Source: Methylococcales bacterium | Lineage (GTDB): Bacteria > Pseudomonadota > Gammaproteobacteria > Methylococcales > Methylomonadaceae | Length of the DNA: 64,000 bases | Assembly: GCA_965247565.1 (NCBI GenBank) | Contig: CBDFHF010000003.1 | Location: forward strand, 196,447 to 260,446 | Reading direction: 5' to 3' | In this document: positions 1 to 64,000 of the stretch, one piece after another | Layout: each line of letters starts with the position of its first letter | How positions within the stretch are numbered: the stretch's first letter is position 1 | Notes under the pieces: generated by a model | Told to the model about the DNA's origin: nothing | Seen by the model: only the letters and a program-made list of their open reading frames with translations | The model's database searches: none | Position numbers and translations under genes: made by a program

Positions 1-390
1 GCTGAAGCAGAAAAACGTTTGCTGGCGCTAAAAGCGCGCCTCGCCGATGGCGATGATTTTGCTGCTATTGCCAGAGCGCATTCGGATGACAAAGGCTCTG
101 CACTTAAAGGTGGATCGCTTGATTGGGTGGGTCCAGGCGATTTGGTCAAAGAGTTTGAAGAGGCCATGACCAAGCTAAACATTAATGAAATCAGCGCACC
201 AGTGCAAACTCAATTTGGTTGGCATTTAATCCAGGTTTTGGAACGCGAAAACAAAGACAACAGCGACGAATACAAAAAAAATCTGGTTAAAGATACAATC
301 CGTAAACGAAAAATAGAGGAAGAAACAGAGCTTTGGTTACGCAGACTGCGTGATGAAGCCTATGTGGAAATTTACGAGGATAGACTCTAA
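1..390 (+). CDS. surA: Periplasmic chaperone/PPIase SurA, C-terminal part (parvulin domain plus C-terminal tail); 5' end lies outside the window
   Basis: PpiC/parvulin signature 'GGSLDWVGPGDLVKEF...FGWHLIQV'; the tail '...EAYVEIYEDRL' resembles the SurA C-terminus ('AYVKIL'); the ORF is open to the window start. Confidence 0.7.
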   Translation, partial: AEAEKRLLALKARLADGDDFAAIARAHSDDKGSALKGGSLDWVGPGDLVKEFEEAMTKLNINEISAPVQTQFGWHLIQVLERENKDNSDEYKKNLVKDTIRKRKIEEETELWLRRLRDEAYVEIYEDRL

Positions 391-447
391 AGTAACTGCG
401 TTTTTTAGGGAACATCACGAAGACAGGAAAGGCCACCAGCCGTAGTT

Positions 448-1023
448 ATGATGATAAAACCAGAGTACCTAAGTAAGCTGAAACAAGTTCTTAGCAATGA
501 AGACTTGAGTATACAGCGCAGCATAGTGCAAAACATAAGCGCTGAGTTACACACTGATTTGCTAAGTTGTGCGGCAGCCATGCTGCATTTGCAATCTGAT
601 AACGCAATCAATCTGACACTAACAACTTCTTTATCGACACAAATAAAATCAGAAATTCCGATAGCAAACAACGTCTTAGCTATTAAAATGTTACGTTATC
701 GGCTCGAGGTAGGTACGAATCATCAAATAACCGTCGAACAATTAAAAGACCTGCTGGTAAGCGAGTCGGGCGTTGATAGAAACAATATCAATGTAATCGG
801 CATTCATGCCGATTACACGATTATCGAATTACCCGATGAGATGCCAACAGATATATTTCAGCACCTAAAGTCGTTAGAGCTAAATCAACAAATACTGGAT
901 TTAAAGAGATTGAAGAACCGTTCCAAGAAACGCAATAACAATCGGTTTCGGCGTGGACGACAACGAAATGCGCAAGGGACAAACAGTCAGGATAGTTCCG
1001 ATAAAATTAGCCGCGATCTATAA
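448..1023 (+). CDS. Hypothetical protein with a DbpA-type RNA-binding domain and an Arg/Lys-rich C-terminal tail
   Basis: Residues ~85-160 ('LRYRLEVGTNHQITVEQLKDLLVSESGVDRNNINVIGIHADYTIIELPDE') follow the DbpA/DeaD C-terminal RNA-binding pattern (L..EVG...gV.p.dlv......gi....IG.I.i.d.ys.vE.P....); basic tail RNNNRFRRGRQRN; no helicase core. Confidence 0.45.
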   Translation: MMIKPEYLSKLKQVLSNEDLSIQRSIVQNISAELHTDLLSCAAAMLHLQSDNAINLTLTTSLSTQIKSEIPIANNVLAIKMLRYRLEVGTNHQITVEQLKDLLVSESGVDRNNINVIGIHADYTIIELPDEMPTDIFQHLKSLELNQQILDLKRLKNRSKKRNNNRFRRGRQRNAQGTNSQDSSDKISRDL

Positions 1024-1030
1024 CCTCTAT

Positions 1031-1663
1031 TTAGACATGAACAAAGGGATTGTTGCGCATTTCTTCACCAAAAGTCGACATAGGACCGTGCCCAGGAATG
1101 AAGGCAATTTCTTTGCCTAACGGCCATAAATTGTGTTGAATTGAATTAATCAATGTATCGAAATCCCCTCTTGGTAAATCAGTGCGACCGATAGAGCCCT
1201 TAAACAAAACATCACCCACCAGAGCCAATTTCTCATGACGATTAACAAATACAATGTGACCGGGAGTGTGCCCTGGGCAATGCAAAACATCCAACGTAGC
1301 TTTGCCCACCTTAACTTTATCACCCTGCTCTAACCAGCGGGTTGGCGTAAATGTTTTGCTGGGCGGAAAACCAAATGTGTGGCACTGCGAAGGAATTGCC
1401 TCAAGCCAAAATTGATCTTCCCGATGCGGGCCCAAAATTGGCAAACTCAATCGCGAGGCTAATTCCGCGGCGGCACCGACGTGATCCAGATGCCCATGGG
1501 TGATCAAAATTGACTCCAGGGTGACTTGCTCCCGATGAATAGCGCTTAATAACAGATCAATGTCCCCGCCGGGATCAACGATTGCGGCCTTCTGAGTTTG
1601 CTCGCAAATCAGCAAAGTACAGTTTTGCTGATAAGATGTAACTGGGATAATACAAAATCGCAT
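1031..1663 (-). CDS. MBL-fold metallo-hydrolase (glyoxalase II / GloB-like)
   Basis: Motifs HGHLDHVG, HCPGHTPGH and IPGHG; the ORF-track start is trimmed to the internal Met 'MRFCIIPV' (minus-strand ATG at 1663..1661), typical of the family. Confidence 0.8.
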   Translation of the reverse strand: MRFCIIPVTSYQQNCTLLICEQTQKAAIVDPGGDIDLLLSAIHREQVTLESILITHGHLDHVGAAAELASRLSLPILGPHREDQFWLEAIPSQCHTFGFPPSKTFTPTRWLEQGDKVKVGKATLDVLHCPGHTPGHIVFVNRHEKLALVGDVLFKGSIGRTDLPRGDFDTLINSIQHNLWPLGKEIAFIPGHGPMSTFGEEMRNNPFVHV

Positions 1664-1765
1664 GGGATAAATTCGAAAAAACTCAATTCTAGCACTAAAC
1701 TCAAAAACTACCATTAACCAGATCCCGCTGGTCTGGTTAACTTTTATAACTGGCTGTTTAATCCA

Positions 1766-2926
1766 ATGACCCCTATCCAATACATAAATACCGAAGAACA
1801 ATTAGAAAAACTGTGTGCTCAAATAAGCAAAGAACCTTGGTTAGCGCTGGATACGGAATTTTTGCGGGAAAAGACCTATTACCCAAAATTCTGCTTGTTG
1901 CAAATAGCGACTCCAGAATGGGTAGCTTGCGTTGATCCTATTGCTTTACCCAAGCTCGATAAATTATTTGAAATCTTATATAACCCGCAAATAGTTAAAG
2001 TTTTTCATTCCAGTAGACAAGATTTGGAAATTTTTTACCAGCTCACAGGCAAATTGCCCTCGCCGATTTTTGACACCCAAATAGCTGCGCCCCTACTAGG
2101 ATTTCAAGAGAACCCAGGGTATGCCATGCTGGTCTCCAGCTTTTTAAATATTAATTTGAACAAAGCTCATACCCGAGCTGATTGGAGTAAGCGGCCTTTA
2201 ACTGAGGCACAGATTGAATATGCTGCGGATGACGTCATTTATTTATGCCAGATTTACCAAATCATCCTTAAAAAATTGGCCTCGTTAGGAAGGGCGGATT
2301 GGCTGAAAGATGATTTCGCCGAGTTAGAAAATAATGAACTTTATGAAGTTAACCCAGAAAAAGCCTGGGTCAAAATTAAAGGTAAAAATAAATTAACCGG
2401 CAAGCAATTGTCTATCATTCAAGCATTGGCAGAATGGCGAGAAACAACCGCACAAAAAGAAGATCGCCCCAAAACCTGGTTATTACGTGACGAAATGTTA
2501 TTTGATATCGCCAAGTTACAACCAGAAACAGCAGCAGAATTAACTGCAATTCGTGGCATTAATGAGCGGGTCATTAGTCGCCACGGCCAGGAATTATGTC
2601 AATTAATCACTGCGGCAAAAAATCGTTTACCTATACCGCTTAACGAGAAAGGGAAATCTGCAAAAAAAACTCAGCAGCAGGAAGCAATTCTAGACATCCT
2701 AACGGCTTTGGTCAGAATACGAGCAGAGGAGAATGCGTTAAACCCTATCATACTTGCTACCCGAAAAGATTTAGAAAACTTGCTGCTTGATGAAGATGAG
2801 GATTGTTTACTACTACACGGCTGGCGGTATAGCATGGCAGGCAAAGAATTAGTTGGCTTGCTAAAAGGAAAATTATTGCTGGGTATAGAAGAAGATAAGT
2901 TGGCCATTATTGCCAAGCAATATTAA
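1766..2926 (+). CDS. rnd: Ribonuclease D
   Basis: 386 aa; N-terminal DEDDy 3'-5' exonuclease motifs (LALDTEF, YAADDVIYL) followed by an HRDC-like region; size matches RNase D. Confidence 0.85.
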   Translation: MTPIQYINTEEQLEKLCAQISKEPWLALDTEFLREKTYYPKFCLLQIATPEWVACVDPIALPKLDKLFEILYNPQIVKVFHSSRQDLEIFYQLTGKLPSPIFDTQIAAPLLGFQENPGYAMLVSSFLNINLNKAHTRADWSKRPLTEAQIEYAADDVIYLCQIYQIILKKLASLGRADWLKDDFAELENNELYEVNPEKAWVKIKGKNKLTGKQLSIIQALAEWRETTAQKEDRPKTWLLRDEMLFDIAKLQPETAAELTAIRGINERVISRHGQELCQLITAAKNRLPIPLNEKGKSAKKTQQQEAILDILTALVRIRAEENALNPIILATRKDLENLLLDEDEDCLLLHGWRYSMAGKELVGLLKGKLLLGIEEDKLAIIAKQY

Positions 2927-2950
2927 CTAACTGATTTTTTGGAGATTAGT

Positions 2951-3391
2951 ATGAATAAACCCATTACACCGTTATTGGCTGCTGACATTTTAATTGAATT
3001 AATTGACCAACCCGGTCACCCATTTGTGTTAATTGAACGCCGTTATCCGCCGCTGGGCTGGGCAATACCCGGGGGGTTTGTCGATGTCGGGGAGACAGTC
3101 GAGCATGCGGCAATTCGTGAAGCCAAAGAAGAAACTTGCCTGGATGTTACATTAACCGCACTACTGGGTATTTATTCCAATCCTAAGCGTGATGTTCGCA
3201 ATCACACTGCAACAGCTGTCTACGTTGCCCAAGCTACCGGCCTACCAGAGGCCGCCGATGATGCCAAAAATTTCGGCATCTTCACGTTCAACAACTTGCC
3301 AACACTATTGGCGTTCGACCATGCCCAGGTTATTGCTGATTACCAACTATACCGTTTGACTGGGCAGGCCACACCCTTACGCGTCCTTTGA
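2951..3391 (+). CDS. NUDIX hydrolase
   Basis: Nudix box 'GGFVDVGETVEHAAIREAKEETCL'; GGAG Shine-Dalgarno at 2941-2944 supports the ATG at 2951 over the TTG at 2939. Confidence 0.8.
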   Translation: MNKPITPLLAADILIELIDQPGHPFVLIERRYPPLGWAIPGGFVDVGETVEHAAIREAKEETCLDVTLTALLGIYSNPKRDVRNHTATAVYVAQATGLPEAADDAKNFGIFTFNNLPTLLAFDHAQVIADYQLYRLTGQATPLRVL

Positions 3392-3459
3392 AGACATCTG
3401 ACAAAATTACTCAACTAATCAACGACCTCGAATAATTTATAACCTGGGCTTACATTTGG

Positions 3460-4311
3460 CTAATATGGATTGGAGGGTTCCGCCCAAGAGGTCTTGTCTA
3501 AACGGGAATCATTGACCTTAGATTTATCGTCCCACCATTGCATACCTTCATCCGCTGGTTCGACAGCCTTCTTTACTGGTGGAGCAAATTGAGAAGACCT
3601 TAACTTGTGCGCCACGCTTTTTGTTGTATGTGCAACAGGGGCGTGCGAGCCTGGCGTAGCACGAGCATTAGCGGCGGCAGGGTGGGAAACTACGGCACGA
3701 TGAATTCGCTGCTGCTTAACCAGTAACGGCGGCAGATTTATGGAGGCCCGCTGTATAGAAGAATAGCTCACAATGATATCCACGCCGCGAGCAGTCCAGC
3801 CACTAACACTATTGCTGGAAACCTTGCTTCCAATGGCTTTAATTTTCACCCCTTGATGAGCTAAATAGTTCGCTACTGCGCGCGCTCGTTTCTTGCCTAA
3901 TTTTTTATTGTAGCTATAACTGCCGCTTGAGTCTGTGCGACCAATGACAATTAACTTTGCGCCCTCCGGTAACTGATTGACCAGCTCCATCAATCGATCT
4001 TTGTGTGCCGTTGCCAGTGTATGACGGTTTGAACCAAAATGAGCGACACCCGAAACCATTTGGCTCCAAACTCTTTCATGGCTGTGTTTTACTGCTTGAG
4101 TTTCTGCCTTCGGTGCCGCGGCAACCACTTCTTCCTGAACCGGCTTGCTGCGAGTTTGATTAGCAGCGGTAAGCCCTGCACTACCGATTACAGTGGCTAC
4201 CACGGTCCCGTGCAGTGCCTTTTTAACTGCCTTTAAGCGCCGTGTCTTTTTTAGCGTTTCGTAATCAATCAATGCAGCCAACACTGCCGCTTTTAGTTCA
4301 TCTTGTGTCAT
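3460..4311 (-). CDS. OmpA/MotB-family peptidoglycan-binding membrane protein
   Basis: OmpA_C-like core 'GRTDSSGSYSYNKKLGKKRARAVANYL'; one N-terminal TM segment (GTVVATVIGSAGLTAA); start trimmed to 'MTQDELK' (alternative start at 4347). Confidence 0.65.
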   Translation of the reverse strand: MTQDELKAAVLAALIDYETLKKTRRLKAVKKALHGTVVATVIGSAGLTAANQTRSKPVQEEVVAAAPKAETQAVKHSHERVWSQMVSGVAHFGSNRHTLATAHKDRLMELVNQLPEGAKLIVIGRTDSSGSYSYNKKLGKKRARAVANYLAHQGVKIKAIGSKVSSNSVSGWTARGVDIIVSYSSIQRASINLPPLLVKQQRIHRAVVSHPAAANARATPGSHAPVAHTTKSVAHKLRSSQFAPPVKKAVEPADEGMQWWDDKSKVNDSRLDKTSWAEPSNPY

Positions 4312-4720
4312 ATCGCCAGCACCCCGGTATTTTTTTATGCACAGCAATGTGCATGGTGGTTATTTTTAGGTTTGTATTTAACTGACTATCACAATTCGAC
4401 CCATTAAGATGGAAAGTCCAATGAACATTACAGCGTTATGCTGTCTAAAAAGAGCTAAAGCTCTTATTACAAATTTATTGCAGTCAATTAGAATGTAACA
4501 ATACCAGATTGAAGTATTAATTAAAACATAAATGAATCAACAAATATTTAAGAAGATATTTACAGATTAGATAGAAACGAGGGGAAAAGTGATGCATCTA
4601 TCTCAGTCATTGACGGCAAAATAATCATTAAAGAGACTGCATGAGTACAAATGAAACGCAGAATGAGTCAAAGCTCTGTTACCATGCCTGCAAAAGAAAA
4701 ATAGTGAACCAAGGACAGAT

Positions 4721-5458
4721 GTGTTTGAAATTAACTCAACCCAAGTAACTTGCCCAAACTGCAAGCTATCTGAATTATGCCTTCCTTATGGATTACAAAA
4801 ATCCGAAGTCGCAGAATTGGCGTCGATTGTTAAAAACAAGCGACCTTTACAGACAGACGAATTGCTGTATTGGCAAGGTTCCGCATGCAAAAGTTTGTAT
4901 GCAATTAAGTCAGGTTCTTTTCGGAGTTTTATTACGGATGCAGACGGCATGGAGCAAACCATCGGCTTTTATTTACCGGGCGAGTTGATGGGCCTGGATT
5001 CTCTGCAGCATGGCCGATTTACTTGTTCTACCATCGCGTTGGAAACGGCCTCTGTTTGCGAGTTGCCGCTAACTAATCTGAATGAATTGTGCATCCAGAT
5101 ACCTAGCTTGCAAACCCAGATGATGCGAATACTGGGAAAAGAGATTGCCTCAGATCACGACAAAATTATATTACTGGGACATCGTTCAGCTAAGGAGAGA
5201 ATGGCTACTTTTTTGCTGATGTTATCGCACCGATACACCGCACTAGGATTTTCCAGTACGCAATTCAATTTAACCATGAGCCGCCATCACATCGCCAATT
5301 TTTTAGGGTTGACGATTGAAACAGTCAGCAGGCAGCTGGCTTACTTGAGTCAACAAGGCGTCATAACAGTCAAACAGAGAGGAATTCAAATCAACAATCT
5401 GGGTTTGTTGAACACGATTGTCAACCCCTGCCCCATTCATCGCGTTGTTAACGAATAA
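4721..5458 (+). CDS. fnr: FNR/ANR-type oxygen-sensing CRP-family transcription regulator
   Basis: N-terminal Cys cluster C-x2-C-x5-C ('CPNCKLSELC'), a cNMP-binding fold and a C-terminal HTH ('RHHIANFLGLTIETVSRQL'); GTG start. Confidence 0.8.
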   Translation: MFEINSTQVTCPNCKLSELCLPYGLQKSEVAELASIVKNKRPLQTDELLYWQGSACKSLYAIKSGSFRSFITDADGMEQTIGFYLPGELMGLDSLQHGRFTCSTIALETASVCELPLTNLNELCIQIPSLQTQMMRILGKEIASDHDKIILLGHRSAKERMATFLLMLSHRYTALGFSSTQFNLTMSRHHIANFLGLTIETVSRQLAYLSQQGVITVKQRGIQINNLGLLNTIVNPCPIHRVVNE

Positions 5459-5801
5459 GTTTTAAGTCAGCAACGCCGCGCCATTCCAGCGCGACGCGCC
5501 ACCCTCGACAAAAAGTAGCTTATTTCGCAGATTCTTGGCTTGCGGCTGGTTTGCTAGGACCAACGCCTTGCTCTCCACACGCTACGAGAGTCGTTACAGC
5601 AATAACTAACAACAAAACATGACTGATCGTTTTCATAGTATTTTCTCATTATTTTAGTTTATACAGACCGCCCCACATCACTTACTCCGCAAGTAACAGG
5701 AACACCCAAGCCTTAAGGCTTGGGTGCATTATGGCACTAATAAGTTTGCTGCTTTTGACATAGATCAAAAAGACCCAACAAAATCTAAAATTTATTGAAT
5801 T

Positions 5802-7433
5802 TTAAGCTTGGACAATTTCTATATGGTTAAGCAAAGAAGTGGAGTGCAACTGTTTATCTACCCGGTAACGTACAGGACTATTTGGATAGTGAACAAAAAT
5901 AAACTCAGTTGGTGTGAAAGCATCGTTAATGATAATGCTTTCTGACGGATTAGCCGTATGAACGGGAGTGATTAAATGGATGGCGTCTATCTGTATGTCA
6001 GGAAATCCGGTGTTGGTCACTTTAACGGCCTGTGCATTAAATCCCAATCGTTCAACTCCAAATAACAAAACCGCAGTTGGCGACTGCGCAATCCATCTAA
6101 TAAACCCAATGGAAGGGTTTTGGTTTTGCAAACCAATCACATCACCCACTCGGGGCTCGGTGTTTTTATCCTGCCAGATTAGGCCAAAACCCGATTGGCT
6201 TTTATCAATTTGCGTTGCATTCGCTTCGAAATGCGTTTTCTTGTCATTGTCCCAAATTTCGGCTGGATTGGCTTGCAACTGCTGCTTAATTTTTTCCGCG
6301 CTGTAGGTATTGGTTAAGAATGGATCTAGATTTTTTTCGTGCGGCAGTATCTCAAAATTCAATTCGCGAAGCTCTCCAGGGCGATTTAAATCCAATTGTC
6401 CAACAGCGACAGCCTCATCTGACTCCAAACGATGCTGGTAAAAAAAACTGACCAGGTTAGTAAAGCCGATAACGCCAAAGTGATGACTTTTGTCTGGTTC
6501 TCTGGGATGTTTGCGATGTCGATTGAGCGTTAACAACCTTGCCAAGCGTAACAACAAAGCACGTTCACTCGGTGCAAAAGATTGGCTTTTATCGGCCAAG
6601 TACTCCAGTATTTTACCGGCAACGCTGACGGTCGCCACATAAAGTGTATGCTCGTCCTCTACGGGTTCGGCATTGTAAGAAAGGGCTGGCGGCAAATCAT
6701 TTTTAAAATTGAGATAGGGAATGCCGGTAAATTTTTTTTCGGGCACGGTATATAAAAATTTTGTGTGCGTTGCATAATCATCTAATAGCTCATAAATCAG
6801 TTTCATTTCCTGCGGTGTAAACTGATTGGAGTTGCTTAAACTAAACACCAATATATGTTTAAAAGCGTTATCGATTGCTAAAGCGTTAGGATAAGGCTTA
6901 GAAGTGACATCACCCGGTTTTGTAGTAAGGTCTTGTTGTTGAGCAATTTGATAAAGCTGATAGCACTTAATCCAGAAATAACGATAAGGTTTTGAGTAAG
7001 ATTGTGAGGTATATAACAACGCCTTGGCCATTGCTTGCAGGCCAAAGGTGATAATCTGTATTTTCTCGGATAATGAGTAATAATCTTTGTTACTAAAGCG
7101 CTTTTCTTCGCTTAGCAAAATATAACCATTAGCCAGCTCAGAACAGCTCCAAATAGACAGATAGGCCTTGGTTTTTTCAATGTTGTAAGTTGCCGACGTC
7201 AACTGGTCGGTCAGCCGGAATAACACCTGACCTAACTTGTTCAGGAAAAATAACCGGGTTTTACTGGCTAGCGCCTGATGAGTCTTGTTAAGCGTTTTTA
7301 AGACCTGCAGTATTTGCTCACAACTAGTGAATTCGTTATCGATGGGTAAGGAATCTAACCAAGCCATAAAATCCGTTTCATCAATAGTAAACGGTAGGGC
7401 AACCTGGGTTGATGCCTCAGTGGGTTTAAGCAT
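5802..7433 (-). CDS. Hypothetical protein, 543 aa, no confident family assignment
   Basis: Long ORF with coding-like composition; the C-terminal ~120 aa are beta-rich with weak PilZ-like features (N-x-S-x-G) but no canonical RxxxR. Confidence 0.5.
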   Translation of the reverse strand: MLKPTEASTQVALPFTIDETDFMAWLDSLPIDNEFTSCEQILQVLKTLNKTHQALASKTRLFFLNKLGQVLFRLTDQLTSATYNIEKTKAYLSIWSCSELANGYILLSEEKRFSNKDYYSLSEKIQIITFGLQAMAKALLYTSQSYSKPYRYFWIKCYQLYQIAQQQDLTTKPGDVTSKPYPNALAIDNAFKHILVFSLSNSNQFTPQEMKLIYELLDDYATHTKFLYTVPEKKFTGIPYLNFKNDLPPALSYNAEPVEDEHTLYVATVSVAGKILEYLADKSQSFAPSERALLLRLARLLTLNRHRKHPREPDKSHHFGVIGFTNLVSFFYQHRLESDEAVAVGQLDLNRPGELRELNFEILPHEKNLDPFLTNTYSAEKIKQQLQANPAEIWDNDKKTHFEANATQIDKSQSGFGLIWQDKNTEPRVGDVIGLQNQNPSIGFIRWIAQSPTAVLLFGVERLGFNAQAVKVTNTGFPDIQIDAIHLITPVHTANPSESIIINDAFTPTEFIFVHYPNSPVRYRVDKQLHSTSLLNHIEIVQA

Positions 7434-7544
7434 TTTAAGTTATACCTGAATTCTTAAGTTATCGATTAAAGTTGGGCGAGGATTTATCGCTTTTCAAATA
7501 CCCATGTCACTTAAGTGTAGTAGAAATAAGCGGGCTGTAATCAT

Positions 7545-8768
7545 TTAGAGTTTATGTTGCAAATAACGCCTTAACAAATCCAGAGTCAATAACGACGACT
7601 GAGTTTGTTTACGCTGCGCAGATCCAGCGACCCTGTCAACCGAGTGATAATAGCCCTGCTTGCTTAAAAGAACATTATTTACAGTAATGGCTTGATTGGG
7701 GTCTCGGAATTTTTCCTGCTCATCTTCGCACAACTGCACCAAAACCAAATCGGCATCGCTGTTTTGTTGTTTTGCAAAGGCGATTGTTTTAGCCATGTTA
7801 GTGCAATCATTCGCAATAAACTCAATACCCAATCGCTCAGTTAGCTTAGTGATTTTGCTCTGGTAGAGTGATTCCAGAAGCCAGACCGCACCCATATTCA
7901 TACTACTTAGTAAACCTTGGCTAGCAGTTTCAACAACGGATAATGTCAGCTTATGGGTGTTCATTAACCGATCAATAACTGCCACTAAGTCGCCTGAAGC
8001 CTCATCCAAGCCTTCGACCGCAAACACGCTGTCGCCAATCAGATCAGTAACAGTGTTAACCAATGCACTGATAGCCATTTCTGGATAACCCGCCGGGAAT
8101 AGCAACTTGGTTTGTACCTCGCCGACTCCAGCCCGAAAGCCCAGCTCGACTTCGTCCGGGATAACAATGCTATTCAGATGCTGCTGCAAGTCGGATTCAC
8201 CGATACCAATGGTTTTGATAGTAATTAATGTTTTTGGCTTTAAGTCAAATCGTTGCAATAAGATTGGCCGAATCTTTTCAAGATACAATTGCCGCATTTC
8301 TGATGGCACGCCGGGCACAAAAGCAAACCAGCAGCGGTTATGTCTTAACGCAAACCCAGGTGCGGTGCCCCAGTGATTATCAAGTCGCAGTGCGCCTTGA
8401 GGTAACATGGCTTGTTTGCGATTGGTCTCTGGCATGACGCGCTTTCTATTGCTAAAGAATTGTTGAATCTGCTCATAGGCAACGGCATCAAATTCTAGCG
8501 GTAGCGAAAAGGCAATAGCGACCGCTTGTGCGGTTAGGTCATCACTGGTTGGCCCTAACCCACCGCTACAAATACAGCAATCGGCACGTAGCGAGATTTC
8601 CTGCAATAAAGTAATTAAATCGGCCAACTTGTCGCCAACCGCGGTATGCCGGGTTACGCAAAAACCCAGTTGCACGGTTTGCTGCGATAACCATGCAGCA
8701 TTACTGTCAACTATTTGGCCGGTGACAATTTCTTCGCCTTGCGAGAATATTTCCAGAGCGGGATGCAT
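7545..8768 (-). CDS. cinA: CinA-family protein (MoCF-biosynthesis-type N-domain plus CinA/PncC-like C-domain)
   Basis: 'GGLGPTSDDLT' molybdopterin-binding-fold motif at the N-terminus; a divergent CinA C-terminal domain. Confidence 0.65.
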   Translation of the reverse strand: MHPALEIFSQGEEIVTGQIVDSNAAWLSQQTVQLGFCVTRHTAVGDKLADLITLLQEISLRADCCICSGGLGPTSDDLTAQAVAIAFSLPLEFDAVAYEQIQQFFSNRKRVMPETNRKQAMLPQGALRLDNHWGTAPGFALRHNRCWFAFVPGVPSEMRQLYLEKIRPILLQRFDLKPKTLITIKTIGIGESDLQQHLNSIVIPDEVELGFRAGVGEVQTKLLFPAGYPEMAISALVNTVTDLIGDSVFAVEGLDEASGDLVAVIDRLMNTHKLTLSVVETASQGLLSSMNMGAVWLLESLYQSKITKLTERLGIEFIANDCTNMAKTIAFAKQQNSDADLVLVQLCEDEQEKFRDPNQAITVNNVLLSKQGYYHSVDRVAGSAQRKQTQSSLLTLDLLRRYLQHKL

Positions 8769-9695
8769 TTAAAAACCTCTTAATAACAGCACATGCCAAA
8801 ACGGCAAAGTTAACAAGCTTAATGCTGTCGTGACTGTAACTGCCATGGCATACAGCGAACTATCCAAATGATAGCGATCACAAAATACCACACCCAATAC
8901 CATACTGGGCATGGCTATATCGAGCACTGCGGCGGACCTGTAATCACCGTGAATCGTTAGATAAGGTAGCAAAAACATAGCAAACAGTGGCATCAAGACC
9001 ATTTTTATGGCGATAACCGGAATCATGTAAGGAATATTACGCAAGGTGACCGCTTTCCAGCTTAATGCCAAGCCTAAAGAAAATAACATAAGCGGCACGA
9101 CGGCTGTAGCCAACTTTTCTAATGCCCCGATTAACCAATCCGGCGCAATTATGCTATTGACATTCAACAATACGGCAATGCCCGCTGCCCAAAATGGCGG
9201 GGCATTAAGAAAGGACAAGACCGACTTGGGATTTTCCGAACGGTCTTCGCCGTAATGGCGCACGATCACGATACCCAAAGTAAATAACAAAGGCGCGGTC
9301 GCAAACAGATCGATTTGAATAGCGACGGATCTAGCCCAACTCCCAAAAGTTTGCTCCAAAACCGGCAGACCCAAATAAGTCACATTAGGAAATGCCGCCG
9401 CCAATATCAAGGCACCCAACTTGCGATGTTCAAATTTAAAAGATGTACCAACCAGCCATATACAAACAATGGCGAACAAAATGCTGCTAATACCCAATAC
9501 CGTGTATTGAAGCGAGTGCAAGCCGATATCTGCTTTCCATAAAACCGCCAGCACCATTGCCGGTAACAGCAAATAGTAGACCACTGTCGTTAAAATCTGT
9601 CGTGTTTGTTCAGCTGACAGACCGGCAGGTTGTACGATTCGCCAAACTGCCCCACAGGCCATCAGCAGACTCATCTGGATCAATGTTGAATGCAT
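8769..9695 (-). CDS. AEC (auxin efflux carrier) family membrane transporter
   Basis: 308 aa, ~10 predicted TM helices, typical AEC/MleP-family size and hydrophobic pattern. Confidence 0.7.
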   Translation of the reverse strand: MHSTLIQMSLLMACGAVWRIVQPAGLSAEQTRQILTTVVYYLLLPAMVLAVLWKADIGLHSLQYTVLGISSILFAIVCIWLVGTSFKFEHRKLGALILAAAFPNVTYLGLPVLEQTFGSWARSVAIQIDLFATAPLLFTLGIVIVRHYGEDRSENPKSVLSFLNAPPFWAAGIAVLLNVNSIIAPDWLIGALEKLATAVVPLMLFSLGLALSWKAVTLRNIPYMIPVIAIKMVLMPLFAMFLLPYLTIHGDYRSAAVLDIAMPSMVLGVVFCDRYHLDSSLYAMAVTVTTALSLLTLPFWHVLLLRGF

Positions 9696-9795
9696 AAATC
9701 AGTTTTTATTAGCTCAAACTTGGATTTTAACATTCACCGTTAAAAGAAGTTCCGGTAATATAGCGGTCCTTAGCCTTCATATTTCTGTAATTCTT

Positions 9796-10521
9796 ATGCC
9801 CCAAACATATATTTCCAGTAAATCGATCCCTGTTCGTGAGCGACTCATTATGGCCCTTGATGTGCCTAGTATCCCAGAAGCACAGGCGCTGGTTGAGGAG
9901 TTGGGCGATTCGGTAATTTTTTATAAAGTCGGCATGGAATTATTTATGTCCGGTGATTATTTCGGTTTTATTGAGTGGTTAAAACAACAGCATAAAAAAG
10001 TATTTGTTGACCTGAAATTTTTTGATGTGCCGGAGACGGTGGGTCGGGCGATTCGCGCGTTAAGCAGTAAAGGCGTTGATCTGGCCACGATTCATGGCAA
10101 CGATGCCATTATGCAAGCCGCAGCAAAAGAAAAAGGCGCGCTCAAAGTGTTGGCGGTAACGGCACTAACCAGTCTAGACCGTGGCGATCTGGACGATTTG
10201 GGTTTTCAATGTGATGTTAAAGAGCTAGTTTTATCTCGTGCCAAGCGAGCGTTGCAAATCGGTTGCGACGGTATTGTATCGTCAGGATTGGAAGTCGCCA
10301 TGCTGCGAGAAGAGTTGGATCATAAACTATTGGTTATTACCCCGGGTATAAGGCCAGTGGAAAACCGCGAAGAAGATGATCAAAAACGCGTAGTCAGTGT
10401 AGAAATGGCTTTCCAAAACGGTGCTGATTATATCGTGGTTGGCAGACCGATCCGAGACGCTGAAAACCGTAAAGACATGGCTGAGAAAATTCAACAGCAA
10501 ATTCTTTCACAATTCAACTAA
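9796..10521 (+). CDS. pyrF: Orotidine 5'-phosphate decarboxylase
   Basis: Motifs 'FVDLKFFDVPETV', 'VTALTS', 'IVVGRPI'; ~230-240 aa. Confidence 0.85.
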   Translation: MPQTYISSKSIPVRERLIMALDVPSIPEAQALVEELGDSVIFYKVGMELFMSGDYFGFIEWLKQQHKKVFVDLKFFDVPETVGRAIRALSSKGVDLATIHGNDAIMQAAAKEKGALKVLAVTALTSLDRGDLDDLGFQCDVKELVLSRAKRALQIGCDGIVSSGLEVAMLREELDHKLLVITPGIRPVENREEDDQKRVVSVEMAFQNGADYIVVGRPIRDAENRKDMAEKIQQQILSQFN

Positions 10522-10531
10522 CTTGATTGCC

Positions 10532-11263
10532 ATGATGGAATTTGACCCGACTTTCACCACCTCCTACCTAGTTGCCTTTGCCATGGGTTTAGCCAGCAGC
10601 ATGCATTGTGTGGGTATGTGCGGCTCCATCATTGGCACGCTGTCGCTCAGCCTTAATCCTGAAATACGCCATAAAAAATTGCTTTTTTTCCCTTTCGTGT
10701 TTAATTACAACTTTGGCCGCATTACCAGCTATGCGATAGCTGGCATGCTGGGCGGAATGATTGAGGCATTGATCACCATGCCGATGGGTGAAATGCATGG
10801 TCATCGGTTGCTGCAATTATTTTCGGCTATCATTATGGCCAGCGCGGGATTTTATATCGCTGGGTGGTTCCCTCGTTTTGCTTACGTCGAAAAATTAGGG
10901 GTGCATTTTTGGAAAAAAATAGAACCTTATGGTCGCAAATTAATCCCGGTAAAAAATCTTACCCAAGCTTATTTATTTGGCATGGTTTGGGGATGGCTGC
11001 CATGCGGACTTGTTTATGCGGCATTGGCTTTGGCCATCACAACTGGCAATATCCTACAAAGCGCGTTAACCATGCTGTCGTTCGGCCTGGGTACTTTACC
11101 CGCTGTCATGGGAGTCGGTATAATGACCTCGGTTTTCACAAAGCTGGCAAGAATGCGACGTTTCAAACAAGCTATAGGTTTATTTATGATTGCACTCGCT
11201 TTGCTGGCTGCCATGCCGTCGCTTAATCCCATGGTTTACAGTGCTCATGCAGCAATACACTGA
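10532..11263 (+). CDS. DsbD_2/UreH-like polytopic membrane protein (COG2836-like) with HCxxMCG and PCG motifs
   Basis: 6-7 TM helices; 'SSMHCVGMCG' in TM1 and 'WLPCGLVY' later; start trimmed to ATG 10532 (the ORF-track start overlaps pyrF). Confidence 0.6.
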   Translation: MMEFDPTFTTSYLVAFAMGLASSMHCVGMCGSIIGTLSLSLNPEIRHKKLLFFPFVFNYNFGRITSYAIAGMLGGMIEALITMPMGEMHGHRLLQLFSAIIMASAGFYIAGWFPRFAYVEKLGVHFWKKIEPYGRKLIPVKNLTQAYLFGMVWGWLPCGLVYAALALAITTGNILQSALTMLSFGLGTLPAVMGVGIMTSVFTKLARMRRFKQAIGLFMIALALLAAMPSLNPMVYSAHAAIH

Positions 11264-11271
11264 GTCAATCT

Positions 11272-12249
11272 ATGGATCATTTTAAAACCATCATTGGTCA
11301 ATCTCCCGAATTAGACACCTTAATCCGTAGCGCAAAAATGATTGCGGGTACCGATGTCACTATTTTGCTCAAGGGCGAAACCGGTACCGGTAAAGAAGTA
11401 CTGGCCACAGCGATACAGAGAGAAAGCAATCGCGCTGATAAACCTTTTATTACTCTGAACTGTGCAGCCTTGCCCGAAACGCTAATTGAATCTGAGTTGT
11501 TTGGTCATAAAAGAGGTTCATTTACCGGGGCCACCAGCAATACTGAAGGCATTTTTAAAGGGGCAGATGGCGGCACTTTGTTTCTTGACGAGGTAAATTC
11601 TTTACCTTTATCCATTCAGTCAAAACTACTGCGTTTCCTTGATTCCGGCGAATGCATGGCCGTAGGTGACTCCAAACCCTACAAAGTCAACGCCAGAATC
11701 ATCGCCGCAACCAACAGTGATTTAAATAAACAAATTCAGGAAGGGACTTTCAGACAAGATTTATATTTTAGACTGAACGTTGTGCCGTTGGAATTACCGC
11801 CATTATCGGAACGTATTGCTGATATTGATTTATTGATTAAACATTTCATGACTGGGTTCGCTCAAGAGCATGCTGTTACCGCACCTAAATTCAGTAGACA
11901 TGCCCTGAGAGTACTAAAAACCTATAGCTGGCCTGGGAATGTGCGTGAATTGCGAAATTTATGCGAACGCATGTGCATACTGTTTGCTGGCAGAACTATT
12001 GATCTGGACAGTATCCCTGCTGAGTATAGCTACGGTGGCAGCGCGGCAGAAGAGGACTCATCCACTAGCCGAGTTAAACTGCCTGAAATGGGCTTGCAAC
12101 TGGATCGCCTAGAGGCCGACTTAATCAATCAAGCACTGAGCAGAACCAAAGGTAATTGCAGTAAATCGGCGAAGTTATTAGGTATATCAAGAGATACTTT
12201 GCTGTACCGCATGCAAAAACACGGCTTCGTGGAAACATCTTCACATTAG
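11272..12249 (+). CDS. Sigma-54-dependent transcriptional activator lacking an N-terminal regulatory domain (PspF-like architecture)
   Basis: AAA+ sigma-54 interaction domain (Walker A 'GETGTGKE', GAFTGA-like 'GSFTGA', 'FRQDLYFRL') plus a C-terminal Fis-type HTH; 325 aa, the same size as PspF. Confidence 0.8.
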   Translation: MDHFKTIIGQSPELDTLIRSAKMIAGTDVTILLKGETGTGKEVLATAIQRESNRADKPFITLNCAALPETLIESELFGHKRGSFTGATSNTEGIFKGADGGTLFLDEVNSLPLSIQSKLLRFLDSGECMAVGDSKPYKVNARIIAATNSDLNKQIQEGTFRQDLYFRLNVVPLELPPLSERIADIDLLIKHFMTGFAQEHAVTAPKFSRHALRVLKTYSWPGNVRELRNLCERMCILFAGRTIDLDSIPAEYSYGGSAAEEDSSTSRVKLPEMGLQLDRLEADLINQALSRTKGNCSKSAKLLGISRDTLLYRMQKHGFVETSSH

Positions 12250-12306
12250 GAAGCTTCAGCAAAGTTTTTTGTTCGTATCAACTCAATCTAAGCGGCAACA
12301 AACGCA

Positions 12307-14295
12307 TTACATTCCATCGGAATAAACAACTATCCCTGTTTTTTTCTGCTTAGCAAGAATCATTGCGTTTTCTGCCTGACGAACTAACTCTTCGCCATCT
12401 TTGCTATTTTTAGGATAAATGGCGATGCCAATATGCGGGCTTAAAACAAACTTTTTGCTGTTCAAAATATAAGGCTGCACCAGTGTTACGAGTATTTTTT
12501 TAGCGACCAGAACGGCCGAATCCACATCCGTTTCCGTTAAAATCAGGGCAAAGCTATCTTGATTAAGCCGCGACACCACATCCGACTGGCGAAGATTAAG
12601 CAGCAACCTGTCAGCGGATTCCTTGATAATTTCACCATCCGTTATTTCATCCTCATCTTCATCGTCCTCTTCACTATCCATCCAGCCAAGTTGCAGATAA
12701 ACCAAGGCAAACACGGTATTCTGACGATCGGCCAGACGCGAAATTTGCTGAATTCGGTCATCAAACAAACGCTGAGTAGCAAAACCGGTCAGCTCATCGT
12801 AATAAGATAGCCGGATTAAGCGTTGTTTCCGGCTGGTAATATCATGAACAAATCCGTCTATGCCTGTGCAATTGCCGTACTCATCGTAAATAGGCGCATC
12901 GATTATCTCAAGCCAGTGAATACCCCGTTTTGAATCTACTATTTCCAATTCATAAGCAGGACTGGGCACGCCTAATGCGCACAAATCCGTATATTTTGCC
13001 ATCTTCTGGTTTATAGGGTTTTCGGTCAGGTAGTCGCGGTAATGCTCCATAAAATCTTCAGCGGAATAACCCAGAATATAAGTCACCGAAGGACTAACAT
13101 AAGTAAATTCGCCCTGATTGTCGCGCTGATAAAAGAAATATTCGTTGCGTAAATTTTCCAGCAAATTACGAAATTTATACTCGGTTGAATTCAACTCCAT
13201 CGTTCGCGTTAAAGCTAAATGTTCCAAATCGCTTTGCAGCGACGCTACTTTTAAATTTGCGTCTTCAGCAGCTTGGGTTAACTGTCTGATTTTTCTATTC
13301 TGCCGTTTTGATTGCCAAACCCAAAGCAACAACACTGTCGCCACTGCAAGATTAATATACGCATTGCCTCCGGTTAGATAATTATTTTTTTCAGGAGTAG
13401 GCGCAACTGCGACGGGCTGCGGCACAGGTGGCGCTTTCGCCACCGGCGCAACCACCTCTTTCGGTTTATCTTGCGGCATCCATTTTGCAAAAATTAGTTG
13501 TTTTTCTTCTTCAGTGACAGAATCCAGCGCTTTTTGCAGAATATCGGTTAAGACCGGCCAGTCTTTGCGTACTGCAATGCTTTCATTAGCGCTATCGCGT
13601 TCAAAAAAATCAGCAACCTTCAGATCGGGATAGGGATAATTGAGTTGTAAATAATTTGCAGTTGCCAAAAAAGTGATGACGGCATCTGATTGCTCTGAGT
13701 TAACCGCGTCAAACCCCTCTTTCATGGACTTGACCCAATGGGCTTTTATCTTGGGAAACTCTTTTATAATGCGCTCGGTGTACTCGTAGTTTTCATTCAG
13801 GGCTACGCTTTTTGCCAAAATATCCTTGCGGGTCTTGATGGAATCATTGGTCTTTTTAGTCACAATGACCAGGGATTTGGTCAGATAAGGCTTGGTAAAA
13901 TTAAACCACGCATACCGATCCGGCCGATCTACCATGGTAGCGATGACGTCAGCCTGTTGATCAACAACAGCTTTGTAAATATCATCCCAATTAGTTTTTG
14001 GATAGGTAACAAAATCAATGCCTAAGCGCCGGCTCAATAACGCCATAAAATCGACAGCGATACCTTCAAGATTACCTGATTCATCAATAAAGCTATAAGG
14101 CGCAAAACTGCCATCGTAAGCAACGCGTATGCTTTTATGTGTTGCTAACCATTTTTTTTCTTTTGCTGTTAACTGCAATACCGGTTGATCGACCGCCGCA
14201 CTGGCCAGTAAAGGAAAAATAAACAAACACAGACAGCAGAATGCTTTAGCAGAAATCAGGTATTTGTTATCCACTGTATTTTCCATTTTATGCAA
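12307..14295 (-). CDS. Membrane sensor protein: periplasmic SBP_bac_3 domain, TM, PAS, GGDEF-like domain with a degenerate active site (NQDSF)
   Basis: Signal peptide; periplasmic-binding-protein family 3 fold; Pro-rich linker; a single TM; PAS; GGDEF fold in which GG(D/E)EF is replaced by 'NQDSF' while the RxxD I-site ('RQSD') five residues upstream is retained; an acidic insert 'DSEEDDEDEDE'. Confidence 0.75.
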   Translation of the reverse strand: MHKMENTVDNKYLISAKAFCCLCLFIFPLLASAAVDQPVLQLTAKEKKWLATHKSIRVAYDGSFAPYSFIDESGNLEGIAVDFMALLSRRLGIDFVTYPKTNWDDIYKAVVDQQADVIATMVDRPDRYAWFNFTKPYLTKSLVIVTKKTNDSIKTRKDILAKSVALNENYEYTERIIKEFPKIKAHWVKSMKEGFDAVNSEQSDAVITFLATANYLQLNYPYPDLKVADFFERDSANESIAVRKDWPVLTDILQKALDSVTEEEKQLIFAKWMPQDKPKEVVAPVAKAPPVPQPVAVAPTPEKNNYLTGGNAYINLAVATVLLLWVWQSKRQNRKIRQLTQAAEDANLKVASLQSDLEHLALTRTMELNSTEYKFRNLLENLRNEYFFYQRDNQGEFTYVSPSVTYILGYSAEDFMEHYRDYLTENPINQKMAKYTDLCALGVPSPAYELEIVDSKRGIHWLEIIDAPIYDEYGNCTGIDGFVHDITSRKQRLIRLSYYDELTGFATQRLFDDRIQQISRLADRQNTVFALVYLQLGWMDSEEDDEDEDEITDGEIIKESADRLLLNLRQSDVVSRLNQDSFALILTETDVDSAVLVAKKILVTLVQPYILNSKKFVLSPHIGIAIYPKNSKDGEELVRQAENAMILAKQKKTGIVVYSDGM

Positions 14296-14513
14296 AAAGG
14301 TGGCGCATTATAGCGTTTAATCCGCACCAAACAGGCATTATATCCGTACACAACACACGTTTTTGCAAAGCAAAAAAACATATCAAACGGACTGACTCAT
14401 TAATAACTGAGTATGAAGGCTAGGCTCAAAACAGCTACAATAGCCTTGTAAGCAAAAGCTTAGACTTCCCTAATCTGCATTTATAATAAGCCGCACTAAC
14501 CACTGAGATCGGA

Positions 14514-16601
14514 ATGGCAAAAGAACCCAAAACAGAACCCCTGGAAAAACAACTCTGGAAAGCCGCCGATAAGCTGCGCAAAAACATTGATGCCGCAGAA
14601 TATAAACACATCGTGTTAGGTTTGATTTTTCTCAAATACATTTCAGACTCGTTTGAACAGCACTTCGCCACGTTACAGGCAGGCGAAGGCGAATATGCAG
14701 GCGCCGATCCGGAAGATAAAGATGAATATGCGGCAGAAAACGTGTTCTTTGTGCCGCAAGATGCACGTTGGAGTTATTTGCAATCTAATGCGCGCCAACC
14801 AGACATTGGCAAAATAGCGGATGCAGCAATGGATGCGATTGAAGCAGAAAATGCCTCACTTAAAGGTGTACTCCCCAAAGTATTTGCCCGCGACAATTTA
14901 GACCCCGCAAGCTTAGGTCAGCTCATTGATTTAGTCGGCAATATCGCGCTAGGTGATGCCAAATCGCGCAGCGCCGATGTGCTAGGACATGTATTTGAAT
15001 ACTTCCTCGGTGAGTTTGCTTTGGCCGAAGGCAAACAAGGTGGGCAGTTCTATACGCCGCGCTCAGTGGTGGAGTTGTTGGTCGAGATGCTTGAGCCTTA
15101 CCAAGGCCGTGTCTTCGACCCATGCTGTGGCTCTGGCGGTATGTTTGTGCAATCTGAAAAGTTTGTGGCAGACCACCAAGGCCGTGTGAATGATATTTCG
15201 ATTTACGGGCAAGAGAGCAACCAAACCACATGGCGCTTGGCGAAGATGAACCTTGCCATTCGCGGTATTGAAGCCTCACAGGTCAAATGGAACAACGAAG
15301 GCAGCTTTTTAAACGACGCGCATAAAGATGTAAAAGCCGATTACATCATTGCCAACCCGCCATTCAATGTAAGTGATTGGTCGGGCGAACTACTGCGCAC
15401 CGATGGCCGCTGGCAATATGGCGTACCGCCCGCAGGCAATGCCAACTTTGCATGGCTGCAACACTTTATCTATCACCTTTCCCCCACAGGTCAAGCAGGC
15501 GTGGTGCTGGCTAAAGGCGCACTCACCAGTAAAACCAGTGGGGAGGGAGACATCCGCAAAGCGCTGATTGAGCAAGGCAACGTCATTGATTGCATCGTTA
15601 ACCTGCCAGCCAAGTTATTCCTCAATACGCAAATCCCCGCCGCCTTGTGGTTTATGCGCCGCAACAGAAATACTCCCTCGCCCTTTAAGGGAGAGGGCGG
15701 GGGTGAGGGTAAAAAGCAACAAGCCTTCGCCGACCGCAGTAACGAGATTTTGTTTATTGATGCCCGCAACCTAGGCCACCTCATCAATCGCCGCACCAAA
15801 GAGCTGAGCCATGAGGACATTAAACAAATCACTGACACCTACCATGCTTGGCGCAATGCACCATCACCCCTAGCCCCTCTCCCAAAGGGCGAAGGGAATC
15901 CCCCAGAACCCTCTCCCTCTGGGAGAGGGCAGGGTGAGGGAAGCAGTGAGGGCAATAAACTACCAGAGAAACTGCTTGAAAACGCACGAAAATTACGAAA
16001 AAATCAAACCGATGCTGAAGCTCTACTTTGGAGTTTGTTGCGCAGCCGTCAGCTTAATGATTGTAAATTTCGCCGTCAGCACCCTGTAGAGCCTTATATT
16101 CTCGACTTTTACTGCCATGAAGAAAAGCTAGCGATTGAATTGGATGGCGGACAACACAATACAGAATCTGCCATTGCTAATGACCATAAAAGAACCGAGT
16201 ATCTAAAATCACAAGGTATTACCGTATTACGGTTTTGGAATAATGACGTATTGCAAAATACCGAATCTGTGTTGCAGCAAATATATAGCACCCTCACCCC
16301 AGCCCTCTCCCAAAGGGAGAGGGAGTCAAAAGCAGAACCCTCGCCCTTTGGGAGAGGGCTGGGTGAGGGGAAAGCCTACCAAGACATCCCCGGCTTCTGC
16401 GCATCCGTCAGCCTAGAGCGCGTCAAAGAACTCGATTACGTGCTCACCCCAGGCCGTTATGTTGGCCTACCCGATGATGAAGATGACTTTAACTTTGCCG
16501 AGCGCTTTAACGCCCTAAAAGCAGAATTTGAAGCGCAGTTGGTGGAGGAAGATAAACTGAATAAAGCCATTGCAGAGAACTTGGCGAGGGTGAAGTTGTG
16601 A
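14514..16601 (+). CDS. hsdM: Type I restriction-modification DNA methyltransferase subunit HsdM carrying two in-frame insertions (a solo palindromic repeat, and a DUF559 domain flanked by palindromic repeats)
   Basis: HsdM_N region, N6-adenine MTase motif 'IIANPPFN', typical C-terminal 'LTPGRYVG...' segment; 695 aa versus ~520-540 aa for typical HsdM. The extra residues map to GC-rich repeats and a DUF559 block. Confidence 0.85.
15674..15709. repeat. Solo GC-rich palindromic repeat inside hsdM, translated in frame as '[12 protein letters not shown]'
   Basis: 'tccctcgccctttaagggagagggcgggggtgaggg' is an imperfect inverted repeat. It shares the unit GGGAGAGGGC(N)GGGTGAGGG with the repeats at 15860-15952 and 16282-16362. 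Confidence 0.7.
15859..16372 (+). mobile_element. In-frame insertion in hsdM: DUF559 (Vsr-like PD-(D/E)xK endonuclease) domain (~15957-16293) bracketed by GC-rich palindromic repeat modules (15860-15952 and 16282-16362)
   Basis: DUF559 consensus '[24 protein letters not shown]...[30 protein letters not shown]...[10 protein letters not shown]'. Flanks are nested inverted repeats ('ccctcaccccagccctctcccaaagggagaggg ... ccctcgccctttgggagagggctgggtgagggg') encoding PSP-GRG-GEG peptides. HsdM sequence resumes normally after the insert. Confidence 0.8.
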
Positions 16602-17779
16602 GTGAGTGGAGTTCTTTAAAGCTTGCTGATGCACCATTAGAGATTTTGGATGGTGACAGAGGTAAAAACTATCCATCACAAGATGAGTTTACAGATTTTG
16701 GATATTGCTTATTTTTAAGTACAAAAAATGTTCGATCAATTGGTTTCGATTTTTCAGAGTGCCAATTTATTTCAAAACAGAGAGACGAACTTTTACGTAA
16801 AGGGCGACTTGAGCGCAATGATGTTGTACTCACAACAAGAGGCACAGTTGGTAATTTAGGTTTCTTTAATGAAAAGGTAAATTACGAAAAAATTAGAATA
16901 AATTCAGGCATGGTCATAATAAGACCAGATGCGACAAAACTATTACCAGCTTTTAATTTCTATACTTTTAGAAAATTACAATCAGACTTTTTAACATTCA
17001 CATCAGGCAGTGCTCAACCTCAGTTACCAATTAGAGATTTAAAAGAAATTGAAATCTCAATACCACCACTCGAAGAACAAAAAGCCATCGCCTCAGTTCT
17101 CAGCAGCTTGGATGACAAAATCGACCTGCTCAACCGCCAAAACACCACCCTAGAAAGCATGGCCGAAACGCTGTTTAGACAGTGGTTTGTAGAAGAAGCG
17201 CAGGAGGATTGGGAGGAAGGTAAACTTTCAGATGTGTCCGACAACATAAGGCAATCCGTCCAAGCAAAAGATATTCAGGCAACTACTAAATACATCGGTT
17301 TAGAGCATATTGACCGTCGTAATATTGCACTCAAACAATATGGTGTTGGCGAGGATGTTAGTAGTAACAAGTATGCTTTTGAAAAAAATGATATTTTATT
17401 TGGTAAGTTAAGGCCGTACTTTCATAAAGTATGTTTCTCCCCATTCTCTGGAATATGCTCAACTGACATTTTAGTTATCAGGCCAAAATCCTCCGATTAT
17501 TTTGCATTCTGTTTGTTTGCATACTTTCAGAATGATGTAGTTGAGTATGCTAATTTAGGCTCAGGCGGGACACGAATGCCAAGAACTGATTGGGAAACAC
17601 TTAAACAATACCCAATTTCATTGCCTGACAAAAACACACTTTTGAAATTTAACGATATAGTTTTACCATCAATAAATCAAATTACTGAAAATTTGGTGCA
17701 AATCCAAACCCTAGAAAAACTCCGCGACAACTTGCTCCCTAAGTTGATGAACGGTGAGATAAGGATTAACAATGACTAA
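16598..17779 (+). CDS. hsdS: Type I restriction-modification specificity subunit HsdS (two target-recognition domains)
   Basis: Two TRDs separated by a central conserved region, C-terminal conserved helix '[12 protein letters not shown]'; GTG start overlaps the hsdM stop (GTGA); markedly AT-rich relative to hsdM/hsdR. Confidence 0.85.
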
Positions 17780-17790
17780 TCAAAAAGCTC

Positions 17791-17873
17791 GTAGGTTGGG
17801 CTGAAGAATGAAGCCCAACAAATGTTGCAACATACGCTAAACGTTGGGCTTCCAAAAGTCAGCCCAACCTACA
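17791..17873. repeat. REP/BIME-like palindromic units upstream of the RAYT gene
   Basis: 'gtagg-GTTGGGCT-gaagaatga-AGCCCAAC' and 'GTTGGGCT-tccaaaagtc-AGCCCAAC-ctac': two hairpins sharing the same 8-bp stem, bounded by gtagg/cctac. Confidence 0.7.
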
Positions 17874-17895
17874 AGATGATGAAATTTGGGGGGTA

Positions 17896-18429
17896 ATGGT
17901 TTTGCGTTATCGACGAGCGGATGTGGCAGGCGGCACTTATTTTTTTACGGTGAATTTGGCGGATAGAAAAGTCGATTTGTTAACACGCCATCTTGATGAT
18001 TTGCGCGAGGTGATTAACAAGGTTAAACAGGCGCATCCTTTTGTGATTGAGGCGATGGTGGTGTTGCCCGAACATTTGCATGCGATTTGGCGTTTGCCGC
18101 ACGATGATGTGGATTTTCCTATGCGGTGGAGTTTGATTAAGGCAGGGTTTTCGCGCCGTATGGATAAAACTGAACCTATACGCGCCAGCCGCCAAGCAAA
18201 ACGTGAGCGTGGTATTTGGCAACGCCGCTATTGGGAGCACATCATCAGAGATGAAAACGATTTTGAGCGGCATGTGGATTATATTCATTACAACCCTGTG
18301 AAACATGGGCATGTGCAACGTGTGATTGATTGGCCGTTTTCGACATTTCACCACTATGTGGAGCGAGGGTTTCTGCCATCGGATTGGGGAGATGGCGAGG
18401 TAGATATTTTGACGGGCAGTGAAAGGTAA
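17896..18429 (+). CDS. REP-associated tyrosine transposase (RAYT / TnpA_REP, IS200/IS605 Y1 family)
   Basis: HuH motif 'PEHLHAIW' and catalytic Tyr region 'YIHYNPVKHG'; 177 aa; flanked on both sides by inverted REP units. Confidence 0.85.
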   Translation: MVLRYRRADVAGGTYFFTVNLADRKVDLLTRHLDDLREVINKVKQAHPFVIEAMVVLPEHLHAIWRLPHDDVDFPMRWSLIKAGFSRRMDKTEPIRASRQAKRERGIWQRRYWEHIIRDENDFERHVDYIHYNPVKHGHVQRVIDWPFSTFHHYVERGFLPSDWGDGEVDILTGSER

Positions 18430-18442
18430 TATGTTTGTTCTG

Positions 18443-18519
18443 TAGGTTGGGTAGAGGCACCAAGCTCAACGGATTGATACGGTAAATGTGGGGCTTCCTT
18501 ACGTCAGACCAACCTACGG
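18443..18519. repeat. REP/BIME-like palindromic units downstream of the RAYT gene (degenerate copies of the upstream units)
   Basis: 'gtaggttgggtagagg...' and 'gtggggcttccttacgtcagaccaacctacgg', bounded by gtagg/cctac as on the other side. Confidence 0.65.
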
Positions 18520-18572
18520 ACTAACAGTAATAATGTAGCCTGATCATTAACTGAAACAAAAATAAATCTGAG

Positions 18573-19565
18573 ATGATGGATACCACTAAACAGCAGATTG
18601 TCATTTATCAAACTGAAGATGGTAAAGCGCAAATAGACGTGCAGCTTGAGCAAGAAACTGTGTGGTTGAGCCAAGCACAAATGGTTGACCTTTTTGATAG
18701 AAACAAACGTACTATTTCAGAGCATATTGGCAATATTTTTAAAGAGGGTGAGTTGCTAGAAAATTCAGTTGTCCGGAAATCCCGGACAACTGCTAGTGAC
18801 GGCAAAACATATGAGGTGACTGAATATAACCTAGATGTCGTGATATCAGTAGGTTATCGGGTTAAGTCTCAACGTGGTACGCAGTTTCGCATCTGGGCCA
18901 ATAACGTACTTAAACAGTACTTGGTGCAAGGCTATGCATTAAATGAACGCAAACTCCAAGCTGAGCAAGAAAAGCTGGATGATTTAAAGCGTACGATCGC
19001 TTTGTCATCTCGCCTACTACAAAACCAAGCATTAACACTGCAAGAATCACAATCCATATTGTTGGTGCTTGAAAAATACAGCCACGCACTCACTGTGCTG
19101 GATGATTACGACCATCAACGTTTGATGGTGGTTGGTACCAAGGCGGTGACTCGGCCCAAAATTGATTACCATGAAGCCATGGCGCAAATTCACTTATGGC
19201 GCGAGAAAGAAAAGCTTGGCGGCTTATTTGGTAACGAGAAAGATAATTCGTTTGCAAGTGCGTTAGAAACCATCTATCAAACCTTTGATGGACAAGAGCT
19301 TTACCCGAGCATAGAAGAAAAAGCCGCCAATCTGCTATATTTTATTGTTAAGAACCATGCGTTTAGCGATGGCAATAAGCGGATTGCCGCAGCGATATTT
19401 GTGTGGTTTTTAGAGCGCAATGATCACTTGTATAACGAGCTAGGCGAAAAACGCATTGCAGACAATGCGTTAGTGGCGTTTACCTTACTCATCGCAGAGA
19501 GCAAGCCTGATGAACGTGAGATGATTGTAAAAGTCATCATTAACTTAATTAACGGCAATAACTAA
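18573..19565 (+). CDS. RhuM-family N-terminal domain fused to a Fic/Doc (death-on-curing) domain
   Basis: N-terminus 'IVIYQTEDGKAQIDVQLEQETVWLSQAQMVDLF...ISEHIGNIFKEGEL...NLDVVISVGYRVKSQRGTQFRIWA' (RhuM signature); C-terminal Fic/Doc motif 'HAFSDGNKRIAAA' (HxFx(D/E)GNKR). Confidence 0.8.
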   Translation: MMDTTKQQIVIYQTEDGKAQIDVQLEQETVWLSQAQMVDLFDRNKRTISEHIGNIFKEGELLENSVVRKSRTTASDGKTYEVTEYNLDVVISVGYRVKSQRGTQFRIWANNVLKQYLVQGYALNERKLQAEQEKLDDLKRTIALSSRLLQNQALTLQESQSILLVLEKYSHALTVLDDYDHQRLMVVGTKAVTRPKIDYHEAMAQIHLWREKEKLGGLFGNEKDNSFASALETIYQTFDGQELYPSIEEKAANLLYFIVKNHAFSDGNKRIAAAIFVWFLERNDHLYNELGEKRIADNALVAFTLLIAESKPDEREMIVKVIINLINGNN

Positions 19566-22500
19566 TGGCTAAACTCACAGAATCCGAAATCGAAACCCTA
19601 GCCATTGAGCGTTTGCAAGCGCTTGGGTTTGATTATGTATATGCGCCTGAGATTGCGCCTGATTCTGCTAACCCTGAGCGTGAGAGCTTTGCCGACGTGT
19701 TATTGCTTGGCCGGTTGCGCAAGGCGGTTGCCCGCATTAACTCTGCCCTGCCCGCTGCCGCTTTAGATGAAGCCATCAAAACCATTCAACGGATTAGCTC
19801 ACCCGAGTTGTTAGCCAATAATGAAGCCTTTCACCGTTTGCTGACTGAAGGTGTGAATGTCAGCTATCAGAAAGACGGCAATACCCGTGGTGATTTGGTT
19901 TGGCTGATTGACTTCAACCATGTTGATAATAACGAGTTTATAGTGGCGAATCAGTTCACCATTATTGAAAACAACCAGAACAAGCGACCTGATTTGATTC
20001 TGTTTGTGAACGGCTTGCCGTTGGTGGTGATTGAGCTAAAAAACGCAGTTGATGAAAACGCGACGATTAAATCGGCGTATCAGCAAATCAACACCTATAA
20101 AGCCAGCATCCCCAGTTTGTTTACCTATAACGGCTTTGTGGTGTTATCTGATGGACATGAAGCGAAAGTGGGCAGTATTTCGGCGGGGTATACTCGCTTT
20201 ATGGCCTGGAAAACAGCGGATGGTAAAAGTGAAGCTTCTCGTCTAGTTCCGCAATTAGAAACGCTGATTGACGGCATGTTAAATAAAACCACGCTGATCG
20301 ATTTAATCCGCCATTTTATTGTGTTTGAAAAATCTTCTAAAGAAGACCCTAGCACCAAACAGATTAGCATTAGCACGGTTAAAAAGTTGGCGGCTTATCA
20401 CCAATATTATGCAGTGAATGCGGCGGTCATCTCTACGTTAAGAGCCAGTGCAGAAGTCAGTAGTGTCGCTCAAGCCCCGGCCAGTTATGGTTTGAGTGAT
20501 GTGCGCAGCCAACCTAAAGGCGATCGCAAAGCCGGTGTAGTCTGGCATACCCAAGGCAGTGGTAAATCGCTCAGCATGGTGTTTTATACCGGCAAGATTG
20601 TGTTGGCGTTGGATAATCCCACCATTGTAGTGATTACGGACCGTAACGACTTGGATGATCAATTGTTTGATACTTTTGCCGCTTCCAGCCAACTGTTACG
20701 CCAAGAACCTAAGCAGGTAGAAGATCGGCAGCATCTTAAAAAGTTGTTAAAAGTGGGCTCAGGTGGGGTAATTTTCACCACCATCCAGAAATTTCAACCT
20801 GAGGAAGGTAATGTTTATGAAACTTTATCTGAACGCCAGAATATTGTGGTGATTGCTGATGAAGCCCACCGCACCCAATATGGCTTTAAGGCAAAAACGG
20901 TAGACGATAAAAACGCAGCAGGTGAAGTGATCGGGCAAAAAATTGTCTATGGATTTGCTAAGTACATGCGTGATGCCCTGCCCAATGCCACTTACTTGGG
21001 CTTTACCGGCACACCCATTGAAAGCACTGATGTCAACACGCCTGCAGTGTTTGGTAATTATGTAGATATATATGATATTGCCCAAGCGGTTGAAGATGGT
21101 GCGACAGTACGAATTTATTACGAAAGCCGACTAGCAAAAGTTAACCTGAGCGACGCAGGCAAACAGCTGATTGCTGAATTGGATGAGGAACTGGAGCTTG
21201 AAACTCAGGATGTCGCCTCTCAACCGAAAGATGCCGAAAAAGCCAAAGCCCGCTGGACGCAGGTAGAAGCGTTGATCGGTAGTGAGAAACGTGTGCAAAA
21301 CATTGCACAAGATATAGTGAACCACTTTATGCGGCGCCAGGAAGTCTTTGCTGGAAAAGGCATGGTTGTGAGCATGTCGCGCCGCATTGCTGCCGCGCTG
21401 TACGATGAAATGATCAAGCTAAAGCCCGATTGGCATTCGGATGATTTGAGTCGTGGCACAATTAAGGTGGTGATGACAGCAGCATCAAGCGATGGCCCAC
21501 AACTGATGAAGCATCATACTACCAAGCAACAGCGCCGTACTCTGGCTGAGCGCATGAAAGACCCACAAGACGAACTAAAATTGGTCATTGTGCGAGATAT
21601 GTGGCTGACGGGTTTTGATGCGCCCAGCATGCACACGCTTTATATTGATAAACCCATGCAAGGCCATAATCTGATGCAAGCCATTGCACGCGTAAACCGG
21701 GTTTATGGTGATAAACCGGCAGGATTGGTGGTGGATTATTTAGGTATTGCGGCGGATTTAAAAAAGGCCTTGTCATTTTATTCCGACGCAGGCGGTAAAG
21801 GCGACCCCGCTGAAGCGCAAGAACAAGCGGTCGCTTTGATGCTGGAAAAACTGGAAGTAGTCTCGAATATGTACCACGGCTTTGCCTATGAAAACTACTT
21901 TGAAGCGGATACGTCTAAAAAACTCTCGCTCATTTTGGCGGCTGAAGAACATATCTTGGGCCTGCAAGATGGCAAAAAGCGTTACCTGAATGAAGTGGCG
22001 GCGTTATCACTGGCTTTTGCTATTGCCATCCCGCATGAACAAGCTATGGACGTGAAGGATGAAGTGGCTTTTTTTCAGGCTGTGAAAGCGCGCTTGGCCA
22101 AATTTGACAGCGTTGGCAATGAAAACTCTGATGTGGAAATCGAAACCACCATTCGGCAGGTGATTGACCAAGCTCTGATTTCAGAACAAGTCATTGACGT
22201 GTTTGATGCGGCAGGCATTAAAAAACCGGATATTTCCATTTTAAGCGATGAGTTTTTGCAAGAACTAAAAAATCATGAACATAAAAATATCGCGCTGGAA
22301 GTACTGAAAAAACTGTTAAATGATGAGTTGAGAGTTCGTACTAAAAAAAATCTGGTGCAAAGCCGAAGTTTGATGGAAATGCTGGAAAATGCCATCAAAA
22401 AATATCAAAACAAAATACTGACCGCCGCTGAAATAATGGATGAGCTGATCCGCATCAGTAAAGAAATGGTCGCGTCTGATAACGAAGCCCGAAATATGGG

Positions 22501-22804
22501 CTTGAGTGAATTTGAATATGCGTTTTATACCGCTGTAGCCAATAACGATAGCGCAAAACAGCTCATGCAACATGAGCAACTACGGGCATTGGCTGTGGTA
22601 CTTACCCAAAAAGTGCGCGAAAACGCCACGATTGACTGGACAATTAAGGAAAGTGTAAAAGCTAAATTGAAAGTCATTGTTAAACGCACTTTGCGCCAGT
22701 TCGGTTATCCACCCGATATGCAGTTACTGGCCACTGAAACGGTCCTTAAGCAAGCAGAACTGATTGCCAATGAATTGATCCAACCTACCCGTTCGCTCAG
22801 TTAA
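19565..22804 (+). CDS. hsdR: Type I restriction enzyme R subunit HsdR (SF2 helicase/endonuclease)
   Basis: 1079 aa; N-terminal PD-(D/E)xK nuclease region; helicase motifs (Walker A 'TQGSGKS', DEAH box 'VIADEAHRTQYG'); C-terminal helical domain; ATG overlaps the upstream stop (TAATG). Confidence 0.9.
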   Translation: MAKLTESEIETLAIERLQALGFDYVYAPEIAPDSANPERESFADVLLLGRLRKAVARINSALPAAALDEAIKTIQRISSPELLANNEAFHRLLTEGVNVSYQKDGNTRGDLVWLIDFNHVDNNEFIVANQFTIIENNQNKRPDLILFVNGLPLVVIELKNAVDENATIKSAYQQINTYKASIPSLFTYNGFVVLSDGHEAKVGSISAGYTRFMAWKTADGKSEASRLVPQLETLIDGMLNKTTLIDLIRHFIVFEKSSKEDPSTKQISISTVKKLAAYHQYYAVNAAVISTLRASAEVSSVAQAPASYGLSDVRSQPKGDRKAGVVWHTQGSGKSLSMVFYTGKIVLALDNPTIVVITDRNDLDDQLFDTFAASSQLLRQEPKQVEDRQHLKKLLKVGSGGVIFTTIQKFQPEEGNVYETLSERQNIVVIADEAHRTQYGFKAKTVDDKNAAGEVIGQKIVYGFAKYMRDALPNATYLGFTGTPIESTDVNTPAVFGNYVDIYDIAQAVEDGATVRIYYESRLAKVNLSDAGKQLIAELDEELELETQDVASQPKDAEKAKARWTQVEALIGSEKRVQNIAQDIVNHFMRRQEVFAGKGMVVSMSRRIAAALYDEMIKLKPDWHSDDLSRGTIKVVMTAASSDGPQLMKHHTTKQQRRTLAERMKDPQDELKLVIVRDMWLTGFDAPSMHTLYIDKPMQGHNLMQAIARVNRVYGDKPAGLVVDYLGIAADLKKALSFYSDAGGKGDPAEAQEQAVALMLEKLEVVSNMYHGFAYENYFEADTSKKLSLILAAEEHILGLQDGKKRYLNEVAALSLAFAIAIPHEQAMDVKDEVAFFQAVKARLAKFDSVGNENSDVEIETTIRQVIDQALISEQVIDVFDAAGIKKPDISILSDEFLQELKNHEHKNIALEVLKKLLNDELRVRTKKNLVQSRSLMEMLENAIKKYQNKILTAAEIMDELIRISKEMVASDNEARNMGLSEFEYAFYTAVANNDSAKQLMQHEQLRALAVVLTQKVRENATIDWTIKESVKAKLKVIVKRTLRQFGYPPDMQLLATETVLKQAELIANELIQPTRSLS

Positions 22805-23018
22805 AAGAATCGTGGATTTGCGAAGCGCTTAGAATGCATGATCGCTGACTAGTGATTTGACCTTATAAAGTATCAAACTTTCCTTTGGCTACGTTCAGGA
22901 AACACAGCCGTAACAAGCCCAGAGCGAAGTAACAATAAGGTATCCTTGGCGAAGTCGGGGAGTAGCCCAACGACTTGAAATATTAAAAGATCGGATCTAT
23001 AACCCGTCAATTCTTCTT

Positions 23019-24626
23019 ATGAATACCCCATACAAATTAACTCACCTTGATCAATTAAGCTTCGATAACCGATTTGTACAGGAGCTTCCTGGCGATTCTG
23101 AAACCACAAACCAGCGTCGACAAGTCTTTTCCGCTTGTTACTCAAGAGTTACACCTACCAAAGTCATAAAGCCACAAACTGTTGCTTACGCCAAAGAAGT
23201 TGCGGCATTGTTAGACTTGCAGGAAGAAGTGTGTAGTTCGGACGATTTTGCGCAAGTTTTTACCGGCAATCGGCTTGTCACTGGCATGGACAGTTATGCG
23301 ATGTGTTATGGCGGTCATCAATTCGGTAACTGGGCGGGGCAGCTTGGTGATGGTAGAGCCATAAACTTGGGTGAAATTATTAATCAAAAGGGCGAACATT
23401 GGACCTTGCAGTTAAAAGGTGCGGGGCTTACTCCCTACTCCCGAAATGCCGATGGTTTAGCAGTGTTGCGTTCTTCGGTACGCGAATTTTTATGCAGCGA
23501 GGCGATGTACCATCTGGGCATTCCTACCACTCGCGCCTTAAGCCTGACATTGACCGGCGAGCAGGTTATCCGCGACATGTTTTATAACGGCAATCCGAAA
23601 GCGGAACCGGGTGCGGTGGTGTGCCGAGTGGCGCCCTCATTTACTCGGTTTGGAAATTTTCAAATCTTCGCCGCCCGTCAGGATATTAAAGTATTGCGGC
23701 AATTAGTAGATTTCACTATTCGTTCAGATTTTCCTAAACTGGGCGAGCCATCGGTAAAAACATATATAAGCTGGTTTATCGAAGTATGCCGACGCACTGC
23801 TGAAATGATTGTGCATTGGCAACGCGTTGGCTTCGTGCATGGCGTTATGAATACCGACAATATGTCCATACTGGGTTTAACTATCGACTATGGCCCGTAT
23901 GGGTGGCTGGAGAATTATGATCCGCAGTGGACACCAAATACCACCGATGCAGAAGAACGACGTTATCGTTTTGGCAATCAACCACAAATAGCTTTTTGGA
24001 ATCTGGGTCAGTTGGCCAATGCTATTTATCCATTGATCGAACAGACCGAACCCTTGCAAGCAGCCATGAACGTTTATGTATCGACTTTTGAACAGGGCTG
24101 GCAAAACATGATGGCGGCAAAGTTAGGCTTGGCAACATTTAAGCCGGACTTTGATGATAGTTTATGTGCCGAGTTGTTTGAACTGTTGCAAGGGCTGGAA
24201 ACCGATATGACCCTCTTTTTTCGCAAACTGGCATTAGTCGATACGAGCTTGGCTGGCAATGATGATGCGTTAATAGCGCCTCTGCTGGATGCTTATTATC
24301 AACCTGAGCAACTTACGGCTGAAAACAAAGGTCGGATCGCCGCCTGGATAAAAAAATACGGCGAACGAGTGCAGTCAGATAATGAGGCAGATGAAGTCCG
24401 TCGATCCAGAATGAACGCGGTCAATCCTAACTATGTGTTAAGAAACTATTTGGCGCAACTGGCTATTGATGCCGCTGAACAAGGTGATTTTACAATGATT
24501 AGTGACTTGTTAGAGCTGTTGCGCCACCCATACGATGAACAACCGGGTAACGAAAAATTTGCCCAAAAACGTCCAGAATGGGCACGACAACGCGCGGGAT
24601 GCTCTATGTTGTCTTGCAGTTCGTAA
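23019..24626 (+). CDS. selO: Protein adenylyltransferase SelO (YdiU/UPF0061 family)
   Basis: 'YGGHQFGNWAGQLGDGRAINLGE' and 'GVMNTDNMSILGLTIDYGPYGW' are hallmark SelO segments; C-terminus ends in a Cys-rich 'GCSMLSCSS'. Confidence 0.85.
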   Translation: MNTPYKLTHLDQLSFDNRFVQELPGDSETTNQRRQVFSACYSRVTPTKVIKPQTVAYAKEVAALLDLQEEVCSSDDFAQVFTGNRLVTGMDSYAMCYGGHQFGNWAGQLGDGRAINLGEIINQKGEHWTLQLKGAGLTPYSRNADGLAVLRSSVREFLCSEAMYHLGIPTTRALSLTLTGEQVIRDMFYNGNPKAEPGAVVCRVAPSFTRFGNFQIFAARQDIKVLRQLVDFTIRSDFPKLGEPSVKTYISWFIEVCRRTAEMIVHWQRVGFVHGVMNTDNMSILGLTIDYGPYGWLENYDPQWTPNTTDAEERRYRFGNQPQIAFWNLGQLANAIYPLIEQTEPLQAAMNVYVSTFEQGWQNMMAAKLGLATFKPDFDDSLCAELFELLQGLETDMTLFFRKLALVDTSLAGNDDALIAPLLDAYYQPEQLTAENKGRIAAWIKKYGERVQSDNEADEVRRSRMNAVNPNYVLRNYLAQLAIDAAEQGDFTMISDLLELLRHPYDEQPGNEKFAQKRPEWARQRAGCSMLSCSS

Positions 24627-25141
24627 TAGCACTGACAACAACACCTGACATGGCTTGCAAATGTCATGACAGCGCTGTCATAAGCAAATCGCAGGAGATA
24701 CCATCAGACCGCTTTTATGCGAGCACTTACTCTCTCGTAAAGAAAAAAACTAAAAAAATATTGCGCTTGCAAAAGTACAGCAAACATACCCATCACAGCA
24801 CGACACCGCTATTCTTAATGCTTTATAACAAATTGATTTATATCAATTTAAATATACACATTAGTTTTACAACCCGTTATTCAGCCAATGCTATCGCCGA
24901 ATAAATCACCATAATCCTCGTTAAACCTAAGCAGCATTAACAATCAAATCTGAAGTTGGCATAGTGGATGCTTATATCATTATGTCACTCCAACTTCGGT
25001 AAAGATGACTTATTAATTGCCACACCTGCCGCGAGGCAGGGCCGGAAAGCGTCGGGTCTCTACAAAAAATTTAGAGACGGCTGAGTTGCATTAACCGCGG
25101 AATGATCCGCGATAAGTAATCCAATTAATAGAGATAATATT

Positions 25142-25813
25142 ATGAAAAATGTTTTTGCTTTAACTGTACTTTCATCAAGCATGTTGTTTGCCTCACAATC
25201 TTTTGCGGCACCTGTTTTTGTAAGTATTGATGATTTTAATGCCGGTGCGCAATCAATCAGTGACAATACTGCAAACGGTCTTGCTGTAACTGATAGCAAC
25301 GCGATTCGTACCATTTCATCTAACATGCTTACTGCAGTGCCACCTGTTGGCAACACTTTTGATGTTACTGGTGTAAATCCAGGAGGTTTTGTGGACATCA
25401 CGAATGGTAATAATGATGACTCTGAAGCGACGATCTCATGGGCCTTGGCCGGTGGATTGCTGCCTTCAACAGCCACCAGTGCCTCTCTGATGTTTACAAT
25501 ACTAGCAACAGATGGCAACCCAACAAATTTGGCTTTCACTTTTAACGGAAATCCATTTGGCGCTGTTAACGTTCCTGGCAACACGTCGGATATGGACATA
25601 CCCATTAGTTTAACGGCTACTCAAGTTGCACAAGTAAACGCAGGTGGTTTGCTTAAACTGATAATCAATGGTGCGCCGGGTTGGGATCTGTCGATGGATA
25701 ACCTAGGTTTTAGTTATGAACCAGCCGCCAACGCTGTACCAGAACCAGCAAGCTTAGCTTTGATTGCAGCGGGCCTAGCCGGGTTTGGTTTTCGTAAAAA
25801 ACAGCAAGCATAA
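25142..25813 (+). CDS. PEP-CTERM sorting-domain exported protein
   Basis: Signal peptide; C-terminal 'VPEPASLALIAAGLAGFGFRKKQQA' (PEP motif + TM + basic tail); followed by an intrinsic terminator. Confidence 0.8.
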   Translation: MKNVFALTVLSSSMLFASQSFAAPVFVSIDDFNAGAQSISDNTANGLAVTDSNAIRTISSNMLTAVPPVGNTFDVTGVNPGGFVDITNGNNDDSEATISWALAGGLLPSTATSASLMFTILATDGNPTNLAFTFNGNPFGAVNVPGNTSDMDIPISLTATQVAQVNAGGLLKLIINGAPGWDLSMDNLGFSYEPAANAVPEPASLALIAAGLAGFGFRKKQQA

Positions 25814-25839
25814 TTCTGGTTTTTTCCAGACTTTTAATA

Positions 25840-25863
25840 CCGCTCTTCGGAGCGGTTTTTTTT
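25840..25863 (+). terminator. Rho-independent terminator after the PEP-CTERM gene
   Basis: 'ccgctc ttcg gagcgg' stem-loop followed by T8. Confidence 0.8.
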
Positions 25864-25930
25864 GTCTAAAAAATCGTAATTAACCACCACGAACAGCTTA
25901 AGGCACATATCTCTAATAAATAAGTTCTCA

Positions 25931-25972
25931 ACCTCATGGCTTACGCTAACTACAGATGCTTAAGCCATGAGG
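25931..25972. repeat. Strong 13-bp-stem hairpin in a convergent intergenic region
   Basis: 'acctcatggctta...taagccatgaggt' with a 17-nt loop; no U-tract on either strand. Confidence 0.5.
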
Positions 25973-26051
25973 TAATAAATTAAGCTTTTCCGCTGCCGAC
26001 AATCCCGCTAGTAGCCACGAACAGCAATCGGTTCAACTTAATCGATTCTTG

Positions 26052-27524
26052 CTATCGCCGCCCACCCAACAATGACCCTAAAAGCCCTCTGACAATCTGC
26101 CGCCCCACATTACTGCCGATGGCGCGGGCAGCACTTTTGAGCAGGGCTTCAGTGGCTGATTGCCTGCCGCTGGATTTGCTCGCGTTTTCTTTGGCTTCTT
26201 GCTTTTGTTCTTTTAGCTCGGATTGTTCGTTGGCCTGTTGTGCAGTTTTTTGTTTGAGCAACTCGTAAGCAGACTCTCTATCAATTTCCTGCTCATATTT
26301 GCTGTTTAATGGCGAACGCCCGATCATATCGGTGCGCTGTTGATCTGTGACCGGACCGAGTTGCGATTCTGGTGGACGTATTAGGATGCGTTCAACCGGC
26401 GCTGGACTGCCGTCTTTATTCAATACCGACACCAATGCTTCGCCATTTTTTAAATCCTGGATAGCGGCTTCGGTGTCGATTTTAGGATTCGCCCTGAAAG
26501 TGCCAGCCACACTTTTAACTACTTGCTGGTCTTTTGGTGTATAGGCACGCAAGGCATGCTGAATCTTAAGACCTAACTGACCCAAAATGCCTTCTGGAAT
26601 ATCTAGTGGGCTTTGGCTGATAAAGTAAACGCCCACACCTTTCGAGCGAATCAAGCGTACGATTTGCTCGATTTTATCGAGCAAAGCTTTCGGTGCTTGG
26701 TCGAACAGTAAATGCGCTTCGTCGAAAAACAATACTAACTTTGGACGATCAGCATCACCGACTTCAGGTAAGTTTTCAAATAATTCAGATAGCAACCATA
26801 ATAAAAAGGTTGCGTATAAGCGCGGCGATTTGCTGGTTAAATCGGTCGCATCAAGAATACTGATTACGCCTTGTCCAGAAAAATCGGTTTTGCATAAATC
26901 TGTCAGTTCCAGAGCGGGTTCACCAAAAAAGTTCTCTGCGCCCTGCTCTTCCAGTACCAGCAATTGGCGCTGAATTGCGCCGATACTAGCAGGGGCAATA
27001 TTGCCATATTCTGATTGTAATTCTTTGGCGGCATCGCCTATCCAATTCAGCATTGCGCGCAAATCTTTTAAATCCAGCAACAACATGCCATTGTCATCCG
27101 CGACTTTAAAGCAACTGTAAAGTACACCACTTTGGGTATCGTTTAATTCCAACAGGTTGCTGAGTAACAAGGGTCCCATGTCTGAAATTGTTGTGCGTAC
27201 AGGGTGGCCGGTTTTAGCAAAAATATCCCAAAATACCGCCGGATTACCACGATGCTGAAAGCCCTCAATGCCGATATTTTTAATGCGTTCGGAAATTTTA
27301 TCATTCGCCTGTCCGGCCATTGCAATACCAGACAAGTCGCCCTTTATATCAGCCAAAAATACCGGCACACCAATTTTAGAATAACCTTCAGCCAGAATTT
27401 GCAAGGTAATTGTTTTACCCGTTCCAGTCGCGCCTGAAATCATTCCATGACGGTTGCCCATGGCTGCATCCATGATGACTTTTGCGCCATTTTGCCCACC
27501 AATTAAAAGTTCCTGCATTATCAA
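26052..27524 (-). CDS. DUF853 / YjgR-like P-loop NTPase (HerA/FtsK-like fold)
   Basis: Walker A 'GATGTGKT', Walker B 'LVLFFDEAH'; 490 aa; low-complexity basic/acidic C-terminal tail. Confidence 0.7.
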
Positions 27525-27667
27525 TACTCCAAAAAAATAAACATTCGCATCGTAGCATAGCGTACACCTGCAAGAAAGCTAAGCGTCTTAAAATTAAAGG
27601 GTGTTTTGTGCTGTAGATTTTATAAAAGATTTTTATGTCTGAGAGGTTAAGCGCTACAGTTTTTAAT

Positions 27668-29272
27668 CTACTGAGTTTGAAAACTGGTAAAGCTCAATCC
27701 AAAGCGTTGTAAATAAACTTTTAACCGATGTGTATCATTACTGCTAGTTTTGTTTTGGCGTGACGCATTGAACAACATGCGACCTGCTTCCGCCATGTTT
27801 TTACTTTTCTCACAGATATTCATAACGACGTCAAGTTGTGCTTGATCGAATAAATCTATTTCATTTATTTGTTCTGAGCTTAAGTACTTTTGCAGATGCG
27901 ATTGATCGGGTTGGTGCTCGGGTTCAAAGCCTTGCCAATCGCTCAGCAGCCTTATAGTTTCAGCATGTACAATTTCATCATTGATACGACCACCTTCAGC
28001 TAAAGTCGCCATGCGTATCATACTGGCGTTTAGGTCTCTAAAATTAGCGCGCCATTGCGCTGGGGTCGAATGGCCGAATTTTAGATATTGCGCCAATGCG
28101 GATTGGTTAAAGCTGACTTTATGCCCTAAAACGCTGGTGATTTTTTGTAGTTCGAATTGAATGTTAGGTTCAAGATCTTCAATTCTGTCTTTTAGCGATG
28201 GTAATTCATACGTCCATAAATTAATCCGAGCAAGTAAATCTTCTCTGAATTTACCGTTTTTAACTTGATCATGCAGTCGCTGATTTGTGCCTGCGATCAG
28301 TTGAAAATTACTGCTGACTTCTTTATCGCTGCCCAGTGGGGTAAATACTTTATCTTCAATCGCACGCAGCAACATGGCTTGTTCATCTAAACCGAGCTCG
28401 CCGATTTCATCCAAAAACAACAGACCTTGGTGCGCTTCGCGCAATAATCCGGCGCGATCATGCATTGCACCTGTAAATGCACCTTTGACGTGGCCAAACA
28501 GCGTGCTCATGGCGTTGTCGCCACGCAAAGTGGCACAATTCACTTCCACCAATTTACCTGTCACTTGTCCACGTTGTTTTTTGAGAGTGTAAACCCGTTT
28601 GGCAAGACGGGTTTTTCCAGCGCCGGTCGGTCCTGTTAGCAATATCGGCGCGAAAGATTTAATGGCAACTTGCTCGATTTGTTCAATCATGCGGTTAAAG
28701 CTGGTGTTACGCGTATTGATGCCATCCTTTAAATACTCATTTGCCGCCAACGACTCAACTGCAAATCTTGAAGCAATTTGATCGTACTGAGATAGATCTA
28801 AATCAATAATTTGCATTGTACCTAACAAGGCATTCGGTTCACCTTGCTTGACGGGCGATGTTTGTAACAACTTGCCAGGTAAATAGCGGGCTTCTGTTAA
28901 CAAAAATAAGCAGATTTGTGCCACATGCGTGCCGGTGGTGATGTGCACATAATAATTTTCATGCTCATTATCAAAGGTCTGCTGGGTAGAAAAAGCATAA
29001 AGCTGACTGTATACCCCTTCAAAATCCCACGGATTTTGGTAATTCACCTCAAAAAGCGTCACTTCCGTGTTTGGTGATAACTCGCGCATGTCCTGAGCGG
29101 TGATTTCAGCGAGTTGCTTTTCATCGACATGATGAATGAGTACAAAGCGCGAAACCACGAAATTCGGCTGCATCAGAATGGAAACGCTAGGTCGCCAACG
29201 ACTCAAACGACCTTTACCTAAACCGCCGTGATCAAGCCGGGAACCTAAAATGCCAATTACAACATTATTCAT
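27668..29272 (-). CDS. rtcR: Sigma-54-dependent regulator RtcR (N-terminal CARF domain, AAA+ domain, C-terminal HTH)
   Basis: N-terminus 'VVIGILGSRLD...' RtcR-type CARF; 'LLTGPTGAGKT', 'GAFTGA', 'DEIGEL' sigma-54 AAA+ motifs; divergent from rtcB. Confidence 0.85.
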   Translation of the reverse strand: MNNVVIGILGSRLDHGGLGKGRLSRWRPSVSILMQPNFVVSRFVLIHHVDEKQLAEITAQDMRELSPNTEVTLFEVNYQNPWDFEGVYSQLYAFSTQQTFDNEHENYYVHITTGTHVAQICLFLLTEARYLPGKLLQTSPVKQGEPNALLGTMQIIDLDLSQYDQIASRFAVESLAANEYLKDGINTRNTSFNRMIEQIEQVAIKSFAPILLTGPTGAGKTRLAKRVYTLKKQRGQVTGKLVEVNCATLRGDNAMSTLFGHVKGAFTGAMHDRAGLLREAHQGLLFLDEIGELGLDEQAMLLRAIEDKVFTPLGSDKEVSSNFQLIAGTNQRLHDQVKNGKFREDLLARINLWTYELPSLKDRIEDLEPNIQFELQKITSVLGHKVSFNQSALAQYLKFGHSTPAQWRANFRDLNASMIRMATLAEGGRINDEIVHAETIRLLSDWQGFEPEHQPDQSHLQKYLSSEQINEIDLFDQAQLDVVMNICEKSKNMAEAGRMLFNASRQNKTSSNDTHRLKVYLQRFGLSFTSFQTQ

Positions 29273-29406
29273 ATAGATAAATTACTATTTATTAAGATAT
29301 TTTTTATTGTAATTTAAAAATGCATAACATTACCAGGGCAATTGAATATCCAAATAAAAATATTAAATATCATTAAGTTAAAGTTTAAGTTAATTGATAT
29401 TTAATG

Positions 29407-38229: not shown

Positions 38230-39408
38230 ATGACCGGTGTGGATGTCATTATTATTGGAGCAGGCGCGTCTGGATTAATGTGCGCCATTGAAGCAGGCAA
38301 GCGCGGCCGCAAAGTACTAGTGCTAGATCATGCGAATAAAGCCGGTAAAAAAATTTTGATGTCCGGCGGTGGCCGCTGTAATTTCACTAATTATTCAATT
38401 GCCCCAGAAAATTACATTTCCAGTAACCCTCATTTTTGTAAATCTGCTTTAAGCCGTTATACACAGTGGGACTTTCTGGCTTTAGTTGGCAAACATCAAA
38501 TTCCTTTTCATGAACGCGACCATGGCCAGCTATTTTGCGACCACAGCGCGAAAGATATTCTCGGCATGCTGTTAACCGAGTGCGATCAGGCCAACGTGTC
38601 GGTGCGTTTAAACACACCTATAGACAGCGTCGAAAAAGTTGCTAATCGATTTCATATTAAAACCGACCAAGGCCTTGTTAGCTGTCAGTCGTTAGTTATT
38701 GCCACTGGTGGGCTGTCCATTCCGAAAATGGGCGCCACTCCATTCGGTTATCAGATTGCCGAACAATTTGGCATTAACATCATACCCACTCGCGCAGCAC
38801 TGGTACCATTTACTCTGCAACCGAAAGATAAAGAAAAATTGGCGACTTTAGCGGGTATTGCCGTGGCGTGTACCGTTACTAATGGCAAGCAAAGCTTTAG
38901 CGAAAACCTGCTATTTACGCATCGCGGTTTGAGCGGGCCAGCAATTTTGCAGTTGTCATCTTACTGGCAACCCGGTGAAACCATATCGGTCAACTGGCTG
39001 CCTCATCAGGAATTGGGTGCTGCGCTGAAGATTAGGCGCCAGCAAAAGCAAAAAAATAGCATTAAAACCATTTTGGCCGACTACTTGCCCAAGCGCTTGC
39101 TGGATTGTTTGCTACCCGATGAAATTTTGCGGCTATCTTTACAGGATTGTGCTGATAAACAACTGCACCAAATTTCAACCCAACTACATCAATGGCAAAT
39201 CAAACCTAATGCGACTGAAGGTTATCGCACAGCAGAAGTGACTGCGGGCGGCGTCGATTGCGATGCGTTATCTTCCAAAACCATGGAGAGCAAAACTGTG
39301 CAGGGCCTTTACTTTATTGGCGAAGTAGTCGATGTAACCGGTTGGTTAGGCGGCTATAATTTCCAATGGTCCTGGTCGTCAGCCTGGTGTGCAGGCCAAT
39401 ACTGCTAA
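38230..39408 (+). CDS. HI0933/YhiN(BaiN)-family NAD(P)/FAD-binding flavoprotein
   Basis: 'DVIIIGAGASGLMCAIEAGKRGRKVLVLD' Rossmann motif, 'GGGRCNFTN' family signature. Confidence 0.8.
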   Translation: MTGVDVIIIGAGASGLMCAIEAGKRGRKVLVLDHANKAGKKILMSGGGRCNFTNYSIAPENYISSNPHFCKSALSRYTQWDFLALVGKHQIPFHERDHGQLFCDHSAKDILGMLLTECDQANVSVRLNTPIDSVEKVANRFHIKTDQGLVSCQSLVIATGGLSIPKMGATPFGYQIAEQFGINIIPTRAALVPFTLQPKDKEKLATLAGIAVACTVTNGKQSFSENLLFTHRGLSGPAILQLSSYWQPGETISVNWLPHQELGAALKIRRQQKQKNSIKTILADYLPKRLLDCLLPDEILRLSLQDCADKQLHQISTQLHQWQIKPNATEGYRTAEVTAGGVDCDALSSKTMESKTVQGLYFIGEVVDVTGWLGGYNFQWSWSSAWCAGQYC

Positions 39409-39470
39409 CTTAGTCTATAAAATAGAGGTCTTGACCAAAGAACCGCTTTAGATGCAAAAACCCAGCATTT

Positions 39471-40343
39471 TCAGGATTTCAGTTGGCGTCCAGTTCCCAC
39501 AAAAGCATGTTTTCGGTGTGGGTAACGGTGTAGGACTTTGGCAACATAGTTTTGCGTTTCTTTGTAAGGCGGGACGCCTTTGTACTTGTCGACCGCACCT
39601 TCGCCAGCATTATATGCCGCGGCGACCAACTCAATTTCACCATCATAACGATCCAGCAACCAACGCAGATAGCGCACGCCGCCTTTGACATTTTGACTGG
39701 CATCAAATGCGTCTTTCACATTAAATCGTTCCGCAGTTGCCGGAATCAGTTGCATTAAACCCATAGCATTAGCACTGGATCTTGCTGTCGACTGGAAAGC
39801 AGATTCGACACTGACTATAGACAACGCTAGTTGTGGGTCGACATGATGCCAACTGGCTATTTTCTTGACCATATCGATTAACCAACGCTGATTTTTTGGC
39901 AAAGCGGACAGAATATCTTGCAGGGATTTGCCCCGAAAACCCTGAATCGCTGAAGCATTGATATGATGACCACGCGGAGGTTTGACATTCGTCAACACGC
40001 ATTCCGGCATTTTATCAGCGCTGTAATGGATGGTTTCCAGCATATTAGCGGCTTGCTGATGACCTTGTTGCGCGGCGATGGCGAGTAAAGAAGCCGCTAC
40101 TTCCCGATCTTCTGGAACACCTTGGCCAAAGGCAAATAGCATGGCTAATCGATATTGTGCTTCAATCGAACCATTACGTGCACCCTGACAATAAAGATTT
40201 GCCGCTTGCCATGGATTAATGCGCTCCAGCTTGCTTGCTTTACGTAACAAAACCAGTTGCTGTGGTGGTTCGGCACCTAATTCAGCAGCTTGAGCGGCTA
40301 GATTTGCAAGCAGTAAAAACGATAAGGCAAGGACACGAAACAT
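39471..40343 (-). CDS. Lytic transglycosylase (SLT domain) with N-terminal Sel1-like repeats, exported
   Basis: Signal peptide 'MFRVLALSFLLLANLAAQA'; Sel1-type repeats; SLT motifs 'ESAFQSTARSSANAMGLMQL' and 'AAYNAGEG'. Confidence 0.75.
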   Translation of the reverse strand: MFRVLALSFLLLANLAAQAAELGAEPPQQLVLLRKASKLERINPWQAANLYCQGARNGSIEAQYRLAMLFAFGQGVPEDREVAASLLAIAAQQGHQQAANMLETIHYSADKMPECVLTNVKPPRGHHINASAIQGFRGKSLQDILSALPKNQRWLIDMVKKIASWHHVDPQLALSIVSVESAFQSTARSSANAMGLMQLIPATAERFNVKDAFDASQNVKGGVRYLRWLLDRYDGEIELVAAAYNAGEGAVDKYKGVPPYKETQNYVAKVLHRYPHRKHAFVGTGRQLKS

Positions 40344-40417
40344 TTTACATCTCTGCAAACAGTTGGAATCAGCCTCCTTATAAAGGACATTACTGCCCGT
40401 GTCCAGTTAGTACACTA

Positions 40418-41548
40418 TTAAAGCGAACCTCTATCCTCGTCAGTTTCTGAGAGTAACAAGTCTGTTTCGTTTAAACCACTCATGTGATCGGCACCCAACT
40501 TAATCATCAGACGTACTTCGTTTTTAGAATCGGCTGAATTTAAGGCGTCTTCATAGCTAATCTTGCCTGCCATAAACAAATCATAAAGTGCCTGATCAAA
40601 AGTTTGCATGCCAGCTTCACGGGAAGCTTTCATAAGCTCTTTGATTTTATTAATTTCGCCCTTACGAATATAATCCTTAGCCAACGGCGTGTTGAGCAAT
40701 ATTTCGATAGCTGGGTAACGACCTTTGCCGTCAACTCGCTTAATCAACTGTTGCGCCACAATGCCTTTTAAACTTAACGATAAATCCATAAGCACTTGCG
40801 TATGCATTTCATCGGGGAAAAAATGCAATATGCGGTCAAGTGCCTGATTGGCGTTGTTAGCATGTAAGGTTGACAGACATAAATGACCTGTTTCCGCAAA
40901 CGTAATCGCATGCTGCATGGTTTCCCGGGTTCTGATTTCGCCAATCAGAATGACATCCGGTGCCTGACGCAGGGCATTTTTTAAAGCAACTTCGTAAGAT
41001 TCGGTATCAATGCCGACTTCGCGCTGCGTGACAATACAGCCTTCATGCTGATGCTGGTATTCAATCGGATCTTCAATAGTAATGATATGACCGCTGCTAT
41101 TTTGATTGCGGTGCTTAATTAAGGATGCCAAAGAAGTCGATTTACCGGTTCCGGTAGCGCCGACGAAGATCACCAGTCCGCGCTTTTCCATAATCAGCTC
41201 TCTGAGTACGGGCGGCAGATGGATTTCGTCGGTTCCAGGAATTAAATTCTCTATACGCCGTAATACCATACCGGCTGTATCACGCTGAATAAACGCACTA
41301 ACCCGAAATCGGCCCAACGCCGCTACACCGATCGCAAACTGACACTCCTTGGTATTTTCAAACTCACTCCTTTGGCGTTGATCCATCACCCCAGTAACAA
41401 TGCTTAGCGCCTGCTCTGCGGTTAGCGCTGTTTTTGATACTTCGTGTAAAACACCATCAATTTTTATAGTGGGTGCGCGGCCAGCGGTTATAAATAAATC
41501 CGATGCCCGCTTTTGCACCATCAAGGTTAGTAACGCAGTAAAATCCAC
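40418..41548 (-). CDS. pilU: Type IV pilus retraction ATPase PilU
   Basis: PilT-family ATPase, ~380 aa with a C-terminal extension, Walker A 'GATGTGKST'; immediately downstream of pilT. Confidence 0.85.
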   Translation of the reverse strand: MDFTALLTLMVQKRASDLFITAGRAPTIKIDGVLHEVSKTALTAEQALSIVTGVMDQRQRSEFENTKECQFAIGVAALGRFRVSAFIQRDTAGMVLRRIENLIPGTDEIHLPPVLRELIMEKRGLVIFVGATGTGKSTSLASLIKHRNQNSSGHIITIEDPIEYQHQHEGCIVTQREVGIDTESYEVALKNALRQAPDVILIGEIRTRETMQHAITFAETGHLCLSTLHANNANQALDRILHFFPDEMHTQVLMDLSLSLKGIVAQQLIKRVDGKGRYPAIEILLNTPLAKDYIRKGEINKIKELMKASREAGMQTFDQALYDLFMAGKISYEDALNSADSKNEVRLMIKLGADHMSGLNETDLLLSETDEDRGSL

Positions 41549-41557
41549 AGCTCTCTC

Positions 41558-42595
41558 CTAACGGAACATATCTTTATTAACCGCTTTAACCATAGCGACT
41601 TTTGCCGTAATTGCACCTTTGTCTACCAATTCTTTTAAGTTTTGATCGAGCGTTTGCATACCTTCTTTGCGCCCAGTTTGGATGGCCGAATACATTTGCG
41701 CCACCTTAGCTTCCCTAATCAAGTTTTTAATAGCCGAAGTCCCTACCATGATTTCATGCGCAGCAATTCGACCGCCACCGGTTTTCTTTAACAAAGTTTG
41801 TGAAATAACCGCTTGCAAAGATTCCGATAACATGGCGCGAATCATGTCTTTTTCTGCAGCAGGGAAAACGTCAATGATACGGTCGATGGTTTTAGCAGCA
41901 GAGGTCGTATGCAAAGTACCAAACACTAAATGCCCGGTTTCAGCGGCAGTCAGCGCCAGACGAATGGTTTCCAGATCGCGCATTTCACCCACCAGAATAA
42001 TATCTGGATCTTCCCGTAACGCAGAACGTAACGCTTCATTAAATCCATGCGTGTCGCGATGTACCTCACGCTGGTTGATTAAACATTTTTGGCTCTCATG
42101 AACAAATTCGATCGGGTCTTCCACAGTCAGGATGTGCGCATAATCATTGGTATTGATGTGATTAATCATGGCCGCTAATGTGGTTGACTTTCCTGAACCG
42201 GTCGGCCCAGTAACCAATACCAAGCCGCGCGGTTTTTTACACAACTCTTCAAAAAATTTAGGCGCGTTTAAATCTTCCAAGCTTAAGACTTTAGACGGAA
42301 TTGTTCTAAAAACACCCGCCGCGCCACGATCTTGATTAAAAGCATTCACACGAAATCTGGCCACGCCGGGCAATTCAAAAGAGAAGTCAGTTTCCAGAAA
42401 CTCCTCATAATCACGGCGTTGCTTATCGTTCATAATGTCATAAATCAACGCATGCACTTCTTTATGATTTAACGCCGGAATATTAATGCGTCGAATATCG
42501 CCGTCCACCCGAATCATAGGCGGTAAGCCAGCCGATAAATGTAAATCCGACGCCTTATTTTTAACTGAAAAAGCCAATAATTCGGCAATATCCAT
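41558..42595 (-). CDS. pilT: Twitching-motility ATPase PilT
   Basis: 345 aa; 'GPTGSGKSTT'; 'AIRNLIRE'-type C-terminal motif ('AIKNLIRE'). Confidence 0.9.
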   Translation of the reverse strand: MDIAELLAFSVKNKASDLHLSAGLPPMIRVDGDIRRINIPALNHKEVHALIYDIMNDKQRRDYEEFLETDFSFELPGVARFRVNAFNQDRGAAGVFRTIPSKVLSLEDLNAPKFFEELCKKPRGLVLVTGPTGSGKSTTLAAMINHINTNDYAHILTVEDPIEFVHESQKCLINQREVHRDTHGFNEALRSALREDPDIILVGEMRDLETIRLALTAAETGHLVFGTLHTTSAAKTIDRIIDVFPAAEKDMIRAMLSESLQAVISQTLLKKTGGGRIAAHEIMVGTSAIKNLIREAKVAQMYSAIQTGRKEGMQTLDQNLKELVDKGAITAKVAMVKAVNKDMFR

Positions 42596-42712
42596 AACAC
42601 CCTCTTATTTTGATTAGAAATAGCAAAAAACCATAACTATACGATAGTTCAAGTCTTTGCTTTTTAGAAGCGCTGTTGTCTAATACCTGTGACCCAAGCA
42701 GAAAATTTATTT

Positions 42713-43390
42713 ATGACCACTCTATCTGACCGACGCACGCGCATTCTTGCACAAATCAACCAAGCTGCCCTGGTCTATCAACGAAATCCCCAATCCATCC
42801 TATTATTAGCGGTCAGCAAAACCAAACCTGCGTCAGCCATTGCGGAACTCTACCGATCCGGACAACGGCATTATGGCGAAAACTATGTACAGGAAGCGCT
42901 TGGCAAGCAACAACAACTGGGCGCATTTGATATTACCTGGCATTTTATCGGTCCGATTCAATCGAACAAAACCAAAGCCATCGCCAGCCATTTTAGTTGG
43001 GTACACAGTGTCGATAGTTTAAAAATTGCCACTCGACTGAGCGAACAACGACCAACACACTTGCTACCATTAAACATTTGTTTACAGGTTAATATCAGTG
43101 CTGAAGCCAGCAAATCCGGTATCAGTCTTGAACAACTACCTCTACTGTGTGAACAAGTTGCTAAACTGCCCAATATAAAACTGCGTGGGGTAATGGCAAT
43201 ACCAGAACCCGAGTCAGACTTTCAACGCCAACGACAACCGTATAGAGAACTTTATCAAGCTGTTAAAAAGCTAAATCAGCCTGAGCTGGATACCTTTTCG
43301 TTTGGCATGAGTGGGGATTTAACCGCAGCAATTGCAGAAGGTTCAACAATCGTTAGAATCGGCACCGATTTATTTGGTGCGCGGAAATAA
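42713..43390 (+). CDS. yggS: YggS-family pyridoxal-phosphate homeostasis protein
   Basis: 'LLAVSKTKPASAIAE', 'GENYVQE'; divergent from pilT as in other gammaproteobacteria; start trimmed to 'MTTLSDRR'. Confidence 0.8.
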   Translation: MTTLSDRRTRILAQINQAALVYQRNPQSILLLAVSKTKPASAIAELYRSGQRHYGENYVQEALGKQQQLGAFDITWHFIGPIQSNKTKAIASHFSWVHSVDSLKIATRLSEQRPTHLLPLNICLQVNISAEASKSGISLEQLPLLCEQVAKLPNIKLRGVMAIPEPESDFQRQRQPYRELYQAVKKLNQPELDTFSFGMSGDLTAAIAEGSTIVRIGTDLFGARK

Positions 43391-43810
43391 TTTACAGAAA
43401 CGTAAAGTTCGGCAGGTTGTTAACGAAATACCAGACCGATCAAAGAAACCAACATTCTGGCGTACCATAGGTCTTGTAGTAATCGCATAAATCAGTTTGG
43501 GCAGAAAATTAATTAGTCGTCGTTCGAGCAAGTTTTTCCGCCCAACATTTCGGTTTCATATTATTAATATGTATCGTCAACTATTCGGCATCAATCAATA
43601 TGAATAACGCTGTAAGGTCAGGCGACAAATAAATGCCCGACTTTATTTCTCTCCAACCTGCGATATATTTGCCTACCGAACTTTCATAGAAAAGTGCATG
43701 ATCAGCGTTTGTGCCCGACACGGCTATTGAGAAGCAGAGCATTGTCTGCCGGGGCTTTTGCCCTTACACTTAACGGTTTTTAGCCTTGCACCTTACAGAG
43801 TAATAATAAC

Positions 43811-45682
43811 GTGAAACTGTTAAAGTCTTTAAACACCCACAATGAGTTATTACAACTCACCTGTTCCGCGCCGGAAATACCAAACCGCAAACGACTTTTT
43901 GCCCATAGTATTCTGGCTTTAGTTAGCGGGTTTACATTTTCTAATATCACTCAGGCGGTAACTATTGCCAAATTAGCTGATTCATCTCAGTTCCCCAGTA
44001 GTCTGTCGTCGGAAGTGTCCTTGAATGGAGATACTGCAGTATTCCAGACACCTGCAGTCACAAGTTTTTACTCAGCTTTATACTCAATGAACATCAACAC
44101 TGGCGTATCCTCAATAGTCAAGTTACTTGATTCCACGACACCAATTCCGCAAGGCATAGGAAATTTTGATGCCACTTACTTAACAGTTGCCTCTCATTTC
44201 ACGGTAAGTAACGATAAAGTCTTCTTACATTACAATGGCGGTAATCAATCAGGTGTGTATTCGATTCCGGTTTCTGGCGGAGCCGTGACCATGCTCTTCA
44301 ATCAAAGCTCCCAAAAACCCGACACCGCTTCCGGCACTTTTTTGGGCACATCTTTCCTGCCTCATAGCATAAAGGTAGATGGCAATTATGTTCTGGCGCA
44401 ACAACCAGGTTACAAATTCGATACATCCACGGGGATACTCACTCGTATCTTCAAAAACGAAGGACCTGCTATATATGATCCCATCGTTGATGCAAATGGT
44501 AATGTCGCCACCTTTGTAGTAGAAAGTTTTGGAGACTCAAACAATCCAAATCATCAATTTGCAATTGTTGCCACACCCTACAGCAATACCATTGATATCA
44601 ATTACGGTACTTATTCGAAAAATTACGATTTATCCAATCCGAACGTAATTGTTTCAGGCAACACTATTGTCCCTGGAACAGCGTCAAATCCTAGAACATT
44701 TGAACCAACTCGCACGAACATACTTGGAATGTCATCTCCTTTCGGAAACCCAAAGATTGATGCGGGCACTGTGATTTTTTCAGGTGCGGCAAAACCAATC
44801 AGCGTTCCCGGCATTGACAATAAAGATCTTGATCTTTGGGGTTTGTATAGTACAACCAGTAACCCAGGTGGCGAAGTAAAAAAACTGGCCGATACCCAAA
44901 CTGCGATTCCAGAGGGAACGGGTAATTTCGATGCGAGCACATTTCAGTTGTCAAGTAGCTACCAAATTAGTGACGGCAATGTTGTGTTTTGGGGTTATGG
45001 TAAAGCTAACAATGTTAATCAGAGAACACGTGGACTTTATTTAAGCTCATTAAGTGGTGATAAGTTGACTAAAATCGTCGCAGATGGTGATACGTTAGTC
45101 GATGGAACAATCGCGAATTTTGAATACACGTATGATTTTTCATTATCTGGAAACCATGTGTTATTTTATAACGCTGGTAGTTTTTACCTAGCCACACTTA
45201 ATGATAATGGTGGAAGCGGGGGCAATACGGGCGGTAACGGAGGAGGAAATGGTGGTAATACAGGTGGAAACGGCGGCAATGGCGGCGGAACATCATCCGG
45301 CACCACGCCAATCATAGGCCAAACCGAATCCGCTGATCAGGTACAGGTAAACCAGCCATTCAGTTACACGGTTAGCTTCGCCAATTATGCGCCATCTGTC
45401 GCTACCAGCGTAAAACTCACCGACACCCTGCCGAAAAAAACCAAACTGGTATCAGCCGTGACCAGCCTGGGTAAAAAATGCAAAGGCAAAGCGCCAGTGG
45501 TGTGCAGCTTTGGCACCGTGGCATCCGGCGCCAATGTGTCTGCCACCATTACTGTCACCCGCAAGAAACCCGGACAGATAAAAAATTCAGCATTTATTAC
45601 TTACAAAATACTGAAAACGGGTAGCAAGAAAAAGAAAAGCTATAAGCTGGTTGCGCCTAGCGAATCAACGACAGTGAATTAG
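43811..45682 (+). CDS. Large exported hypothetical protein with a beta-repeat N-region, Gly/Asn-rich low-complexity linker and C-terminal DUF11-like domain
   Basis: Hydrophobic signal-like segment; recurring '..V(L/V)F(Y/W)..G' motifs; 'GGSGGNTGGNGGGNGGNTGGNGGNGGG' linker; C-terminal 'VSATITVTRKKPGQIKNSAFI' DUF11-like region. Confidence 0.6.
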   Translation: MKLLKSLNTHNELLQLTCSAPEIPNRKRLFAHSILALVSGFTFSNITQAVTIAKLADSSQFPSSLSSEVSLNGDTAVFQTPAVTSFYSALYSMNINTGVSSIVKLLDSTTPIPQGIGNFDATYLTVASHFTVSNDKVFLHYNGGNQSGVYSIPVSGGAVTMLFNQSSQKPDTASGTFLGTSFLPHSIKVDGNYVLAQQPGYKFDTSTGILTRIFKNEGPAIYDPIVDANGNVATFVVESFGDSNNPNHQFAIVATPYSNTIDINYGTYSKNYDLSNPNVIVSGNTIVPGTASNPRTFEPTRTNILGMSSPFGNPKIDAGTVIFSGAAKPISVPGIDNKDLDLWGLYSTTSNPGGEVKKLADTQTAIPEGTGNFDASTFQLSSSYQISDGNVVFWGYGKANNVNQRTRGLYLSSLSGDKLTKIVADGDTLVDGTIANFEYTYDFSLSGNHVLFYNAGSFYLATLNDNGGSGGNTGGNGGGNGGNTGGNGGNGGGTSSGTTPIIGQTESADQVQVNQPFSYTVSFANYAPSVATSVKLTDTLPKKTKLVSAVTSLGKKCKGKAPVVCSFGTVASGANVSATITVTRKKPGQIKNSAFITYKILKTGSKKKKSYKLVAPSESTTVN

Positions 45683-45859
45683 CCCGTTTAACTTGGCGCT
45701 GGATGGTGACTATTTTGCCCATACAGCGCGAGTTTGCTGTTGGTTAACGCTCACCACGAACGGCTTTTCCTGTAAATTTGCGACTTAGGAAAATTATTTT
45801 TTGACGGAATCTTTTCAATAAGTTAGGTTCCATCGCTAAACTTTAGCAGCAGGATTAAT

Positions 45860-46750
45860 GTGATGGAAAATCAAGACATAACAAGTTACACCCGCAAAGC
45901 CGCTTTTGGATTGGCAGCGCTGTTGCTGCTGATCTTTCTTGCCGGCACCTGGTTTACGGTGGATGCCACCGAGCGCGGCGTGGTATTGCGTATGGGCGCA
46001 TTGTCGCATGTGGCTAAACCCGGTTTAGGGTTCAAACTGCCCATGATTGATACGGTTGAGAAAATCTCTATGCAAACCAATACCTTTCATTTAAAAATGA
46101 ATTCGTATTCATCCGACCAACAATCAGCGGATGTGGATGTCAGTGTGACATTGCATGTTTCACCGGAGCATGTGGATTCGCTTTATGAGCGCTTTCAAAG
46201 TTTGGATTCTTTGGTTAGAAGACTGATTGAGCCGGTCGTTAAGCAACAAGCTAAAATTATTTTTGGCCGATATACTGCCGTTAAAGCCATTCAAGAGCGC
46301 GCCGTTTTAAACAACGATGTCTTGACTGCGATTACCAGCGCGCTCAAGGGTGAAACATCTGTGGTACTGGAAAGCATTCAACTGGAAGATATTAAATTTT
46401 CTGCTGCTTATGAAGAGTCCGTTGAGCAACGCATGCTGGCTGAAGTGGAGGTATTAAAATTAAAACAAAATGCCGAGCGTGAAAAAGTACAGGCACAAAT
46501 CAAAATAACCCAAGCGGAAGCTGATGCCGCTGCGGTGCGTGCCGCGGCGCAAGCAGAAGCTGACTCCATCCGGGTAAAAGGTGAAGCTGAAGCCGATGCC
46601 ATTAAGGCCAGAGGTGCGGCGTTACGCGACAACCCCAATCTAATCGGCTTGGTACAAGCCGAACGCTGGAATGGTGAATTGCCTAGCACCATGGTGCCTG
46701 GAGGCGCCATACCAATGATCAATATTTCGCCGAAAGCCAAACCAGAGTAG
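45860..46750 (+). CDS. SPFH/prohibitin-family membrane protein
   Basis: N-terminal TM segment, SPFH core and an Ala/Glu-rich coiled-coil tail ('AEADAAAVRAAAQAEADSIRVKGEAEADAIKARG'). Confidence 0.75.
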   Translation: MMENQDITSYTRKAAFGLAALLLLIFLAGTWFTVDATERGVVLRMGALSHVAKPGLGFKLPMIDTVEKISMQTNTFHLKMNSYSSDQQSADVDVSVTLHVSPEHVDSLYERFQSLDSLVRRLIEPVVKQQAKIIFGRYTAVKAIQERAVLNNDVLTAITSALKGETSVVLESIQLEDIKFSAAYEESVEQRMLAEVEVLKLKQNAEREKVQAQIKITQAEADAAAVRAAAQAEADSIRVKGEAEADAIKARGAALRDNPNLIGLVQAERWNGELPSTMVPGGAIPMINISPKAKPE

Positions 46751-46795
46751 TCATTCTTAATTCTGCGCTACGGCTGAGGATAATTGGGCTTATTC

Positions 46796-47194
46796 TCAGT
46801 TTAAAGTACGATGCCCTCGTCCTCTCATGCAACTGGAGTACGCTCTTTTGAATTGTTCTTCGGCGCTAAAGCCTTGCCTAGCGCCACCGCCAAGCCCGCC
46901 TGCCGCTGCGCCTATGGCCGCACCTGATGCTGGATTACCTCCGAACGCCCCAACTACTGCGCCAGTGGCTGCACCTAACAAAGCACCAGTGCCCGCGCCG
47001 ATGGCAACTTCTTTGCCGACACCGTTTGAGGCTTGTTGAGCCAACTGTTTACATTCTGATATATCTTGATTAATCCGGTAAGCATTGGGGTCATTGTACG
47101 GGTCAACTGTTGGTGTCCAGCCGCCTTGGCTATAGCAAGCTGACAACAATAAGCTGCTAGTAATAACGATGGTAATTGTTGTTAATCTATACAT
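46796..47194 (-). CDS. Glycine-zipper (Gly-zipper_2TM / 17-kDa-antigen-like) lipoprotein
   Basis: Lipobox 'LLSAC'; 'GAGTGALLGAATGAVVGAFGG...GAAIGAAAGGLGGG' glycine zipper. Confidence 0.7.
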   Translation of the reverse strand: MYRLTTITIVITSSLLLSACYSQGGWTPTVDPYNDPNAYRINQDISECKQLAQQASNGVGKEVAIGAGTGALLGAATGAVVGAFGGNPASGAAIGAAAGGLGGGARQGFSAEEQFKRAYSSCMRGRGHRTLN

Positions 47195-47285
47195 TTTTTA
47201 GGTTCTCCAGAAAATACTGCCGGTATGAGTGTGGGCGTGTATGAATGAATTTTTAGTGAATGCTTAATAAAATGGCTCTGCGCCA

Positions 47286-49769
47286 TTACATCTGCCTTAA
47301 GATTTGTAATGGCGATTGGTTTAGCACAGATCTCAGCCCCCAAAAGCCGGCTAAGCCAACACAGAACGCACCAGTTAACGGAGTGAGCAGCCACAAATAA
47401 TAGGTGGGGTTGTAATCCATGTGCATGACTTGGGTGTACAACGCATAGATGATAGCTTCCGCCATGACGATGGCCAGTAGACCGGAAATTAAACCCAACA
47501 GACTAAATTCAATCACATGCGTAGCCGTCAAGAATGATCGGTTGGCTCCCAATGTGCGCATCAGCGCACTTTCATGAATGCGGGCATCTAATGTGGCATA
47601 GACGGCGGCAAATAAAACCATAAACCCCGCTAACAGAGCAAAATACAGCAGATAGTTAATAGCCAATGTTAACTGGGTAAGGATAGTTTTAAATTGCTGC
47701 AAGATTAAATCGACTTCTAAAACCGTAGTGCTGGGGAATTTTTTTACTAATGTGTTCAACACGTTTTTTTGTGTGTCAGGCAAATAAAAGCTAGTGATAA
47801 ACGTGCTTGGGTAGGTATCTAATGTGCCGGGTGAAAAAACCATGTAAAAATTTGGCTTCATGGTATCCCATTGCAACGCGCGAATGCTGGTTACCTTCGC
47901 TTTGATTTGTTCGCTACCAATAGTGAAGGTTAGCTGATCGTTCAGCTTGATTTTAAGACTATCCGCTAATTTCTGTTCCACAGATACCAAACCGGTTGTA
48001 GTTGTATTCCACCAGCTGCCTGCTGTTATTTTGTTCTCTTCCGGTAGATTTTGTGTCCAGGTTAGGCTGAGTTCTCTGTGCGTGGCATTTTCCCCTTGAG
48101 AATCTTTGCTGACGACTTTTTGTACGGGTACGCTGTTAATTTCCACGAGTCGTCCGCGAACAACCGGGTAAAACTGACTACCCTGAATGTGGTTCTGTTG
48201 TAATTCTTTTTTAAAATCGGCTTGTTGTTCCGGAAAAATGTTTAATGCGAAATGATTCGGCGCATTATCAGGCAATTGCTTTTGCCAGTTATCAAGCAAA
48301 TCGTTACGCACCGTAAAGCTTAAAATCATCGCGACCAAAGTGATGCTGAAAGCCAATATTTGACTGACGCTGGCTCGACGATTCCTCAGCAAGCCTTGCA
48401 GCGCAAATCGCCAGCTTAAACCTAAATGCGGCAACAATCGCTGCGAAAGTATCAGCGAACCATAAACCAGTAAGCCTAGAACAAGTAAAGCGCCTAAACC
48501 AACGCCGATAATGGTGGCAGTCATCTCAAGATCATCGGTGTATCGCCAGACTAAGATACTGATAATGCTCATGGCTAAGCCATAAACCAACCAAGCGCTG
48601 GTCGGTAAGGGTTCCAGTTCTCGGCGCAATACTCGAAGCGGGGAAACTTGCTTCAGGCGAAGTAAAGGCGGCAGAGCAAAGCCCAATAACACCGCCATGC
48701 CAATAATAAAACCAAACGAAAGCGCTAAAAATCCTGGCTGTGCGACTTGTTGTGGTAATAAATCTTTAAGTAGCAGAAACAATCCTTGTTGCGCAAACCA
48801 GCCTAATAAGCAACCAACGCTACTGGCTAGCAAACCCAAAATAAAAAATTGACTGCTATACAACCAAAGAATCTCATTTTGTTTGCAACCTAAACATCGC
48901 AAAATGGCAGTAGCGTTAAAGTGCCGTTCTGTATAACGCCGGGTTGCCATAGCAATTGCTACGCCGGCTATTAAAATGACCACAATGCTCGATAATCCTA
49001 AATAACGTTCCGCACGCTCTAGTGCCGAACCCAATTCCGGGCGATCCTCGTGTATGTCCATAATTCGCTGAGAAGGGTTCAGCTGTGGTTTTAGCCAACG
49101 TTTAAATTCGGTTAATGTGGACATTTCACCATTGAATTGATAGAAATAATGCACATGACTGCCTGGTTGGAGAATGCCGGTAGCTTGTAAATCTGCGGCA
49201 TTAATCATTACTCGGGGTGAAAAACTATAAAAATTGCCACGCTTGTCGGGCTCATAAGTAATGATTTTGTTAACGGTCAGTTTTTTTTCACCCACCTGTA
49301 ATTGATCACCTAGCTTTATCTTAAGTGCCGATAAAACGCGTTTATCCACCCAGACAGAACCTGATTCGGGCCCTTGGTGGGTAATCGTTTCATTGGCATA
49401 ATCTGAGAGAGTAGTTTTTAAATATCCGCGCAATGGATACGCGTCACTCACTGATTTAATACCCGCTAATAATAGCTCTTCATGCTCCACGAGCACGCTG
49501 GAAAACTCAGCTGTTTGCGCTTGTGCCAGATTTAGCTGGCTAGCTTTGCTCAGCCACTCGGAGGGGATGGTACTCGAGCTTTCTACGACCATATCGGCAG
49601 CCAAAAACTCGGCCGCTTGCGTAGTCATGGTGCGTTGTAGACGGTCAGCAAATATGGCAATTGCAGTCGAACTAGTGACGGCTATTATCAAAGCCAGCAC
49701 CAAAATGGTTAATTCGCCGGAGCGGCTATCACGCCATAGCAGGCGTAAAGCCAAGTTAAAACGATTCAT
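47286..49769 (-). CDS. ybbP: ABC exporter permease with two FtsX domains (YbbP-like)
   Basis: ~828 aa, two FtsX-type 4-TM modules separated by large periplasmic loops; start trimmed to 'MNRFNLALRLLWR' so that it overlaps the ATPase gene stop (ATGA). Confidence 0.75.
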   Translation of the reverse strand: MNRFNLALRLLWRDSRSGELTILVLALIIAVTSSTAIAIFADRLQRTMTTQAAEFLAADMVVESSSTIPSEWLSKASQLNLAQAQTAEFSSVLVEHEELLLAGIKSVSDAYPLRGYLKTTLSDYANETITHQGPESGSVWVDKRVLSALKIKLGDQLQVGEKKLTVNKIITYEPDKRGNFYSFSPRVMINAADLQATGILQPGSHVHYFYQFNGEMSTLTEFKRWLKPQLNPSQRIMDIHEDRPELGSALERAERYLGLSSIVVILIAGVAIAMATRRYTERHFNATAILRCLGCKQNEILWLYSSQFFILGLLASSVGCLLGWFAQQGLFLLLKDLLPQQVAQPGFLALSFGFIIGMAVLLGFALPPLLRLKQVSPLRVLRRELEPLPTSAWLVYGLAMSIISILVWRYTDDLEMTATIIGVGLGALLVLGLLVYGSLILSQRLLPHLGLSWRFALQGLLRNRRASVSQILAFSITLVAMILSFTVRNDLLDNWQKQLPDNAPNHFALNIFPEQQADFKKELQQNHIQGSQFYPVVRGRLVEINSVPVQKVVSKDSQGENATHRELSLTWTQNLPEENKITAGSWWNTTTTGLVSVEQKLADSLKIKLNDQLTFTIGSEQIKAKVTSIRALQWDTMKPNFYMVFSPGTLDTYPSTFITSFYLPDTQKNVLNTLVKKFPSTTVLEVDLILQQFKTILTQLTLAINYLLYFALLAGFMVLFAAVYATLDARIHESALMRTLGANRSFLTATHVIEFSLLGLISGLLAIVMAEAIIYALYTQVMHMDYNPTYYLWLLTPLTGAFCVGLAGFWGLRSVLNQSPLQILRQM

Positions 49770-50455
49770 ACAAGACGCCCCGCAGATAATTTGATGGTAC
49801 GTTGACAACGGTTTGCCAGGGATTGATCGTGCGTAACCAGAATTAAGGTGGTTTGATTCTCTTGGTTAAGCTCGAATAACAGTTCGATAATATGAGCGCC
49901 GCTTTTACTGTCTAAATTACCGGTGGGCTCATCGGCAAACAAAATCGCTGGCTTGGTTACAAAGGCTCTGGCTAAAGCCACACGCTGTTGTTCGCCGCCG
50001 GACAATTGTTTGGGGGTGTGCGATAAACGATGCGATAAGCCCACACGATCCAATAACGCAACCGCCAAGTTTTTAGCATTAACATTACCGCTTAACTCCA
50101 ACGGCAACATAACGTTTTCTAATGCGGTTAATCCGGGTAGTAATTGGAAAGATTGAAATACAAAGCCAATCAGGGCATTGCGTATTGAAGCTCGCCCATC
50201 TTCATTCATCGTGGTTATGGATTGCCCGTTCAGAAAGATGGAGCCGGAGGTCGGCGTATCCAAGCCGGCCAACAGACTAATCAGGGTAGATTTACCCGAA
50301 CCGGACTCGCCAACAATGGCAATACTCTCACCCGATTTGATTATCAAATCTACCGATGCCAAGATATGCAACCGTCCTTCGGAAGTGATGACTGATTTGC
50401 CCAAGTTTTCTGTACTGATAATGCTATTTTTTAATGTATCTGATTGAGTTTGCAT
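49766..50455 (-). CDS. ybbA: ABC transporter ATP-binding protein (YbbA/LolD-like)
   Basis: Walker A 'GESGSGKST', signature 'LSGGEQQRVALARA', Walker B 'ILFADEPTGNLD'. Confidence 0.85.
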   Translation of the reverse strand: MQTQSDTLKNSIISTENLGKSVITSEGRLHILASVDLIIKSGESIAIVGESGSGKSTLISLLAGLDTPTSGSIFLNGQSITTMNEDGRASIRNALIGFVFQSFQLLPGLTALENVMLPLELSGNVNAKNLAVALLDRVGLSHRLSHTPKQLSGGEQQRVALARAFVTKPAILFADEPTGNLDSKSGAHIIELLFELNQENQTTLILVTHDQSLANRCQRTIKLSAGRLV

Positions 50456-50456
50456 A

Positions 50457-51059
50457 ATGCCTAGATTGATTTTTGCTGTAGTAATTTTATTGTTATCGAG
50501 TGCCGCCTCGGCGAAATCGATAGTGGTTTTGGGTGATAGTATCAGTGCTGGTTATGGAATTGAAGTCGCCCAGGGTTGGGTGGCGTTACTACAAGACAGG
50601 TTGACCAAACAGCCGGGCAATTGGTTCATCCATAATGAAAGTATCAGTGGTGACACCAGCGCCGGTGGTTTGGCCAGAGTTGAACAAGTTTTAAAAAAAC
50701 ATAAACCGGATGTATTGTTATTGGAATTAGGTGCCAATGATGGCTTGCGTGGCTTACCGCCGGCCATGATGAAAAGTAACCTGACTGAAATCATTCATCG
50801 TGCAAAAAAATCCGGCGCACAAGTATTATTGCTGGGCATGAAAATCCCGCCAAATTACGGTAAGCGATACATCGACATGTTCTATACTACCTACCCAGAA
50901 TTAGCCACCCATTTAGATATACCGCTCATGCCTTTTTTGTTGGACGGGATTGCACTAGATAACACGCTCATGCAACAAGACGGATTACACCCAAATGCCA
51001 AAGCGCAGCCAATAATAGCCGACAAAGTTTGGCCGTATTTATTGCCGTTACTAAAATAA
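50457..51059 (+). CDS. tesA: SGNH-hydrolase arylesterase / acyl-CoA thioesterase I (TesA-like), exported
   Basis: Signal peptide; 'VVLGDSISAGYG' block I; 'GANDGLRG' block III; 'DGLHPN' block V; divergent to ybbA-ybbP as in E. coli. Confidence 0.8.
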   Translation: MPRLIFAVVILLLSSAASAKSIVVLGDSISAGYGIEVAQGWVALLQDRLTKQPGNWFIHNESISGDTSAGGLARVEQVLKKHKPDVLLLELGANDGLRGLPPAMMKSNLTEIIHRAKKSGAQVLLLGMKIPPNYGKRYIDMFYTTYPELATHLDIPLMPFLLDGIALDNTLMQQDGLHPNAKAQPIIADKVWPYLLPLLK

Positions 51060-51087
51060 CAATACAATTATATATAAGGAATTCCCT

Positions 51088-51516
51088 ATGCGATTACTGA
51101 CACTGGAAAAAGCCAATAGAATGATTCAAGTGACCATTCAAAAAGCCAGAGAACTCAATTTGGCACCACTAACTGTGGTTGTTTTAGATTCATCCGGTCA
51201 CTTAAAAGCCATGCAAAGAGAAGATGGTGCCACCATGATCCGTCAGGAGATTGCTACCGCAAAGGCCTGGGGTGCAGTCAACATGGGTATTTCTTCAAGA
51301 AGTTTGGCTTTAGTTGCTGAGCAGCGACGCGACTTTATGAACGCCTTGATTGGCTTGGCCGATGGTAAAATCATGCCAGTGCCGGGCGGGGTTTTAATTC
51401 GCGATATCGATAACAATATCATAGGCGCGGTAGGTATCAGCGGTGATGTGTCAGATCAGGATGAACGCTGTGCGATTATAGGGATCGAATCGGTGGGATT
51501 TGTTGCGGGCGTTTAA
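51088..51516 (+). CDS. GlcG/HbpS-like (DUF336) heme-binding-fold protein
   Basis: 142 aa; 'LAPLTVVVLDSSGHLKAMQREDGA' and 'GGVLIRD...IGAVGISGDVSDQDERCA' are typical of DUF336. Confidence 0.75.
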   Translation: MRLLTLEKANRMIQVTIQKARELNLAPLTVVVLDSSGHLKAMQREDGATMIRQEIATAKAWGAVNMGISSRSLALVAEQRRDFMNALIGLADGKIMPVPGGVLIRDIDNNIIGAVGISGDVSDQDERCAIIGIESVGFVAGV

Positions 51517-51549
51517 AAGTTATAAAGCACTGATTCGCTAATAAAGTGC

Positions 51550-51580
51550 AAGTTACGCGTTGACGGTCAATGCGTAACTT
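51550..51580. terminator. Hairpin between convergent genes (putative bidirectional terminator, no U-tract)
   Basis: 'aagttacgc gttgacggtcaat gcgtaactt' 9-bp stem. Confidence 0.4.
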
Positions 51581-51582
51581 CG

Positions 51583-53997
51583 TTACTGCCCTAAACATTC
51601 ATGTACCGTTAGTAATGCCGCTTTACGTGCTGGCCAGAGCGACGCTAACCACACTAACGTTAGCACAATTATCAGCCAGTAGCCGACAGCCATTTGATCG
51701 AATGCAAAGTCCAGCTGCATACCAAACATGGTTTTGCCTAATTCTCTAGCAACGGGAGCTGCCGCGAAATAAGCAAGCGGCACACTGAACAGCCAGGCAA
51801 CCATACCGTGCAGAAAACCTTCCAATAAAAACAATCGAAAGATAGTATTGGATGGCGCTCCGATAGCACGTAGTACCCCGATTTCGCGAGTGCGCTGCAA
51901 GACGCCAATTGCCAGCGTACCAGAAAGACCAATGCCGCCAACCGATGCGATCAATGCAGCTAATCCGAATAAAGTAGCAATCACCGGCTGAAACTGATTA
52001 CGGAGGAATTGGCGCTGTTCCAGTTTAGCGATAGTATTGTATACATCGAGCTGTATGCCATTGTCCTGACATAGTTGTTTCAATAACTTTAGATAGTCGG
52101 CTTCTTCGGTAAAGTGAGTGACTTGCGCCCCAAGCATTGCAAAAGAGGCGTTTTTGTAGTTTTTGGTGATGTTACGCACGGTCTCTATCGGTGCGTAAAC
52201 CGGTTCGACAGCATAATTGCTGCCGGCCAACCAGCGGTATAAGCCTATAACTTGCCAGGTCTGGCTTTCATTACCTAGATGAATATCCAGATTATCGCCC
52301 ACCTTGATTCCACTCATTTGTGCTGTTTCAGCACTGAGCACAATAACTTGTTGCCCAGCATCCGAGCTTTGCAACCAACGTCCTGATTCAACCAATGGTC
52401 GATACATCGAAGTTGTCGCTGGCATAGCGAGCAACTGTATGCCCAAGCTACCGTTTTGTCTTAACATTGTGCCTTGCTTAGCTACCTCAATGGGAAGGCG
52501 TTGCCAAAGCTCGATACTTTTCGTCGTAGCTACCGATTTAGCCAAATCCATAACTTTTTGTGCTGGCTGATCTGTATTAAAGCTCAACCGAACTGAATAT
52601 CGACTGCGAGCCATTTCGTTGTCTAGGGTCAAGTTAACCGACGCGATCAAGCTCATGAGAATTAAGAACACAACCCCTGCAATAATTAACACAACCTGGG
52701 TTAGCAGTAGTCGGCCTTTCCGGCGAAATAAATTACCCAAGGCTGCAGCATGCAAGGTAGAAAGAAAGCTTTCCCCAAAGCGTTCAACCCAAACATCAAA
52801 GCGATTATTGCCAAAATCGCCGCCCAGTCCATACCTGGAGATTGCTTCCCGAACATTCATTAGCGAGCCGAGCAAAATCGGACCGAGTGCGGCTAATAGA
52901 GGGGTAAATAATCCACCAAGCACCATAAAATAAATTGCTCTGGGTGAGTAACTAAAACTGCTGCACTCGATGTTAAACAATGCTAACAATTTGCAGGAGC
53001 TGATATGGGCGGCAACAAGACTTAGTGGCAATGCCAAGATGACCGCAGTGAGTGCCACAAGAAAAATTTCAATAAGATAAATTTTGGCGATGGCCCAGCT
53101 TTTGGCTCCTAAAGACTTCATTATCCCAATTTGGTTGGTTTGCTGGGCAATATGAGCGGACACCGTATTCACAATAAGCACGCAAGCCAATGCTAGCGAT
53201 GCCAAGGCCATTAAGCGTAATACTCCATTAATTCCGGCAAAAAATGGTCGTCCCCAGTGTTTTTCTGGTTCTTGCAGCAAAGTGGCATTAACTGCAACGT
53301 TATTGTGGCTCAAAATTGTGCGTATTTCCCGAGCAATAGCGTTTGCTTGGTCGGTACTGTAGGGCGGTTTTATTTGTACCAGTAATTGCCTGAAACTATT
53401 CGGTTTTACCCCGAAGTACCCAGCGAATGAAGTGTTTGCGAAAAAATGTACTTGCCCGCCGAAACTGGGGGGTTTAACAAATGGGTGGCGAACGATTGCA
53501 GTAATCGGCAATGTTTTTGTACCGATATTGGTTTCAAATTCTACACGAGCTCCTACATGTTGGCCGGTATGTATGGCGGATAATCGCTCTATGGCAATCT
53601 GATCATCCGAGGGCCAGTTTCCAGATGTTAGTGTGGTTTTATCGTACTGTTCTACAGAGGTTTCCGGCCTGATAATCAGCGTGCCTATTTGCCACTCGGA
53701 TTTGCCTATCAGTTTGTAACGTATACTCAAAGGCGTCAGCATATCAACACCCGCTACCCCTTTAATCGCCTCAATTGCCGGCAGTAATGTTAAATCTGCG
53801 TCATCTCTTAAAATTAAGCTGATATGTGATGGTTGAGATTGTCGGTGTGCAGCATCCATTTTGCTGAGCTGTAGGTCAATCATCCCAAATAAAGTGCCAA
53901 CACAAAAAACCCCGACAGCAATGCTCAAAATTGCTAGCAGGGTTCGGGCTTTATATAGCCACAAATCAGCCCAGATTTTGTACCAAAGTGTATTCAA
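51583..53997 (-). CDS. ABC exporter permease with two FtsX domains (second, paralogous system)
   Basis: 804 aa, N-terminal TM then a large periplasmic domain, two FtsX 4-TM modules. Confidence 0.75.
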   Translation of the reverse strand: MNTLWYKIWADLWLYKARTLLAILSIAVGVFCVGTLFGMIDLQLSKMDAAHRQSQPSHISLILRDDADLTLLPAIEAIKGVAGVDMLTPLSIRYKLIGKSEWQIGTLIIRPETSVEQYDKTTLTSGNWPSDDQIAIERLSAIHTGQHVGARVEFETNIGTKTLPITAIVRHPFVKPPSFGGQVHFFANTSFAGYFGVKPNSFRQLLVQIKPPYSTDQANAIAREIRTILSHNNVAVNATLLQEPEKHWGRPFFAGINGVLRLMALASLALACVLIVNTVSAHIAQQTNQIGIMKSLGAKSWAIAKIYLIEIFLVALTAVILALPLSLVAAHISSCKLLALFNIECSSFSYSPRAIYFMVLGGLFTPLLAALGPILLGSLMNVREAISRYGLGGDFGNNRFDVWVERFGESFLSTLHAAALGNLFRRKGRLLLTQVVLIIAGVVFLILMSLIASVNLTLDNEMARSRYSVRLSFNTDQPAQKVMDLAKSVATTKSIELWQRLPIEVAKQGTMLRQNGSLGIQLLAMPATTSMYRPLVESGRWLQSSDAGQQVIVLSAETAQMSGIKVGDNLDIHLGNESQTWQVIGLYRWLAGSNYAVEPVYAPIETVRNITKNYKNASFAMLGAQVTHFTEEADYLKLLKQLCQDNGIQLDVYNTIAKLEQRQFLRNQFQPVIATLFGLAALIASVGGIGLSGTLAIGVLQRTREIGVLRAIGAPSNTIFRLFLLEGFLHGMVAWLFSVPLAYFAAAPVARELGKTMFGMQLDFAFDQMAVGYWLIIVLTLVWLASLWPARKAALLTVHECLGQ

Positions 53998-54006
53998 AAG
54001 ACTGAA

Positions 54007-54777
54007 TTAGTTAGCTAGCGGATTAGAAATATTGGGGAGAATGCAGCCTGAGCGAATTTCAATTTTACGGCTGGCCGCATCGGCTATCGTGTCGTTATGG
54101 GTAACCATTACCAGTGTTTTTCCTTGGTCACGGAGGTGCGCAAAAAGCTGAAAAACCGAGTCAGCGGTCGTCGTATCCAGATTTCCTGTGGGCTCATCGG
54201 CAACAATTAAAGCGGGATCATTTGCTAATGATCGAGCTATGGCTGCGCGTTGTTGTTGACCGCCAGACACCTGGCTGGGTAAGCGATGCGCTTGCTCAGT
54301 AAGACCAACCAGATCAAGCAAATACATAGCTCTTTCGCGGCGATGGCGCTTTGGCAGTTTACCCAAAAAATCCATTGGCAAAACGATGTTTTGCCATAAA
54401 CTGAGTGTCGGTAATAACTGGAAAAACTGAAACACAATGCCAATATTTTCGCCTCGCCATGCCGTCAGTTTTGCGCCGCTTAATTTTTGTAAAGCGACAT
54501 CGTTGACCATGATTTCTCCGCTGCACGGATGGTCAATACCCGTTAACAAGTTCAGTAAGGTCGATTTACCGTTACCAGAAGCGCCAACGATAGCAACAAA
54601 CTCACCCTGAAAAACGTCTAGATTAATGTTGTTCAGCACAGAATGCGCCTTTCCTCCCAGCAAGTAGCTCTTGGAAACATTTCTCAGTTCAATGATCTTT
54701 TTCACAACTTGCGACAATAGAAAAGGTTGATTGGAAGTGCTTTCATTGTAACATGGTCGAGTTAAACCCATTCCCAC
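54007..54777 (-). CDS. ABC transporter ATP-binding protein (partner of the 51583-53997 permease); start codon uncertain
   Basis: 'GASGNGKSTLL', 'VSGGQQQRAAIARS', 'ALIVADEPTGNLD'; a GTG at 54714 ('VKKIIELRNVSKSY') would give a conventional N-terminus. Confidence 0.8.
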   Translation of the reverse strand: MGMGLTRPCYNESTSNQPFLLSQVVKKIIELRNVSKSYLLGGKAHSVLNNINLDVFQGEFVAIVGASGNGKSTLLNLLTGIDHPCSGEIMVNDVALQKLSGAKLTAWRGENIGIVFQFFQLLPTLSLWQNIVLPMDFLGKLPKRHRRERAMYLLDLVGLTEQAHRLPSQVSGGQQQRAAIARSLANDPALIVADEPTGNLDTTTADSVFQLFAHLRDQGKTLVMVTHNDTIADAASRKIEIRSGCILPNISNPLAN

Positions 54778-54790
54778 ACTGGAAGAACTG

Positions 54791-55366
54791 ATGACATCAG
54801 TGCGTATTTTATGGTTATTGCTATGCCTGCTTTGGGTAGGCGCAGAAGTCTTGCTCGCTCGAAAAAATCAACTTAAAAACAATGGCATGATTATAGATAA
54901 GGAACATCGATCGCAATGGATACTGTGGATAACCTTAATTTGTAGCTTGGTTGCAGCGCTATTTTTTAAGACACAAGGATTAGCTCCCATCGGAATAGCG
55001 TATTTGCCGAGACAGTTTATGGCGTTACTTTTATTTGCCGCCGGTCTCTATTTACGATTTATTGCTATTAGAAAGCTTGGGCATTTTTTTACAACTAATG
55101 TCTCCATTCAGAGTGAACATCGATTGATCATTGACGGCCCGTATAGCTGGGTTCGACACCCCGCATATACCGGTTTAATCATTGCCTTTGCGGGGGCCGG
55201 ATTCGCCATGGGAGATTTAATTGCTATCGTATCGCTAACTGTACCCGCATTTTTCGCGTTTAACTATCGAATCGATATTGAAGAAAAAATGTTGAGCAAA
55301 CGTTTTGGGATGCAGTACAGTAATTACTGCAAAAAAACCAAAAAATTATTGCCTTGGTTGGTCTGA
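54791..55366 (+). CDS. Isoprenylcysteine carboxyl methyltransferase (ICMT)/PEMT-family membrane methyltransferase
   Basis: 5-6 TM helices; 'IIDGPYSWVRHPAYTGL' SAM-dependent ICMT/PEMT motif. Confidence 0.75.
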   Translation: MTSVRILWLLLCLLWVGAEVLLARKNQLKNNGMIIDKEHRSQWILWITLICSLVAALFFKTQGLAPIGIAYLPRQFMALLLFAAGLYLRFIAIRKLGHFFTTNVSIQSEHRLIIDGPYSWVRHPAYTGLIIAFAGAGFAMGDLIAIVSLTVPAFFAFNYRIDIEEKMLSKRFGMQYSNYCKKTKKLLPWLV

Positions 55367-55410
55367 GAGTCCTACCAGCCCTCCATTGATTTAAATGGGG
55401 CCGCATTGGT

Positions 55411-55448
55411 GTGCCCGGTGGACTAAGACTTCGTCTTAGTCCACCGGG
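55411..55448. repeat. Perfect 17-bp stem / TTCG tetraloop hairpin between convergent genes
   Basis: 'gcccggtggactaagac ttcg gtcttagtccaccgggc'; no U-tract on either strand. Confidence 0.6.
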
Positions 55449-55464
55449 CAGATACATGGTGTTG

Positions 55465-55734
55465 CTATTTAGCAGCTCCGCCGTTATCACCATAGTATGG
55501 TCTATTCAAATATCCAGTGTTTTCAAGTAAAGCTTTCCTCTTTTTCGCCATAGAAAGTCGAGCTTGCCAGTGCTTTTTTAAATCACCATCTCGTTTTGTG
55601 AGTTTCACCTTAATGGAGCTAACTTCTGTGCTGGTTAACCTTTTAGGTGGGGTATATCTTTCTTCGCTTTGCCCTGCCGCATTAGCAGCATAAGCGTTGA
55701 GGCTACATATTAGTAAAACAATGATCTTTCTCAT
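55465..55734 (-). CDS. Small exported hypothetical protein (89 aa)
   Basis: Signal peptide 'MRKIIVLLICSLNAYAANA'; basic mature part. Confidence 0.5.
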   Translation of the reverse strand: MRKIIVLLICSLNAYAANAAGQSEERYTPPKRLTSTEVSSIKVKLTKRDGDLKKHWQARLSMAKKRKALLENTGYLNRPYYGDNGGAAK

Positions 55735-55876
55735 AATTCGGTCTCTTTATGTTATTGATGGAGGACTAAGCGACTAAATTTCTTATCTCAGAGCAATAGT
55801 CAGACAAAACTGTTTGTAGATTTTGGCAGCAAGTTGTCGCCTAATAAAATTAGGCGACTAATTAATCGCAAAACAA

Positions 55877-58800
55877 CTACTGCACTTGCATTGGGCGCAT
55901 CATGTCATGGTCTTCATGCTCCAAGATATGACAATGCCAGACAAATTGACCTCTATCTTCAAATTTCACAGTAATTCTAGTAACTTGCCCCGGGTAACTA
56001 ATTACCGTATCTTTCCAAGTCTTCTCTTGGGAATTCGGGACTACCGCTGTATTAGGATAAGTAACGTTAGTCAAGGAACCATTAACCCCAGTGACAGCAG
56101 CAAAATTCTGCCGATCAAGTACCTGGAAATGCCCGCCATGTAAATGAATAGGATGGGCATCCACCGTGTCATTGAATATTTCCCAACGTTCGATAGTACC
56201 TGTTTTTGGCATTTCCGTAACAGTATCCATCCAGCCTAAAATACCATCCGCAACCGTACCCAATATCGGTAGAATTCGGCCATTATTATCGACGGACTCT
56301 GACAACAGCACTTGTCTTACTTGGGTACCAGCAGTCGGCGTTAGCGTTGGAATAGCCACCGAGCGTAAAGATGTCGGAATGCTAGCATTTGCTGTTGCAG
56401 ATAAAGGTTGGTTTACCCGAAATTGCATGATTTGATCATCTAAACCAGCAATTACTGGAGTGCCATTAGGATACGGAGAATTAGCTGAGTTTGCTAAAGT
56501 GATCGTTTGCCCCGTAGCAGCGGAAAAATCCACGATAATATCGTACCTTTCTGCAGGACCAACATTTAGCGTGTTAACCGTTACCGGTGCATTTAAAAAA
56601 CCACCTTCCGTACCGATAACTTGAAAATTCGCGTTATTGGATAGGGTCAGAGTATAAAAACGTGAGCTGGAACCATTCAATACCCGAAATCTATATTTGC
56701 GTGGTTCCACTTCCAAATATGGCCATGCCGTGCCGTTAACCAACATAACAGTACCGTAAAACTCCGGCACCATACTTGGCGTTGCCGCATTACCGTTTAA
56801 ATCCACGTCCGGATAAGCTAATGAGCCGTCAGTATGAAACATACGATCTTGTAAAACCAACGGAATTTCATACGGCCCGTTCGGTAATTGATTAGCGGCA
56901 ATTTTAGCCATTTCATTATCGTCCCGGAGCATATAAAGGCCCGCTAATCCGGCGTAGACATTCAAGCGCGTCATGCCCAACGTGTGATCGTGGTACCACA
57001 ACATTGTACCTTCCTGTTTATTCAAATAATCGAACGGACTGGCGTTATAACCAACTGTTGGTGATGTCATGCTGAACTGGCCGCCAGTTTGTCCGTTTGG
57101 AGAAAACCAAGCTTCTGGATAGCCATCACTGTTTTGATTGACAGACTTAATACCATGTAAATGGGCAACACTTCGGATATCCGGTTCATTAGCATTTGCG
57201 CCATGAATAGAACGATCAATAGGTAGTAAGTGTTTAGTGGCAGTCAAGGTGTTTTTGTACTGGACTTTAACAGCTTTGCCTAATCTGGACGCATTCGATG
57301 CTGGATCGGTAGATCTTGCCATGATGGTATGTGCCGGGTAACTGAAGGTATTCGGGCGCGCGGGATCGCCGTAAGCAAATACATCAGTCGCTGGAAACCC
57401 GGGCGGTAAAATGTGGGTTTTGATCTGTTTGATGTCCAGTGTATAAAAATCTGTTCCCGGATAAGTGGTTGTATTCGGCGTATGTTGAAAGAATGACGCT
57501 AAAGCATTCGGCAACGGCAATGCATATTTAGGGATAGTCGTTGGATTGAGAATCGGTTGACTATAAAGCGGGTCGACAACGCTGGGCAAGCTTAATTGAG
57601 CCACTGCTGTCGCAGGGACCATTGCTGGAGCAGTGTTATTGGCCACATTAGCCTCACCAGAAGCTTGGGCAACGGAAGCACCAAACGGAGATGGCTTGGT
57701 TCCGGCGGTATTTGCTGCGGTAACAACCGGGATGCGAACTGTTGTTGCCGCCCCCGAAGCTAGCGCCTTGTTATAAGCACACGAGACTACCGCACCAGAC
57801 GTTAAGCACACCCAGGCATCGGCATTACGAGCAAACTTCAACGGCGAACTAACGTTGGCAGGGAGTGAAAAACTCAGCGAAATTGGTGCATTAGCCACCG
57901 CACTACCCAAATTAGTTACGGTTACCGGAATTTCACTTAGCGCTGTTTCTACCAGTGACGGCGCCGGTTGATCGATCAAAACACTGAGGTCCGGAACGGT
58001 TGCCGGAGTGACCGTGGTGGTCACGGTATTAGTTGCAACAGTTGCTGCACCGCCTCCTGATAAACTCATACTGTAGTTATAAGTACCCACGACGGTTGAT
58101 TTTACAGTCAAGGTTACAACATCGGTAGCATTCTGAGCTATTGATGTGGCTCGGTTACAGGTTACCAACTGTGAATTGGGTGTACAGGCAAAACCACTGG
58201 GTGAACTACCGGATACAAAAGATAATCCAGTAGGCAAAGTCCCTGTTAACGAAGTGGTGCCGACGGTGGCAACACCGGTATTTTTTACACTGACCGTATA
58301 GTTGTAAGTACTATTTAGCGCTGCACTGGCCGGTGCTGCTAGTGTTCCGCTCAAAACAGGAACGGGGCAGGCGCCTACGGTTACTGTCGCATTAGCTGTT
58401 ACTGAGGATAACTTAACTTTATTGGTAAAGCTTGCAGCATTAATCGGCCAACTGCCCGTTTGAACGCCTGTCACATTAAAGGATACTTTACCCGAATTAA
58501 CAAAGCTGGCTAAAGCACCCGACACATCTAGATAACCTGGAGCAAAACTTGAGGTAAAAGAAGACATACCGGTGGCTTTTGCTTGCGGTGAAACCAAGTT
58601 AAGACCGGCTGGTAAATTCAGTCGATATTTAAATTGGTTAGTGGGTAACCAGCCGGTAAGTAAAGTGAACAAAGTCAAATCACGATTCATCGTGATATTT
58701 AATGTGCCTGAATTTTTACAAGCAATTGAAGCAGATGAAACAGCACTGACCTTGGCAAAATCCAAGGCAGATACGGTTGTGGATACTGTTGAAAAACACA

Positions 58801-58885
58801 GCGCTAAGATAATTTTGCCCTGTATCAATGTGGCCTTACCATCAGGTAAAGAACGAATACTTAAGTAATTGTGCATATATCCCAT
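55877..58885 (-). CDS. Large multicopper oxidase (three-cupredoxin laccase/bilirubin-oxidase type) with ~450-aa N-terminal DUF11-like repeat region, exported
   Basis: C-terminal copper ligands 'WYHDHTLGMT' and 'HCHILEHEDHDMM'; N-terminal hydrophobic signal; repeated Thr/Val/Ser-rich beta modules ('TGVATVGTTSLTGTLPTGLSFVSGSSPSGFACTP...'). Confidence 0.8.
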   Translation of the reverse strand: MGYMHNYLSIRSLPDGKATLIQGKIILALCFSTVSTTVSALDFAKVSAVSSASIACKNSGTLNITMNRDLTLFTLLTGWLPTNQFKYRLNLPAGLNLVSPQAKATGMSSFTSSFAPGYLDVSGALASFVNSGKVSFNVTGVQTGSWPINAASFTNKVKLSSVTANATVTVGACPVPVLSGTLAAPASAALNSTYNYTVSVKNTGVATVGTTSLTGTLPTGLSFVSGSSPSGFACTPNSQLVTCNRATSIAQNATDVVTLTVKSTVVGTYNYSMSLSGGGAATVATNTVTTTVTPATVPDLSVLIDQPAPSLVETALSEIPVTVTNLGSAVANAPISLSFSLPANVSSPLKFARNADAWVCLTSGAVVSCAYNKALASGAATTVRIPVVTAANTAGTKPSPFGASVAQASGEANVANNTAPAMVPATAVAQLSLPSVVDPLYSQPILNPTTIPKYALPLPNALASFFQHTPNTTTYPGTDFYTLDIKQIKTHILPPGFPATDVFAYGDPARPNTFSYPAHTIMARSTDPASNASRLGKAVKVQYKNTLTATKHLLPIDRSIHGANANEPDIRSVAHLHGIKSVNQNSDGYPEAWFSPNGQTGGQFSMTSPTVGYNASPFDYLNKQEGTMLWYHDHTLGMTRLNVYAGLAGLYMLRDDNEMAKIAANQLPNGPYEIPLVLQDRMFHTDGSLAYPDVDLNGNAATPSMVPEFYGTVMLVNGTAWPYLEVEPRKYRFRVLNGSSSRFYTLTLSNNANFQVIGTEGGFLNAPVTVNTLNVGPAERYDIIVDFSAATGQTITLANSANSPYPNGTPVIAGLDDQIMQFRVNQPLSATANASIPTSLRSVAIPTLTPTAGTQVRQVLLSESVDNNGRILPILGTVADGILGWMDTVTEMPKTGTIERWEIFNDTVDAHPIHLHGGHFQVLDRQNFAAVTGVNGSLTNVTYPNTAVVPNSQEKTWKDTVISYPGQVTRITVKFEDRGQFVWHCHILEHEDHDMMRPMQVQ

Positions 58886-59386
58886 TTCCTCAAAATCTTG
58901 ATTATTGTTGATCTTATATGTTTAAGGATAATTTAAGATATGTCAAACTATAAGTAATTACTTATTTTCTTTTGTTTGCAGTTCGATCTTATAGATCTGT
59001 GCATGTCGTTGTTTTCTCAGCAATCCCCTCCAATTCATCATTCAAGTCACATAGAATGTTTCTCTTCTCGCAATAATAGACAAAGCTATGGCATTTCAAA
59101 TGTTTACCGACGAACTTTGGAAAAGGCTAAAAGTTGTTCTGTTGAGAATGTTTTGCACGGCTCAGATATTTCAGGGTTATTACATACACTATGTGATAAA
59201 TTAAAATGGAATTTTGAAGATTCCATGGCCTTGGTTCGGGCTACTTATAGTTGTCAATGTGAAACGGCAACGGCCACCAGTTTTAATTTTTTCGACATCA
59301 CATATTTTCTTTTTCAACTTTACGGTTAAATTAACCGGCTAAATTAACACCCAGAAATAAAATACGAAGAGACCACTAGCATTATC

Positions 59387-60922
59387 ATGACCAATAAAAA
59401 ACACATTATCATCGTTGGCGCAGGCCCAGGTGGCTTATGCGCTGGCATGCTGTTAAGCCACCGTGGCTTTAAAGTTTCAATTTTTGATAAGCATGAGGAA
59501 GTCGGCGGACGAAATAGAGCCATCCACATGAACGGATTCACTTTCGATACCGGCCCGACATTTTTGTTAATGAAGGGAGTTCTCGATGAAATGTTTGAAC
59601 TGTGCGGCAAGCGCAGCGAAGATTACCTCGAATTCATGCCATTGAACCCGATGTACCAATTGGTCTATGACGACCAGAAGCTGGATGTTTATTCCGATCC
59701 AGAAAAAATGCGAGCCGAACTAGATCGCGTTTTCGCGGAGGGTAGTGTTAATTATGAGCGATTTATCAGTAATGAAAGGGCGCGATTTAGTCGCTTATAC
59801 CCTTGTATTACCCGAGATTACTCATCGATAAAATCGTTTTTATCCATGGATTTGATTCGAGCGATACCTTGGTTGGCGTTTCCAAAAAGCGTATTTACTA
59901 ATCTCGGTCAGTACTTTCAGCAAGAAAAAATGCGCCTGGCATTTTCTTTTCAAGCCAAATATTTAGGTATGTCTCCTTGGGAATGTCCAGCGCTATTTAC
60001 CATGCTGCCTTACCTGGAGCATGACTATGGAATCTATCATGTTGCTGGTGGCTTAAATCAAATCTCTCTGGCAATGGCCAAGGTCATTAAAGAATCCGGT
60101 GGTGAAATTCATACTGAATCTCAGGTTAAGTCGTTAATTATCGAGAACAATTGCGCTAAAGGTATCAGGCTCCAAAATGGGGAAGAAATTGTTGCGGATG
60201 AAGTGATCGTTAATGCCGACTTTGCTCATGCCATGTCCAGTTTGGTAGAGCCAGGAATTTTAAAAAAATACAGTCGAGAGCAACTCGAAAAGACCGATTA
60301 TTCCTGCTCAACTTTTATGCTTTACCTGGGTTTGGACAAAATTTACGACCTACCGCACCATACCATTGTGTTCGCCAAGGATTACCATACCAACGTACGC
60401 AATATCTTCAATAACAAAACATTAACGGAAGACTTTTCGTTTTATGTACATAACCCCTCGGTAACCGATGACAGTTTGGCGCCTGGTGGCAAATCATCAC
60501 TGTATATTCTGGTACCCATGCCAAATAATGCTAGCGGGATTGATTGGCAAGCACATTGTGAAAGTGTGCGCGAGCAGGTGTTGGACACATTAGGTGTCCG
60601 GCTTAACTTGACCGATATACGCCGCCATATCCAATGCGAGAAAATAATTACCCCACAAACGTGGGAAAGTGATGAATATGTCTACAAAGGCGCGACATTC
60701 AGCTTATCCCACAAATTCAGCCAAATGCTGTACTGGCGACCCCATAATCGCTTTGAGGAACTGGATAATTGCTACCTAGTTGGCGGAGGCACACATCCTG
60801 GTAGTGGTTTACCCACTATCTATGAATCAGCTCGTATTTCATCCAACCTGATTGCTAAAAAACATCGAATTCCATTCAAGGAAATTGTACAAAGTAATTG
60901 GTTAAAGCCAGCGAAGTTCTAA
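59387..60922 (+). CDS. crtN: 4,4'-diapophytoene desaturase (CrtN-family phytoene-desaturase-like flavoprotein)
   Basis: N-terminal 'IIIVGAGPGGLCAGMLL' FAD-binding fold; CrtI/CrtN-family length (511 aa). Confidence 0.8.
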   Translation: MTNKKHIIIVGAGPGGLCAGMLLSHRGFKVSIFDKHEEVGGRNRAIHMNGFTFDTGPTFLLMKGVLDEMFELCGKRSEDYLEFMPLNPMYQLVYDDQKLDVYSDPEKMRAELDRVFAEGSVNYERFISNERARFSRLYPCITRDYSSIKSFLSMDLIRAIPWLAFPKSVFTNLGQYFQQEKMRLAFSFQAKYLGMSPWECPALFTMLPYLEHDYGIYHVAGGLNQISLAMAKVIKESGGEIHTESQVKSLIIENNCAKGIRLQNGEEIVADEVIVNADFAHAMSSLVEPGILKKYSREQLEKTDYSCSTFMLYLGLDKIYDLPHHTIVFAKDYHTNVRNIFNNKTLTEDFSFYVHNPSVTDDSLAPGGKSSLYILVPMPNNASGIDWQAHCESVREQVLDTLGVRLNLTDIRRHIQCEKIITPQTWESDEYVYKGATFSLSHKFSQMLYWRPHNRFEELDNCYLVGGGTHPGSGLPTIYESARISSNLIAKKHRIPFKEIVQSNWLKPAKF

Positions 60923-60924
60923 AT

Positions 60925-62517
60925 ATGGCGGTCATACATGCTATTTCGCCGATCAACGGGGGGGATCTTGGTGATTTTGAAATCAGTACTCCCGAGGCTA
61001 TTCACCAGGCCATGCAAACCGCCCGGTCTGCTGCTAAAGCTTGGGCAAATATTGATATTTCTAAACGTAGCAAAATACTGTCGCTATTCAACCGAATTCT
61101 GTTAGATGAAGTTGATAACGCTTGCGCGGTCATCAGCCAAACCACAGGCAAAGTTCTGACCGAAGCTTTGTTGGGAGAGATTTATCCGGTACTGGATCTG
61201 GCCAAAAATTACCAAAAATACGCCGCTCGCATTTTAAAAAGCCAGGGCGTTATGACTTCACCGTTTGGTTTTCCGGGCGCTACTGCAGAAATCGTCCGGC
61301 ACCCCTATGGAGTTGTTGCGGTGATTTCGCCCTGGAATTATCCTTTTCAGATTACTGTTTCCCAAATGCTCAGTGCGCTCTATGCAGGTAACGCGGTGAT
61401 TTTTAAACCTTCAGAATTAAGTCTTCCGGTTGGTCAGCTTATTAACGACTTATTTGCCAAACTGGACTTACCAATAGGTCTGGTGCAATCGTTGGTTGGC
61501 GATGGTTTATGCGGTCAGCAACTCATCGATGCCGGCCCCGATTTAGTTGTATTCACCGGAAGCTCAACCACAGGTCGATTGGTCATGGAAAGAGCCGCCC
61601 AACATCCTATTCCGGTTTTGCTGGAATTGGGTGGCAAAGATGCGATGCTGGTGTTCGCGGATGCTCACTTGGAACGCGCTCGCGATGGCGCTTTGTACGG
61701 GGCTTTCTGTAATAGTGGGCAAGCTTGTGTCGCTGTTGAACGGCTATATGTGCAGCAAGATTGTTACCCGGTTTTTCTGCAGATGCTGATTGATGGCGTT
61801 GGTCAACTAAAAATCGGCCATGATCCAGAGGGCGATTTAGGCGCAATGACCTCAAAGCAACAAGTCGATATTGTACGAGAACAATATGAAGACGCTATAG
61901 CAAAAGGGGCTAAAGTCTCTGGCCCCCTTGAGTATCAGAACAACTATCTCAAACCTGTGGTGTTGTGGAATGTAAGTCAAGACATGCGTGTTATGTGTGA
62001 AGAAACCTTTGGTCCCTTATTACCGGTTATGTCTTTTTCAAGCGAGGCACAAGCTTTGCAACTCGCCAATACCGGTGAATTTGGCTTAAACGCCAGCATC
62101 TGGAGTAAAGATATTGGCAAGGCGCAGCGGATCGCCGCGCAATTAAATGTCGGTAATTGGTCTATCAATGATGTTCTAAAAAACGTCGGTCACCCCGGTC
62201 TTCCCTTTGGCGGTGTCAAAAAAAGCGGCTTTGGGCGTTACCGGGGAGCAGAAGGTTTGCGAAACTTTACTTTTCCAGTTTCCGGATTAACCAGCCGCAG
62301 CCATTTACCCAAGGAACCTAACTGGTTTCCTTATTCTGAGACCAGTTATCAGCAATTTAAAGGCTACATGGATTTTGTGTTTGGTTCAGGTAGTCTGCAC
62401 AACCGCATCCGCCGCAACTGGCAGGCTTTACAAGCTTTTCGCGACTATTCCGCTTTCGATTTAAAACAAAGGTGGCAAAACCTGAAATTGCTGCTGCCGT
62501 GGACACGAGACTTTTAG
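60925..62517 (+). CDS. ald: Aldehyde dehydrogenase of the C30-carotenoid cluster
   Basis: ALDH-superfamily motifs ('ELGGKDA', catalytic Cys in 'FCNSGQACVAVERLYV', 'GEFGLNASIWS'); sits between two crtN-type genes; ATG at 60925. Confidence 0.8.
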   Translation: MAVIHAISPINGGDLGDFEISTPEAIHQAMQTARSAAKAWANIDISKRSKILSLFNRILLDEVDNACAVISQTTGKVLTEALLGEIYPVLDLAKNYQKYAARILKSQGVMTSPFGFPGATAEIVRHPYGVVAVISPWNYPFQITVSQMLSALYAGNAVIFKPSELSLPVGQLINDLFAKLDLPIGLVQSLVGDGLCGQQLIDAGPDLVVFTGSSTTGRLVMERAAQHPIPVLLELGGKDAMLVFADAHLERARDGALYGAFCNSGQACVAVERLYVQQDCYPVFLQMLIDGVGQLKIGHDPEGDLGAMTSKQQVDIVREQYEDAIAKGAKVSGPLEYQNNYLKPVVLWNVSQDMRVMCEETFGPLLPVMSFSSEAQALQLANTGEFGLNASIWSKDIGKAQRIAAQLNVGNWSINDVLKNVGHPGLPFGGVKKSGFGRYRGAEGLRNFTFPVSGLTSRSHLPKEPNWFPYSETSYQQFKGYMDFVFGSGSLHNRIRRNWQALQAFRDYSAFDLKQRWQNLKLLLPWTRDF

Positions 62518-64000
62518 ATGAGTAATAACAACAAACATATCGTCATTATTGGTGCTGGATTAGGCGGACTTTCTGCGGCTATTTCTCTAGCTAGTGAAGG
62601 GTTTAGCGTCGATTTGATCGAAAAAAACGACAAAGTCGGCGGCAAACTCAATATTATGAATAAAGAGGGCTTCACTTTCGATTTGGGGCCGTCGATCCTT
62701 ACCATGCCGCATATTTTCGATGCGTTATTTACCCGAGCGGGTAAAAACCGGGAAGATTATGTCAAGTTTTCAAAAGTAGAACCGCATTGGCGAAATTTTT
62801 TTGAAGATGACACTGTAATTGATTTAACGCCAGATGCCGAAGCCATGCGCCGGGAGTTGGAAAAACTCGGCCCGAAAACAGCCGAAGAATTTGCGCGTTT
62901 TATGGCCTATTCGAAAAAGCTATGCTCAGAAACGGAAGCGGGCTACTTCGCCAAAGGCCTGGATAGTTTCTGGGAATTGCTGCGCTTTTACGGCCCGCTC
63001 CGGAGTTTAAACTTTGATGTATTTCGTTCCATGGATCAAGGTGTGCGCCGTTTTATATCTGACCCAAAACTGGTAGACATTTTAAATTACTTCATCAAAT
63101 ACGTGGGCTCATCCCCCTACGATTCGCCAGCATTAATGAATTTATTGCCGCATGTTCAATTCGAATACGGGCTTTGGTACGTTCATGGCGGCATGTATGG
63201 GCTGGCGCAGGCCATGGAGAAGCTGGCAGTTGAACTCGGGGTGCGTATTCATCTGAATACGGAGGTTACCGAAATCCGCCGCGAAGACACACGAGCAACA
63301 GCTGTTTGTCTAGCTGACGGTCAACTATTGGCTGCTGACATCGTTGTTTCCAATATGGAAGTTATCCCGGCTATGGAAAAGTTGTTGCACAGTACGGAAG
63401 CTGAACTCAAAAAGATGCAGCGTTTTCAACCGAGCTGTTCCGGATTAGTCTTACATCTGGGTGTTAACCGCATTTATCCGCAACTGGCACATCACAACTT
63501 TTTTTATTCCGATAAACCACGGCATCATTTTGATGCAATTTTCCATAGTCGACGCTTATCAGATGATCCAACCATTTACTTAGTTGCTCCCGTTAAGACT
63601 GATCCTACCCAGGCTCCATCTGGCTGTGAAATTATCAAGATATTGCCACATATTCCCCACATTGATCCTAATAACCCGCTAACGCCCGAAGATTATCTGG
63701 CTTTCCGCGAGCGGGTGTTGATCAAATTAGAACGTATGGGTTTGACTGATTTACGCAAACATATCGTCACCGAAGAATATTGGACGCCTCATGACATTCA
63801 ATCCCGCTACTATTCCAATCAAGGTTCAATATACGGCGTGGTTTCTGACCGTTACCTTAATTTAGGCTTCAAAGCGCCACAACGCAGTAACCAGCTAACT
63901 AATTTGTATTTCGTTGGCGGCAGTGTTAATCCAGGTGGAGGTATGCCAATGGTAACTTTATCGGGTCAACTGGTAAGGGATAAAATTTTGGCTGATTTGA
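62518..64000 (+). CDS. crtNb: Second CrtN-family desaturase/oxidase (CrtNb-like); 3' end lies outside the window
   Basis: 'IVIIGAGLGGLSAAISLA' FAD-binding fold; ORF open to the window end; ATG directly abuts the ald stop. Confidence 0.75.
   Translation, partial: MSNNNKHIVIIGAGLGGLSAAISLASEGFSVDLIEKNDKVGGKLNIMNKEGFTFDLGPSILTMPHIFDALFTRAGKNREDYVKFSKVEPHWRNFFEDDTVIDLTPDAEAMRRELEKLGPKTAEEFARFMAYSKKLCSETEAGYFAKGLDSFWELLRFYGPLRSLNFDVFRSMDQGVRRFISDPKLVDILNYFIKYVGSSPYDSPALMNLLPHVQFEYGLWYVHGGMYGLAQAMEKLAVELGVRIHLNTEVTEIRREDTRATAVCLADGQLLAADIVVSNMEVIPAMEKLLHSTEAELKKMQRFQPSCSGLVLHLGVNRIYPQLAHHNFFYSDKPRHHFDAIFHSRRLSDDPTIYLVAPVKTDPTQAPSGCEIIKILPHIPHIDPNNPLTPEDYLAFRERVLIKLERMGLTDLRKHIVTEEYWTPHDIQSRYYSNQGSIYGVVSDRYLNLGFKAPQRSNQLTNLYFVGGSVNPGGGMPMVTLSGQLVRDKILADL

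Follow-up and report, generated by a model that had tools for sequence, protein, structure and literature searches.

How does a nuclease domain come to lie, in frame, in the middle of a Type I methyltransferase, and is it a lasting part of that enzyme or a visitor? The question is raised by an hsdM gene in the 64-kb window (the whole stretch of DNA that was analysed; all coordinates are positions within it), in which the initial annotation had placed a DUF559 domain flanked by palindromes.

Host gene and operon

The gene and its neighbours are as follows:

14514..16601, forward strand: hsdM ORF (695 aa), host of the insertions, with HsdM_N and N6_Mtase domains
16598..17779, forward strand: hsdS (Methylase_S, E 8e-34), its start overlapping the hsdM stop
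17896-18429: RAYT-like gene with its own GTAG hairpins, 1.3 kb downstream in the same operon
19565..22804, forward strand: hsdR (HSDR_N, SWI2_SNF2 and T1RH-like_C domains)

In Pfam, HsdM_N covers aa 10-140 of the stop-free translation and N6_Mtase aa 153-449 (E 2e-102). The AdoMet motif DPCCGSGG and the catalytic NPPF are intact, and these domains and the NPPF motif, together with the neighbouring hsdS and hsdR, identify a Type I R-M methyltransferase in an intact operon. The uninterrupted frame, with Pfam matches to HsdM_N, N6_Mtase and DUF559, bears out the earlier description of a 695-aa HsdM carrying an inserted block. Base composition around the operon gave no distinctive signal of horizontal transfer.

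Anatomy of the insertion

DNA alignment with the empty allele L003 showed that ~518 nt of the window gene replace 12 nt (CAAAATGGCGAA) in an HsdM loop that we call site 2, which places the insertion at 15858..16375, close to the 15859-16372 first proposed. A second loop, site 1, holds a solo repeat unit, in frame 150 nt upstream of the cassette; this unit is not present in L003 and is not listed in the initial annotation. From left to right, all on the forward strand, the elements are:

15675..15709: solo BoxC/TM-type unit at site 1, CCCTCGCCC-TTTAA-GGGAGAGGG-CGG-GGGTGAGGG
15858..16375: whole insertion at site 2
15861..15896: outer-left unit in reverse orientation (T'-H, degenerate), CCATCACCCC-TAG-CCCCTCTCCC-AAA-GGGCGAAGGG
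15904..15940: left terminal repeat of the cassette (H-T), CAGAA-CCCTCTCCC-TCT-GGGAGAGGG-CA-GGGTGAGGG
15969..16295: DUF559 / Vsr-like PD-(D/E)xK nuclease domain, aa 486-594 (Pfam E 4e-40)
16291..16323: right terminal repeat of the cassette (T'-H), CCCTCACCC-CAG-CCCTCTCCC-AAA-GGGAGAGGG
16338..16369: outer-right unit (H-T), CCCTCGCCC-TTT-GGGAGAGGG-CT-GGGTGAGGG

Each unit combines a GC hairpin of 9-10 bp (H) with a G/T third block (T), and the cassette reads H-T ... T'-H, its right terminal repeat being an inverted copy of the left one (92% over 26 nt). The outer-right unit is a direct repeat of 15904-15940 (92%) and together with 16291-16323 forms a near-perfect 79-nt palindrome (-39.6 kcal/mol, z -10.3); the outer-left unit and the left terminal repeat form a long imperfect one (-24.3 kcal/mol, z -4.2). 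The flanks of DUF559 are not only long palindromes but also direct repeats of each other over ~85 nt, a feature absent from the initial annotation. The left terminal repeat is kept in alleles L001, L086 and L087, all of which lack the outer-left unit, and the same arrangement is seen in other hosts.

The units are concentrated in this one gene. GGGAGAGGG occurs seven times in the window, always between 15689 and 16358, where 0.11 copies were expected, and at least seven copies arose in 0/100 shuffles; the four copies of GGGTGAGGG lie in the same stretch, and the 20-mer GGGAGAGGGNNGGGTGAGGG is present twice against 0.02 expected, the observed values again being reached in 0/100 controls. The four hairpin units detected in a pattern scan, and a degenerate fifth (15861-15896), all fall within the hsdM ORF, and dispersed copies of the MITE or RPE type were not found in the 64-kb window. 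In the remaining 62 kb no unit lies outside hsdM, so that, as far as the window represents the genome, the element shows no proliferation there. Of the further copies for which the initial annotation had proposed to look, a free-standing form was found in the survey of DUF559 loci from many phyla (below), and units outside hsdM in the window were not.

Read in frame, the units encode PSP, GRG and GEG, and both the repeat search and the translation agree with the nested inverted repeats described at the outset. Stop codons are missing from the units in five of the six frames, and the linkers encoded consist of Pro, Ser, Gly, Arg and Glu. The allele alignments revealed no target-site duplication at the junctions, the flanking direct repeats being the units themselves. 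A search of Rfam gave no known RNA family for the units (miRNA-like hairpin matches fell below threshold, and there was no intron match), and a plasmid collection contained no related cassette, with short matches to the units and a weak 93-nt match in the DUF559 core.

Alleles with and without the insertion

Among the 120 closest HsdM homologues, alleles 90-94% identical lack the DUF559 segment, and each of the two loops was found empty, with repeats only or with DUF559. Both sites are empty in L003, L084 and L085 carry solo units, L001, L086 and L087 carry the cassette at site 2, and other homologues have DUF559 at site 1 instead. The solo unit of L084, identical to the outer-right unit of the window, is composed of the left flank of L001 and the right flank of the window copy and therefore matches the expected product of recombination between two H-T units; the solo unit at site 1 of L086 retains 12 nt of cassette interior. 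Because closely related alleles form a series of empty site, solo unit and cassette at the same two loops, the insert is, to judge from these alignments, a gain/loss polymorphism and not an ancestral domain, in agreement with the inserted cassette that the initial annotation had supposed. In one respect the arrangement resembles a homing endonuclease gene, in that a conserved gene is occupied at a fixed position by a nuclease ORF and relatives have alleles without it. Two unrelated cassette types were found in the same HsdM loop.

The age of the insert can be gauged from its divergence. Across the site-2 alleles, the nucleotide identity of DUF559 (72-93%) tracks that of hsdM (73-92%). Between the window and L001, DUF559 is 93% identical and hsdM 81-91%, whereas in the other pairs DUF559 is equally or less conserved; a recent invasion, in which the cassette would be far less diverged than its host, finds no support beyond this one pair. 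The pattern fits long vertical co-residence and shows no clear sign that the cassette has recently spread horizontally between alleles. Because DUF559 has co-diverged with this hsdM lineage, it appears to be a long-term resident under purifying selection and not a recent arrival.

Identity of the flanking repeats

The flanking unit is recognisable from its pattern as the BoxC / PIT / TM_ECO intrastrand-triplex repeat, which has been on record for some 30 years. The three blocks of a triplex-type unit, of which the fold computed here covers the hairpin only, are present: a pyrimidine block of 9-10 nt, its purine complement and a G/T third block, separated by short loops. The units at 15675-15709, 15909-15940 and 16338-16369 share the pattern of Table 1 for BoxC/TM_ECO, namely CCCTC(T/G)CCC, a loop, GGGAGAGGG, 2-3 nt and GGGTGAGGG; the long palindromes of the window resemble the 'tandem inverted' pairs of TM_ECO, and its G:A 'mm' variant is also found among the window units (PMC4666352). 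Holder et al. (2015, PMC4666352) described the motif in E. coli and in over 260 further genomes, and they cite the earlier BoxC/PIT work of Bachellier and of Hoyne and Maher. Holder et al. reported the motif to be always intergenic, with no transposase or integrase remnants nearby (PMC4666352). In contrast, the window units all lie inside the hsdM ORF, in frame, where they serve as the terminal inverted repeats of a nuclease gene.

In E. coli the unit was present in all 5426 of 5426 genomes, at a median of 19 places per genome. The E. coli DUF559 gene ycjD terminates within a degenerate hairpin, 168 nt from TM_ECO #9; by our estimate, chance alone would give ~0.005 such adjacencies (23 units, an interval of ~950 nt and a genome of 4.64 Mb). 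Our literature search turned up no paper that links DUF559 with these repeats or that describes cassettes of DUF559 in frame.

The DUF559 domain and its place in the protein

DUF559 is a very large family of unknown function, to which E. coli YcjD belongs. The window copy matches the profile (PF04480) at positions 2-108 of 109, with 136.5 bits against a cut-off of 20.6 (E 4e-40), so the complete domain first recognised by eye passes a profile search with ease. That it has no start codon of its own was likewise confirmed by inspection: from the left repeat to the beginning of the domain there is no in-frame ATG, GTG or TTG. The domain is similar in sequence to PDB 3HRL (E 8e-27), and its model (pLDDT 82.5) matches, by Foldseek with target-normalised TM scores, 3HRL (0.86), 3R3P, which is I-Bth0305I (0.80), and 1VSR (0.50). 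The active-site residues D ... E-x-D ... H are invariant in 81 of 81 relatives, the window having LDF, IELDG and QH, and dN/dS is low (0.04-0.26, alike for embedded and free copies; 0.09 between the window and L001). Because of the invariant catalytic residues, the low dN/dS, the fold match and the precedent of the DUF559 protein VsrA, which triggers the SOS response in Caulobacter (PMC12907096), the domain is likely to be a functional nuclease.

The loops into which it is inserted appear to tolerate it. Both sites are loops of variable length relative to PDB 3KHK, which the HsdM of the empty allele matches at E 2e-138. In an AF2 model of the fusion, pLDDT is 78-95 across the DUF559 domain and below 50 in the linkers on either side of it and at site 1 (aa 386-403); the methyltransferase core of this model is poor (mean pLDDT 66.9), and only the pattern of confidence across domain and linkers is used here. 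The structure prediction that the initial annotation had suggested is thus informative as regards a confident domain on low-confidence linkers at loop positions, but not as regards the core.

Recurrence in other genes and phyla

We surveyed 82 DUF559 loci from many phyla, 80 of them genome loci. Hairpins lie to the left of DUF559 in 75 of the 82, to the right in 73 and on both sides in 66. The canonical H-T ... T'-H orientation was seen 45 times on the left and 45 on the right, and the opposite orientation alone 6 and 9 times, respectively. About 60 of the 80 genome loci are in frame within ORFs of 400-1580 aa, many of the host genes being essential ones; the hosts identified are MetH, HrpA, MetG, HsdM, Eco57I-like, MmeI, Type ISP, YgiQ, RecG and ValS, as well as HsdR, Mur ligase, Ham1, DUF1156, Maf and IleS. 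A DUF559 domain 79% identical to the window copy lies inside an EcoEI-type HsdR, and the cassette also occurs as a free-standing gene with untranslated flanks. A cassette with palindromic ends, as originally postulated for hsdM, is therefore found repeatedly in other hosts and on its own.

The hairpin stems covary among loci (CCCTCTCCC/GGGAGAGGG, CCCTTCCCC/GGGGAAGGG, CCCTCCCCC/GGGGGAGGG, ACCTCCCCCT/AGGGGGAGGT). The GC content of the window units is 63-67% (DUF559 core, 40%; window as a whole, 44%), and their codons are atypical of the gene: GGG accounts for 7 of 15 Gly codons in the units and 3 of 40 elsewhere (p = 0.002), AGA/AGG for 4 of 4 Arg codons and 3 of 33 elsewhere. With their covarying stems and atypical codons, the units are conserved as DNA and not as peptides. 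The DUF559 sequences group mostly by host gene, with several independent lineages per host; such grouping fits homing, and also fits ancient single insertions followed by descent. That the same linkers are hit repeatedly need not mean targeting, as survivorship could give this pattern.

Origin of the cassette

Our results suggest that the block is probably one copy of a widespread selfish cassette, a Vsr-like DUF559 gene of ~110 aa with BoxC/PIT/TM-type inverted terminal repeats. Being stop-poor and encoding Pro/Ser/Gly/Arg/Glu linkers, the units would allow a copy inserted in a surface loop or an interdomain linker to be translated through, with no splicing, and the nuclease would fold independently as an appendage of its host; the window copy at site 2 of HsdM would be expressed solely as part of HsdM. 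DUF559 may recognise or cut the hairpin- or triplex-forming units, or the empty site, and copying may proceed by break repair; homing would then be aimed at alleles of the same gene, and solo units already in place would provide the homology for ectopic moves. Where H-T units lie as direct repeats, recombination between them would remove the ORF and leave a solo unit. The small mobile cassette of the initial annotation is supported by the empty, solo and cassette alleles and by recurrence across hosts; its mobility, nuclease activity and mechanism are inferred. No mobility event or cleavage site was seen in the allele alignments. To our knowledge, no transposase is known that consists of a PD-(D/E)xK nuclease alone.

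A first alternative, which we regard as unlikely, is that the repeats are the active agent: triplex or hairpin units would stall replication, provoke recombination and spread by host processes or by means of another enzyme, and DUF559 would be a repeatedly captured passenger or a host factor that processes such structures, not the driver of mobility. In vitro, TM units block polymerases, and they have been associated with local instability of the genome (PMC4666352). Solo units are far more numerous than DUF559 genes (the median of 19 places per E. coli genome compares with ycjD as the single annotated DUF559 gene examined), arrays and nested units were observed, and solo units occur elsewhere in the same host genes, with 55 in 342 kb of flanks. 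However, it is invariably this one small nuclease that is carried, at a constant orientation to the repeats, and the hairpin type follows the DUF559 clade across hosts, as with the 11-bp stem and 4-nt loop in the clade of L028, L037, L061 and L080; random capture would not produce such a pattern.

Somewhat less probable still is that DUF559 has been domesticated, being kept for a useful nuclease or repair activity in HsdM and other nucleic-acid enzymes, with the repeats as linker-coding remnants. The co-divergence of DUF559 with hsdM, the strong purifying selection between the window and L001 and the intact R-M operon would be expected of such a domain, and many of the hosts are DNA- or RNA-acting enzymes. 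Yet the same cassette sits in MetH, YgiQ, Mur ligase and Ham1, and stands free with untranslated flanks; HsdM alleles 90-94% identical manage without it; the units are kept as DNA and not as peptides; and one HsdM loop has received two unrelated cassette types. Mis-assembly, or GC-rich low-complexity sequence that mimics repeats by chance, is improbable in the extreme, given the same cassette architecture in independent assemblies from NCBI, ENA, JGI and Logan, shuffle controls that reached the observed counts in 0/100, an uninterrupted ORF and a full-length domain.

Relation to known systems

The selfish cassette that we favour shares features with several known systems. As in REP/RAYT (REPIN) systems, an enzyme gene lies between inverted hairpin repeats that are also dispersed as solo units (PMC2817692, PMC8266576), but the REP/RAYT enzyme is a Y1 (HUH) transposase where that of the cassette is a PD-(D/E)xK DUF559 protein, and the GTAG motif of REP/RAYT is missing from the cassette repeats. 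The RAYT-like gene of the same operon was considered as the mobilising enzyme and rejected, its own GTAGGTTGGGC hairpins being unrelated to the hsdM units. With the Vsr-like/EDxHD homing endonucleases, of which I-Bth0305I is a proven example (PMC3239194), the window domain shares the catalytic fold, and the 'fractured genes' of this group offer the same picture of a nuclease ORF inside a conserved host gene of which empty alleles exist (PMC3239194, PMC2677866). Those nucleases, however, reside in group I introns or beside split inteins, which are removed at the RNA or protein level (PMC3239194, PMC2677866), whereas the window DUF559 is predicted to remain part of the finished HsdM protein, is bounded by hairpin terminal repeats and is without their large N-terminal DNA-binding domain. 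An intein or intron was rejected for the window insert: Pfam gave no Hint/intein family, Rfam gave no intron match and the ORF is continuous.

Rickettsia palindromic elements (RPEs) and other in-frame MITEs are likewise short palindromes in frame in unrelated genes, at positions that the protein tolerates; RPEs are ~150 bp and encode a conserved peptide only, with no enzyme gene mentioned in the review (PMC10969869). The cassette differs in having an enzyme-bearing form beside its solo units and in belonging to a family that spans many phyla. The ShiLan element of a phage DNA methylase is also a nuclease insert that is neither intron nor intein, is read through in frame and is predicted to loop out (PMC11855218). 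The ShiLan nuclease is an HNH enzyme whose gene is out of frame and has a start codon of its own (PMC11855218), while that of the window is of a different family, in frame, without a start codon and bounded by hairpins.

With less assurance, and at a little short of even weight, we suggest that there may be a new class of prokaryotic mobile element to which BoxC/PIT/TM repeats belong, both as its cis-acting ends and as its non-autonomous derivatives. This element would be driven by a Vsr-like DUF559 nuclease, of which YcjD would be the E. coli copy, and would colonise essential genes in frame by means of linker-coding ends, occupying the intein niche without splicing. If so, the BoxC/triplex repeats, whose spread had no explanation, would gain a candidate enzyme and an origin, and the DUF559 family, E. 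coli YcjD included, would gain a role. Translated, linker-coding ends would then join introns and inteins as a third means by which a nuclease gene resides within an essential gene, and would account for hundreds of 'fusion' annotations in which MetG, MetH, IleS, HrpA or HsdM has an internal endonuclease. The cassette sites themselves would mark naturally validated insertion-tolerant loops in these enzymes.

The hsdM insert and its repeat units

Translation of the reading frame and Pfam searches confirmed the claim of the initial annotation that a complete DUF559 domain lies in frame inside the 695-aa HsdM, with no start codon of its own in the window sequence; the domain is therefore producible solely within HsdM. 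In the translated ORF, HsdM keeps its AdoMet motif (DPCCGSGG) and its catalytic motif (NPPF) intact. The GC-rich palindromes described on either side of DUF559 were borne out by folding and by a repeat search of the window, both flanks being long palindromes (right -39.6 kcal/mol, z = -10.3; left -24.3 kcal/mol, z = -4.2). Three blocks make up the repeat unit: a GC hairpin H, in which a loop of 3-5 nt separates CCCTCNCCC from GGGAGAGGG, then a spacer of 2-3 nt, and last a third block, T (GGGTGAGGG). The unit occurs as H-T or inverted, as T'-H, in two HsdM loops, site 1 and site 2.

Features of the hsdM locus
14514-16601, + strand: hsdM ORF, 695 aa, stop-free (ORF translation)
aa 10-140 of the hsdM ORF: HsdM_N domain (Pfam)
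aa 153-449: N6_Mtase domain (Pfam, E 2e-102)
aa 486-594: DUF559 domain, full-length match (Pfam, profile positions 2-108 of 109, E 4e-40)
15675-15709: solo H-T unit, site 1 (first loop)
15861-15896: degenerate T'-H unit, site 2 (second loop)
15904-15940: H-T unit, cassette left end
15969-16295: DUF559 domain, nucleotide span
16291-16323: T'-H unit, cassette right end
16338-16369: additional H-T unit
16598-17779: hsdS, downstream of hsdM
19565-22804: hsdR, downstream of hsdM, after hsdS

Seven copies of the nonamer GGGAGAGGG lie in the 64 kb (0.11 expected), all of them within hsdM, and four of GGGTGAGGG in the same stretch; no units were found outside hsdM within the window. From the order of units along hsdM, the DUF559 flanks are ~85-nt direct repeats of one another. 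The units are 63-67% GC (DUF559 core 40%, window 44%), and they differ in codon usage, with GGG at 7 of 15 Gly codons versus 3 of 40 elsewhere in hsdM (Fisher p = 0.002) and AGA/AGG at 4 of 4 Arg codons versus 3 of 33. Their in-frame translation includes PSP-x-GRG/GEG-x-GEG. Stop codons are present in one of three frames of H-T (TGA in GGGTGAGGG) and in none of T'-H. Because the ends are almost stop-free and encode Pro/Gly-rich linkers, selection simply retains insertions in tolerant loops, and survival in frame requires no special mechanism.

Presence and absence at the two HsdM loops

Most of the closest HsdM homologues stem from Methylotenera and other methylotroph or Gallionella-type MAGs. 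Their lengths form two classes: those lacking DUF559 have 511-587 aa, those carrying it 640-765 aa. By alignment, site 1 follows LWFMRRxR and site 2, which carries the cassette of the window, follows TYHxWRN. Among the best 120 HsdM hits, site 1 is empty in ~43, holds repeat units only in ~38 and has DUF559 in at least 16; site 2 is empty in ~43, holds units only in ~23, has window-type DUF559 in five and, in ~14, a second, unrelated cassette type with hairpins CCCCC-TGAA-GGGGG and AAATCCCC-TTCA-GGGGATTT (+AGGGG) and a DUF559 of a different clade. The hairpins of this second type, carried at site 2 by L145:319-2271 (P0074) and about 14 other HsdM homologues, are translated as PQPPEGG ... KSPSGDLGA. 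Further short in-frame site 2 inserts (P0010, P0019, P0021, P0023 and others) resemble translated REP-type palindromes (LPRHCEEQSDAAIQ; VIPAKAGIHL / IPAQAGIQ; GADCIRP..AHAMRP). Repeats of several families seem to accumulate in the site 2 loop.

Site 2 in hsdM alleles (DNA alignment)
L003: empty, ...TGGCGCAAC / CAAAATGGCGAA / TACCAAGAC...
L084: single H-T unit
L001, L086, L087: H-T, DUF559, T'-H
Window: H-T, DUF559, T'-H and one more unit either side

The cassette is present or absent at an exact position and, with empty, solo-unit and cassette alleles all found, the alignment indicates that the window insert is a polymorphism and not an ancestral domain. No target-site duplication was visible at the insert junctions in this alignment. 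The solo unit of L084 has its left flank as in L001 and its right flank as in the window, and would be the expected product of ORF loss via recombination between direct H-T repeats. The site 1 solo unit of L086 retains 12 nt of the cassette interior (AAGCAGTGAGGG). Also at site 1, the 3' arm of a unit hairpin is interrupted by a ~50-nt insertion in L087:1001-3028, and L084:1001-2764 holds a unit array with a period of ~50 nt (PSPTRGEGMLNAAAP...); these structures point to nesting and tandem amplification at the units. Between site 2 alleles, DUF559 versus hsdM identity is 93% versus 81-91%, 87% versus 81-90% and 72% versus 73-77%. Since DUF559 identity tracks hsdM identity, the window cassette has probably been long resident in the lineage, and this comparison gave no clear signature of recent horizontal spread of the site 2 cassette.

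Recurrence across genes and phyla

A scan with conserved DUF559 peptides, one genome per species, gave 567 confirmed relatives. The best 80, which were retained, come from Proteobacteria, Chloroflexi, Planctomycetes, Cyanobacteria, Kapabacteria, Thermodesulfobacteriota and other phyla, and ~60 of these 80 loci are embedded in stop-free ORFs of 400-1580 aa. The compact hairpin-nuclease-hairpin cassette recurs in many genes and phyla.

Host genes of the cassette (Pfam)
MetG: 12 loci
MetH: 8 loci
HsdM: 8 loci
HrpA: 6 loci
Eco57I/PglX-like: 5 loci
MmeI: 3 loci
Type ISP: 2 loci
YgiQ radical-SAM: 2 loci
RecG, ValS, HsdR, a Mur ligase, Ham1/RdgB, DUF1156: 1 locus each

Protein-database hits add Maf and the MetG C-terminal domain as hosts, and a metagenome scan adds IleS, RecG and EcoEI-type HsdR, the last with a DUF559 79% identical to that of the window. 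By Pfam domain coordinates the insertion positions are interdomain linkers, lying between the anticodon-binding and tRNA-binding domains of MetG, between the folate and B12 modules of MetH, and between the two RecA-like domains of HrpA and of RecG. Free-standing copies also exist, with their own ATG directly after the left unit and stops in the untranslated flank. The recurrence in other genes and the free-standing copies support and extend the interpretation first given to the hsdM block, that of a small mobile-type cassette with palindromic ends; domestication of the DUF559 is an unlikely alternative.

One free-standing cassette (L036, DATKVG010000036.1) sits on a contig that bears the label of a Bathyarchaeia MAG and reflects either archaeal carriage or a binning contaminant. 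Extra solo hairpin units are found elsewhere in cassette-bearing host genes (L013, L020, L058 and others; 55 in 342 kb of flanks), and the Eco57I-like gene of L013 has six more solo units outside its cassette.

The nuclease and the ends

All 81 aligned DUF559 copies share the residues D (LDF), E-x-D (IELDG) and H (QH) without exception, and the nuclease is under purifying selection, with pairwise dN/dS of 0.04-0.26 across embedded and free copies (window versus L001, 0.09). The domain matches PDB 3HRL in sequence (E 8e-27). The insert was modelled with AF2 (pLDDT 82.5), and the model has a target-normalised TM of 0.86 to 3HRL and a TM of 0.80 (E 1e-4) to the catalytic domain of I-Bth0305I, a proven homing enzyme (PMC3239194), the match to Vsr being weaker. 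In Caulobacter, a DNA-damage response is triggered by a DUF559 protein (PMC12907096). From sequence and model together, the nuclease looks functional. In an AF2 model of the whole fusion, DUF559 has pLDDT 78-95, while values fall below 50 in the linkers encoded by the repeats (aa 455-481, 606-619) and at site 1 (aa 386-403), which is the pattern of a separately folded DUF559 on flexible tethers; the insert is predicted as its own domain, and both sites align with indel-variable loops of the solved HsdM 3KHK.

The ends are under constraint at the DNA level. A GC hairpin lies within 170 nt of DUF559 on the left in 75 of 82 loci, on the right in 73 and on both sides in 66; by the strict three-block pattern, the canonical orientation (left H-T, right T'-H) was found 45 times on each side, and the opposite alone 6 times on the left and 9 on the right. 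The stems vary by lineage yet stay complementary (CCCTCTCCC/GGGAGAGGG, CCCTTCCCC/GGGGAAGGG, CCCTCCCCC/GGGGGAGGG, ACCTCCCCCT/AGGGGGAGGT), as do further variants with a C-G extension and 4-nt loops, and hairpin type tracks DUF559 clade across differing hosts. What is conserved in the units is nucleotide sequence and pairing, not peptide, and the cassette ends behave like functional DNA or RNA elements.

Relation to BoxC

The right-hand palindrome of the window has matches in enterobacterial DNA, and every one of the 5426 complete E. coli genomes carries the unit in its E. coli form, the median number of places per genome being 19. Judged by sequence, the flanking unit is BoxC, alias the PIT element or TM_ECO (Holder et al. 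2015, PMC4666352). BoxC was reported in 23 copies in MG1655, with five sites holding 'tandem inverted' pairs, and in more than 260 genomes; it forms an intrastrand triplex in vitro and is associated with local genomic instability (PMC4666352). The same authors described it as 'always located intergenically', with no association with transposons, phages or plasmids and transposase or integrase remnants never found nearby, whereas the units of the window lie within hsdM, in frame. The word 'endonuclease' is absent from the text of PMC4666352. TM #9 in the numbering of that paper (1,351,239-1,351,204) and ycjD (1,351,407-1,351,760), annotated as the DUF559 gene of E. coli, are 168 nt apart; by our own estimate, the chance expectation for such adjacency is ~0.005 (23 units in 4.64 Mb). 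In E. coli K-12 the stop codon of ycjD falls within the loop formed by a degenerate CCCTCTCCC...GCGAGGG hairpin (L089:7030-7840; NC_000913.3 1,351,030-1,351,840), and a ~45-nt duplicate of the ycjD 3' end lies downstream, followed by unit #9.

Interpretation

The components, DUF559, BoxC/TM repeats and HsdM, are already known, and precedents for the concept are in-frame palindromic RPEs, Vsr-like homing endonucleases, REP/RAYT and the ShiLan element. What seems new is the combination, a Vsr-like nuclease with BoxC/triplex ends, unspliced and in frame in essential genes across phyla. We found no paper tying DUF559 to BoxC/TM repeats or describing in-frame DUF559 cassettes in the literature searched, which left out most subscription journals, so that this is absence of evidence; within that literature the combination seems undescribed.

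We consider a selfish cassette the probable explanation, if by no means a secure one, and its detailed mechanism is much less certain than the model itself. The nuclease may act on the units or on empty sites, with copying through break repair. Homing would then target alleles of the same gene, and this would account for the clustering of DUF559 lineages by host gene. Solo units already present could supply homology for ectopic moves, which would explain the several independent DUF559 lineages per host, the cross-host relatives (HsdM and EcoEI-type HsdR, 79%) and the unit-rich loops. Loss would proceed through recombination of directly repeated H-T units, with solo units as the remnant. Three origins are possible for the 85-nt direct repeats of the window: insertion at the midpoint of a tandem-inverted pair already in place, a circle junction or a tandem-dimer junction. 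A lone PD-(D/E)xK nuclease is, to our knowledge, not a known transposase. A model with the repeats as active agent and the nuclease as their passenger or guardian is rather unlikely.

Other elements in the operon

A RhuM/Fic-domain gene (18573-19565) lies in the hsdS-hsdR interval of the Type I R-M operon, and L001 has a RhuM gene together with DUF6978 and DUF1828 genes at the same position. Between hsdS and rhuM/fic is a gene for a RAYT-like IS200-type Y1 transposase of 177 aa (17896-18429; PF01797, E 1e-5), bracketed on each side by an inverted GTAGGTTGGGC... hairpin pair. This stretch (17788-18520) is a REPIN/RAYT module, and its repeat family is unrelated to the hsdM units.

Follow-up and report, generated by a model that had tools for sequence, protein, structure and literature searches.

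The DNA analysed here is a 64-kb stretch (the window) carrying a type I restriction-modification (R-M) system that, judged from its genes, looks complete. Within hsdM lies a short palindromic repeat unit on its own, and further units follow downstream in the same gene. The genes and the solo unit are as follows:

14514..16601, + strand: hsdM, 695 aa, reading frame intact
15675..15709, + strand: solo BoxC/PIT/TMECO unit in hsdM, 35 nt, recognised from the published consensus, the hairpin fold and pLDDT
16598..17779, + strand: hsdS, in the same operon as hsdM
17896-18429: RAYT-like gene flanked by its own GTAGGTTGGGC repeats (GTAG-type REPs), distinct from the unit
19565..22804, + strand: hsdR, 1079 aa, all domains present

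Pfam matches on the whole HsdM comprised HsdM_N, N6_Mtase and DUF559/MTES_1575, with two weaker overlapping matches to methyltransferase domains (MTS and MmeI_Mtase), and included no Hint/intein domain. The neighbouring RAYT was considered as the spreader of the unit and ruled out, as its REPs differ and the unit carries no GTAG.

The solo unit and its repeat family

The solo unit consists of a C-block CCCTCGCCC, a loop TTTAA, a G-block GGGAGAGGG, a loop CGG and a second G-block GGGTGAGGG. It begins at codon phase 0 of hsdM and encodes HsdM residues 388-399 (12 residues) between LWFMRRN and ILFIDAR, the in-frame placement given in the initial annotation; the 36-mer quoted there for 15674-15709 is present exactly as given, the repeat proper being the 35 nt at 15675-15709. 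By sequence, the unit certainly belongs to the BoxC/PIT/TMECO family, an intrastrand-triplex motif long known from the work of Bachellier et al. in the 1990s, Hoyne/Maher 2000 and Holder et al. (NAR 2015, PMC4666352), the family itself being nothing new. It fits exactly the published consensus 5'-CCCTCNCCC N3-6 GGGNGAGGG N3 GGGNGAGGG-3' (C-block, loop, G-block, loop, G-block), with a first loop of 5 nt and a second of 3 nt, and E. coli TMECO no. 10 is nearly identical to it.

A scan of the window with the consensus CCCTCNCCC-N3-6-GGGNGAGGG-N1-3-GGGNGAGGG returned four exact matches, all within hsdM, at 15675, 15909, 16291(-) and 16338, against 0 in 100 dinucleotide-preserving shuffles, which ruled out a chance match of the solo unit. 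The solo and downstream copies are members of one family, as had been proposed, with 152 bp between the solo copy and the start of the next unit. Counting a degenerate copy, the window holds five units, 5/5 of them in frame within hsdM; they do not follow the habit described for E. coli, where the family is said to be always intergenic and without mobile-element link, partner protein or spreading route, although its definition by sequence does not include an intergenic location. Across genomes the family is widely dispersed, a unit scan having found at least 120 loci in many bacterial phyla and the 2015 survey having counted 3610 copies in 262 genomes (PMC4666352). Within the window no unit lies outside hsdM; the density seen in E. 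coli would predict no more than ~0.3 copies in a stretch of this size. Rfam gave only sub-threshold chance matches to microRNA-like hairpins, and nothing for the solo copy.

In a Watson-Crick fold prediction, the solo unit forms a hairpin of -10.3 kcal/mol (z -3.0); for E. coli copies, a single strand has been shown in vitro to fold into an intrastrand purine-motif triplex. At the protein level, residues 388-403 have pLDDT <50 in an AF2 model of HsdM of moderate confidence (mean pLDDT 64), and lie between strands 376-382 and 411-416. The unit-encoded peptide is accordingly predicted by this model to be a disordered, Pro/Gly-rich loop of a beta-hairpin in the methyltransferase domain, tolerated by the enzyme. 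The unit is conserved at the level of DNA: 8/8 alleles use CCC for both of its prolines, compared with an invariant third base in 0/17 conserved Pro codons of the backbone, and the differences between unit alleles lie at N positions and in loops.

Two loop hotspots and the DUF559 cassette in hsdM

The units occupy two loops of HsdM, the second of which also contains a DUF559 domain:

15645..15767, + strand: hotspot loop 1 of hsdM (LWFM...EILFIDAR), 123 nt long as compared with 78 nt when empty
15840..16397, + strand: hotspot loop 2 of hsdM (YHAWRN...YQDIPGF), 558 nt long as compared with 51 nt when empty, with the DUF559 cassette inside
15861..15895, - strand: unit a, degenerate and inverted, outer left of the left doublet, 12 residues
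15909..15940, + strand: unit b, inner left, 11 residues, direct repeat of unit d
15954..16295, + strand: DUF559 domain (a Vsr-like endonuclease of the PD-(D/E)XK type), lying in frame inside HsdM
16291..16323, - strand: unit c, inner right, 12 residues on the opposite strand
16338..16369, + strand: unit d, outer right, 11 residues

The solo unit is an insertion, because alleles without it exist. These empty alleles, the comparison called for in the initial annotation, have a shorter loop 1 of 26 residues, and the loop is likewise short in the solved homologue 3khk; ancestral HsdM sequence was ruled out as the source of the unit, since neither the empty alleles nor 3khk have the insert. The claim that the insertions are multiples of three is correct for the net gain of loop 1 over empty alleles (45 nt, or 15 codons), but not for the unit itself, which has 35 nt. 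No target-site duplication is visible at the solo unit when filled and empty alleles are compared. The same solo copy was found at the identical position in four alleles (L083, L209, L211 and L212) whose backbones share ~83% DNA identity (~17% diverged), so the copy is inherited rather than recent, and its insertion did not take place in this genome.

By rough regex classes placed on a tree with recombination ignored, loop 1 was empty in 54 of 121 alleles and contained a unit in 37, DUF559 in 20 and other repeats in 10; the 20 carry whole DUF559 cassettes in this loop. Loops 1 and 2 vary independently, with alleles filled at either, both or neither (24/121 are empty at both), which bears out the earlier view of two independent insertions. 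On these allele comparisons, the two loops, each with conserved flanks, are hotspots of this hsdM lineage filled and emptied dozens of times, a feature that appears new. It is plausible that units in coding regions survive only if they preserve the frame; the homologue sets consist of predicted full-length proteins, so that broken copies would go unseen. A metagenome scan with HsdM recovered mostly distant alleles (65-85%), and a plasmid collection only empty hsdM alleles of ~72% identity, on Acinetobacter plasmids. Loop 1 also shows variants, such as four tandem hairpins in L213, an extra fourth block in L211 and the loss of the third block in P0008/P0011. Unrelated REP-like repeat families without DUF559 occupy both loops as well, and the loops may therefore simply gather any small hairpin repeat. 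The loop-1 variant present in the window has a TTTAA loop, and none of its close relatives was seen to carry DUF559.

The arrangement in loop 2 is doublet-DUF559-doublet, the downstream units forming two inverted doublets (a/b and c/d) around the DUF559 domain. Inverted doublets are a habit of the family, and the hsdM copies also share with it the consensus, the conserved blocks with variable loops and the local indel variation; they differ in lying in frame, at recurrent loop hotspots and around a DUF559 nuclease, and in the second loop of units b and d, which has 2 nt instead of 3 nt. In unit b, this shorter loop avoids an in-frame TGA. Units c and d pair almost perfectly into one long hairpin (-39.6 kcal/mol, z -10.7). 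The bracketing of an in-frame DUF559 domain by these four hsdM units appears new, and the nuclease, overlooked in the initial annotation, is the best lead to mobility.

The DUF559 domain matches Pfam PF04480 with E=4e-40 over profile positions 2-108 of 109 and PDB 3hrl at 1e-25, keeps 10/10 family-invariant residues in an intact nuclease ORF, and folds separately in the AF2 model with pLDDT 70-88. The cassette of the window shares 92-98% DNA identity with that of L001, against ~84% for the hsdM backbone; by this measure of divergence, the cassette is younger than its host hsdM. In the loop-2 solo allele of L213, the left flank equals the cassette junction of L001 and the right flank equals that of the window, the two being joined inside the unit. 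Since its flanks are the left and right cassette junctions, the lone unit represents the vacant form of the cassette site, and sequence comparison thus shows cassette and solo states to be allelic, with breakpoints within units. The vacant allele resembles solo LTRs and excision footprints in joining two occupied-allele junctions within one repeat copy, whereas the repeats here are palindromic and of 32-35 bp, and the event may be an integration or an excision.

An "addiction" idea, in which hsdM inserts would be protected since methylase loss is lethal, was dropped. In type I systems, hsdM-null mutants also lose restriction, and the argument fails for this reason.

DUF559 genes and repeat units beyond hsdM

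The association of DUF559 with units extends well beyond this gene. Unit-derived peptides lie at the ends of 43/120 free-standing DUF559 proteins, while neither the cores of these proteins nor 44,400 control residues contain any. Unit-containing loci totalling 875 kb include four DUF559 genes, each directly beside a unit (4/4). Inverted units flank DUF559 at three other loci (L096, L126 and L205) and at E. coli ycjD, while DUF559 domains nested in HsdS, methylases, aminoacyl-tRNA synthetases, NadE and PriA have the same doublet on both sides. Beside another DUF559 subfamily lies a different motif, of C5/G5 type, with the same C-G-G block architecture. As an independent hint, genes that have long inverted repeats on their flanks are enriched for DUF559 (odds ratio 14). 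From these surveys, DUF559 genes in general are flanked by such units, an association that appears new: in the literature searched on DUF559, ycjD, BoxC/PIT and TMECO, no publication connected DUF559 with these repeats, and that on DUF559 reported no biochemical activity on them. The expected tracer peptide was also recovered, a PSPxGxGxGEG-type sequence marking in-frame copies in IleRS, LigA, an Eco57I-like methylase, YgiQ and PriA. Short DUF559 ORFs were seen annotated as "type I restriction enzyme M protein".

Viewed from the repeats, only ~3% of the units sampled across genomes adjoin DUF559. The median number of unit-like places in E. coli is 18 in ycjD-positive and 3 in ycjD-negative genomes, a roughly six-fold difference that is confounded by phylogroup. 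Genomes of E. coli negative for ycjD still hold units (~12 in O157, up to ~12-16 overall). A vacant ycjD site was sought in E. coli Nissle, but unrelated genes without a unit have taken the place of the region, which hence says nothing for or against such a site.

Origin of the units and their significance

With slightly better than even confidence, we regard the solo copy as a landing site or footprint of the DUF559 cassette, the units being the cassette's ends or attachment sequences. They would then delimit a small selfish cassette encoding a Vsr-like DUF559 endonuclease, and the loop-1 unit would be a vacant cassette site: a landing pad, or else the footprint of a nuclease gene lost through recombination of the direct units on its two sides. 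From the sequence patterns, we infer a spread of units driven by the nuclease, which would cut at or near a unit or doublet; repair would copy the cassette in, with units and conserved host flanks as homology, in a homing-like manner, and genes under selection would keep only in-frame, stop-free products. Gain and loss of the unit are left unpolarised, and its first arrival at a unit-free site lies outside the reach of the proposal. More broadly, and with confidence that falls a little short of even, the BoxC/PIT/TMECO repeats may be the cis-acting ends or targets of a widespread selfish system of DUF559 (YcjD-type, Vsr-like). In such a system, the gene would sit between inverted or duplicated units and invade genes in frame without intron or intein (mostly R-M methylase and specificity genes, and also aminoacyl-tRNA synthetases, PriA and NadE), the domain being kept through repeat-encoded linkers and its loss leaving the solo units that make up the dispersed family.

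These proposals can be set beside known systems. Vsr-like nucleases are an established family of homing endonucleases, and the Vsr-like (EDxHD) homing endonucleases, such as I-Bth0305I, belong to the same superfamily cluster as Vsr/DUF559. Like homing endonucleases and inteins, the cassette shows presence/absence polymorphism at a fixed position of conserved genes and is more similar between alleles than its host gene, and the host range of DUF559 nesting (aminoacyl-tRNA synthetases, PriA, LigA, methylases) recalls that of inteins. However, it has no intron or intein, the nuclease staying as an inserted domain with repeat-encoded disordered linkers, and its flanks are a dispersed repeat instead of unique host sequence. 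The REP/REPIN and RAYT systems share a short GC-rich hairpin repeat that is present, solo or in doublets, in many copies for each nuclease gene, a protein gene flanked by inverted repeats or doublets, and an E. coli copy number that follows gene presence; in contrast, the unit lacks the GTAG head, its partner is a PD-(D/E)XK Vsr-like nuclease instead of a Y1 (HUH) transposase, and REP/RAYT systems are not characterised by nesting inside genes in frame. RPE and other in-frame repeats (Ogata 2000; Delihas 2011, PMC3184786) also place a palindromic repeat in frame at a tolerated surface position, adding a peptide, but RPE belong to another sequence family, measure 100-150 bp against 35 bp for the unit and are confined to one genus, whereas the unit family is pan-bacterial and tied to a nuclease-encoding cassette.

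A rather unlikely alternative is that the unit is a non-autonomous REP- or MITE-like element spread by another trans-acting enzyme or a host process, with DUF559 landing or being retained beside repeats and the loop-1 copy an independent insertion of the repeat alone, as in the initial annotation. It would account for the many units that are solo and far from any DUF559, for those retained in ycjD-negative E. coli and for the other repeat families that share the loops without DUF559, and REPs are known insertion targets of some IS elements. Nevertheless, BoxC has no known transposase partner after 30 years, the comparison of filled and empty alleles revealed neither target-site duplication nor terminal inverted repeats, and the REPs of the operon's RAYT are of a different type. 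The co-variation of DUF559 subfamilies with their flanking motifs points to specific recognition, although targeted landing fits it too. The earlier suggestion that the unit is mobile on its own is likewise backed by nothing observed: as well as lacking REP features, the unit differs from a MITE in being a single 35-bp C-G-G block array without target-site duplication.

The loop-1 copy could also have arisen with no mobility of the element at all, through structure-driven local events such as replication slippage, template switching or ectopic gene conversion with the loop-2 units or further copies as donors, and published work does tie these triplex motifs to local indels, partial deletions and genomic instability, in keeping with the tandem or nested loop-1 variants of L213, L211 and P0008/P0011. 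Such an origin is nonetheless improbable, given that loop-1 units occur where loop 2 is empty or filled by an unrelated repeat (P0016), that loop-1 and loop-2 units differ in loop sequence and length, and that the presence of the family in unrelated genes and phyla would be left unexplained. A benefit to the host seems more improbable still, whether as a flexible linker of HsdM, as a DNA or RNA structure tuning hsdM-hsdS expression or as a recombination or inversion hotspot by which the R-M system is diversified or switched. The blocks are conserved at synonymous sites, the inverted units around DUF559 resemble inversion substrates, predicted inversion targets are enriched for DUF559 and methylase genes, and mosaicism of hsdM alleles is evident. 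Yet many alleles that look functional have no insert at all (24/121 being empty at both loops) and the solved structure 3khk does without it, published in vivo tests of these elements showed no promoter, terminator or polymerase-blocking activity, and the peptide is predicted to be disordered, with loop residues that vary freely.

The reading of the units as ends of a DUF559 cassette matters for both partners. BoxC/PIT/TMECO is among the most conserved short bacterial repeats, without known origin, mobility mechanism or partner protein, and DUF559, with 13,612 cluster representatives at E<=1e-10, forms a very large family without known function; if true, the link would give each a testable role. 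In the hsdM lineage, empty, solo-unit and cassette alleles occur naturally at two defined loops, and E. coli offers a tractable pair in ycjD and its 23 units. A practical consequence of the inserts is that annotations of R-M genes become inflated and fragmented and that family profiles are contaminated. If the proposal is correct, it would describe gene invasion by a nuclease carried in frame in host proteins without protein or RNA splicing.

A known palindromic repeat within hsdM

A direct sequence check confirmed the 36-mer quoted in the initial annotation at 15674-15709, of which the repeat proper takes up 35 nt (15675-15709: CCCTCGCCC TTTAA GGGAGAGGG CGG GGGTGAGGG). It lies in an ORF that Pfam assigns to the type I restriction-modification (R-M) methylases, with HsdM_N followed by N6_Mtase in two pieces, and whose top matches come from Methylotenera and other Methylophilaceae. 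This solo (+) unit begins at codon base 1 and codes for 12 residues (388-399); 152 bp further on follow (-)a and (+)b, the DUF559 domain, and (-)c and (+)d.

Features of the hsdM operon in the window
14514-16601, + strand, hsdM ORF (695 aa)
15675-15709, + strand, solo unit in loop 1 (LWFM to EILFIDAR)
15861-15895, - strand, unit a, a fifth, degenerate copy, in loop 2 (YHAWRN to YQDIPGF)
15909-15940, + strand, unit b
15954-16295, + strand, DUF559 domain, HsdM residues 481-594, complete and in frame within N6_Mtase (Pfam residues 486-594, E=4e-40)
16291-16323, - strand, unit c
16338-16369, + strand, unit d
17896-18429, RAYT-like Y1 transposase gene (PF01797), between hsdS and the rhuM/fic gene (region 17780-18530)

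Four sites in the 64-kb window (G+C 44%) fit the pattern CCCTCNCCC-N3-6-GGGNGAGGG-N1-3-GGGNGAGGG exactly, compared with none in 100 dinucleotide-preserving shuffles. Unit blocks in any combination were absent from the window outside hsdM, which holds all five copies. A long hairpin is possible for each doublet, or close inverted pair (-39.6 kcal/mol, z = -10.7 for c/d), and a 10-bp hairpin is predicted for the solo unit (z = -3.0). Downstream in the operon are hsdS, the RAYT-like gene, the rhuM/fic gene and an intact hsdR (1079 aa). An inverted GTAG-type REP pair stands on each side of the RAYT gene (GTAGGTTGGGC... at 17791 and 18442, reverse complements at 17863 and 18508), forming with it a second small selfish element in this R-M operon, unrelated to the unit and DUF559.

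A full-text literature search with its 9-mers identified the unit family, named successively BoxC, PIT (potential intrastrand triplex) element and TMECO, with the consensus 5'-CCCTCNCCC N3-6 GGGNGAGGG N3 GGGNGAGGG-3' (Holder et al. 2015, PMC4666352); Rfam contains no corresponding family. The solo copy is nearly identical to E. coli copy no. 10 (CCCTCGCCCTTTCAGGGAGAGGGCCGGGGTGAGGGT). The published survey counted 3610 copies in 262 proteobacterial genomes and 23 in MG1655, always intergenic and including five inverted doublets, and showed triplex formation in vitro by the single strand, and it makes no mention of in-frame copies or of DUF559 (PMC4666352). The initial interpretation holds in assigning the copies to one family, in treating the two in-frame sites as varying independently and in offering a tracer peptide, which is useful, but overlooked that the family is known: the solo copy is an ordinary member in an unusual coding position.

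In a scan of one genome per species, the unit was found at 120 loci or more, the matches listed including Planctomycetota, Chloroflexota, Pseudomonas, Enterobacteriaceae, Acinetobacter, many Alphaproteobacteria, Verrucomicrobia, Cyanobacteria, Nitrospirae and others. Several bona fide genes contain in-frame units (IleRS, NAD-dependent ligase, a YgiQ radical-SAM protein, and an Eco57I-like methylase just before NPPW), and others lie at transketolase and oxidoreductase domain junctions; small repeats fused in frame into genes are already known, such as the Rickettsia RPEs. Units or cassettes (DUF559 with its flanking units) also stand exactly at joins of usually separate proteins or subunits, namely Mo-oxidoreductase with cytochrome c (L146:129-4043), the N and C halves of transketolase (L167:3720-5267), and EPSP synthase with NUDIX (P0377), and such repeats may fuse neighbouring genes into one reading frame.

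Most often the unit is free of stops in 5/6 frames. Where the loops are 3 nt long, its PSP frame reads GGG TGA GGG, and a 2-nt second loop, a minority form (19/151 units in a genome sample), is present in all the sense-frame hsdM copies (b, d, loop 1 of L001, loop 2 of L213); the solo copy, which has a 5-nt first loop, is free of stops even with the canonical 3-nt second loop. Because the homologue sets consist of predicted proteins, we only infer that in-frame copies alone survive, and short DUF559 ORFs annotated as 'type I restriction enzyme M protein' could represent disrupted genes.

Two variable loops and the cassette site

Alignment of 120 close HsdM homologues showed that the segment from LWFM.R to EILFIDAR (loop 1) may be short (26 residues), or hold one unit (a 23-residue form or PSPAGGRGAGGEG), tandem or nested units, or a whole DUF559 domain bracketed by unit peptides, the left one PSPQPSPSGRG. 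The segment YH.WRN ... Y.DI.GF (loop 2) takes the same range of forms, and additionally carries unrelated small repeat families as in-frame peptides (LPRHCEEQSDAAIQ, VIPAKAGIQ, RHSVLDTESS, CIRP...RAHAMRPY). Further in-frame peptides of well-known small repeat families in the two loops (P0001-P0120) are ADLRVSP..KGTHIG and FPSSGGVPEGRGG, the latter in loop 1 of L008 and loop 2 of L022.

States of the two hsdM loops in 121 alleles (rough regex classes)
Loop 1: empty 54; unit 37; DUF559 20; other repeat 10
Loop 2: empty 40; unit 22; DUF559 21; other repeat 38

Both loops are empty in only 24/121 alleles, and at least 29 state changes in loop 1 and at least 39 in loop 2 are needed on a neighbour-joining backbone tree, with regex classes and recombination ignored. 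DUF559 occupies loop 1 in 20 alleles, loop 2 in 21 and both in 0/121, with ~3.5 expected under independence, a possible sign of incompatibility or self-exclusion. In the solved homologue 3khk, the loops at these two positions are short. In the AlphaFold2 model (mean pLDDT 64), the solo-unit peptide is a low-confidence loop (388-403) between strands 376-382 and 411-416, and DUF559 is a separately folded domain (pLDDT 70-88) on low-confidence tethers corresponding to units a/b and c/d.

A DNA comparison of filled with empty alleles gave a net gain of 45 nt in loop 1 and no visible target-site duplication at the insert. A loop-1 unit identical in kind and position is found in L083, L209, L211 and L212, which share only ~74-91% hsdM backbone identity with the window, and therefore the copy predates the source genome. 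Substitutions within this unit are confined to N positions and loops, and both its Pro codons are CCC in 8/8 alleles, compared with an invariant third base in 0/17 conserved backbone Pro codons; judged from these alleles, the unit DNA is either sequence-constrained or homogenised again and again. Other loop-1 variants include four tandem ~45-nt hairpin-plus-spacer modules (APSPTRGEGMLNAA...), the last ending in a full unit (P0018, L213:3001-4764), an extra fourth G-block (L211), and loss of the third block (P0008/P0011).

In loop 2 of the closest allele, L001 (Methylotenera MAG), the order is (+)unit-DUF559-(-)unit, and the cassette DNA is 92-98% identical to that of the window against a backbone average of ~84%. 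Loop 2 of L213 holds a solo unit, whose left flank CAAC CCTACAGAA equals the L001 left junction and whose right flank AAAAGCC TACCAAGAC differs by one base from the window right junction, GAAAGCC TACCAAGAC. Units b and d of the window, each after CAGAA, are direct repeats enclosing DUF559 and unit c. Solo and cassette alleles are related by an indel with its ends inside units, which makes a lone unit a cassette site in its vacant state. The close alleles L001, L086 and L085 and the window share hsdM-hsdS-...-hsdR operons in differing genomic neighbourhoods, with variable genes between hsdS and hsdR (KwaAB, AbiEii, DUF1828, RhuM/Fic, RAYT), and related hsdM genes are present on Acinetobacter plasmids.

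DUF559 and the unit beyond hsdM

Unit-derived peptides were found in the terminal extensions of 43/120 free-standing relatives of the window DUF559, in typical N- and C-terminal versions, and in none of the cores of those relatives nor in 44,400 control residues. In 875 kb of unit-containing loci, all four DUF559 genes abut a unit (4/4). L096, L126 and the copy nested in PriA (L205) have inverted units on both sides. Loop 2 of L003 carries a different DUF559 subfamily with a different flanking motif in the same architecture (left, CCCCC-CAG-CCCCC-TAAA-GGGGG; right, CCCC-TTCA-GGGG-ATTTA-GGGG).

An exhaustive profile-free search gave 13,612 DUF559 cluster representatives at E<=1e-10, and among 145 new best matches 70 were of at least 300 aa with an internal DUF559. 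Hosts among these were HsdS (28) along with Eco57I/MmeI/N6_N4/N6 methylases and type ISP enzymes, all these groups making up >40/70. Of the remaining hosts, four were MetRS and two were other class I synthetases, while NadE, an EPSP synthase-NUDIX fusion and a DBI_PRT-family phosphoribosyltransferase were among those found once. In most sequences inspected, the same doublet brackets the nested domain on both sides, as in one HsdS (LTQTLSQRERASKLPSPSGRGAGGEG - DUF559 - LTQTLSQGERAELPSPSGRGAGGEG) that repeats the window plan (-)(+)-DUF559-(-)(+) exactly; the alignment consensus has PSPxGRGxGGEG ahead of the domain and PSPPxPLPxGEG behind it. The HsdS cassettes read (P0243-P0297 set) follow directly on the conserved central helix (...FKSWFVDFDPV.AK...) and mark a third site of recurrent insertion among type I R-M genes. 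Proteins P0248 and P0241 comprise an Eco57I-like protein of 1214 aa with two separate DUF559 domains, each surrounded by repeat-derived peptide arrays, and a 377-aa protein with three tandem DUF559 stretches. In a survey of programmed inversions, 'DUF559 domain-containing protein' was 14-fold enriched among genes between long inverted repeats; no description of a general DUF559-BoxC association was found in the literature searched.

In E. coli K-12 (L208, NC_000913.3 1351040-1351760), the 3' end of the DUF559 ORF ycjD lies inside a degenerate unit, followed downstream by a 45-nt duplicate of that 3' end and, beyond the duplicate, intact TMECO no. 9. The gene is accessory (3378/5426 complete E. 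coli genomes), and an IS1-split copy exists (H37/H38). In an evenly spaced sample of 60 genomes, counted with a combined ycjD+TMECO query, the median number of unit-like places was 18 in 37 ycjD-positive versus 3 in 23 ycjD-negative genomes (Mann-Whitney p = 1.4e-9, confounded by phylogroup). These counts fit a nuclease propagating or maintaining units, with the same confounding.

A candidate nuclease partner and its alternatives

The initial annotation overlooked the DUF559 nuclease nested 250 bp downstream, which is likely the partner of the unit family. Among PD-(D/E)XK nucleases, DUF559 falls in the Vsr/DUF559/DUF2726 cluster, of which the homing endonuclease I-Bth0305I is also a member, and the window copy keeps 10/10 invariant residues of the family alignment. 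The putative nuclease would recognise the unit or doublet and break the DNA, and repair would copy the cassette from an occupied site, with the units and conserved host flanks as homology. Such breakage and copying would explain the duplicated doublets, a cassette younger than its host gene, and an intein-like preference for conserved genes and motifs as hosts. Recombination between flanking direct units would delete the nuclease gene, leaving a solo unit or doublet.

The main alternative, in which the unit spreads by another route and DUF559 merely targets it, appears possible but distinctly the less favoured. Only ~3% of sampled units adjoin DUF559, and ycjD-negative genomes (~12 unit-like places in O157, 1-3 in many others) show that units persist without ycjD; the published work found no mobile-element link for BoxC/PIT/TMECO (PMC4666352). 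Local slippage or gene conversion is improbable by comparison; the excess of local indel variation reported for the family (PMC4666352) would speak for it, and the presence of units in unrelated genes and phyla against it. A host function is rated slightly lower still, with the codon invariance of the unit for it and the lack of promoter or terminator activity (PMC4666352) against it. The hsdM loops may also collect any small hairpin repeat, because unrelated repeat families fill the same loops.

Under the partnership of unit and nuclease, the loop-1 copy would be a vacant cassette site, left as a footprint or else a landing pad still to be used. The interest of the case lies in its hotspots, in the allelism of cassette and solo unit, and in the general DUF559-BoxC association.

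Follow-up and report, generated by a model that had tools for sequence, protein, structure and literature searches.

PrrC, the toxin of the EcoprrI Type I restriction-modification (R-M) locus, is physically silenced by the Hsd complex. SoFic and the class I–III Fic toxins (FicT/VbhT) carry a GNGR motif and are controlled by an inhibitory helix of the form (S/T)xxxE(G/N). The lysine of a GNKR motif, by comparison, is reportedly (from the work of Castro-Roa and colleagues in 2013) a signature of Doc proteins, linked to an inverted binding of ATP and to kinase rather than AMPylase chemistry. Fico and Mahillon (2006; PMC1626090) described Doc homologues in Proteobacteria that have a COG3943/RhuM N-terminus and no antitoxin upstream, and their paper also quotes the Salmonella SPI-3 mutant phenotype from which RhuM takes its name. 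Anantharaman et al. (2013; PMC3710099) noted that RhuM is often fused to Doc, that RhuM-like genes hold the position of Doc or PrrC in R-M operons, and that such loci may defend in layers directed at DNA, RNA and protein. Related single genes confer protection against phage: SoFic, a Fic protein that acts alone in defence, has been validated in the literature, and in a cold-seep study a RhuM-only gene of the PADLOC family PDC-S05 protected E. coli about 1000-fold against T7 and T5, with a RhuM-only member of that family also protecting against T4.

Here we describe a gene that joins these themes, found in a window of 64,000 nucleotides (the whole stretch of DNA analysed). The gene is intact and encodes RhuM-type and Doc-type domains with an intact catalytic motif, in the following setting.

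The RhuM-N/Doc gene is the last guest in a complete Type I operon

14514–16601, + strand: hsdM, Type I methyltransferase subunit, 695 aa (Pfam HsdM_N, N6_Mtase and DUF559; PADLOC MTase_I, E 8.7e-189)
16598–17779, + strand: hsdS, specificity subunit (Pfam Methylase_S, two stretches; PADLOC Specificity_I, E 1.5e-102)
17788–17875: left REP inverted pair, GTAGGTTGGGCTGA ... TCAGCCCAACCTAC (inverted repeat I1, 17 nt arms, 94% complementary)
17896–18429, + strand: RayT, REP-associated tyrosine transposase, first guest between hsdS and hsdR (NCBIfam NF047646, E 2.4e-58, 196 bits against a cut-off of 80; Pfam Y1_Tnp)
18439–18520: right REP inverted pair (repeats D1, D2 and I4)
18573–19565, + strand: RhuM-N/Doc fusion gene, 330 aa, ATG start (Pfam; PADLOC PDC-S23)
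19563–19567, + strand: TAATG stop/start overlap from the RhuM-N/Doc gene to hsdR (read directly from the sequence)
19565–22804, + strand: hsdR, restriction/translocase subunit, 1079 aa (Pfam HSDR_N, SWI2_SNF2, T1R_D3-like and T1RH-like_C; PADLOC REase_I, 1268.8 bits)

The Type I system surrounding the RhuM-N/Doc gene is confirmed to be complete, with hsdM, hsdS and hsdR all present. The hsdM stop is overlapped by the hsdS start, and HsdM contains an in-frame DUF559 insert at about residues 486–594 (Pfam). The cassette runs in the order hsdM-hsdS-[RayT REPtron]-rhuM/doc-hsdR. An earlier sequence-only reading had placed the fusion gene in the guest slot between hsdS and hsdR; this position is correct, but the gene is the last guest and not the only one, since RayT (17896–18429) lies between it and hsdS. 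The overlap with hsdR proposed in the same reading is confirmed in the sequence, where the final A of the RhuM-N/Doc stop codon TAA (19563–19565) is also the first base of the hsdR ATG (19565–19567). Translation of the two genes probably proceeds in step. A promoter scan found no promoter-like site directly upstream of the RhuM-N/Doc ORF.

The adjacent small antitoxin gene that characterises Phd-Doc type II toxin-antitoxin modules is not found at this locus. The spot where it would be expected is occupied by the right REP pair. Matches to the GTAGGTTGGGC motif number six in the window against 0.64 expected, and four of the six flank rayT. Because the 143 nt 5' of the RhuM-N/Doc ORF are mostly REP hairpin and contain no + strand ORF of at least 20 aa (18430–18572), there is no hidden antitoxin here, in agreement with what the sequence-only reading had noted. 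The upstream neighbours of family genes also show no conservation across 80 loci.

Domain organisation and catalytic motif

Profile searches bear out the proposed fusion of a RhuM-N domain to a Doc-type Fic domain. Residues 65–136 match Pfam Virulence_RhuM (PF13310; E 1.1e-23, 84.2 bits against a gathering cut-off of 33.7) and residues 215–280 match Pfam Fic (PF02661; E 1.9e-13, 51.5 bits against a cut-off of 24). The PF13310 match is restricted to positions 1–75 of the 252 in the profile, short of whole-profile coverage, which shows that only the N-terminal RhuM module is shared. An AlphaFold2 (AF2) model calculated on an alignment of 116 sequences is moderate (pLDDT 69.5, pTM 0.43); an earlier model from 19 close homologues had a pLDDT of 61 and an unusable Doc domain. 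The protein can be divided into the following segments.

18597–18860, + strand: N-terminal beta strands and winged helix-turn-helix, aa 9–96 (AF2 model)
18870–19016, + strand: single long helix of 49 residues, aa 100–148 (DSSP on the AF2 model)
19077–19124, + strand: conserved segment YSHALTVLDDYDHQRL, aa 169–184, in the helix of aa 156–180, just before the Doc domain
19167–19553, + strand: Doc-type Fic domain, helical, aa 199–327 (AF2 model)
19356–19382, + strand: catalytic motif HAFSDGNKR, aa 262–270 (H262, D266, N268, K269, R270; alignment to P1 Doc)

Structure comparison identifies a winged helix-turn-helix (wHTH) fold in the N-terminal domain, and residues 9–96 are presumed to form a sensor or nucleic-acid-binding domain; by sequence, no solved structure matched the N-terminal 194 aa. 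The modelled helix of residues 100–148 may serve as a linker or form a coiled coil. The segment YSHALTVLDDYDHQRL which follows has 9 of its 16 positions invariant among the 116 sequences (Y169, A172, L173, L176, D177, Y179, D180, H181 and L184) and two more nearly so, making it a candidate built-in regulatory or inhibitory element. Neither the packing of the domains nor autoinhibition can be read from a model of this moderate quality.

The C-terminal domain has the Fic fold, and its top structural matches are Doc, with AMPylating Fic proteins behind; sequence identity to P1 Doc is about 13–19%. HAFSDGNKR fits the core motif HxFx(D/E)GN(G/K)R with the catalytic histidine present, and aligns with HIFNDANKR of P1 Doc (3k33_A) such that K269 lies opposite K73. 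A lysine thus replaces the second glycine (...NKR), as in the Doc kinase type. In an alignment of 116 homologues that are 50–88% identical, H262, F264, G267, N268, K269 and R270 never vary and D266 is kept in at least 90%; the cluster representatives overwhelmingly carry HxFxDGNKR, with few degenerate exceptions. The match to the NCBIfam Doc model TIGR01550 falls marginally below its curated cut-off (37.6 against 38.65 bits, E 2e-9). The Fic inhibitory motif (S/T)xxxE(G/N) is absent throughout the protein, and this, together with GNKR in place of GNGR, sets it apart from SoFic and the AMPylating Fic toxins.

A large and already catalogued family

The RhuM-N/Doc gene is an ordinary member of PDC-S23, a large candidate anti-phage family already catalogued in PADLOC. 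The match is full length (aa 4–328 against profile positions 3–325/327, E 2.8e-135), with three PDC-S23 models matching at E 2.8e-135 to 4.3e-122; models of PDC-S05 (RhuM) match residues 2–140 with E down to 4e-71. The family's NCBI name is 'virulence protein RhuM/Fic/DOC family protein', and several matches at JGI are labelled 'prophage maintenance system killer protein'. The PF13310 plus PF02661 architecture is found in all 120 matches listed from a search of 5.8 billion proteins that returned at least 8000 candidates. An exhaustive HMMER scan of 50%-identity cluster representatives gave 29,081 relatives with E≤1e-3, of which 1,613 reach E≤1e-30, and full-length-aligned representatives of about 330 aa include some with as little as about 36% identity. 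The nearest relatives are found in free-living methylotrophs, iron oxidisers and nitrifiers. The exact protein sequence has no record by look-up, and the gene has no DNA match in E. coli genomes, which therefore offer no ready instance.

The novelty implied by the sequence-only reading does not stand, since the family is already PDC-S23 and both the fusion and its placement in R-M loci entered the literature in 2006 and 2013. PDC-S23 itself is only a candidate, and the literature searched contained no mention of it and no experimental paper on it.

Linkage to restriction-modification genes is confined to one clade

A scan of one genome per species found a relative in at least 554 species, and genomic context was taken from the best 80 loci. 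Neighbouring hsd genes were sought by single-sequence phmmer and then with family HMMs built from the HsdM, HsdS and HsdR of the window, from which nothing further was gained. With the family HMMs, hsd genes accompany 18 of the 28 proteobacterial loci (protein identity about 61–78%), in Methylobacter, Methylotenera, Gallionella, Nitrosomonas and other genera. All 18 belong to one Type I lineage: when full-length subunits are compared with those of the window, HsdR is 73–80% identical (n=13) and HsdM 76–95% (n=11). This indicates that the whole cassette moves horizontally, and near-identical hsdM-S-guest-R cassettes are present in both beta- and gammaproteobacteria. The gene directly abuts hsdR in 11 loci, including the two nearest relatives (89% and 87% identity), by an overlap of 4 or 1 nt in 10 of them and with a gap of 0 in the other (L013). 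The remaining guest slot is variable and holds a DUF87 ATPase, a plain RhuM, DUF6088, PIN or RayT. Divergence of the RhuM-N/Doc protein is correlated with that of HsdR (Spearman 0.65, n=15). Other proteobacterial copies adjoin Mrr, an Eco57I-type methylase plus ResIII helicase, another ResIII helicase or an AAA_15/21 ATPase, and two lie among metabolic genes.

The picture differs outside the Proteobacteria. Of 52 loci from Bacteroidota, Ignavibacteria and Cloacimonadota, whose RhuM-N/Doc proteins show 54–63% identity, only 2 have hsd genes, and these belong to an unrelated lineage with about 30% HsdR identity. The neighbours of the 52 copies are heterogeneous, with no Pfam family in more than 4 of 94; they include some integrases, AbiEii, one Lamassu LmuB and many housekeeping genes. 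Neither of two full-length plasmid copies (Vibrio and Legionella) is in an R-M context. The R-M linkage of RhuM-N/Doc genes is thus real, yet specific to one clade, and the copies without hsd genes in other phyla and on plasmids argue that the protein probably needs no Hsd partner and acts independently of the restriction complex. The coupling to a restriction complex is accordingly the weak point of the proposal made from the sequence. Two findings had been named in advance as ones that would speak against that proposal, a degenerate Fic motif and a ubiquitous occurrence outside R-M contexts: the motif proved intact, and the second is half borne out, with linkage in 18 of 28 proteobacterial loci but in only 2 of the 52 others and in neither plasmid copy.

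A palindrome within the coding sequence

18766–18792, inside the RhuM-N/Doc ORF: perfect inverted repeat CAGTTGTCCGG aaatc CCGGACAACTG, codons 65–74, in the first strand of the wing

A terminator scan located a stem of 12 pairs at this position on the minus strand, with G-T pairs allowed; read on the + strand it has 11 perfect pairs and encodes S65-VVRKSRTT-A74. Perfect arms of at least 10 nt are present at the protein-aligned position in 70 of 80 genes (79 from the family plus that of the window), reaching 17+1+17, and yet both the arm sequences and the encoded peptides differ widely (peptides VVRKSRTT, TIRKFRIV, NVQNLHIA, NMQKMHIA, VVAKNATT, TTEDSSVV, VVKDSLTT, VCSVLEHT and KFGNSEF). The palindrome is the longest inverted repeat of the entire gene in 74 of 78 ORFs, that of the window included, with arms mostly of 10–17 nt (7–8 in four) against no more than 9 elsewhere in the gene. 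A cause at the level of the peptide was rejected, as arms of at least 10 nt survive in only 35 of 1600 synonymous-codon shuffles compared with 70 of 80 observed. Covariation, scored on a DNA alignment that was guided by the protein and has no gaps, is 0.471 against 0.194 for shuffles, none of 500 of which reach the observed value, and slid registers score at most 0.154. Double changes occur at all 14 palindrome pairs, and the changes are compensatory.

The element extends beyond the fusion genes. Six RhuM-N paralogues in the same loci have it clearly in three cases, weakly in one and not at all in two; perfect arms of at least 10 nt occur in 31 of 38 unique RhuM-N genes from viral contigs, and the palindrome is present in both plasmid copies. 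When pooled, 113 of 124 unique segments contain the stem, and 52 different left arms occur among them. Mismatches make up just 12 of 1386 pairs, with G-T (4) no commoner than A-C (5). Counting outward from the axis, positions 3–12 are essentially 100% Watson-Crick with 2–4 pair types each, the inner two pairs form in only about 70%, the axis base is always A or T, and pairing ends at positions 13–14. The geometry is therefore that of a 10–11 bp stem with a 5-nt A/T loop. One subfamily has its axis displaced by 1 nt, and a second one by 8 nt.

Such strict Watson-Crick pairing without G-U enrichment weakens the case for a typical RNA helix. The pattern is compatible with a hairpin or cruciform at the level of DNA, and also with arms that evolve in concert through intrastrand template switching (quasi-palindrome correction), a process that could maintain them in the absence of a function. 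We tentatively suggest, at somewhat short of an even chance, that this inverted repeat, with perfect arms of 10–13 bp, is a functional nucleic-acid element (a ssDNA or mRNA hairpin) conserved across phyla, in which structure and not sequence is selected; control of toxin expression or a structure-specific self-site would be plausible roles. The main alternative is a self-perpetuating quasi-palindrome whose arms are kept perfect by template switching.

Several other explanations gained no support. The repeat resembles an antisense terminator in the window and in one subfamily, but the T-run is not conserved and so this is not general. The frames and lengths of antisense ORFs across the palindrome are inconsistent. 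An operator with further copies is not indicated, as another copy of the arm lies within 1.5 kb in only 5 of 103 loci. A link to RayT/REP fails because the palindrome lacks the GTAG REP signature and most loci lack RayT. Rfam held nothing relevant, and no paper connecting RhuM with a palindrome or hairpin was found in the literature searched. If the functional reading is true, the RhuM defence family carries a previously unrecognised cis-element, with the sequence of the wing set by base-pairing rules; throughout an entire defence family, protein sequence would then be constrained by nucleic-acid structure, and the palindrome would offer a handle on how single-gene toxins are silenced.

A proposed mechanism and its alternatives

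The anatomy of the gene and its locus is established above; toxicity, an EF-Tu target, autoinhibition, an infection trigger and a role in defence are inferred. The most likely interpretation, which we consider on balance probable, is a self-contained sensor-effector toxin that aborts infection by phosphorylating EF-Tu. The winged-helix domain would sense an infection cue, for example foreign nucleic acid or a phage protein, while the helical linker, including YSHALTVLDDYDHQRL, would keep the Doc domain inactive and so substitute for a Phd-type antitoxin. Once activated, the Doc domain would use ATP to phosphorylate EF-Tu and stop translation, aborting infections that escape restriction. In this cassette, translational coupling to hsdR would provide co-expression with restriction. 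The choice of EF-Tu is an extrapolation, given an identity to P1 Doc of only about 13–19%. The neighbours of the Bacteroidota copies, mostly housekeeping genes or integrases and not defence genes, count against a defence toxin, as do the TIGR01550 score just under its cut-off and the lack of a promoter-like site directly upstream.

Doc is the classic post-segregational killer of P1, and this favours a different use of the same domain, as an addiction module for the R-M cassette. A long-lived Doc toxin would kill cells that lose the cassette and thereby stabilise a mobile element; it would be restrained for as long as the operon is expressed, or by a labile N-terminal part of its own. The hsdM-S-guest-R cassette is clearly mobile and family members are found on plasmids and beside integrases and transposases. 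We nevertheless regard addiction as unlikely: a separate labile antitoxin is absent, many copies on chromosomes are solitary and surrounded by housekeeping genes, and for the related RhuM and Fic single genes expression without a partner is enough to protect against phage.

The protein could also be a toxin of another chemistry or with another target, through AMPylation or phosphorylation of gyrase/topoisomerase IV (as for FicT), a translation factor or a phage protein. Fic domains are chemically versatile, and the low identity to P1 Doc and the TIGR01550 score below threshold leave room for such a departure; GNKR instead of GNGR is the Doc signature, however, and Doc itself is the best structural match ahead of AMPylating Fic proteins, which makes another chemistry or target unlikely.

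Tight coupling to hsdR, kept in 11 loci, and the wHTH fold are both features that a regulator might share. Such a protein would bind DNA through its winged helix in the manner of a C-protein, or use the Doc domain to phosphorylate HsdR/HsdM, tuning restriction for example during establishment or restriction alleviation. The correlated divergence from HsdR points the same way, but is equally expected from simple co-inheritance of one cassette. Most family members have no R-M genes around them, the protein has the catalytic motif and fold of a toxin kinase, and there are no extra operator-like copies near the gene; a regulator is accordingly improbable. A virulence factor, suggested by the family name only, is highly improbable given environmental nearest relatives (free-living methylotrophs, iron oxidisers and nitrifiers), a context of R-M genes and mobile elements, and the lack of a secretion signal in the protein or a secretion system nearby.

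As a candidate for an antitoxin-less Doc-type toxin that is translationally coupled to hsdR, the gene is a clean natural example. It would make a convenient construct for asking whether PDC-S23 provides defence, whether its Doc domain is an EF-Tu kinase and whether restriction and translation arrest are layered. The coding palindrome is the one feature that may deserve more work, and if functional it would outweigh the gene itself.

Comparison with known systems

The analogy to PrrC made by the sequence-only reading agrees with the account of RhuM/Doc in R-M operons given by Anantharaman et al., 2013 (PMC3710099). Both PrrC and the RhuM-N/Doc protein are guest toxins (the latter a candidate) encoded between hsdS and hsdR, with the same proposed second-line logic. 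The proteins themselves are unrelated, PrrC combining an ABC ATPase with a HEPN RNase whereas the present protein combines a wHTH with Doc, and a PrrC-like dependence on Hsd is not indicated, as most family members have no Hsd neighbour. In comparison with P1 Doc, the EF-Tu kinase of Phd-Doc, the gene is without a Phd antitoxin gene and its Doc domain follows, in the same chain, a winged helix and helical linker of about 195 aa. RhuM-only proteins (PDC-S05 and the Salmonella SPI-3 RhuM) have the N-terminal domain in common but differ in the C-terminal effector. SoFic and the class I–III Fic toxins (FicT/VbhT) likewise present a Fic-fold effector as a standalone defence protein or toxin. With other members of PDC-S23 the gene shares the common architecture (PF13310 plus PF02661), a length of about 330 aa and its organisation as a single gene without a partner. 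There is no structural difference from them, and the present copy is distinguished by its embedding in a Type I operon.

A conserved palindrome and a mosaic, putatively DNA-contacting segment in the RhuM-Doc gene

The RhuM-Doc gene carries a perfect inverted repeat within the codons for the wing of its N-terminal winged helix-turn-helix domain, and this site overlaps a segment of mosaic character in the protein.

18766-18792: perfect inverted repeat in the wing-coding codons, with the homologous site in the loci carrying relatives (L001-L165)
about 18699-18830: mosaic segment of the RhuM-Doc protein, residues 43-86, in two alignments with homologues (A1 and A2)

Across RhuM-N genes the palindrome has arms of 10-17 nt around an A/T centre. 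Among 124 unique sequences of the family, drawn from several phyla as well as from viral contigs and plasmids, about 90% keep the site at the same position. In the family comparison, the arms comprise 52 distinct sequences whose changes are compensatory and strictly Watson-Crick, with no excess of G-T pairs. A literature search found no prior report of a palindrome in RhuM-N genes.

Residues 43-86 take in the wing together with the putative recognition helix. A1 and A2 reveal three classes of wing: a short form (...SDGK-TY), a long form (...QEGxRxVxR) and a shortest form (...NSD-KP). Because combinations of these classes track neither overall identity nor taxonomy, the alignments suggest that this putative DNA-contacting part has been exchanged by recombination or in a cassette-like manner.

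A RayT insertion and an apparent insertion in hsdM within the Type I operon

A RayT gene is inserted in the operon that houses the RhuM-Doc gene, and hsdM of that operon carries what looks like another insertion.

15675-16358: DUF559 (Vsr-like endonuclease) domain with bracketing repeats, within hsdM
15675, 15875, 15909, 16303 and 16338: copies of the repeat CCCTCTCCCAAAGGGAGAGGG
17788-18520: RayT gene (REP-associated tyrosine transposase) with REP pairs on both sides, between hsdS and the RhuM-Doc gene

The hsdM product is 695 residues long, versus 511-579 in relatives, and contains the DUF559 domain in frame at approximately residues 486-594. The domain is bracketed by the five copies of the GC-rich palindromic repeat, which are translated as PSP..GEG peptides; domain and repeats together look like a small mobile element that inserted in frame and left the reading frame unbroken. 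RayT genes are found again in the same operon of five related loci (L001, L004, L021, L022 and L024), preceding the RhuM-Doc gene in some cases and following it in others. The RayT of L004, a locus from a Methylotenera MAG, is 87% identical to that of the window and occupies the same position.

HsdM and RayT both find their best match in a Methylotenera MAG, and the RhuM-Doc protein in Methylobacillus caricis. Elsewhere in the window, an ORF at 25142-25813 has a PEP-CTERM-like sorting signal, VPEPASLALIAAGLAGFGFRKKQQA, at its end; taken with the closest homologues, this is consistent with an origin in a methylotrophic beta- or gammaproteobacterium.

Variable cargo between hsdS and hsdR

Within this same Type I lineage, the cargo of the hsdS-hsdR interval differs between species, as in the following loci.

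L081/L082, 3262-7880: guest-slot cargo
L083, 3752-8004: guest-slot cargo
L031, 9199-9573: guest-slot cargo

Such cargo includes a DUF87 ATPase alongside two unknown genes and a plain RhuM, a DUF6088 gene with unknown proteins of 321 and 863 residues, and a PIN-domain gene. The interval in this lineage behaves as a small defence-gene hotspot.
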